Part shown: positions 1-33,954 of the stretch, in pieces
Layout: the number at the start of each line of letters is the position of its first letter
Numbering within the stretch: position 1 is the first letter of the stretch
Sequence record: DRR378314_483
Strand: one strand, 5' to 3'
Length of the DNA stretch: 33,954 bases
Notes under the pieces: model-generated
The model's database searches: none
The model's input: the letters and a program-made list of their open reading frames with translations, nothing else
What the model was told of the DNA's origin: nothing
Translations under genes and position numbers: made by a program

Positions 1-30
1 TTGACCTTTGACCTTTGACCTTTGACCTTT
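1..30. repeat. Heptamer tandem repeat (TTGACCT)x4, cut by the window edge
   Basis: Four perfect TTGACCT units at 1-28 plus TT, immediately downstream of the LysE stop codon. Confidence 0.9.
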
Positions 31-31
31 T

Positions 32-661
32 TTATCCAACAGCTAACCATATCCCTACTGCTATCATTAAGCTGCCAGCGATTGCGTTCATAAACTTTAC
101 ATTATCGCCGCGACTTAAAAATATGCGTAAACTTTTACCGCCAGTTGCATATGCCATCATACATACAAATTCACTAACAAGTATTACGGTAACTAAAATA
201 CTCAGTTGAGGTGCAATAGCATAGTCAATATTAATAAAAGGGGGCAGTAACGAAATCATAAAAGCCCAGCCCTTTGGGTTAGCTATAGCAGTCACTAAGC
301 CTTGGCTAAATAATTCTTTACGGCTAACTTTACTCTTTTGTTGATCATTTAAATCGAACTTAGCTTTGTCTCGCCACATAATTATGCCTATAAAGACTAG
401 ATATGCACCACCAACCCATTTTAAGATTGCAAATGCTTGTGGGTAATTAAGCATAACACTTGCTACGCCTAATACTGCAGCAATAGCTACTAAAGCTACT
501 CCAAGTAACTCACCTATCATCATCCACATGGTTCGTCTTACGCCAATACTCATGCCGAGTGTCATTGCAAGTGTCATACACATACCTGGTGTGATTGATA
601 CAAAAAAGAATGTAGGTATAAATACCGCCAGTATTGCTAAATCAAACATCAAATTACTCAT
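32..661 (-). CDS. LysE/RhtB family amino-acid exporter
   Basis: 209 aa hydrophobic protein with SITPGxxM, LKWVGGAYL and NPKG motifs typical of LysE/RhtB. Confidence 0.9.
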   Translation of the reverse strand: MSNLMFDLAILAVFIPTFFFVSITPGMCMTLAMTLGMSIGVRRTMWMMIGELLGVALVAIAAVLGVASVMLNYPQAFAILKWVGGAYLVFIGIIMWRDKAKFDLNDQQKSKVSRKELFSQGLVTAIANPKGWAFMISLLPPFINIDYAIAPQLSILVTVILVSEFVCMMAYATGGKSLRIFLSRGDNVKFMNAIAGSLMIAVGIWLAVG

Positions 662-860
662 TGCAGATTATCAGGCTTAAACAATATCAAGAACTTACTC
701 TCTTGAACAAGAAATCAGGTATGTTTATAGGGATAAATAAAAATTTAATGTGTAACAGTTATAATTAAGTTTATGTTGAATGGTATTTTGAATATATTTT
801 TGCTTTGTGCGGTGCTTTGAATTAGGATCGATTTAGTTTAAAACCAAGAACTAATGGCCT

Positions 861-1916
861 GTGTCTAGATTATTAATTTTACTTACTGCTATATTCTTCA
901 GTATTTCAATCAAAGCTGTAGAAGTAACCGATCTGTATCAAGATATACTCAAAGTTGAAGATAAATCCCGAGATGCGCGCTTATCAGCAAGCCGTGCTGC
1001 ATTATTGAATGTTTTGGTGAAGGTCAGTGGTGATCCAAATGCTGATCAAAACGCACTTGCAAAACAACGTAGTAAAGATATATCTGACTACATGCTTAAG
1101 TTTGAATATGATGAAAAAGCGGATGGGACGCTTAAATTAGTTGTTAAATTTGAAGCAAATAAGATCAACGCATTAATCAAAGAGTTAAATTTACCACTTT
1201 GGGGAACTCGTCGTCCCTTAGTGGCTATTTGGTTAGCAATTGAAGATAACTGGCGTAGAGAGCTCGTTACACAAGAGAGCTATCCACAATTAGAGCAACT
1301 TATTTACGACACTGCTGCGCGAAGAGGTTTGCCGGTTGTTGTGCCCTTACTTGACCTTCAAGATAGAGCTATTGTTGGTATTCCTGAGGTGTGGGGGAAT
1401 TTCTCTGAGCCTGTAGAGCAGGCATCAAGCCGATACACAGCAGAAAGAAGTATTACCGCTAGACTTTACAAGCCTGAGAGTAATGATAATTGGGTGCTTG
1501 ATTGGCGTTTTACAAATGATGATTTATTTGAAGCTAATCGCTTAACAGGGGATAAGCAGCAAACTATCGCATTGATGATTGATACCTTAGCCGCAGGATT
1601 AGCTGCGGAATATGCTGTTGATCCTAGCTCAGTAAATAGCTTAACGAGAGCTATCTTTAAACTTAAGGGAACACAGAGCTTTGTTGACATTGAGTTAGCA
1701 AAACGACGTTTGGAGAGCTTAAGTGTTGTAACTGATTTAGTTATTCGCTCCAGGGATAAAGAAACAATCTATTTTGAAGTTAGCCATACCGGTTCTGTTA
1801 AAGATTTTAAAAAAGCGCTAGAGCTTGATCGTGCTTTTGAAGCATTTGTAGATCCGCGTGTTTTTTATCATATTACCTCACAAAACAATCTTGAATATAT
1901 CTGGGTTGGTAAATAA
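861..1916 (+). CDS. DUF2066-like exported protein
   Basis: Signal peptide, DLY, VLVKVSG, LPLWGxxRP and RRGLPxxxPLLDLxD motifs; usual position directly upstream of hda; GTG start. Confidence 0.8.
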   Translation: MSRLLILLTAIFFSISIKAVEVTDLYQDILKVEDKSRDARLSASRAALLNVLVKVSGDPNADQNALAKQRSKDISDYMLKFEYDEKADGTLKLVVKFEANKINALIKELNLPLWGTRRPLVAIWLAIEDNWRRELVTQESYPQLEQLIYDTAARRGLPVVVPLLDLQDRAIVGIPEVWGNFSEPVEQASSRYTAERSITARLYKPESNDNWVLDWRFTNDDLFEANRLTGDKQQTIALMIDTLAAGLAAEYAVDPSSVNSLTRAIFKLKGTQSFVDIELAKRRLESLSVVTDLVIRSRDKETIYFEVSHTGSVKDFKKALELDRAFEAFVDPRVFYHITSQNNLEYIWVGK

Positions 1917-2626
1917 TGAAGGCAGTTGAGCCAGTGCAAATGGCACTGCCAGTTACGCTGCCAGATGATGAAACATTTGCCTCATATTTTGGTGGTGAAA
2001 ACTCACTTGAGGTTAGTCATCTTAAAAGTGCGTTCAATACTTTAGCAACTTCTTTCCAATACACATATCTCTGTGGTCTGGGTGATTCTGGTAAATCACA
2101 CTTACTTTATGCCACCTGTATTCATGCTCAGGAGCGAGGTTTGTCAACCATGCTTCTATCTATGCGTGAAGTAATTGATTTTGGTCCGATTGTACTTGAG
2201 GGTCTCGAATCGCTCGATGTGTTGTGCATAGATGATGTTCATTTAGTTGCAGGCAATGATGCTTGGGAAAAAGCACTATTTAATTTTTTCAATCGTTTTA
2301 GTGAACCGAAAAAATGCCTAGTTGTCACTGCAGATTTATTGCCTGATATGCTTAATATTACACTTCCAGATTTAGTGTCGCGATTAAAGTGGGGTACCAC
2401 TTTTCAAATTCGCTCTATGAGTGATGATGATAAAGCTGAAGCCTTAGTTAAGCGCGCAAACATGCGGGGGCTTGAACTTACTGATGAGTGTGCTCGCTTT
2501 TTATTAACTCGCTTAAGCCGTGACATGAGAGCGCTATTAGATGTGCTGGATAAGCTCGACCATGCTTCCATGGCCGCGCAGCGAAAACTCACTATTCCCT
2601 TTATAAAATCTGCATTAAAGCTTTAA
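1916..2626 (+). CDS. hda: DnaA regulatory inactivator Hda
   Basis: N-terminal clamp-binding-like QMALPV, PDDETF, Walker A GxxxSGKSHLL, LPDLxSRL, RKLTIPF. Confidence 0.95.
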   Translation: MKAVEPVQMALPVTLPDDETFASYFGGENSLEVSHLKSAFNTLATSFQYTYLCGLGDSGKSHLLYATCIHAQERGLSTMLLSMREVIDFGPIVLEGLESLDVLCIDDVHLVAGNDAWEKALFNFFNRFSEPKKCLVVTADLLPDMLNITLPDLVSRLKWGTTFQIRSMSDDDKAEALVKRANMRGLELTDECARFLLTRLSRDMRALLDVLDKLDHASMAAQRKLTIPFIKSALKL

Positions 2627-2753
2627 ATAGTAATTTCCTCGCTATTCAAGGCAAGTTAATCAGAAAGAATTCAATAAGATTAGTATAAAGCCTAGAATCT
2701 AGTCCTTGCTTTCAGTTATCATTAGTCAACAAAATTGTAATCACCTTCTGTGA

Positions 2754-3749
<996 letters not shown>

Positions 3750-3764
3750 GAGTGAAGATATAAA

Positions 3765-6152
3765 ATGAAATTTAGTGAAAAGTGGTTAAGAGAGTGGGTT
3801 AATCCTGCAATTGACACGCAGGCTCTTTCGGAACAGTTATCGATGGCTGGCCTTGAAGTTGATGCTGTAGAGCCAGCAGCTGCCGAGTTTAACGGTGTTG
3901 TGGTAGGTGAAGTGGTTGAATGTGGTCAACACCCTGATGCAGATAAACTACGTGTAACAAAAATTAATGTCGGCGGTGATGAGCTGCTTGATATTGTGTG
4001 TGGCGCGCCAAATTGTCGCCAAGGTATTAAAGTTGCAGTGGCAACTGTGGGTGCGGTGTTACCAGGTGATTTTAAAATTAAAAAAGCCAAACTTCGCGGT
4101 CAACCTTCTCACGGCATGTTGTGCGCGTTTGTTGAGCTAGGTATTAGCGAAGAAGGCGATGGCATTATGGAATTGCCATTAGATGCGCCTATAGGCACTG
4201 ATTTACGTGAATATCTAGGCCTTGATGACAACATCATCGATGTTGACTTAACACCTAACCGTGGTGACTGCTTAGGTATAAAAGGGATTGCCCGTGAAGT
4301 CGGTGTGCTTAACAGTATTGATGTTAAAGCGTTAGAAATTCCAGCAGTGAAAGCCACAATTGACGATAAAGTATCAATCGAACTCGTTAACGAAGATGCT
4401 TGCCCTCGTTATTTAGGCCGCGTGATTAAAGGTATTAACCTTGATGCAGAAACGCCACTTTGGATGGTAGAGAAGCTACGTCGTAGTGGTATTCGTTCAA
4501 TCGACCCTGTGGTTGATGTAACCAACTTTGTACTGCTTGAGCTAGGCCATCCAATGCATGCATTTGATTTAAATGCAATTGAAGGCGGTATTAAAGTTCG
4601 CAGTGCAAACGCTGATGAAGAACTTGTTCTCCTTGATGGCAACACAGCAAAGTTAAATGAATCGACCTTAGTGATTGCCGATCATCATAAAGCGCTAGCT
4701 ATTGCCGGGATTTTTGGTGGCGAGCAATCAGGTGTAACAGAGCAAACCTCTGATATTTTATTAGAAAGCGCGTTTTTCAACCCAGTTGCAATTGCAGGTC
4801 AAGCACGTAGCTACGGTCTGCATACAGATGCATCACACCGCTATGAGCGTGGTGTTGATTTTGCACTGCAACATGATGCCATGGAACGTGCGACAGCATT
4901 ATTACTTGATATTGTAGGCGGTGAAGCAGGCCCCGTTGTTGAAGCCGTTGCTAAAGATAAATTACCAAAAGTAACAGAAGTACGCCTACGCCGTGAACGC
5001 CTAGACCGCGTAATCGGTCATCACATTGCTGATGAAAAAGTAACGGACATTCTTACGCGCCTAGGTCTTGATGTAAAAATTGTTGATGGTGTGTGGAGTG
5101 CAGATGTACCAAGCTACCGCTTTGATATTCGCATTGAAGAAGATTTAATTGAAGAAGTGGCACGTGTATTTGGTTACAACAGTATTCCAAATGTAGCACC
5201 GACAGCTAAATTGAAAATGACCACGCATAATGAAGCAACCATTGCCGTGAATAAATTTCGCAATGCACTTGTGACACGTGGTTATCAAGAAGCTATTACT
5301 TACAGTTTTGTTGATCCAAAAGCGCAAACAATTTTACACCCAGAGTGTGATGCACTTATCTTACCGCATCCGATCTCAAGTGATATGTCAGCAATGCGTG
5401 TAAGCTTAATGCCAGGATTGCTAGCATCATTGGTTTATAACCAAAACCGTCAGCAACCTCGCATTCGTTTATTCGAACATGGCCTTAAGTTCTTACGCGA
5501 TGAAAATGCAGAGAATGGCGTAAACCAAGTGGCTGTTATGGGTGGCGTTATAACCGGTCTTGCACACGGCGAGCATTGGGTCGAAGAAAAACGTAATGTT
5601 GATTTTTATGATTTAAAAGGTGATGTTGAAGCATTACTTTCATTAACTAATGATATAAATCGTTTTGAGATCAAAGCAGAGCAGTCTGATGGTCTACACC
5701 CAGGCCAGTCTGCTGCTATCTACGTTGATGGCAAAAAAGTAGGTTTCTTTGGTGCTGTCCACCCTCAAGTTCAAAAGTCATTAGACATTAATAATGCAAC
5801 TTATGTGTTTGAAGTAGAAATGTCGGCAATTGAAAAAAGAAATTTACCTGAAGCTGTAGGGGTATCTAAGTTCCCTTCAAACCGCCGCGACATCGCTATT
5901 TTAGTGGAAGATCAGGTGAAATCTGGCGACGTTTTATCAGTGATAGAAAAAGTTGGCGGAAATCAATTGGTTGACCTAAACTTATTCGATGTGTATAAGG
6001 GCAAAGGTATTGAGCCAAATTATAAGAGTTTGGCGATTGCTCTAACACTGCAGGCGGTTGATAGAACACTCGAAGAGAAAGATATCAATCAGGTAGTTGA
6101 TAATGTGGTGGCCGCACTGGCCGAACAGTTTAATGCATCGTTGAGGGACTAG
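3765..6152 (+). CDS. pheT: Phenylalanyl-tRNA synthetase beta subunit
   Basis: [12 protein letters not shown] start, [15 protein letters not shown]; 795 aa; follows pheS. Confidence 0.99.
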
Positions 6153-6154
6153 AT

Positions 6155-6454
6155 ATGGCGCTTACTAAAGCCGACATAGCTGAACACCTATTTGAAAAAC
6201 TCGGGATCAATAAAAAAGATGCCAAAGATTTAGTTGAAGCGTTTTTTGAAGAAATCCGCTCAGCGCTTGAAAAAGGCGAGCAGGTTAAGCTCTCTGGATT
6301 TGGTAACTTTGATCTTCGTGATAAAAAAGAAAGGCCGGGACGTAACCCGAAAACAGGAGAAGATATTCCTATTTCGGCGCGTCGTGTAGTTACTTTCAGG
6401 CCGGGTCAGAAATTAAAGACTCGTGTTGAAGTAGGCACAAGCAAAGCAAAATAA
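6155..6454 (+). CDS. ihfA: Integration host factor alpha
   Basis: [25 protein letters not shown]; canonical position after pheT. Confidence 0.98.
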
Positions 6455-6458
6455 AAAC

Positions 6459-6483
6459 AGGCAGCGCAAGCTGCCTTTTTTTT
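6459..6483 (+). terminator. Intrinsic terminator of pheST-ihfA, probably bidirectional
   Basis: AGGCAGC-GCAA-GCTGCCT stem followed by a T run and preceded by an A run; between convergent genes. Confidence 0.85.
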
Positions 6484-6895
6484 AATATTTAACTTTCATT
6501 TGTTTTACCGATAGTGCGATGATTTGTTCTAGCACGTTTAAATCGATGTTGTTTAAATTACTAATATAAAGGCAACTCTTCCCTGTTTTATGCTTACCTA
6601 GTTTATTTAGTAGCGGTGCTATTTCATCACTCTCAAACCCGGGCATAATATAGATGGATAGTTTTGTCTTGCGCGGTGAAAAGCCAGTCAATGGCCATTC
6701 TCCACTTTGACCTGAATCGTATTTATATTGATAACACCCAAAGCCAATTATATCTTTTCCCCATACAAGCGCAGGTTCTTGCGTTATTTTTTCAAAAAGG
6801 GCAATTAACCTGTGTGTATCCTCTAAGCGCTTAGGATCTATATGTGCTAAACATTCTTCTAAAGTGATTTGATTTACTTGTGTTTTTAACGCCAT
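6482..6895 (-). CDS. DUF1801 (YdhG-like) domain protein
   Basis: WGxxIIGFG, GFSPRK and LGKHKTGKSCLY motifs; start moved to ATG at 6895 (MALKTQ). Confidence 0.8.
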   Translation of the reverse strand: MALKTQVNQITLEECLAHIDPKRLEDTHRLIALFEKITQEPALVWGKDIIGFGCYQYKYDSGQSGEWPLTGFSPRKTKLSIYIMPGFESDEIAPLLNKLGKHKTGKSCLYISNLNNIDLNVLEQIIALSVKQMKVKY

Positions 6896-7024
6896 TTTTA
6901 TGCCCCAGACTACCAATATCTATTTAGCATAGAGACGGTACTGAGAATATTCAATGCATTATTGGTCACGATCGGTATAATGCGCGCAACTGGCCACTTT
7001 GGCCTTATTTAAAAGAGAGTTTAT

Positions 7025-8425
7025 ATGAGTTTTGATGGGTTAGGTTTATCACAGTCTTTAGTTAATGCAGTTTTAGAAAAGGGCTATGAAACGCCAACAC
7101 CAATTCAGGCTCAGGCCATTCCTGCGATTATTGAAGGTCGCGATGTAATGGCTGCTGCGCAAACAGGTACAGGTAAAACAGCAGGTTTTACTTTACCGCT
7201 TATTGAGTCATTGTCGAAAGGACAAAAGGCTAAATCTAATCATGTACGAGCACTTATTTTGGCACCAACCCGTGAACTTGCATTACAAGTAAGTGAAAAC
7301 GTTGAAGAGTATGCCAAGCATTCAGGTGTTAGCTCGTTTGTGGTTTATGGTGGTGTTAAAATTAACCCGCAGATGCAGCGTCTGCGTAAAGGTGTGGACA
7401 TTTTAGTTGCCACACCTGGGCGTTTAATTGACTTACACAACCAAAATGCAGTTAAGTTCGACAATGTTGAAGTGCTGGTTTTAGATGAAGCTGACCGCAT
7501 GTTAGATATGGGCTTTATTCATGACATTAAACGCTTAATAGCAAAAATGCCGGCAAAGCGCCAAAACTTAATGTTTTCAGCCACTTTTTCTGATGACATT
7601 CGTGCGTTGGCGAAAGGATTAATTAACGATCCTGTAGAAATATCTGTAGCTGCAAAAAATACGACTGCAAAAAGTGTGACGCAAAGTGTTTACGCAGTAG
7701 ATAAAGCGCGTAAAACAGCGTTGCTGAGTCATTTAATTCGTAGTAACAATTGGCAGCAAGTATTGGTCTTTAGTCGTACTAAACATGGTGCTAATCGCTT
7801 AGTTAAGCAACTTGAGCGTGATGATATTGTTGGTGCAGCAATCCATGGTAACAAATCTCAAGGTGCTCGTGTGAAAGCACTTGAAGGTTTTAAAAGCGGT
7901 GAAGTCCGTGTACTTGTTGCAACAGATATTGTTGCACGAGGTTTAGATATTGTTGAGCTTCCACACGTTGTGAATTACGACTTACCTAATGTATATGAAG
8001 ATTATGTTCACCGTATTGGTCGCACAGGTCGTGCAGGTGCATTTGGTCACGCTATTTCATTTGTAACAACGGAAGATGCGGCAGATTTATATGGTATTGA
8101 ACGTTTTATTGGAGAGCTAATCCCACGTGCTCAAGTGGAAGGCTTTGAACCAAGTAACCCTGTTCCTGAGCGTGCTCTCGATGCACGCCCGCTGCCAGCT
8201 AAAAAAGCAAAGAAAAAGCAGCCATTTAATAAACCTAAGTCAGACAGCAGTAAACCGAACAGCAAAAAGTCTAACAATGGTGGCAATGGTACTGGACCAC
8301 GCCGTGGTGGCTCTAAAAAGCCTGCAGCTAAAGGTGAGGGAGAGCAACAAAATCCATGGGCAAAACGTCAGTCTGTTGGTGGTAACTCACAGCGCCGTCG
8401 TAGGCCAAGTAATGGTGGCTCTTAG
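7025..8425 (+). CDS. rhlE: DEAD-box RNA helicase, RhlE-like
   Basis: Q motif, [36 protein letters not shown]; basic low-complexity tail. Confidence 0.85.
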
Positions 8426-8446
8426 GGAAACGCTTAACTAATACAT

Positions 8447-8470
8447 AACGCGCCTTAATGGCGCGTTTTT
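8447..8470. terminator. Terminator between the convergent helicase and DUF3307 genes
   Basis: AACGCGCC-TTAAT-GGCGCGTT hairpin followed by TTT. Confidence 0.8.
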
Positions 8471-9215
8471 ATTGTGTAGTTAATAAGTTAATAGTTAAAC
8501 CGATAAATAGTGTCACTGTCACACTTAACAAAGTACCTAGCATTACATATTCAGTGAGTTGTTTTTCTTCACTGGCACGTAAATCACCAAAACGAAAAAT
8601 AGATTTTGCCGCTAGTAAAAAGCCAACACCGGTATACTCACCTAATAAAATAAATGTCAGCATTAAAACTCGCTCTAATATACCTATACTATGCCCAGCA
8701 GCCGGAATGCTGCCTGATGTAGAAAAGCCATTGGTGATACGTTCAAGTGCCATGCGAATAAATACTGAACTTGGGTTAAGCACTAATAAATAGCCTGTGA
8801 GTATAATTAAATTATTAAGGGTAATAAGCTGCTTTACTAGTTGGTTGTAAAAGTCGTGATTATCAGCAAGCCACACCGCGACTATAACAATCACAATCAA
8901 GTGGGCACATTGATCGAGTACAAAAGGGATCACCCCTTTATTTGAGTACGATTTGGCAATATCAATAAAATAATGGGTAATTGCAATCACCACGGTCGCA
9001 ACTGCTATGTTCAACCCGTCCCCCCAACCATAGTGGTATTCCCATAAAGTAATAATGAGGGCGCTGACTAGGCAGTGCATTAAAACATGTAAGTAAAGCT
9101 TACTCGCTCTAAAGTGCCGTGTGTTTCTATCATGTACCCAACTCATAGGTTGCAAGTAAAAATCGGCAAGTAAATGAGCAATAACAAGACCTGTTAATAA
9201 TAAATAAAAGCTCAT
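8469..9215 (-). CDS. DUF3307-like multi-pass membrane protein
   Basis: HLLADFYLQP, HVLMH, THYFID and DQCAH motifs plus C-terminal AGxxIGILER and AAKSIFRF; ATGA overlap with the upstream gene. Confidence 0.75.
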   Translation of the reverse strand: MSFYLLLTGLVIAHLLADFYLQPMSWVHDRNTRHFRASKLYLHVLMHCLVSALIITLWEYHYGWGDGLNIAVATVVIAITHYFIDIAKSYSNKGVIPFVLDQCAHLIVIVIVAVWLADNHDFYNQLVKQLITLNNLIILTGYLLVLNPSSVFIRMALERITNGFSTSGSIPAAGHSIGILERVLMLTFILLGEYTGVGFLLAAKSIFRFGDLRASEEKQLTEYVMLGTLLSVTVTLFIGLTINLLTTQ

Positions 9216-9838
9216 TTTGTCACTCCTTTGAGCTGTTGCTCGATAGCATGTTTGCTGTAATTCAAAAAGCGCTCTATAAGTTGGTAATGTGCTAAATTAA
9301 GTAACTTTGTCACATTTTCACGACTGGTTTTAAGCTCCTTGGCAAGCTCGCTATGGCTGTTATTTTGCGAGGTTAAATAGTAGAACAACGCATTAGCTTG
9401 CTTTTGGCTAATTTTATCGAGCAGCACATCAATTAAATCTATGTTAAGTGCGAAGCTTGTTTCGATCGGGTTATGCTCGATTTGCAATATTAACAGTTGG
9501 CTCATTGTATCTAACCCTTGGCCTGAGAGTGTATACGCTGAGCCTGTGGCTGTTTTTATATCAGCGCGAGGGTTGTCAAGCCCTCCAACAGCAAGGCTTT
9601 GGCGTAATGAATAATTGGCTGATTTTAGCTGTAAGTAGAGCAATACGGCTGCACTGCACACATCAGTTGGATCAGGTAATTGTATTTGTAGGGCATCACC
9701 GCGATAAATGCTAAATTGGCCATTAAATTTGTTTGTAATAAAACGTAAGCTTTGATCTAGCTGGTAAAGCATATCATCGTATTGATGTTGCGGAATTTTT
9801 TGTGACTTGATCAAATCGCCAGTAATGACTGCAATCAT
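9212..9838 (-). CDS. SatD-like protein (cyclase/palm-like N-domain plus C-terminal HTH)
   Basis: AVITGDLIKS and IYRGDALQ motifs, TGSAYxxSG, C-terminal HTH (HSELAKELKTSRENVTKLL); ATG at 9838 preceded by AGGTGAG SD. Confidence 0.75.
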   Translation of the reverse strand: MIAVITGDLIKSQKIPQHQYDDMLYQLDQSLRFITNKFNGQFSIYRGDALQIQLPDPTDVCSAAVLLYLQLKSANYSLRQSLAVGGLDNPRADIKTATGSAYTLSGQGLDTMSQLLILQIEHNPIETSFALNIDLIDVLLDKISQKQANALFYYLTSQNNSHSELAKELKTSRENVTKLLNLAHYQLIERFLNYSKHAIEQQLKGVTK

Positions 9839-9856
9839 TATTCTCACCTAGCTAAT

Positions 9857-9930
9857 GTAACCTATATCAGTTACTTTTTGTTATGTAACCAAATTCGGTT
9901 ACTTGTTAATAAGTAACCAATCTAGGTTAC
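9857..9930. promoter_or_regulatory. Three palindromic operators GTAAC-N8-GTTAC at 28-bp period
   Basis: Copies at 9857-9874, 9885-9902 and 9913-9930 with conserved arms and variable centres. Confidence 0.8.
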
Positions 9931-9947
9931 TTTTAGCTTTTTTTCAA
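9919..9947 (-). promoter_or_regulatory. Predicted sigma70 promoter of the SatD-DUF3307 operon
   Basis: Minus strand TTGAAA (9947-9942)-N17-TAGATT (9924-9919); the -10 lies inside the third palindrome. Confidence 0.55.
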
Positions 9948-9991
9948 GTTAACTATGCTACATTGTTCAAAACTTAATTGAAGAGCCTATT

Positions 9992-10510
9992 ATGTCGCAA
10001 TCATCAGAGTCGTTAGTTAAATCGCAGATAGCTTCAAAACCCAGAGTGGGAATATTTGTCGACGTGCAAAATATATATTACACCTGCCGACAAAGTTATG
10101 GTAAAAATTTTGATTACAATGCTTTTTGGGCACACGTGAGTGAACGTTACGACATTGAGTGCGCCTTTGCTTACGCTATTTATCGAGGTGATGATAAGCA
10201 ATCACAATTTCAAAATATCTTGCGGGCAATTGGTTTTGAGGTAAAGCTTAAACCGTTTATTCAGCGTAAAGATGGCAGTGCTAAAGGTGATTGGGACGTA
10301 GGCATCACTATCGATATGCTTGAGCATGGAAAAAAACTTGATCGTGTTATTTTACTCTCTGGTGATGGTGATTTTGCGCTATTACTGGGTCATTTGGAGC
10401 ATAAATATAATGTTCCCGCTGATGTATATGGCGCAGATAAATTAACTGCTGATGCGTTAAAGCAAAGTGCTGAGCATTTTTACTGTATCGATCACTCATT
10501 ATTACTATAA
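9992..10510 (+). CDS. NYN domain (LabA/DUF88, PIN-like) putative nuclease
   Basis: FVDVQN, KGDWDVGITID and LSGDGDF acidic catalytic motifs. Confidence 0.88.
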   Translation: MSQSSESLVKSQIASKPRVGIFVDVQNIYYTCRQSYGKNFDYNAFWAHVSERYDIECAFAYAIYRGDDKQSQFQNILRAIGFEVKLKPFIQRKDGSAKGDWDVGITIDMLEHGKKLDRVILLSGDGDFALLLGHLEHKYNVPADVYGADKLTADALKQSAEHFYCIDHSLLL

Positions 10511-10549
10511 AAAAGCTATGCGAACATGATGCAAAAAAAGTTTGTCTCC

Positions 10550-10617
10550 ATGTTAATAATGTTTGACATTAAAGCTGCGTGCTCCTATAGTAAGTCATGT
10601 TAATTATATTTAACATG
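10550..10617 (+). promoter_or_regulatory. sigma70 promoter flanked by two palindromic operators, probably for the XRE regulator
   Basis: TTGACA (10563-10568)-N17-TATAGT (10586-10591); ATGTTAA-N6-TTGACAT at 10550-10569 and perfect CATGTTAA-N6-TTAACATG at 10596-10617. Confidence 0.75.
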
Positions 10618-10649
10618 AAGGTCGTTATTCTTTACACTAGGAGCAAAAA

Positions 10650-11078
10650 ATGAGTTACACACAAAAAACACGGTTATTAGAAGCAGTGATTACGCTAGTT
10701 TTGCTGTTTAATTATTTACAAGGCGTGCTATCGATGACCCCTGAGGCACAAATGAATCCAACACTTGCCAGTGGCTTACTAATTGAGTTGGCGATTCAGA
10801 CGGTCGTGATGCTGGTAATTATGCATAGTATTTTAGCTGCGTTTAACACAAAATACGCTAACCAGCCTAGAGATGAACGTGAGCAAGCAATTGCCTTGAA
10901 AGCTAAAAGTGTGAGCTTATTTATTTTACAGCTGGGTGTTGTTAATGCTGTTTTTGCCCTACTAGTTGACTCAGTTTACCCAATACCAATGAGCCCAGTA
11001 CATCAGTTAGTTATTGCTGCTTTATTGGGTGAGGTGATTGGCGCTGCAGTTGAAGCATGGTTACTGCACAGAGGTTAA
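10650..11078 (+). CDS. Hypothetical 4-TM membrane protein with a DERE loop (DUF2178-like)
   Basis: Four hydrophobic segments, RDEREQAI loop, AGGAG SD; directly upstream of a small XRE gene. Confidence 0.65.
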   Translation: MSYTQKTRLLEAVITLVLLFNYLQGVLSMTPEAQMNPTLASGLLIELAIQTVVMLVIMHSILAAFNTKYANQPRDEREQAIALKAKSVSLFILQLGVVNAVFALLVDSVYPIPMSPVHQLVIAALLGEVIGAAVEAWLLHRG

Positions 11079-11079
11079 A

Positions 11080-11292
11080 ATGGCAAAATTAGCAATCACA
11101 AATACAATTAGAACCCAACGATTTCACCATAATGAGATGACTCAGCAGCAGTTGGCTGACCTCGTAGGCGTAACGCGCCAGACTATTGCGGCAATAGAAG
11201 CGGCTAGGTATTCTCCATCATTGGAAGTGGCATTTAAAATTGCAGCGGTATTTGGTCAACCACTGGAAAATATATTTCAATACGAGGCATAA
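11080..11292 (+). CDS. XRE/Cro-CI family HTH transcriptional regulator
   Basis: MTQQQLADLVGVTRQTIAAIE and YSPSLEVAFKIA; start at ATG 11080 after GAGG. Confidence 0.9.
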   Translation: MAKLAITNTIRTQRFHHNEMTQQQLADLVGVTRQTIAAIEAARYSPSLEVAFKIAAVFGQPLENIFQYEA

Positions 11293-11512
11293 AAGTTTAC
11301 TATTTTATTAATGATTCATTATTAGTAAATGCATAGACTGTTTACTCTAATCTGCAATGAATTGGATTTCATGTATACATATAAGGTACTGCCCGGGCGT
11401 GAGTTGGCAGTACCGAACCCGAAAAAGTATTTTTCTCTTTTATTAAATATTTATTTATTTCAGATAATTACGATTAAATATAAAAGATATATGAATTTTT
11501 ATAAAAAATGTA

Positions 11513-11528
11513 ATGACAACGCTGTCAT
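11513..11528. promoter_or_regulatory. LacI-type (NagR-like) operator upstream of nagK
   Basis: ATGACAACGCTGTCAT near-palindrome with central CG; its exact reverse complement recurs upstream of nagB. Confidence 0.8.
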
Positions 11529-11632
11529 TTGTTGTGTAACATTAATTCAACATGGGTTGAGGGTAAATCGCATTCGTATAATAAAAAAAGTGCGATTAAT
11601 ACAAATATAAAACGAAGGGTAGAGGTCGTTAG

Positions 11633-12547
11633 ATGATGTCTAAAAGTGCGAATGAGGACCAATTGTTTATTGGTATCGATGGTGGCGGAACAAAGTGCCG
11701 TGCAACTATATACTCAGCTAAAAACGGTGTATTAGGAACTGGTCTTGGTGGCCCCGCGAATCCACTACATGGTTTAGAACGCACGTTAGAGTCAATTATG
11801 GTGTCAACTCAACTTGCAATGCGCGACGCAGGTCTTCCGCTAGAAAGTATTCACCAAATTTATGCTGGCTTAGGGTTAGCTGGTGTTAATCTTCCATCCT
11901 TATACGAAAAAATTAACGAGTGGGAACATCCTTTCAAACAAATGTTCTTAACAACAGATTTGCATACGGCATGTATTGGCGCACATGATGGAGATGACGG
12001 TGCTGTAATAATCACTGGTACCGGTTCTTGTGGTTTTTCCCATGTTAATGGTGAGTCTGTTAATTATGGCGGTCATGGGTTTGCTTTGGGTGATAAGGGC
12101 AGTGGTGCGTGGATGGGACTCGAAGCAGTCAAAGCTGTATTGGTTGATTTAGACGGCTTAGGTTCGAAAACCGCGTTAACTAATGTTGTAAAAGATCACT
12201 TTAATACTGCTTGTGCTATGGGCATTGCCGAGCAAATGGCTGGGCAACCTTCAAGTAGTTTTGCAAAACTGGCACGATACGTTTTTGATGCCGCAAGAAA
12301 AAATGATGAAATTGCACTTAATATTGTCAAAGAGGGTGCTGACTATATTAGTTCATTGGCTAAACGTTTACTTGAAAACAATCCCCCAAGATTATCAATG
12401 ATTGGTGGCCTTGCTGAACCTCTAAATGAATGGCTAGACCCCGCGGTTGCGAAGCTTGTTGAGGCACCTATTCAACCTCCTGAAATGGGGGCAATCTATT
12501 TTGCTCAGCAGGCTGTTTTAGAGCAAAATCAAAAGGTAGGTGTGTAA
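11633..12547 (+). CDS. nagK: N-acetylglucosamine kinase (BadF/BadG/BcrA/BcrD ATPase family, Shewanella-type)
   Basis: IGIDGGGTKC, ITGTGS, GHGFxLGDxGSGAW; coupled to nagA. Confidence 0.88.
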   Translation: MMSKSANEDQLFIGIDGGGTKCRATIYSAKNGVLGTGLGGPANPLHGLERTLESIMVSTQLAMRDAGLPLESIHQIYAGLGLAGVNLPSLYEKINEWEHPFKQMFLTTDLHTACIGAHDGDDGAVIITGTGSCGFSHVNGESVNYGGHGFALGDKGSGAWMGLEAVKAVLVDLDGLGSKTALTNVVKDHFNTACAMGIAEQMAGQPSSSFAKLARYVFDAARKNDEIALNIVKEGADYISSLAKRLLENNPPRLSMIGGLAEPLNEWLDPAVAKLVEAPIQPPEMGAIYFAQQAVLEQNQKVGV

Positions 12548-13665
12548 TGAAAACATTTTATCATGCAGAGTGTTTATTTACGGGTGAAAATTTTATTGAT
12601 GATGCGCTTTTTAGTGTTGAGCAAGGTGTATTTCGATTAGAAGATGCAGTTAGCACCGAGGCTATTGAACTAGAAGGTTTAGTTGCGCCAGGTTTTATTG
12701 ATGTGCAAGTCAATGGCGGCGGAGGAGCTTTTTTTAATGCTGACCAAACACCAGATTGTTTAGATAAAATAGCCAAAGCCCACGGCCAATTTGGTAGTAC
12801 CGCCTTAATGCCAACACTTATTACTGATAAAGTTGAAATAATGCAAGCGGCAGCGGATGCAACAGCTAAAGCGATTAGCGAAGGTGTCCCAGGTGTCTTG
12901 GGAATTCATTTTGAAGGTCCACATTTGTCTTTTCCTAAAAAAGGCACGCACAGTGAGCAGTTTATTCGCCCAATCAGCGAACAAGAGTTTGCAATTTATG
13001 CTCGACAAGACCTAGGTATTAAAATGGTGACGCTAGCACCTGAAAATGTCAGCATTGCTGATATTGAGCGTTTGGTTGAATGCGGTGTAAAAGTATCTAT
13101 AGGTCATACCAACGCTGACTATGCTACTACCATGGCTGCATTAAATGCAGGGGCTGATGGATTTACTCACTTGTATAACGCAATGTCTGCATTTACGTCT
13201 CGTGAACCTGGTGTTGTTGGTGCTGCGCTTTGGCATGACAACAGCTGGTGTGGATTAATTGTTGACGGTCACCACGTTCACCCATTATCAGCTCAGCTTG
13301 CAATTAGAACAAAGCAGCGCGGAAAAATAATGTTAGTTACCGATGCAATGCCGCCTGTAGGTACTGACGATATGGAATTTGACTTTTTTGATGGCCGAAA
13401 AGTCATCAGAACAGGCGATAGATTGAATTCGAGTACAGGCGAACTTGCTGGCAGTGTACTTGATATGGCAAGTGCTGTAAGAAACACTGTTAATTCTTTA
13501 GATGTTAGTCTCGCTGAAAGTTTAAGGATGGCGTCTCTTTATCCCGCACAGTACCTAGCCCTTAAGAAAAAAGGACGCTTACTTGATGGTTTTGATGCAG
13601 ACTTTGTAGTGCTTGATGAGCACCAATATGTCAAAGCCACTTATATTGCTGGTAAAGCAATTTAA
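12547..13665 (+). CDS. nagA: N-acetylglucosamine-6-phosphate deacetylase
   Basis: PGFIDVQVNG, HFEGP, THLYNAM, DGHHVH, LVTDAM, LAGS. Confidence 0.96.
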   Translation: MKTFYHAECLFTGENFIDDALFSVEQGVFRLEDAVSTEAIELEGLVAPGFIDVQVNGGGGAFFNADQTPDCLDKIAKAHGQFGSTALMPTLITDKVEIMQAAADATAKAISEGVPGVLGIHFEGPHLSFPKKGTHSEQFIRPISEQEFAIYARQDLGIKMVTLAPENVSIADIERLVECGVKVSIGHTNADYATTMAALNAGADGFTHLYNAMSAFTSREPGVVGAALWHDNSWCGLIVDGHHVHPLSAQLAIRTKQRGKIMLVTDAMPPVGTDDMEFDFFDGRKVIRTGDRLNSSTGELAGSVLDMASAVRNTVNSLDVSLAESLRMASLYPAQYLALKKKGRLLDGFDADFVVLDEHQYVKATYIAGKAI

Positions 13666-13677
13666 CATTTCCCTGGA

Positions 13678-13715
13678 AAAAACCCCGCCGTTGTATCGCG
13701 GGGATTTTTTGTTTT
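13678..13715 (+). terminator. Terminator-like hairpin between nagA and nagX
   Basis: CCCCGC-N9-GCGGGG followed by ATTTTTTGTTTT. Confidence 0.6.
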
Positions 13716-13730
13716 AAAAGTAGGTAAATT

Positions 13731-14870
13731 ATGACAACACAAACACCAACAAAACCAGCCAAAAAGCGTTTAGCATCATTGGATGCACTTCGTGGTATGG
13801 ACATGTTTTGGATTTTAGGCGGGCAATCTATTTTCGCCGCTTTATTTGTGCTTACTGGCTGGACTGGCTGGAAAGTATTTGAGGCCCATACATTACACAG
13901 TACGTGGCATGGTTTTACATTTTACGATTTGATTTTTCCGTTATTTATCTTTTTGTCAGGTGTCGCTATGGGTCTTGCACCAAAGCGGATTGATCATTTG
14001 CCATGGAGCGAACGAAAGGTCTTTTACAGAAAAGCGATTAAACGGTTATTTTTACTTTGTGCATTAGGTGTCATGTACAACCACGGGTGGGGTACTGGTA
14101 TTCCTTTGGCACTGGATGAAATTCGCTATGCAAGTGTACTGGGACGAATTGCAATCGCTTGGTTCTTTTGTGCAATGTTGGTCTGGCATACTAGCTTACG
14201 TACGCAGGCATATACTGCTGCAGGTCTATTGCTAGGTTACTGGGTTCTAATGAGCTTTATTCCAGTTCCTGGTGGCAGTGCGGGTGATTTAAGCGCAGCA
14301 GGTAGCTGGAATGCATGGTTTGATAAGTACTTACTACCGGGCATCAGCTATCAAAATAGAGCGGTAGACCCAGAAGGCGTGCTTTCAAGTATTCCAGCTA
14401 TTGTTAATGCAATGATAGGGGTGTTTGCTGGACAGCTTATTGCTAAAGCGAGCAAGCTAGGTGAGTGGAAAGTAGCGGGTATTTTATTTGCCAGTGGTGT
14501 TTTGAGTGTGTGCCTTGGCTGGCTTTGGGATTTACAGTTTCCGGTTAATAAAGAGCTTTGGACGAGTTCATTTGTTTTAGTCACTGTGGGCTGGAGTGCT
14601 ATTTTACTCGCTATTTTTTATGCCTTGGTTGATATTTTAAATGGACAAAAACTAGCTTACCCATTCGTTATAATTGGCGCAAACTCCATTATCATTTATC
14701 TAGCGTCTAGCTTGGTGAACTGGGAATATATTAGTTTGAGCGTATTTGGCGGCTTCATTGCTGCAGTGAGCTCTAACTGGCAGCCACTACTTGCAGTAGT
14801 GGCGTTACTACTGGTTCAAATGCTTGTATTACATTGGATGTATAAACGAAAAATCTTTGTCAGCGTATAA
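13731..14870 (+). CDS. nagX: NagX, HGSNAT-like membrane acyltransferase family
   Basis: RLASLDALRG, WHGFTFYDLIFPLFIFLSG, DPEG and PVNKELWTSS; located in the nag cluster. Confidence 0.8.
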   Translation: MTTQTPTKPAKKRLASLDALRGMDMFWILGGQSIFAALFVLTGWTGWKVFEAHTLHSTWHGFTFYDLIFPLFIFLSGVAMGLAPKRIDHLPWSERKVFYRKAIKRLFLLCALGVMYNHGWGTGIPLALDEIRYASVLGRIAIAWFFCAMLVWHTSLRTQAYTAAGLLLGYWVLMSFIPVPGGSAGDLSAAGSWNAWFDKYLLPGISYQNRAVDPEGVLSSIPAIVNAMIGVFAGQLIAKASKLGEWKVAGILFASGVLSVCLGWLWDLQFPVNKELWTSSFVLVTVGWSAILLAIFYALVDILNGQKLAYPFVIIGANSIIIYLASSLVNWEYISLSVFGGFIAAVSSNWQPLLAVVALLLVQMLVLHWMYKRKIFVSV

Positions 14871-14945
14871 CGTTTTATAGCTGGGAACAAAAAATGTAAT
14901 TTTTTTATTCACTTTTACTTTACAAAACGCAGCTAAATGGTAATA

Positions 14946-14961
14946 ATGACAGCGTTGTCAT
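14946..14961. promoter_or_regulatory. LacI-type (NagR-like) operator upstream of nagB
   Basis: ATGACAGCGTTGTCAT; overlaps a predicted -10/+1 (TTTACA at 14919-14924, N17, AATAAT). Confidence 0.8.
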
Positions 14962-15054
14962 AATGGTATTGACCTAGACTGATGTATCCCAGTTAGGTTT
15001 GATCTAAGGCCCAATTCGATTGCACGTGGAGTTGGGTTTTAGATCCCATTTTTT
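14962..15054 (+). ncRNA. Candidate structured leader RNA of nagB (three-way junction)
   Basis: Outer stem AATGG/CCATT, a 10-bp hairpin at 14971-14999, a 17-bp hairpin at 15001-15045 with three G.U pairs, then a T run. Confidence 0.45.
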
Positions 15055-15084
15055 CATCAACTAATTAAACTGAGCAAACTAAAT

Positions 15085-15879
15085 ATGCAAATAGTCATTT
15101 TAAATGATGCGGCAGCCGTAGCAGCGTATGGCGCAAATATCTTCGCAAAACAATTAGAAAAAAAGCCTACGTCAGTGCTCGGTTTAGCGACGGGTTCAAC
15201 GCCTGTTGCTTTATACCAAGAATTAATCAATAAGAATAAAGCTGGAGAAATTTCATTTTCTCGTGCTACGACCTTTAACCTTGATGAATACTTAGGGCTC
15301 ACTGGCGAGCATCCTCAAAGCTATCGTTACTTCATGAATGAGCAACTGTTTAATCATGTTGATATCAATAAAGATAATACCTTTGTGCCTCCCGGCGATG
15401 CCCAAAACCCAATTGAGGCATGTCATGAGTATGAAACAAAGATTTGCGATGCTGGTGGTGTTGACGTACAGCTGCTAGGTATTGGGCGTAATGGCCATAT
15501 TGGGTTTAATGAGCCATCGTCTGGCTTAACATCCCGTACTCGTGTTAAAACACTAACTAAGGCCACGATTGAAGACAATGCACGCTTTTTTAAAGCCGAT
15601 GAATATCAACCTCATTTATCTATTACTATGGGCATTGGCACAATTTTAGAAGCGAAAAAAGTGGTGTTATTGGCTACAGGTGAAAATAAAGCCGATGCGG
15701 TACATGCTATGGTAGAAGGCCCTTTAATGGCTAAATGTCCAGCATCAGCACTGCAGCTTCATCGGGATGCAGTGATAGTTATCGATAAAGCAGCGGCAAG
15801 TAAATTAGACGATTTAGAATTCTATCAGCATATTGAAGCTGAAAATCAAAAATTACAGACTAAACTAGCTACCCTGTAA
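15085..15879 (+). CDS. nagB: Glucosamine-6-phosphate deaminase (NagB type I)
   Basis: [34 protein letters not shown]. Confidence 0.96.
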
Positions 15880-15904
15880 TTAGAACAAAATTTATTGTGT
15901 GTTC

Positions 15905-15930
15905 AAAAAAGCCCTATGGGCTTTTTTTTT
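15905..15930 (+). terminator. Intrinsic terminator after nagB
   Basis: AAAAAAGCCC-TAT-GGGC followed by a long T run. Confidence 0.8.
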
Positions 15931-16012
15931 GCCTATTTTTTGTCGATTTATCAATTGGGTTTAATGTGTTGATATGTTAATTTTAGCCATCTAAACATCA
16001 AAAAGGGCGAGT

Positions 16013-16936
16013 ATGCTAAATTACAGCGATATGGCACTAGACCGAGCATCAAATTTGCGAAAGGACCCAGTATGGTTATCAGCGCAGAATAATAATCAAG
16101 CGCGATGGTTATTGGTGCATAACAACCGTACCTTGTTTGACCAAAATAGCGTAACCGTTACTTTTTTATCAGCACAAAGTGTCAATCACCTTGATTTAAA
16201 CAAAGGTATTTTCTTAGGACTTGATAAACAAAATATTAGTTATTTCGCGTTAGATGTTAGCGAGCTAGATGAAGCACATTTATTAAATATAACTGAAGGC
16301 GCTGAGTTTGTAGATATTCGCCGTTATGGTGCCCAAGTTGACTTACAGTGTGGCTCGATGGCAGCACTAGCGCGGGGGCTATGCTATTGGCACGCGACCC
16401 ATAAATTTTGTGGGAGATGTGGTTCAAGTAATAAGTTAATTGAAGCGGGGCACTCCCGCTTATGCACAAACCCAGAGTGTAAACATCAAACGTTCCCGCG
16501 AACAGATCCGGCGGTGATCATGGTAGTAACACGCACATTTTCAGATGGTATTGAGCGCTGTTTGTTAGGTCGTCAAGCTACTTGGGCGCCTGGCATGTTT
16601 TCATCTTTAGCTGGTTTTGTAGATCCCGGTGAAACATTAGAGCAAGCAGTTGCACGTGAGGTAATGGAAGAGGCCGGCATTGTTGTTAGCAATGTACATT
16701 ATATAGCCTCTCAACCATGGCCATTTCCGTCATCAATTATGCTGGGTTTCATAGCCGAGGCAGAAACAGAACATATTCAAGTTGATAAAGATGAGCTAGA
16801 GGATGCAAAGTGGTTCAGTCGCGAAGAAATAAGGCAATTTGGTAACTGGCATGAAGAAGGTGAGCACTTAAAGTTACCTCGAACAGATTCTATTTCTCGC
16901 TACTTAATAAACCATTGGCTTGAGCAAAAAGATTAA
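16013..16936 (+). CDS. nudC: NAD(H) diphosphatase NudC
   Basis: FCGRCG zinc site, FPRTDPAVI, Nudix box GFVDPGETLEQAVAREVMEEAG, SQPWPFP. Confidence 0.95.
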   Translation: MLNYSDMALDRASNLRKDPVWLSAQNNNQARWLLVHNNRTLFDQNSVTVTFLSAQSVNHLDLNKGIFLGLDKQNISYFALDVSELDEAHLLNITEGAEFVDIRRYGAQVDLQCGSMAALARGLCYWHATHKFCGRCGSSNKLIEAGHSRLCTNPECKHQTFPRTDPAVIMVVTRTFSDGIERCLLGRQATWAPGMFSSLAGFVDPGETLEQAVAREVMEEAGIVVSNVHYIASQPWPFPSSIMLGFIAEAETEHIQVDKDELEDAKWFSREEIRQFGNWHEEGEHLKLPRTDSISRYLINHWLEQKD

Positions 16937-16951
16937 ATCTAAGGATTCGTA

Positions 16952-18133
16952 ATGACTAGAAAAACCAACGTAAACACACAATTAGTCAGTAGTGGTAGAA
17001 AAAAAGCTTATACGCATGGTGTTGTAAATCCTGTAGTGCAACGTGCATCTACCGTTGTGTTTGATTCAGTTGAAGAATTACAAAATGCGGCAAAGAAACG
17101 CGGCGATAAAACGCTTTTTTATGGACGTCGGGGCACCACAACGCATTTTGCACTTCAAGAGGCAATCACTGAACTCGAAGGAGGCGAAGGATGCGCGCTT
17201 TACCCATGCGGTGCGGCTGCTATTAGTAGTACATTACTTGCGTTTTTAAAAGCGGGTGATCATATTTTAATGGTCGATACTGCTTATGAACCAACGCGCG
17301 ACTTTTGCGATAAAATATTAACTGGTTTTGGTGTTGAAACAACTTATTACCCTGCGACTATCGGCGCAGGTATTAAATCATTAATTAAAGACAATACAAA
17401 AGTGCTTTTTTTAGAGTCGCCGGGCTCTATTACCATGGAAATTCAGGACGTGCCTGCAATGGTTGCTGTTGCAAATGAGTGCGGTGTAATGACCATTCTT
17501 GATAATACTTATGGTAACGGCTTACATTACCGCCCATTAGAACATGGCGTTGATATTAGTATCCAAGCTGCAACTAAATACATTGTGGGTCATTCAGATG
17601 TCATGATGGGCGTAGCGGTTGCGAACAAAAAGTATTGGTATACGTTACGAGAACAATCATATTTATTGGGTCAGTGCACCTCCGCCGATGACGCTTATTT
17701 AGCACTACGTGGTCTCAGAACGATGGCTGTTCGTTTAAATCAACATGAAAAAGCAGCTATTGAGGTCGCAAAATGGTTAGAGCAACACCATTTAGTGGAT
17801 CATATCCGCCACCCAGCCTTTGAAACGTGCCCAGGGCATGCCTTCTTTAAACGTGATTTTGATGGTAGCAATGGTTTATTTTCTTTTGTAATGAAAGAAG
17901 GTAATCAGCGCGCAATCAATGCTTTTTTAGATAGCTTAGATCATTTCAAAATGGGATTCTCATGGGGCGGATTTGAAAGTTTAGTAACAGCTAACTTAAC
18001 AATGAAAAGCCTGCGCACGGCATCTGGATGGGATAAAGGGCCCGTTATTCGCTTACATATAGGCCTTGAAGATGTTGAAGATTTAATTGCGGACTTAGCT
18101 AGAGCACTTGATGTCTATCAACAACATCTTTAA
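16952..18133 (+). CDS. metC: Cystathionine beta-lyase
   Basis: VNPVVQRAST, YGRRGT, ESPGS, QAATKYIVGHSD (PLP lysine), FSWGGFES. Confidence 0.93.
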   Translation: MTRKTNVNTQLVSSGRKKAYTHGVVNPVVQRASTVVFDSVEELQNAAKKRGDKTLFYGRRGTTTHFALQEAITELEGGEGCALYPCGAAAISSTLLAFLKAGDHILMVDTAYEPTRDFCDKILTGFGVETTYYPATIGAGIKSLIKDNTKVLFLESPGSITMEIQDVPAMVAVANECGVMTILDNTYGNGLHYRPLEHGVDISIQAATKYIVGHSDVMMGVAVANKKYWYTLREQSYLLGQCTSADDAYLALRGLRTMAVRLNQHEKAAIEVAKWLEQHHLVDHIRHPAFETCPGHAFFKRDFDGSNGLFSFVMKEGNQRAINAFLDSLDHFKMGFSWGGFESLVTANLTMKSLRTASGWDKGPVIRLHIGLEDVEDLIADLARALDVYQQHL

Positions 18134-18167
18134 ATGTAAGTATGTTACATTTTAATTTATTGTTACA

Positions 18168-18194
18168 AAGCTCACTTAAAGTGGGCTTTTTTTT
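18168..18194 (+). terminator. Intrinsic terminator after metC
   Basis: AAGCTCAC-TTAAA-GTGGGCTT followed by a T run. Confidence 0.8.
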
Positions 18195-18256
18195 GCTAGT
18201 AATTCAACACGTTTGCACTTAATGTGGGTGTATTGAGATCTTAAAAAGGAAAACTT

Positions 18257-19075
18257 GTGACACAATTACATCCTCAGCGATTAATGAAAATTGCACAGTT
18301 TGAACTTGTTCGATTATTTTTGACAAAGCGTGGCTTATTAGCCGTGGCAGCGTTTACTATATGTTGGCTATTAATTTTACGTTACCCCGTTGGGCAAGCG
18401 GTGACCATTGTCAGCTCGCCTGAACTCGCTGAACTTGCTAAGCAAGTATTTGGAGCTATTGGGCTAAGTAAATTACTCCAATGGCCTGAAGCGGAACTGG
18501 CTATGTATTGGTTAATCGCTTTATATAGTTTTCCGTTATTTTGTTTATTTTTATGTAGTGACCAAATTGTTGGAGATAAACATCGTGGAACATTACGATT
18601 CTTAACGCTAAGAGCAACCCGCTCCGAAATATTATTGGGTCGTTTTATCGGGCAAGTGCTTATTTTAGCTGCACTCTTAGCAGTCACATTGTTTGCAACA
18701 TTGGCTGTCATGGCGTTTCGTGATGTTGCCTTGCTTGGTGGCGGGATAAACCGTGGTGCAATCATATTTTTTTATTTGCTAATTACAGTTATGCCATTTG
18801 TAGCTTTGATGACTCTAATTAATACGTTCGCAAGCTCAGCGCGGTTAGCGATTGTATTAGCCGTGCTGTTTTTTGCTGTAGGTAACATTATGGTGGGAAT
18901 TCTAACATGGCAAGTGCCTATGTTTGCTTTGCTTGATTATATATTCCCAGGGGTTCAAATAAACCAAGTCGCGGGTCAGAATTCGACTTTGTTTAGTAGC
19001 TTAGGTATTCCCGTTATACATAGTGTTGTGCTGTTGTTTATCGCTCAACGTATTTTTGTTAGGAGTTCACTATGA
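18257..19075 (+). CDS. ABC-2 type exporter permease
   Basis: About six TM segments, RGTLRFL and RSEILLGRF loop; GTG start after AAGGA; ATGA overlap with the ATPase gene. Confidence 0.8.
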   Translation: MTQLHPQRLMKIAQFELVRLFLTKRGLLAVAAFTICWLLILRYPVGQAVTIVSSPELAELAKQVFGAIGLSKLLQWPEAELAMYWLIALYSFPLFCLFLCSDQIVGDKHRGTLRFLTLRATRSEILLGRFIGQVLILAALLAVTLFATLAVMAFRDVALLGGGINRGAIIFFYLLITVMPFVALMTLINTFASSARLAIVLAVLFFAVGNIMVGILTWQVPMFALLDYIFPGVQINQVAGQNSTLFSSLGIPVIHSVVLLFIAQRIFVRSSL

Positions 19076-19983
19076 GCACATTGATACACGCGCAAGCGAT
19101 AACAAAGCGCTACGGCAGTAAACTCGCACTCGATGACGTTAGTTTCGAAATACAACAAGGTGCACCCGTTGCCTTAGTGGGTCCCAATGGAGCGGGGAAA
19201 ACAACATTATTTAGTTTGTTATGTGGCTATATTTTACCCTCACAAGGCCAATTAAGTATTCTGGGCAGCAAACCTGGCAGTAACGCATTATTCGGTAAGT
19301 TAAGTGCTTTACCGCAAGATGCTCAGCTAGACCCACGTTTTAGTATTGTGCATCAACTTAGCTTTTACGGACAACTACAAGGATTGTCTGCCGGTGCAAG
19401 TAAATCAGAAGCATTGCGAGTGCTTGATTTAGTTGGCTTGTCTGAAGTAGCTCACCAGCGTTCAGATGACTTGTCTCATGGCATGCGAAAGCGCGTAACC
19501 ATAGGCCAATCACTCATTGGTAAGCCACAAATAGTGATGCTAGATGAGGCAACCGCCGGGCTTGATCCAATTCATGCTCGAGAAGTTAGAGAGCTTGTAG
19601 CCAGCTTAAGTGATGAAGCGACCTTTATTCTCAGCTCCCATGATTTAACAGAGCTAGAGCGCTTATGTAACCATGTGTTACACCTCGACAAGGGTAAGCT
19701 GATAGAACATCAGGCAAAGCCGTCAGAGCTTCAAACAAAGCGCTTTATGACTATACTCTTTGCTGATAATTTGACAGACGTTGAACAAAGGTTACTTAGC
19801 TTACCGGGTGTGACCCGAGTCTATATGAGCCAAGCTAAAGAGTATGTGATTGAATACCAAAAATCTGATAAGCAAATTGATATCGAGTTACTTAACTTTT
19901 GTTATCAACAAGGTTGGCGCTACCGACAGTTGGTAAATGGTCATACCTTGGAAAACCAAATTTTTACACAGGAGAAAGCGTAA
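19072..19983 (+). CDS. ABC transporter ATP-binding protein
   Basis: GPNGAGKT, LSHGMRKR, LDEATAGLD, SSH. Confidence 0.93.
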   Translation: MSTLIHAQAITKRYGSKLALDDVSFEIQQGAPVALVGPNGAGKTTLFSLLCGYILPSQGQLSILGSKPGSNALFGKLSALPQDAQLDPRFSIVHQLSFYGQLQGLSAGASKSEALRVLDLVGLSEVAHQRSDDLSHGMRKRVTIGQSLIGKPQIVMLDEATAGLDPIHAREVRELVASLSDEATFILSSHDLTELERLCNHVLHLDKGKLIEHQAKPSELQTKRFMTILFADNLTDVEQRLLSLPGVTRVYMSQAKEYVIEYQKSDKQIDIELLNFCYQQGWRYRQLVNGHTLENQIFTQEKA

Positions 19984-20357
19984 TGGGTTTATTAAGTGGA
20001 TTAATGGGCAATGCTAGCGAAGTCGATGATGACGATTTAGAAAAAGTTCTTAGTAATACATTGGTTGATGGAGAACAAGTTGAAAAAGCCTACAAAGTCG
20101 TTCGCGACATGTTTATCTTCACAAATAAGCGTCTAATTCTTATTGATAAACAAGGTGTGACAGGCTCAAAAATTGAAATGCTGAGTGTTGGCTATTCTAA
20201 AATAACTAAGTTTAGTAAAGAGAGTGCAGGGCATTTTGACTTAGATGCAGAGCTTAAAATTTGGGTTGGTTCAGATCCCACCCCAATTAGTAAAGATTTT
20301 AAAGCGGGCGATAATATTAATGAAGTTTACAAAATAATCGCCACATATGCATTGTAA
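19983..20357 (+). CDS. Bacterial PH-domain protein (bPH_1-like)
   Basis: MGLLSGLMGNAS, RDMFIFTNKRLILIDKQG, ESAGHFDLDAELKIW; true start at ATG 19983 (TAATG overlap). Confidence 0.85.
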   Translation: MGLLSGLMGNASEVDDDDLEKVLSNTLVDGEQVEKAYKVVRDMFIFTNKRLILIDKQGVTGSKIEMLSVGYSKITKFSKESAGHFDLDAELKIWVGSDPTPISKDFKAGDNINEVYKIIATYAL

Positions 20358-20390
20358 TTAGTTGAAACAAGTAACTATTTACCTTTTCTG

Positions 20391-20421
20391 ATGCCAGCCT
20401 TTAAAGTAAGCTGGCATTTTT
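20391..20421 (+). terminator. Intrinsic terminator after the ABC-PH operon
   Basis: ATGCCAGC-loop-GCTGGCAT followed by TTTT. Confidence 0.75.
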
Positions 20422-20424
20422 ATA

Positions 20425-20470
20425 TTTACATTTCCCTACAATTGTTTACAATTAGTTCAATGTAAACAAT
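20425..20470. promoter_or_regulatory. Candidate regulator site upstream of the porin gene
   Basis: TACA repeated every 10 bp (ending 20430, 20440, 20450) plus perfect inverted repeat ATTGTTTACA-N10-TGTAAACAAT. Confidence 0.45.
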
Positions 20471-20576
20471 GGCTTGGTTAAGTTTCGATTCAGTTTTCCC
20501 GCGTTAGCATGCCCACGTCTTAACCAACAGGTTAGGCAAAACAGCAATGTAACCATGTAAATAGGGAAATCTAATT

Positions 20577-21365
20577 ATGAAAAAAATAGCAGTTATTATC
20601 TCAAGTATTCTTCTTTCAAGTGCTGCGACTGCTGCAGATACTTATGAGTCAATTAGCCATGTTAAATATACGGATTATGACGGTAACGATGTTATAAGCC
20701 TTGATTCAACTTATTACTTTTCTCCTAAAGCAACGACAGGTCCTTACGATCAATTTGAATACATTAACAAGCAAAGTAATGTTTATGGGTCATACATTGA
20801 TGACGATTTTGGTGACGTTACAAAGGTTGGTGGTGAATATTTTCTAGATCAATTTGTATTTGGTGCTGGTTACCAAAACCTTGATTATGGTAACAGTCGA
20901 GATGCTTTCAACCTTTCTGCAGGCTACTTCTTTAACCCTGACTTACTTATGAAAGCCACTTATATCGATGTTGAAGATGGTGAAGATAACTTTAGATTTG
21001 ATTTAGCTTATAACCATAAACTAAATAGCACTGATTACATCGGCTTTACCGTATCAGCAGATGACGATTTTGACTATCGTGCAGTAAGTGCAAAATATTT
21101 TATGGACCTGCAACAAGGTAACTATCTAACAGTAGAAGGTACTGTTGCTGATACTGATGATTTTGGCAGCTCTTGGGTATTAGGCTCTAACTATTACTTT
21201 ACTAAAGCCACTTCTGTGTTTGTCACATTTGATAAAAATGATGATTACAGCTTTGGCGCAGAGCACTTCTTTAACCGCAATGTTGGTTTAGAGTTAGGGT
21301 ATGCAAATAACTGGGATGACTCAGACTTTGATGCTTACTATGCTAATGTGAGCTTACAGTTTTAA
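20577..21365 (+). CDS. Putative outer-membrane beta-barrel porin
   Basis: Signal peptide, Tyr/Phe/Asp-rich alternating strands, C-terminal YYANVSLQF BAM signal. Confidence 0.8.
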   Translation: MKKIAVIISSILLSSAATAADTYESISHVKYTDYDGNDVISLDSTYYFSPKATTGPYDQFEYINKQSNVYGSYIDDDFGDVTKVGGEYFLDQFVFGAGYQNLDYGNSRDAFNLSAGYFFNPDLLMKATYIDVEDGEDNFRFDLAYNHKLNSTDYIGFTVSADDDFDYRAVSAKYFMDLQQGNYLTVEGTVADTDDFGSSWVLGSNYYFTKATSVFVTFDKNDDYSFGAEHFFNRNVGLELGYANNWDDSDFDAYYANVSLQF

Positions 21366-21384
21366 TCTTTTTGTAGATTAATTT

Positions 21385-21411
21385 AAAGCCCGCTTGAAAG
21401 CGGGCTTTTTT
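21385..21411. terminator. Bidirectional terminator between porin and peptidase genes
   Basis: AAAGCCCGCT-TGAA-AGCGGGCTTTTT. Confidence 0.85.
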
Positions 21412-21431
21412 GATCATTAATTAAAGGAGAA

Positions 21432-23273
21432 TTACCAACCGCATTGTCGTTCTTGATTTTGCTCATCTAAATATTTTTGCAATGGTGCAAAGTAATCAAG
21501 TAACGCAGTGGCGTCCATTTCTGTTTTGCCCGTTACAGTGGCAAGTGCTTCTTGCCATGGGCGGCTTGAGCCCATTTCAAGCATGGCATTGAGCTTTTCA
21601 CCCGCCGCTTTAGAATTGTAAACTGAACAACGGTGAATCGCTTCTTCGTTACCAGCAATTTCACACAGACTGCGGTGGAAATCAAATTGAAGAATATGTG
21701 CTAAGAAGTAGCGAGTGTAAGGTGTGTTGCCTGGTACGTGGTATTTTGCACCTGGATCAAAATCAGCTTCTGTTCTAGTTATGGGTGCTTGAATACCTTG
21801 ATACTTCTGGCGTAAATCCCACCAAGCTTGGTTGTAATTTTCAGCTGTTACTTCACCTGAGAACACTTTCCAACGCCATTGGTCCACTAATAAACCAAAT
21901 GGAATGAAGGCCACTTTATCCAGTGCCATTTTCATTAGTAAGCCAATGTCTTTAGATTCGTCTGGTACTTGCTCTAATAAACCAATCTCTTTTAAATAAC
22001 CAGGTGTAACAGAAAGTGCAATTGTATCACCAATGGCTTCATGGAACCCATCGTTAGCACTTTCTTGATAATAAAGTGGCTGTGTATTGTACGCACGCTG
22101 ATAAAAATTATGACCTAATTCATGGTGTATAACTGAAAATTCTTCACCTGTACGTTGAATACACATTTTAATACGCAGGTCGTCTTTACTATCAATGTTC
22201 CAGGCTGATGCATGGCATTGCACATCACGATCTTTGGGTTTGGTAAATAGTGAACGTTCATAAAACGTCTCTGGGAGAGGCTCGAACCCCATTGAAGTGA
22301 AAAACGTCTCAGCACCTTTCACCATTTTTAGTTCATCATAATTATGCTCAGCGAGTAACGCTGTTACATCATAGCCTGGATCTGCATTTTCAGGGGCAAC
22401 AACGTCATAGATATTGCCCCATGTTTGTGCCCACATGTTGCCTAATAAATGTGCAGGAATTGGTTGGTCTTGTGGTACTTTATCTTCACCATATTTCTCG
22501 CCTAGCTTTGCACGTACATGACAATGCAATGAATCATAAAGTGGTTTAACTTGTCCCCAAATACGGTCAAGTTCATTTGCAAAATCATCTGCAGGCATAT
22601 CATACTTACTGCGCCACATCGCGCCGGTATCAGCGTAACCAAGCTCTTTAGCACCTTCATTTGTTAAAGTTACTTGTTGCTCATATAGAGGTCGCATTGG
22701 CTTAGAAACTTGACGCCAGCCTTGCCATAGATCAAGTAATTCATTGTAATCACGACTTGTGGCCATTTTTGCTGTCATATCGCCTAAGCTTAAACAATTG
22801 CCATTTTCTTTGCAGTACTTACCTTTGCCGTAGATACCACCAAGCTCTGCCACTAACTGCGATAGTTTAGCTGTTTTTTCAGCATCTTGAGGCGCAGGCA
22901 ATGTGAGTGCCAATTTTAGCTTATCTAATTTACGTCGGGCATCGTAATCAAGGTCTAAAGAATCAAACTGAGCCGCTTCATTTGCAAGGCGCACAACCGC
23001 TTCCGTCATCTTGCGGTTTACTTCTGCTGAAAGCGCAGCGGTATCATGCGTAATAAAGTTCGCATAAATCCACTCTGCGCGGCTTGATTCTAAATAGAGT
23101 GCGTTAAGTTCTTGTTCCGTTTTATCTATAAAGTTTCGTGCATCAGCTGCGCTTACTGAAGTGCTAACAGTAGTGTGTTGTTTTTCAGAAGTGTTTTGGT
23201 CACAACCTGATAGTGCTAATGCACTCGTGGCCATTAATACGCTCAGACTAAGCTTAAAATGTGGAGTAGTCAT
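21432..23273 (-). CDS. M2 family metallopeptidase (ACE-like peptidyl-dipeptidase), predicted lipoprotein
   Basis: HHELGH zinc motif, GFHEAIGD, PAHLLGNMWAQ, CHASAW, FDPGAKYH; LSGC lipobox. Confidence 0.93.
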   Translation of the reverse strand: MTTPHFKLSLSVLMATSALALSGCDQNTSEKQHTTVSTSVSAADARNFIDKTEQELNALYLESSRAEWIYANFITHDTAALSAEVNRKMTEAVVRLANEAAQFDSLDLDYDARRKLDKLKLALTLPAPQDAEKTAKLSQLVAELGGIYGKGKYCKENGNCLSLGDMTAKMATSRDYNELLDLWQGWRQVSKPMRPLYEQQVTLTNEGAKELGYADTGAMWRSKYDMPADDFANELDRIWGQVKPLYDSLHCHVRAKLGEKYGEDKVPQDQPIPAHLLGNMWAQTWGNIYDVVAPENADPGYDVTALLAEHNYDELKMVKGAETFFTSMGFEPLPETFYERSLFTKPKDRDVQCHASAWNIDSKDDLRIKMCIQRTGEEFSVIHHELGHNFYQRAYNTQPLYYQESANDGFHEAIGDTIALSVTPGYLKEIGLLEQVPDESKDIGLLMKMALDKVAFIPFGLLVDQWRWKVFSGEVTAENYNQAWWDLRQKYQGIQAPITRTEADFDPGAKYHVPGNTPYTRYFLAHILQFDFHRSLCEIAGNEEAIHRCSVYNSKAAGEKLNAMLEMGSSRPWQEALATVTGKTEMDATALLDYFAPLQKYLDEQNQERQCGW

Positions 23274-23342
23274 ATTTACCCTTATATTTGTTATTTATCG
23301 CTATGGATGATAGCAGTGTCTCAAAGCATGGCAAAATATATA

Positions 23343-23504
23343 ATTCCAATCTGTAACAGTACTTAATCATTTTGCGGGGATAAACGTGTGGCTACCTGCG
23401 TTAAAAAACTCTCATTTAGAGCAACTAGATAGCAAATTTTTTGCCTTGCTATCAACACTTTTTTCTATCCTCAAAATAGAGCACTTAATTAAGCGAATTG
23501 GTTT
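23343..23504. repeat. About 160-bp ERIC/MITE-like interspersed palindromic element
   Basis: Imperfect terminal inverted repeats ATTCCAAT...ATTGGTTT, nested ATTTTG/CAAAAT and TTTAG/CTAGA arms; resembles an Alteromonadales intergenic repeat recalled from memory. Confidence 0.6.
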
Positions 23505-23562
23505 AAGTTTTTGTTTGCATATGTGTAACCAGAGAATAATGGTTTTATTGTATTTATAAAAG

Positions 23563-23579
23563 GATCGGTCATACTTAAA
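23563..23579. promoter_or_regulatory. Possible FadR-type operator upstream of fadE
   Basis: GATCGGTCATACTTAAA partially matches AACTGGTCnGACCAGTT, about 40 bp before the start codon. Confidence 0.3.
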
Positions 23580-23615
23580 ACAATTAATTTCCATCAATTG
23601 AAAAGGATCGTTTCC

Positions 23616-25892
23616 ATGTCAGTGTTCATTTTATTACTGGTTTTGGTGATAGTTGTATTTGCTGTAAAAGATATCCGCATCAGCTTAATTAGTCGCCCAG
23701 CCTTTAAATTTTTTAAAAAAGTATTGCCGCCTTTGTCACAAACAGAACGGGAAGCTATGGAGGCTGGCGATGTTTGGTGGGATGGGGAGCTGTTTAGTGG
23801 TAACCCTGACTGGAAAGTTCTTCATAGCTACCCTAAGCCAGAATTGAGTAAAAAGGAATGTGCATTTTTAGATAATGAGGTAGAAACATTACTAGCAATG
23901 CTTGATGACTACCAAATTGTTCAAAAAGATAAAGACTTGCCTAAAGAGGTTTGGGATTACCTCAAAGTAAATGGTTTCTTCGCAATGATTATTCCTGAAA
24001 AGTTTGGCGGACGTCAGTTCTCAGCGATTGCAAATTCTACTATTGTGGCAAAAATTGCGACTAAAAGCTTAACTGCTGCGGTTACCGTTATGGTGCCAAA
24101 CAGTTTAGGTCCAGGTGAGTTATTGCTTCACTATGGTACTAAAGAGCAGCAAGAACGATGGTTGCCAACTTTAGCAACTGGCGAAGATGTGCCTTGTTTT
24201 GCCCTAACAGGGCCTGAAGCTGGCTCCGATGCGGGCAGTATTCCTGATTCTGGTGTGGTGTGTAAAGGTGAGTTTAATGGTGAAGAAGTAATTGGACTTC
24301 GTTTAAACTGGTCCAAACGTTACATAACATTGGCACCTGTGGCCACAGTGCTTGGGCTTGCGTTTAAAATGTACGATCCCGAATGCTTGCTGGGTAAAGA
24401 GAAAGAGCTTGGTATTACTTGTGCGCTAATACCCACAGATCATGAGGGTGTTAAAATCGGCGAGCGTCATTATCCGCTTAATATGGCGTTTATGAATGGA
24501 ACGACCTACGGTAAAGATGTATTTATACCACTAGAGTGGATTATTGGTGGTCAACAGGGCGCAGGCAGAGGTTGGCGGATGCTCGTTGAGTGCCTTAGTG
24601 CAGGTCGTGGTATTTCACTTCCTGCATTGAGTAGTGCTACAGGGCATTTATGTTCACGCATGACATCAGCTTATGCTGTGGTAAGACAGCAGTTTGGTGT
24701 ATCAATAGGGCAGTTTGAGGGGGTCCAAGAAGCGTTAGCGCGTATTGGTGGCTTAACTTATAGTTTGGAGTCTTGCCGACTAATGACCGCAGGTGCAATT
24801 GATTTAAAACTCAGCCCATCGGTTGTCACAGCTATTGCGAAATACCATATGACAGAGATGGGGCGAACCGTGATGAATGATGCAATGGATATTCACTCAG
24901 GTAAGGGTATTCAAGTAGGGCCAAATAACTATTTAGCTCATGGATACATGGGGATCCCGGTTTCTATAACCGTAGAAGGCGCCAACATATTAACACGTAA
25001 TTTAATGATTTTTGGACAAGGCGCAACACGTTGTCACCCATTTGTACTTAAAGAAATGGAAGCGGCTGGCATGGAAGATGATGAGCTTGCTTTAAAGCAA
25101 TTTGATGGGTTGTTGTTACAGCATATTATATTTGCCGGTACCAATGCAGGCATGGCGTTTGTACATGGACTGACTCGAAGCTATTTTGCTAAGTCTCCTG
25201 TGAGTGGCGCAACAACGAATTATTATAAGCAGTTAGGCAGAATGAGTCGCGGATTAGCATTTTGCACTGATGTAGCTATGCTTATTTTAGGTGGAGAGCT
25301 GAAGCGAAAAGAAATGATTTCTGCACGCTTAGGTGATGTGTTGAGCCACCTATATATTGCCTCAACTGTTCTCAAACGGTTTGAAGATGAAGGCCGACAA
25401 CAAGCAGACTTAGCATTTGTTCAGTATTCAGTGGAGCGAAATTTATTTGAAATTGGGCAAGCGTTTGATGGCTTCTTTAAAAACTTTTCAAATCCATTCG
25501 TTAATTTTTTACTCAAACGAATAGTTTTCCCACTGGGTAATCATTACCATCGTCCTAGTGATAATATAGCTCAAACAATATGCGAGCATATGACTAAGCC
25601 GGGCGTTTTCAGAAATCGATTAACTCACTTATGCTATGTTGATAATAATGCAGGTACAGGTGTAATGGAGCAAGCATTTGCAGCAATGAATGACACTGCT
25701 GATGCATTCAAACGTATAAAGAAGTGGCAGCGTGAGGGCGTTTTAAATCGTAATGCATCGGTCGAAGTAGTAATTGATGAAGCAGTTGAAAAACAACTGA
25801 TTACAGAGCAAGAGGGTAGGCGTCTACAAGACGCAAATGAGCTTAGGAAACAAGCCATAGCGGTAGATAACTTTGCAAAAGGAACACTTTAA
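23616..25892 (+). CDS. fadE: Acyl-CoA dehydrogenase FadE
   Basis: LPPLSQTEREAMEAG, MVPNSLGPGELL, FALTGPEAGSDA, ITVEGANILTR; ATG 23616 after AAGGA preferred over TTG 23598. Confidence 0.9.
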   Translation: MSVFILLLVLVIVVFAVKDIRISLISRPAFKFFKKVLPPLSQTEREAMEAGDVWWDGELFSGNPDWKVLHSYPKPELSKKECAFLDNEVETLLAMLDDYQIVQKDKDLPKEVWDYLKVNGFFAMIIPEKFGGRQFSAIANSTIVAKIATKSLTAAVTVMVPNSLGPGELLLHYGTKEQQERWLPTLATGEDVPCFALTGPEAGSDAGSIPDSGVVCKGEFNGEEVIGLRLNWSKRYITLAPVATVLGLAFKMYDPECLLGKEKELGITCALIPTDHEGVKIGERHYPLNMAFMNGTTYGKDVFIPLEWIIGGQQGAGRGWRMLVECLSAGRGISLPALSSATGHLCSRMTSAYAVVRQQFGVSIGQFEGVQEALARIGGLTYSLESCRLMTAGAIDLKLSPSVVTAIAKYHMTEMGRTVMNDAMDIHSGKGIQVGPNNYLAHGYMGIPVSITVEGANILTRNLMIFGQGATRCHPFVLKEMEAAGMEDDELALKQFDGLLLQHIIFAGTNAGMAFVHGLTRSYFAKSPVSGATTNYYKQLGRMSRGLAFCTDVAMLILGGELKRKEMISARLGDVLSHLYIASTVLKRFEDEGRQQADLAFVQYSVERNLFEIGQAFDGFFKNFSNPFVNFLLKRIVFPLGNHYHRPSDNIAQTICEHMTKPGVFRNRLTHLCYVDNNAGTGVMEQAFAAMNDTADAFKRIKKWQREGVLNRNASVEVVIDEAVEKQLITEQEGRRLQDANELRKQAIAVDNFAKGTL

Positions 25893-25982
25893 AACGAAAA
25901 AAAAGCCTTTAAATATAAAGGCTTTCAGTATTTAATATCAATATCTAATACATCTCATAACCAGAGCTTAGGTTATTGAAAA

Positions 25983-26423
25983 TTATCTGGCAAATGGGTC
26001 TGGGTTTATTTTATCCACGTACCATTTGCCTTTCTTACGCACCATTTTAACACTGCGCATATCATCAACCTTGTTACCATTAAAGTAACCAGTAAATATA
26101 AGGTTTATATTAGCCTTATCACCATACTGCTCTCGAAGGCTCATGTTTGTCATGTCTACTTCAATAACTACTTCGTCATATTGCATATTAACTAAATTGC
26201 GAGCGAATTGTTTAGAAGTACCATATGACTTCATTATTCTGCCTAATTTAGGCGTAGCCATTGTCATCGCCTTATTGAGGTCTTTCGCATTATACAAGGC
26301 ATCAAAATACATAGTCGCACCTTCCCCTGGTGTACTTGAGTCACCAGAAGTAGACTCTTCACTACCACAGCCTGATAGTGAAAGAATAGAAATGAGTGTA
26401 AAAAGCGTTAATAAATATTTCAT
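25983..26423 (-). CDS. Hypothetical lipoprotein, possible NTF2-like fold
   Basis: MKYLLTLF...LSGC lipobox, Ser-rich linker, C-terminal VKMVRKKGKWYVDK; start moved to 26423. Confidence 0.7.
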   Translation of the reverse strand: MKYLLTLFTLISILSLSGCGSEESTSGDSSTPGEGATMYFDALYNAKDLNKAMTMATPKLGRIMKSYGTSKQFARNLVNMQYDEVVIEVDMTNMSLREQYGDKANINLIFTGYFNGNKVDDMRSVKMVRKKGKWYVDKINPDPFAR

Positions 26424-26651
26424 TTTAAATTGTTTTACAGATTCCAGATGATTCAAGTGTGAGACGAATTAATAAAGATGTAAAGTTTAATAGCAGTAAT
26501 AATTAGATTTAGTGACATTTTTTAGTACTAAAAGCGTAGTCCATGTTATTGCAATTAAACTAATGATAATAAGCTTTAAGAAAAAGCGAGGCAGACAAAT
26601 CAAAACGGCCCTTTAAATCATACTAATGAACTACTAAAGACAGATTTTTCT

Positions 26652-26984
26652 CTAATGATCTGCTCTTAAGCTGTTTAGCCATTGTTCAGGGTCGGGCAAA
26701 AGAAACTCGATATTATGGTTCTGTTTGGTCGTAATCTTAATGCCGCTTTGTGTTATTGGAATAATACCAGCAGCTTTTCCTGCACAGCGTTCAACACGAC
26801 TAATGGTGTTTAATTTTATTGTGTATGAACCTAAATTTAATTGTTTATTTAGTGATTCAAAGTGAAGCAAATGTTCGGTCAACGTTAATCGGCCATCAGC
26901 TTTTGCTGAACCAAGTTGCAGTGTTGCGTAGCTGCTTTTTAGCTGCGTAACGTCAGAAAATAGCATACCCATAATTCGCTCCAT
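26652..26984 (-). CDS. Hypothetical protein, GRAM/PH-like
   Basis: GRLTLTEHLLHFES, IKLNTISRV and C-terminal helix PEQWLNSL pattern; start codon uncertain. Confidence 0.55.
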   Translation of the reverse strand: MERIMGMLFSDVTQLKSSYATLQLGSAKADGRLTLTEHLLHFESLNKQLNLGSYTIKLNTISRVERCAGKAAGIIPITQSGIKITTKQNHNIEFLLPDPEQWLNSLRADH

Positions 26985-27069
26985 GATTGATTAAACAAAA
27001 TATTATGCTGTCAGTTGGAGTGTGTCAAATTTGTAAATGAAACTTTGCTTTATTGTTGTAAAACTGCCG

Positions 27070-27489
27070 TTACAAAAAGTACCTGTCTTTGTTATGTTTC
27101 TTTTGGTGTTTACTTACAGAAACAAAAACTAAAATTGCGACCAACATTTGTATAAATAGTGCAGCTAGCATGATGATTAAATCCAACCGACTATTGATGA
27201 TATTTATGTTGCTTAACTCTATAAACCACGCGAGTAAAAGCATTCCAAGCAACGATATGTGGATAATTTGTTGCAACTTAACCTTAAAAGAAAGTGGCTT
27301 ATATTGGCTAAATACCAGTAATACAGTACTCACTATGGGGGTCAATACTATACTGGCGTAGATAAGTGTTAGAATCGGTCCCCAATGAAATCCATTAGTA
27401 TTTATTGACTGAGCTATTTTTGTTTCACACCCAGCAAGCATAATTAAAGCTAATAACAAGGCTGAGGTCCTTAATAAGTAATTCTTCAT
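27070..27489 (-). CDS. Hypothetical membrane protein with lipoprotein-like signal
   Basis: LAGC lipobox followed by three hydrophobic segments and a basic tail. Confidence 0.55.
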   Translation of the reverse strand: MKNYLLRTSALLLALIMLAGCETKIAQSINTNGFHWGPILTLIYASIVLTPIVSTVLLVFSQYKPLSFKVKLQQIIHISLLGMLLLAWFIELSNINIINSRLDLIIMLAALFIQMLVAILVFVSVSKHQKKHNKDRYFL

Positions 27490-27547
27490 AAATTCTGTCT
27501 AATTTTATAGTGGCTTAAAATGTTTAAATAAATCGGGCACGCAAAGT

Positions 27548-29221
27548 TTAGCCATGAGCAGAGATAAGCTCTTTGGCATTCGCTTTGGCCATTTTACTAA
27601 TGTTGTCACCAGCGAGCAGCCTTGCAATTTCGTCGATTCTGCCGTCTTTATTTAAGGGTTTCATATGGGTAAATGTTTCACCGTTTGCAATTTCTTTGGC
27701 TACAAAAAACTGTTGATGACCAGAGCTTGCCACTTGAGGTAAGTGTGTCACACAAATGACCTGTGTTGACTTGCCTAGTTGGCGTAATAATTTTCCTACA
27801 GCAGATGCCGTAGGGCCAGAAATACCCACATCTACCTCATCAAAAATAAGTGTTGGCGTTGTTACTTTTTGCGCAATAATGACTTGTATGGCCAAGCTTA
27901 TTCGTGAAAGCTCTCCACCAGATGCAACTTTTGATAAAGGTTGTAAAGGTTGTCCTGGATTTGTGGAGACTAAAAAAGCAATGCAGTCATAGCCTAGGTT
28001 AGTAGGTACGCGTGATGGCTCTTGGCTAAGTGCAATCTCGAATTGCCCATTCTCCATCGATAAGTTAGCCATACTTTGGCTAATCAGTTTATTTAAATCA
28101 CTGGCAGCTTTTATCCGGCTATTACTCAATACACAAGCGGCTTCTTTATAAAGATCCAAGGACAAAGTTATTTCAGATTCTAACTGTTCCAAACGTGATG
28201 AATTATTGCTAATTGATTCCAACTCGCTACTGATTGATTGATGAAAATCTACTAGTTCTTCAGGTTTTATATGATGCTTACGCGCTAAATCTAAAGCACC
28301 ACTCAAACGTTCTTCGACTTCAACAAGCCGGCTTGGGTCTAGCTCTGTTTGATCAGCATAATTTCTAATCTCGCGACTGGCTTCTTCTACTTGCACAGCG
28401 GCTTCTTCTAACAAAGTAGCGACACTCGTTAAGCTATTGTCGTAATGCGCTAACTCAGCAAAGCGTTGAGCACTATGCTGTAATATTGAGCAAGCATTTT
28501 GCTCATCACTTTCGTATAAATGCTGTAGCTCACGTTGGCACGATTCAAGTATCGTCTGGCTGTGGCTTAACTTATGGTGCTCAGCTTCAATCTGTTGAAA
28601 TTCATTTTCTTGTAAAGCAAATTCGTCAAGTTCGGCTACTTGGTATTCTAACAGTTGTTTTTGCGCCGCCTCTTTCAGTTGAGACTGCTCGAGAATGGCA
28701 TACTCTTTTTGCAAGTTTTGGTGTTCGCGATAGCATTTACGCACATTAGAGACTAAATCAGTGTGTCCTGCGTAGGCATCTAACAAATTGAGTTGGTGGT
28801 CTGCTTTCAAAAGATATTGGTGCGCATGCTGCCCATGAATCGAAATTAGGTGTTGTCCTAATTCTTTTAGCTGTGTGGCTGTTACAGGACTACCATTAAT
28901 ATAACTCTTACTACGACCGTTTTTACAAATGACACGTCTTAATAAACATTCGTTTTCATCATTTGTTAATAACTGTTGTTGTAAATAGTCAGTAGCATTA
29001 GGCAGATTAGCAATATCAAAGTGAGCACTTATTTCCGCGCGCTCTGTACCAGGGCGCACCGCTGCGGCATCAGCACGTTCACCTAAGCAAAGTGATAATG
29101 CATCTATTGCAATTGATTTACCTGCGCCAGTCTCACCTGTAATAGCGGTCATACCGCTATGCCACTCGGTGCTAAGATTATTTACAATGGCAAAGTTTTT
29201 AATTTCGAGTCCGATTAACAT
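27548..29221 (-). CDS. recN: DNA repair protein RecN
   Basis: IKNFAIV, TGETGAGKS, IHGQH, ASGGELSR, IFDEVDVG, VTHLPQVA; start at 29221. Confidence 0.97.
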   Translation of the reverse strand: MLIGLEIKNFAIVNNLSTEWHSGMTAITGETGAGKSIAIDALSLCLGERADAAAVRPGTERAEISAHFDIANLPNATDYLQQQLLTNDENECLLRRVICKNGRSKSYINGSPVTATQLKELGQHLISIHGQHAHQYLLKADHQLNLLDAYAGHTDLVSNVRKCYREHQNLQKEYAILEQSQLKEAAQKQLLEYQVAELDEFALQENEFQQIEAEHHKLSHSQTILESCQRELQHLYESDEQNACSILQHSAQRFAELAHYDNSLTSVATLLEEAAVQVEEASREIRNYADQTELDPSRLVEVEERLSGALDLARKHHIKPEELVDFHQSISSELESISNNSSRLEQLESEITLSLDLYKEAACVLSNSRIKAASDLNKLISQSMANLSMENGQFEIALSQEPSRVPTNLGYDCIAFLVSTNPGQPLQPLSKVASGGELSRISLAIQVIIAQKVTTPTLIFDEVDVGISGPTASAVGKLLRQLGKSTQVICVTHLPQVASSGHQQFFVAKEIANGETFTHMKPLNKDGRIDEIARLLAGDNISKMAKANAKELISAHG

Positions 29222-29222
29222 A

Positions 29223-29262
29223 CTGTTCATCCATCCAGTCAATTAACTGTTAATTTATACAG
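29223..29262. promoter_or_regulatory. Two LexA (SOS) boxes upstream of recN
   Basis: CTGTTCATCCATCCAG (29223-29238) and CTGTTAATTTATACAG (29247-29262), both CTG-N10-CAG; the second overlaps the predicted -10 TAAATT. Confidence 0.88.
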
Positions 29263-29394
29263 TGTTTTGTTTTTTTGCAAATAAAATTTCTATTTTGTTC
29301 GGATTACAAAGCAGTAGATGTAACGAGAAAAGTTGATATGACGTCGGGAAAGGGCTTGAAATGCAAAGGTTAGGGTGCAGAAGCACCCTGTGAT

Positions 29395-29964
29395 TTAACT
29401 ATTAGTACTTAATTGTTGTGTAAAAGACTGAGTATTTGAATCATCAGATTCTTGTTCTTCATCTACCTCTACCTCGGGTACACCTTGATCACTGGCGATA
29501 TCCGGTGATTCTAATGTTTTAATTAATGAAGGTAGTATTTCATAATAAAAATCACGGTTATATTCAATTCCCGCATAGGGTAATTCAGCAACAAAAAGAG
29601 AAAGTTGCTCAGCTAATTTGTCACGCTCACCGGTGACAAACGATTTAGTCAGTTCGCTATTTACTGTTGAGATGAAAGATTCGACAATTCGTTCTAAATA
29701 CAATAGGTTTTCATCACTATGAGGTTGTACAACAAAAAAGTTGCTAGCAATGACTTGTAATCGCGGAATATATTTAGGCCTAAGTATATGAGCCTCAGAA
29801 AAGTAATTTAACTTCTCTTTTAAATTGCTCGTTACTTCTGCTACACGGTTATTAAACAGCTTTTTTTCTGCCTCTCGTGCATTACGGCGGTTATTTTCAA
29901 TTACAAGGTATGTACCTAATAACGTTATTAATAACAAAATAGCAAAAAATACAACGTAGGTCAT
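29395..29964 (-). CDS. Hypothetical single-pass membrane protein
   Basis: N-terminal TM helix, charged helical segment, acidic C-terminal tail; AGGA SD. Confidence 0.75.
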   Translation of the reverse strand: MTYVVFFAILLLITLLGTYLVIENNRRNAREAEKKLFNNRVAEVTSNLKEKLNYFSEAHILRPKYIPRLQVIASNFFVVQPHSDENLLYLERIVESFISTVNSELTKSFVTGERDKLAEQLSLFVAELPYAGIEYNRDFYYEILPSLIKTLESPDIASDQGVPEVEVDEEQESDDSNTQSFTQQLSTNS

Positions 29965-30042
29965 CGCTAATAAACATTCCTGATTTATGTGATTATAAAT
30001 TTCTTGATATTTTGCGCTAAAGTATGAGTTAGCGCAATATAA

Positions 30043-30927
30043 TTAATACAAACGACTACCCCAATTTAGCTTTGTACGTAAAACATGATAGTAAGAGTAT
30101 TCTTTTGGATGAATAAGCCGAAGTCTTTTATCAGCCTTTTTTATCACGACTTCATCACCAGGCAAAACGGCCAACACAACATGACTATCACAGCTCACTT
30201 GTAAGCTATCCGTATTTTCTAAACTTAGTTTTAAGCGAACTTCATTATCGGCATCGACAACCAAAGGACGACTTGATAGGGTATGAGGAAACATTGGGAC
30301 AAGCGAAATAGCGTTCAGTTCAGGGGTCAAAATTGGTCCGCCGCCAGATAGTGAGTAAGCTGTTGAACCTGTGGGAGTTGAAACAATTAAACCGTCAGAA
30401 CGCTGAGAAAAGACAAATTCATTGTTTATAAATGCTTCAAATTCTATCATGTGAGCAACTTTATCTGCGTGAAGAACTGCTTCGTTCACAGCCGAATTTG
30501 CACTTTTGAGTTCAGCATGACGATAGACTTCAACTTCAAGCAGAAAGCGGTTTTCTTCGATAAATTGGCCACTTAATACTTGCTCCAAGCTTGCTTCAAA
30601 GCCATCGGGGTTTAAGTCTGTTAAAAACCCTAGGTTCCCTCGGTTCACTCCAATAACAGCAACATTAAAGCGAGCAAGTACACGTGCGGCACCTAGCATG
30701 TTGCCGTCGCCTCCAACCACAATTGCTAAGTCAGCTTTTTCACCAAGCTCAATTAATTTGACAAGTTTGTCTTTAGGTATATCGTCTATTTGCTGTCCAG
30801 TTCGTTGCTCAACAATAACAGAAAAGCCTAATGCATTTAAAAAAGTGTATAAGCGTATTAATGTTGCGGTTGCGCCATCGTGATTTACTTTTCCAATTAA
30901 GCCTATGGTTTTAAAAGGTGATTCCAT
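30043..30927 (-). CDS. nadK: NAD kinase
   Basis: [39 protein letters not shown]; start probably 30927. Confidence 0.97.
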
Positions 30928-30995
30928 GATATTCACGCAAATAATTATAATAATGCTAGAGTACTTAAAAATGAGTGAATTGAAAACCTCAGTGC

Positions 30996-31024
30996 CTTGA
31001 AATAACCTCTCTTTGCCCCGATAT
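30996..31024 (+). promoter_or_regulatory. sigma32-like promoter for the hrcA-like gene
   Basis: CTTGAA-N14-CCCCGATAT. Confidence 0.6.
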
Positions 31025-31052
31025 ATGTTTTATGCACCAAGATGTAGATAAT

Positions 31053-31997
31053 ATGAATATAAATCCTCGAGATCAGCAAATATTTTCCGCCGTTATGAGT
31101 TTGTACTGTGATGGTGAAGGCCTGCCTGTGGCATCAAGTAAAATTGCAAAGCAAAAAGGTATGGCAGTGTGCTCGGCCACCGTGCGTAATGCCATGTCTC
31201 GGCTTGAAAAAGTGGGGTTATTATACTCCCCCCACACATCTGCTGGACGCGTTCCGACTAATGCCGGTTTTGAGTACTGGTTAACGGAGTTTTTTGCGTT
31301 AAATGAGATAGCCCAATATTGGCACCCAGCGCAGTCAAAACTTGTAGAGTTAGCCCACGATTTAAGTCAACGTTTTAAAGTGTGTTGTTGTGTTGGCTTG
31401 CCTCAAGTCCGCTCTCAGCATGTTTTTAGAGTAGAAGTACTTGATTTCGATAGCAATGATTGGCTTATTTTATTGATTGATAGAGCTGGCCAAAGTCATA
31501 ATATTTGTATTCACAAACCGTCTGATTCATCAGACGCTGTTCGATATCAATTTGCGACTTGGCTGAACACGGTATTTAGTCAACAAACGCTGATGGAAGG
31601 CTTGTATCGTATGCAGGCAATGGCAAATACAGCGCCACGGAATTGCCATGATTCATTAACACAGTGGACCCGCGAACTAAGCCAAAAGCTTGGTTCAGAC
31701 AACAGTATTGTGGTAGGGGAAAACTACTTATATAAGCAAATGGATTGTCAGCAAAGTTTAAATATTGGCGTATCATTTTTAAATTATGTGGAAGATAAAC
31801 TGGCTTTCAAAAATGGTGTTTCTGTACTTAATTCAGAACAACTGCCATTTGAAGATTGCACTGAGTTAATGGTGATAAGCGTGCCGTATTTTCAAAATCA
31901 AGAATATCAAAGTCGTTTTTGTATTATTTGTCCAAAATCGGCGCAAATTGAAGCAATCATCCAAGAATTTAAACTAATCGAGTCATCTGACTCTTGA
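31053..31997 (+). CDS. hrcA: HrcA-like transcriptional regulator with divergent C-terminus
   Basis: PVASS, [17 protein letters not shown] and [11 protein letters not shown]-terminal HrcA motifs; lies between nadK and grpE. Confidence 0.75.
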
Positions 31998-32020
31998 ATC
32001 TTTTTATTCAATCCCCATAA
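31993..32020 (+). promoter_or_regulatory. sigma32 promoter of grpE
   Basis: CTTGAA (31993-31998)-N14-CCCCATAA (32013-32020), near consensus. Confidence 0.85.
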
Positions 32021-32055
32021 TTACCGCAATTGAAAAGAATTGGAGTACGTTTATT

Positions 32056-32664
32056 ATGTCTGAGCAGACAAAATCACCAGAGCAAGAAGTAGAATTAAAT
32101 GAAGAGTTAGAGCAAATGCAAGCAGACGTTGAAGCTGCGGTAGAGGCTGCTGATGCACATGAGGCTGAAGAAGTTAGCCCGGAAGCTGAAATCGCCATGC
32201 TTTACGCAGAGCTTGAAGCGGCAAAGCAAACAATCAATGACCAAAAAGATGGTGTTGTTCGTGCTGCAGCTGATGTTGAAAATATTCGTCGTCGTGCAGC
32301 TCAAGATGTTGAAAAAGCGCATAAATTTGCTTTAGAAAAGTTTGCTAACGAACTACTTCCAGTGATTGATAACCTAGAACGTGCAATTGAATTCTCAGAC
32401 AAAGAGAACGAAACACTTAAGCCGTTACTTGAAGGCATTGATATGACAGTGAAGAGCTTTAATGATGCTGTTGCTAAGTTTGGTGTTGAAATTGTAAACC
32501 CACAAGGTGAGCAGTTTAACCCTGAATTTCACCAAGCAATGTCTATCCAGCCAAGTAATGATGTATCACCTAATACAGTACTAGCAGTAATGCAAAAGGG
32601 TTACACTTTAAATGGTCGTTTACTTCGCCCTGCAATGGTGATGGTGTCAAAAGCCGCTGAGTAA
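32056..32664 (+). CDS. grpE: Nucleotide exchange factor GrpE
   Basis: [44 protein letters not shown]. Confidence 0.98.
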
Positions 32665-32679
32665 TCTTAAATATTTTAG

Positions 32680-32709
32680 AAATGCCCGTTAATTACGGGC
32701 ATTTTTTTT
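32680..32709. terminator. Bidirectional terminator between grpE and the MFS gene
   Basis: AAATGCCCGT-TAATT-ACGGGCATTT followed by a T run. Confidence 0.85.
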
Positions 32710-33891
32710 GCTTTGTATTCGGTGCCAAACTTGAGCAAGCAAAGTTAGCACTAACGCACTGAACATTAAACTTGAAAAGGGCACGGCACTTTGCGCATGC
32801 ATTAATGCGAGTATTGGCCCAACAAGTGCACCGCTGCCAAAGCGTAAAGTACCAATGACGGCGGTTGCCGTTCCTGACTTTTCTTCAAACTGCATCAAAA
32901 TAAGTGCATCTGCATTACTGGCAATAATACCTAGGCTCATCATAAGAGGTGCAATAGCCGCCACTATAAAGTACAGCGATAAATGAAACACGCTAAATGA
33001 TAGCAACGCGCTTCCCGACATAAACCCTACAAACAAACCATAATAGAGCATCTTTCGAGAACCAATTCGCGGTACTAAACGCGTGTTTAAAAAGTTACCA
33101 AACATCAATGCCATCACATTAAACGCAAACAATAATCCAAATAGTTGTTCAGATACAGCAAAGTAATCAAGGTATACGAAGGGCACAGCAGTTAAAAAGC
33201 AAAAAAAGCCAAAAGAAACAAACATTGAGCTGGCTATGTCTGCGCGCGCATTTTTATTTTTAAATACGGTTTTATAACTATCAAAAAAAAGTGCAAAACC
33301 TGAAAGAGGGCTTTTAAATATTGGAATATCAATTAAGTATCTTTGAGTTAGCGCTAAAATAGTAAAGCTATAACAAGCGAGTACGATAAAAATCGTCTGC
33401 CAATGAGAAAGCCCCATTATCATTGAACCAACAGTAGGCGCCACGAGAGGAGCCACCATCATGATCATAGACACATAAGACATGCCTTTAGCCGTGTCCT
33501 TTTGATAAATGTGACGAATAATACCTGGCACAACCACTGTTGCTGCCGCACCAGTGAAAGCTTGAACAACACGCAAAAACCAAAAAAGGTGTATGTCATT
33601 ACAAAATGCTAAAGCAAGAGAACTTAATCCAAATAAGGCTAACCCGATCTTTGCGAGTATTCGCCGTCCTATTTGATCGGCAATCGGGCCGAAGAAAAGC
33701 ATGCCCAGAGCATAACCAGCTAGGTACAAACTGAGTGATATTTGTACATTAGGCATACTTGTATTGAGGTCGTTTGCAATAATTAGCATTGCAGGTAAAT
33801 ACATGTCGATTGCGAGGGGGGTAATAGCAACGATACTCGCTAAAAGAGGCAGTAAGATACGCTTGTTAAGGAGAGAAGATTGAATTTGCAT
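32689..33891 (-). CDS. Bcr/CflA (DHA1) family MFS efflux transporter
   Basis: IDMYLPA, GPIADQIGRR, RVVQA, APxVG; about 12 TM segments. Confidence 0.9.
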   Translation of the reverse strand: MQIQSSLLNKRILLPLLASIVAITPLAIDMYLPAMLIIANDLNTSMPNVQISLSLYLAGYALGMLFFGPIADQIGRRILAKIGLALFGLSSLALAFCNDIHLFWFLRVVQAFTGAAATVVVPGIIRHIYQKDTAKGMSYVSMIMMVAPLVAPTVGSMIMGLSHWQTIFIVLACYSFTILALTQRYLIDIPIFKSPLSGFALFFDSYKTVFKNKNARADIASSMFVSFGFFCFLTAVPFVYLDYFAVSEQLFGLLFAFNVMALMFGNFLNTRLVPRIGSRKMLYYGLFVGFMSGSALLSFSVFHLSLYFIVAAIAPLMMSLGIIASNADALILMQFEEKSGTATAVIGTLRFGSGALVGPILALMHAQSAVPFSSLMFSALVLTLLAQVWHRIQSKKNARN

Positions 33892-33954
33892 GCGCTACTC
33901 GTGAACAGAATTTGGTGCGCATTGTATACCCAAGCCACCTCAAGATGCGAGCGT

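Follow-up and report, generated by a model that had tools for sequence, protein, structure and literature searches.

A SatD-like protein with a class III cyclase/palm-like domain and its DUF3307 membrane partner: a putative autoregulated two-gene cassette

The SatD-like/DUF3307 gene pair described here appears to be a widespread, self-contained, autoregulated cassette, which would be the proteobacterial counterpart of streptococcal satD-satE. We propose, with about an even chance of being right, that the pair forms an autorepressed operon, whose regulator responds to a metal-nucleotide ligand, or converts it slowly, with the DUF3307 protein as the regulated product. The 208-aa SatD-like protein would act as a one-component transcription factor, whose C-terminal helix-turn-helix (HTH), as a dimer, would bind three 18-bp palindromes placed 28 bp apart over its own promoter and leader; this binding would repress both the SatD-like gene and the translationally coupled DUF3307 gene. 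The N-terminal domain is a diverged class III cyclase/palm fold that has a family-specific invariant set (S12, R46, Q51, and S105-G106) and, presumably, the two-Asp metal site, but not the cyclase substrate Lys. This domain may bind a metal-nucleotide ligand, either as a sensor or as a slow non-canonical enzyme, and ligand occupancy would set DNA binding. The regulated product would be a polytopic inner-membrane protein that serves as a metalloenzyme or a metal-ion pathway.

Organization and coupling of the gene pair

Both open reading frames of the pair lie on the minus strand of the window, as we call the whole stretch of 33,954 nucleotides analysed here (sequence record DRR378314_483); the strand had been absent from the preliminary description of this DNA. 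The SatD-like gene (9212..9838, minus strand, 208 aa), which encodes a cyclase-fold domain and an HTH, was assigned from its open reading frame, homology, and a structural model, and its relatives start with MIAV, which favours the ATG at 9838 as the start codon rather than the GTG at 9847. The DUF3307 gene (8469..9215, minus strand, 248 aa) was assigned from a Pfam match, helix prediction, and conservation. The two genes had been described as overlapping by ATGA, and the sequence at 9212..9215 agrees, as TCAT on the plus strand reads ATGA on the coding (minus) strand. The TGA stop of the SatD-like gene shares bases with the ATG of the DUF3307 gene, and this stop/start overlap therefore suggests translational coupling. 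A GC-rich hairpin (8447..8467) lies between the convergent helicase and DUF3307 genes and is probably a terminator shared by both.

The tight coupling of the two genes, which had been proposed from this one locus, held throughout: DUF3307 was found directly downstream and on the same strand for 26/26 SatD-like genes examined. These comprise 15/15 full-length genes in a family sample of 61 genomes, 6/6 further genes in a phylum sample of 301 genomes, and 5/5 plasmid records examined, including one from Segatella (Bacteroidota); the coupled pair was found in two phyla and on plasmids. Outside this count stand 29 further genomes with only partial matches (E 1.3e-5 to 9.8e-4), which cover the HTH part of the profile; most of them fall in reading frames about 300 aa long. 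No SatD-like gene without DUF3307 was seen among those examined, whereas DUF3307 does occur without a SatD-like gene, with long-form examples in three genomes (G043, G177, and G334). Such an asymmetry is what a dedicated local regulator and its target would show.

Membership of the SatD-like family

The name SatD-like, given earlier to the upstream protein, stands by transitive profile homology, while a direct match to Pfam's SatD model is absent. This model (PF16264; gathering score 29 bits) returned no row for the window protein at E<=1, and the sole Pfam row, at either E<=0.1 or E<=1, was HTH_Crp_2 (E 0.067). Searches of genomes with PF16264 also miss the gene in the nearest whole genome (G001) and in four other carriers. 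A profile of the close relatives of the window protein matched 2726 cluster representatives (clustered at 50% identity) at E<=1e-3, and nearly all of these are about 200-230 aa long and aligned end to end. For a scan with PF16264, 41 proteins were picked from the 150 listed of the 2726 representatives, and together with the window protein they gave a sample of 42, of which 19 matched (best E 1e-15). Since the window protein itself is without a PF16264 match, the label is transitive only. By this homology, the window protein is a member of a SatD-like superfamily that is wider than Pfam's model and shares the same two-domain architecture.

The N-terminal cyclase/palm-like domain

AF2 modelled the 208-aa SatD-like protein with pLDDT 91.3 and pTM 0.90. 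Its N-terminal domain (residues 1-125; 9464..9838, minus strand), delimited from the model, Foldseek, VIA, profiles, and conservation, has a beta-alpha-beta-beta-alpha-beta core. The Foldseek matches listed for the model were all class III adenylyl/guanylyl cyclases, 52 of them at E<=1e-3, with a best E of 2e-5 and a TM-score on the target of 0.57-0.62. VIA matches spanned the model from residue 1 to about residue 125-139 at Z 12.2-14.2, with GTP cyclohydrolase III, class III cyclases, GGDEF, Y-family polymerases, and Cmr2 as relatives; the comparison with class III cyclases gave Z 12.2-13.4 and rmsd 2.5-3.4 over 120-135 residues, and the GGDEF fold match tied with the cyclases at Z 12.8. In addition, a profile of 17 SatD-like N-terminal domains matched Ma1120 (E 3.8e-5), in an alignment that pairs D8 with the Asp of FTDIEEST and RGD with QGD, and hhalign of the SatD-like profile with 14 genuine cyclase domains yielded 89% probability and E 2.3e-6. 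Model, structural searches, and profiles thus bore out the palm/cyclase fold expected of the upstream protein. A GG[DE]EF signature is absent from the hairpin, where the window protein reads Y-R-G-D-A-L-Q and the family consensus is RGDxFQ, and neither a Pfam GGDEF row nor a PF00211 match was obtained for the protein.

The motifs quoted in the preliminary description, VITGDLIKS (residues 4-12), IYRGDALQ (44-51), and TGSAYTLSG (98-106, there given in part), are all present. Five residues (D8, G47, D48, Q51, and G106) are invariant in 146/146 family members, S12 is kept in 145/146 and R46 in 143/146; the most conserved positions of the protein all lie within the N-terminal domain, and S105-G106 are among the invariant residues. 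In the alignment with the 14 cyclase domains, D8 and D48 stand opposite D15 and D59, both invariant there, which are the two metal-binding Asp, so that both Asp singled out earlier proved conserved and correspondingly placed. As judged by homology mapping only, the invariant residues would cluster in space. The Lys with which cyclases bind their substrate (K55 in their alignment, four residues ahead of the G-D Asp) is not kept in the family: position 44, which lies under K55, is Ile in the window protein and is occupied by I in 52, R in 30, and F in 23 of the 146 members. Beta4 is alignable, and the SatD-like/cyclase profile alignments end at about residue 91-93, before the Asn-x3-Arg helix (alpha4). 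With Asn and Arg placed by motif register rather than by structure, position 103 varies, and 75/146 members have Arg at position 107, where the window protein has Gln; no Asn/Arg equivalent of the cyclase centre was recognisably conserved among the 146 sequences.

Sensor or pseudo-enzyme palm domains usually lose the metal Asp, and the two invariant Asp therefore argue for real catalysis over pure sensing. In one further reading, the SatD-like protein would be an active non-canonical palm enzyme that makes or converts a nucleotide signal, as well as its own repressor, the DUF3307 protein a new membrane effector or enzyme that responds to this product or consumes it, and the pair a mobile cassette for signalling, abortive infection, or addiction. 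We regard this combination as rather improbable; if true, such a cassette would span at least Pseudomonadota, Bacteroidota, and (by literature) streptococci, and would represent nucleotide signalling unrelated to the CD-NTase, Pycsar, and Cas10 systems.

The C-terminal domain and operator-like palindromes

The C-terminal helical domain, a putative DNA-binding domain (residues 127-204; 9227..9460, minus strand), was assigned from the model and weak sequence matches. The HTH that had been placed here is confident in the AF2 model and weak by sequence: its best PDB match is a ZitR/AdcR-type winged HTH (wHTH; E 0.0027), and sigma-70 region 4 is matched by 11/42 SatD-like relatives. The likely recognition helix is TSRENVTKLLN.

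Just upstream of the SatD-like gene lie three 28-nt repeats, each of which contains one 18-bp palindrome of the form GTAAC-N8-GTTAC. The first operator-like palindrome (9857..9874, GTAACC-N6-AGTTAC) stands 19 bp upstream of the ATG, and a repeat and palindrome search placed the second (9885..9902) and the third (9913..9930), both GTAACC-N6-GGTTAC. The third overlaps the -10 of a promoter-like site, TTGAAA-17-TAGATT (9919..9947, minus strand), a weak consensus match and the sole minus-strand site in a region where promoter-like sites are not above chance (5 found vs 5.6 expected). The palindromes themselves are far from expectation, with three in the window vs 0.04 expected and 0/100 shuffles reaching three. 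G001 carries nine palindrome sites vs eight for a control pattern, and its sole cluster is the three sites upstream of the SatD-like gene. A wider SatD regulon was rejected, as the other six sites of that genome are single and occur at the control rate.

The upstream sequences of 17 other loci were read as well. The locus of the nearest genome (L002) repeats the operator array of the window, and at least two tandem 6-N6-6 palindromes precede the satD-like gene in 12 of the other 16 loci, a count read by eye, the scripted list of perfect 6-nt arms being shorter. Among the 17 loci, no palindrome was found upstream in L016-L018, and L014 gave only a doubtful one. The half-sites differ between genera, and like recognition helices go with like half-sites; the window and L011 proteins are only 38% identical, yet both have the GTAACC half-site. 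Most of the concordant pairs are closely related, so that kinship confounds this co-variation. The operator arrays, and the way in which they vary with the HTH, are new in this analysis, and from these arrays the SatD-like protein looks like its own transcription factor, as the preliminary description had supposed.

A DNA-binding first gene, an overlap with the second, an array of palindromes over the promoter, and mobility are also features of type II toxin-antitoxin (TA) operons. The pair might accordingly be read as an addiction or TA-like module, with DUF3307 as a membrane toxin and the SatD-like protein as its repressor or antitoxin, that stabilises plasmids and genomic islands; its presence on a 10.3-kb plasmid with replication, recombination, and TA genes is in keeping with this. 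According to PMC11323703, S. pyogenes satD is accessory (178/249 genomes) yet scored as essential in every Tn-seq strain that carries it, and no other accessory gene was scored so across the Tn-seq studies of this species. An accessory gene of this kind could be an antitoxin; in the terms of our preferred autorepressed operon, the essentiality reported there would fit harmful derepression on loss of the regulator, and other causes, e.g., polarity, may also account for it. We nevertheless hold an addiction module to be decidedly unlikely. Its second gene would be a large, polytopic membrane protein that is strongly conserved (18 invariant positions in 16 sequences), unlike small membrane toxins, and the first gene carries a ligand or enzyme domain, of which the cyclase fold and the invariant metal site would be needless for a plain antitoxin. 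Moreover, where orphan antitoxins are the usual finding, here DUF3307 occurs alone and, among the genes examined, the SatD-like gene does not; within the window's genus, the pair is found widely and on the chromosome.

The DUF3307 membrane protein

The downstream protein matches DUF3307 (PF11750) over residues 6-128 with E 7.5e-31 and 107.2 bits vs a cut-off of 23. It has 11 predicted helices in two halves (residues 1-121 and 130-248) and is almost wholly transmembrane. Among 16 sequences, which are 27-46% identical to the window protein, 18 positions are invariant; H14, D18, Q22, H43, H81, D85, K88, D101, Q102, and H105 belong to the first half, and G178, E181, R182, G198, K204, and R208 to the second. 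The His/Asp/Gln/Lys cluster probably lies at the ends of TM1-TM4, on the cytoplasmic side by the positive-inside rule, and such an invariant cytoplasm-side cluster therefore points to a membrane metalloenzyme or a metal-ion pathway, not a simple pore. No recognisable nucleotide-sensing or soluble sensor domain was found in DUF3307.

The protein has no solved structural relative in the Foldseek search against the PDB or in VIA. Foldseek returned nothing at E<=1e-3, its top rows being TRP/Kv channels at E about 0.5 and rmsd 12-23 A. In the wide VIA search the best Z was 9.8, to a designed helical repeat, which is within the background for helical proteins, and segments of the C-terminal half compared with SecDF, RND, and Patched-like proteins (Z 7-8.5) fall within that helical background. 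The ESM Atlas search returned DUF3307 clusters only, and NCBIfam gave only a sub-threshold row, Cg1360 (19.1 bits vs a cut-off of 40). Prediction of a complex between the SatD-like protein and DUF3307 gave a score of 0.00 in each of two runs, which were made without family alignments and are uninformative on binding.

Cation-diffusion facilitators use HxxxD motifs in transmembrane helices, and DUF3307 has H14-x3-D18, H81-x3-D85, and D101-Q102-x2-H105 as invariant motifs in its transmembrane helices. By analogy, the pair might serve metal homeostasis, the two-Asp site sensing Mg2+ or Mn2+ (with or without a nucleotide) and DUF3307 being a divalent-cation transporter. Of the cyclase centre, only the metal-binding part is recognisably retained in the SatD-like protein, and the best PDB sequence match of its HTH is to the zinc regulators ZitR/AdcR, although this may reflect no more than a shared wHTH. 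We consider this proposal highly improbable, as DUF3307 matched no transporter family or fold in the searches above and the neighbouring genes have no metal theme.

Distribution and genomic context

DUF3307 occurs in 15/59 genera of the family sample and SatD-like genes in 10/301 genomes of the phylum sample. The flanking genes are not conserved and are unrelated among genera, and the small block of non-housekeeping genes that had been noted between the helicase and the nag cluster is hence not a conserved neighbourhood. A neighbouring NYN gene was rejected as a part of the module, being conserved only in a near-identical genome; the weak match of the SatD-like profile to its product (E 2.7e-4; model positions 38-76, the RGD hairpin) was taken as a chance motif match, because the NYN protein has an IYRGD stretch. 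Recent transfer of the window's copy was likewise rejected, since its GC content of 0.39 equals that of the flanks. The neighbours in the window and in a Salinivibrio record are ordinary metabolic genes, and in the window the pair does not lie in a defence island. On plasmids, TA or defence-like neighbours were found in 2/5 contexts and not in the other 3/5. The pair stands beside toxin-antitoxin genes on pPFL, the 10.3-kb plasmid mentioned above, and one plasmid context places it beside an AAA ATPase, a helicase, and a DUF4365 protein; IS or transposase genes adjoin it in 3/5.

These contexts bear on the possibility that the pair is a nucleotide second-messenger system for defence or abortive infection, in which the cyclase-fold protein makes a cyclic or linear nucleotide signal on a trigger, DUF3307 is the membrane effector activated by it, and the HTH has no role beyond tight repression of the system. 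Like CBASS and Pycsar, the pair joins a nucleotidyltransferase-like protein to a membrane protein and is patchy and partly plasmid-borne, and the cyclase/palm fold with both metal Asp invariant, the strict pairing in 26/26, the unconserved flanks, and the TA, AAA ATPase/helicase/DUF4365, and IS or transposase neighbours on plasmids are all consistent with such a role. However, neither protein matched any model of PADLOC-DB 2.0 (2023; predating Panoptes) at E<=1, and DUF3307 had no match in 50,697 phage records. The enzyme fold is not that of a CD-NTase, and the protein in the synthase position carries an HTH. The Lys position of the cyclase is variable, the Asn/Arg region unalignable, and at the position that is Arg in half the family the window protein has Gln. 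The membrane partner shows high conservation and lacks a soluble sensor domain, its invariant polar residues resemble a catalytic or ion-binding cluster, and no phage-sensing domain was found in the pair. No consistent defence context was found among the loci examined; the neighbours in the window and in the Salinivibrio record are metabolic genes, and the GC content is that of the flanks. The analogy to Pycsar, CBASS, and Panoptes drawn in the preliminary description thus fared poorly; we rate a signalling defence pair as unlikely, and a CBASS- or Pycsar-like synthase-effector pair in particular as possible but unsupported.

Comparison with known proteins and significance

The SatD-like domain has the fold, the beta1 Asp, and the hairpin G-D metal ligands in common with class III cyclases (Ma1120, Rv1900c), but it is shorter (about 125 vs about 180 aa), with the substrate Lys not kept and the Asn-x3-Arg helix unalignable. 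M. tuberculosis Rv0386 also joins a cyclase domain and an HTH in one polypeptide. Proteins of the Rv0386 type are large, with an ATPase domain between the cyclase and the HTH, and their cyclase is canonical and active; the SatD-like protein, by contrast, is reduced to two domains, and its centre is non-canonical.

The closest counterpart of the window pair would be streptococcal SatD/SatE, where SatE is presumably a DUF3307 protein. Both pairs have a first protein of the same architecture and of about 210 aa and, presumably, a DUF3307 protein directly downstream, whereas the window's SatD-like protein lies outside PF16264 and its gene pair forms a unit by itself, with operators of its own, the streptococcal sat genes lying inside an ffh operon. 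Kremer et al. reportedly obtained S. mutans satD/satE mutants in 2001, which are said to have had no acid-tolerance phenotype. SatCDE is reported as one S. mutans cluster, SMU.1057-1063 (PMC12077213 and PMC13492114).

SatD and DUF3307 are large families, the SatD-like profile alone matching the 2726 representatives given above. With the present analysis the pair gains a testable anatomy, namely a cyclase fold with a two-Asp metal site joined to an HTH, co-varying operator arrays, and an obligatory membrane partner whose His/Asp cluster is invariant. If the palm domain is active, bacterial nucleotide signalling would gain a new branch; if it is purely a sensor, a cyclase fold would clearly have been put to a second use, as the module that binds the ligand in a one-component regulator.

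The two-gene cassette and its distribution

The SatD-like gene (9212-9838, minus strand) encodes a protein of 208 aa from an ATG at 9838, although a longer reading from a GTG at 9847 is possible; its relatives start at MIAV. The DUF3307 gene (8469-9215, minus strand; 248 aa) follows it directly, and the plus strand reads TCAT at 9212-9215; read on the coding strand, the SatD-like stop codon (TGA) thus overlaps the start codon (ATG) of the DUF3307 gene. The observations made in the preliminary description are confirmed, namely the ATGA overlap of the two genes, the motifs quoted from the SatD-like protein (residues 4-12, 44-51 and 98-106) and the identity of the downstream membrane protein, which belongs clearly to DUF3307 (E 7.5e-31). 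The GC content of this cassette equals that of its flanks. The DUF3307 gene and the DEAD-box helicase gene (7025-8425) converge on a GC-rich hairpin with T runs (8447-8467), which is probably a bidirectional terminator common to both.

Among 61 genomes of the same family, full-length SatD-like proteins (E<=6.6e-47) were found in 15, and DUF3307 in 16 genomes (15 of 59 genera); among 301 genomes of the phylum, the respective numbers were 10 (four of them also in the family sample) and 21. DUF3307 lies directly downstream in all of these SatD-like loci (15/15 and 10/10), and likewise, as annotated, in the five plasmid records (H3 and H5-H8; 5/5) examined out of eight that matched, among them one of Segatella copri (Bacteroidota) and a Pseudomonas fragi plasmid of 10.3 kb. 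The proposed tight coupling thus holds for 26 of 26 distinct SatD-like genes, always on the same strand. Conversely, the family sample contains a single DUF3307 gene without such a partner, a long-form gene in G043 (L012:1108-1839) that has no SatD-like gene upstream and whose C-terminal motif has diverged (GKLYYRLQD vs AAKSIFRFGD in the others). In genome G008, a TAA stop breaks the DUF3307 frame (G008:C1:2704794-2705780) and the SatD-like match is shortened to model positions 4-182, hence the cassette may be decaying there. The phylum sample includes 11 DUF3307-only genomes, mostly with short open frames (nine of 127-187 aa, two of 263 and 281 aa), and a renewed search of five partnerless carriers at E<=0.01 recovered no full-length SatD-like gene. 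In the samples surveyed, the SatD-like regulator was therefore never seen without DUF3307, whereas DUF3307 without the regulator occurs. Since the short DUF3307-only proteins occur without any SatD-like gene (e.g., in G192, G115, and G229), the Pfam DUF3307 domain is also found on its own, as a four-helix protein, and the SatD-coupled form is the two-domain version.

No similarity was detected among flanking ORFs across genera, except in two pairs of close relatives; the unit of conservation is the cassette alone. Its contexts are mixed. On the pPFL plasmid it is accompanied by toxin-antitoxin and recombinase genes, and in Enterobacter by an IS3 element and genes for an AAA ATPase, a helicase and a DUF4365 protein; the Segatella and Vibrio copies have IS or transposase genes nearby, and the Salinivibrio copy has ordinary metabolic genes. 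The window also presents ordinary metabolic genes, with the DEAD-box helicase, an NYN gene and an XRE pair beside the nag cluster. The divergent NYN gene (9992-10510, plus strand; Pfam NYN E 2.5e-38; PADLOC 'LabA-like NYN nuclease' E 4.9e-15) was considered as a further component, but it is kept beside the cassette only in a near-identical genome and thus probably does not belong to it. Further along, a small membrane protein of 142 aa with no family above threshold (10650-11078, plus strand) and an 84-aa XRE-type HTH protein (11038-11292, plus strand; HTH_3 E 6.3e-14), whose genes overlap by 41 bases, form a second compact membrane-protein-plus-regulator pair directly upstream of the nag cluster. 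A DUF1801 protein gene (6482-6916, minus strand; E 4.7e-10) upstream of the helicase gene is unrelated to the cassette.

A cyclase-type fold with a conserved metal site

A k-mer based search returned 50 relatives of the SatD-like protein, nearly all from Pseudoalteromonas and annotated as hypothetical. A profile of 19 of these (A1) was compared with 1.84 billion cluster representatives; at E<=1e-3 it matched 2726 proteins, almost all 200-230 aa long and aligned end to end, of which 1737 reach E<=1e-10. The window protein itself does not match Pfam SatD (PF16264), while 19 of 42 proteins do (best E 1e-15) in a set composed of the window protein and 41 chosen from the 150 A1-profile matches listed. 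The designation 'SatD-like' is therefore right at the superfamily level, but not as membership of Pfam SatD, and the proteobacterial branch of the window protein falls outside the curated model.

The structure model based on A1 (mean pLDDT 91.3, pTM 0.90) consists of a strand, helix, two strands, helix, strand, helix and strand in residues 2-120, followed by five helices in residues 127-204. Foldseek against the PDB gave 52 matches at E<=1e-3; among the matches listed, all are class III adenylyl/guanylyl cyclases, including Rv1900c (E 2e-5), Ma1120, CyaC, and bPAC. VIA-align retrieved GTP cyclohydrolase III (Z 14.2), Ma1120 (13.4), Rv1625c (13.2), the DosC GGDEF domain (12.8), Y-family polymerase palms (12.4), and Cmr2 (12.3), each covering model residues 1 to about 120-139. 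As these top matches span about two Z units, the predicted N-terminal fold belongs to the nucleotide-cyclase/palm superfamily. By sequence profiles, class III cyclases come out nearest: a profile built from 17 N-terminal domains (A4) matched Ma1120 with E 3.8e-5, and hhalign of A4 against 14 genuine Guanylate_cyc domains from related genomes (A6) gave 89% probability (E 2.3e-6). Model, structural searches and profiles together bear out the structural part of the earlier interpretation.

In both the Ma1120 and A6 alignments, D8 aligns with the beta1 metal Asp (FxDIxGFT) and D48 with the hairpin G-D Asp. Conservation was assessed in the window protein and 145 family representatives, taken from 151 proteins (P0048-P0198) after six of length outside 185-240 aa were left out. 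D8, G47, D48, Q51, and G106 are conserved in 146/146 sequences, S12 in 145, R46 in 143, and G99 and S105 in 137 each. The Lys that all A6 cyclases share (K55) falls on position 44, where these 146 sequences vary (I 52, R 30, F 23). The A4-based profile alignments stop near residue 91-93, ahead of the cyclase Asn-x3-Arg helix; in our own S-G-R/Q-G-L-D register, the Arg-equivalent position 107 is Arg in 75/146 and Gln in the window protein, and the Asn-equivalent position 103 is variable. Thus, the metal half of the cyclase centre is under the strongest possible constraint, whereas the half that defines cyclase chemistry seems absent or unrecognisable in this family. Judged from homology mapping, the family-specific invariant residues would surround the Asp pair.

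Operator-like palindromes upstream of the SatD-like gene

The 153-bp gap between the SatD-like gene and the divergent NYN gene contains three 28-nt direct repeats, each with one 18-bp palindrome. The nearest (9857-9874) lies 19 bp from the ATG, the second occupies 9885-9902, and the distal one (9913-9930) contains the -10 of the sole minus-strand promoter-like site, although the number of promoter-like sites in this upstream region is not above chance. All three occurrences of GTAAC-N8-GTTAC in the 33,954-base window lie in this gap, against 0.04 expected, and none of 100 shuffles reached three. In the nearest genome (G001, 4.5 Mb), nine such sites compare with eight for a control pattern, and the only cluster is the array upstream of the SatD-like gene, which favours a regulator dedicated to this locus over one that controls a regulon. 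The NYN gene (9992-10510) has this array in its intergenic region, and its expression could be affected by the operators.

The 220 bases before the satD-like gene were surveyed in 17 other loci. L002, from the nearest genome, repeats the array, and 12 of the other 16 loci have at least two tandem 6-N6-6 palindromes as read by eye, the script's list of perfect 6-nt arms being shorter; the palindrome of L014 is doubtful, and none was seen within 220 bases in L016-L018. Half-sites vary by genus (TTAGCC, GCAAAC, GCAAnT/GTTGC, GTAAC, AATCAC, ATAGCC, GTAATT), and similar recognition helices go with similar half-sites; for instance, the window protein and that of L011, 38% identical overall, have TSR(E/V)NVTKLLN and GTAACC in common. 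This concordance is supportive but not independent evidence, because most concordant pairs are close kin. The operator array and the autoregulation that it suggests are additions to the preliminary description.

The DUF3307 membrane partner

Sixteen DUF3307 proteins from the loci surveyed show 27-46% identity to that of the window and have 18 invariant positions in common, ten in the first half (H14, D18, Q22, H43, H81, D85, K88, D101, Q102, H105) and eight in the second (G178, E181, R182, G198, K204, R208, G227, S231). The model (pLDDT 86.5) shows 11 helices in two halves; helices 1 and 4 carry the His/Asp/Gln/Lys invariants at their ends, helices 3 and 5 at their starts. Since the loops on the side of the His/Asp cluster carry R30, R33, R36, K39, K88, and K93, the polar cluster would face the cytoplasm by the positive-inside rule. 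Neither Foldseek against the PDB nor a wide VIA search found a solved structure resembling this protein above background. These modelled features point towards either a membrane enzyme that depends on metal or a pathway for ions. Two plasmid partners are annotated as longer, with 356 aa (L019:5647-6717, NZ_KX353852.1) and 340 aa (L020:6643-7665, NZ_CP135148.1), exceeding chromosomal forms by about 100 aa, and may carry an extra domain.

Defence or local regulation

Transmembrane effectors of CBASS and Pycsar are small and poorly conserved, and DUF3307 is unlike them. In addition, neither cassette protein has a PADLOC match. The suggested analogy to synthase-effector defence pairs, a less likely possibility, is not supported. 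DUF3307 had no match in the phage collection, and in the literature searched it surfaced in one jumbo phage paper. No printed statement of a cyclase fold for SatD was found by a search that excluded subscription journals and Pfam/InterPro clan notes; co-mentions of 'SatD' and 'cyclase', among the matches listed, concern unrelated chemistry or medicine by title. PMC11323703 describes satD of S. pyogenes as an accessory gene (178/249 genomes) that was nevertheless essential in every Tn-seq strain tested and is otherwise unstudied. Further papers list S. suis satD as an sRNA target and 'DNA-binding protein' (PMC12005413) and place SatCDE, Ffh, and YlxM of S. mutans in one cluster, SMU.1057-1063 (PMC12077213, PMC13492114).

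The best-supported reading is that of an autorepressed two-gene unit, in which a diverged cyclase fold that retains its metal site would serve the SatD-like regulator as a module for ligand binding or slow catalysis, and the regulator's target would be the conserved membrane protein DUF3307. So described, the cassette falls among known kinds (one-component regulators, the cyclase-fold superfamily and the SatD/SatE pair) and is not a demonstrably new system.
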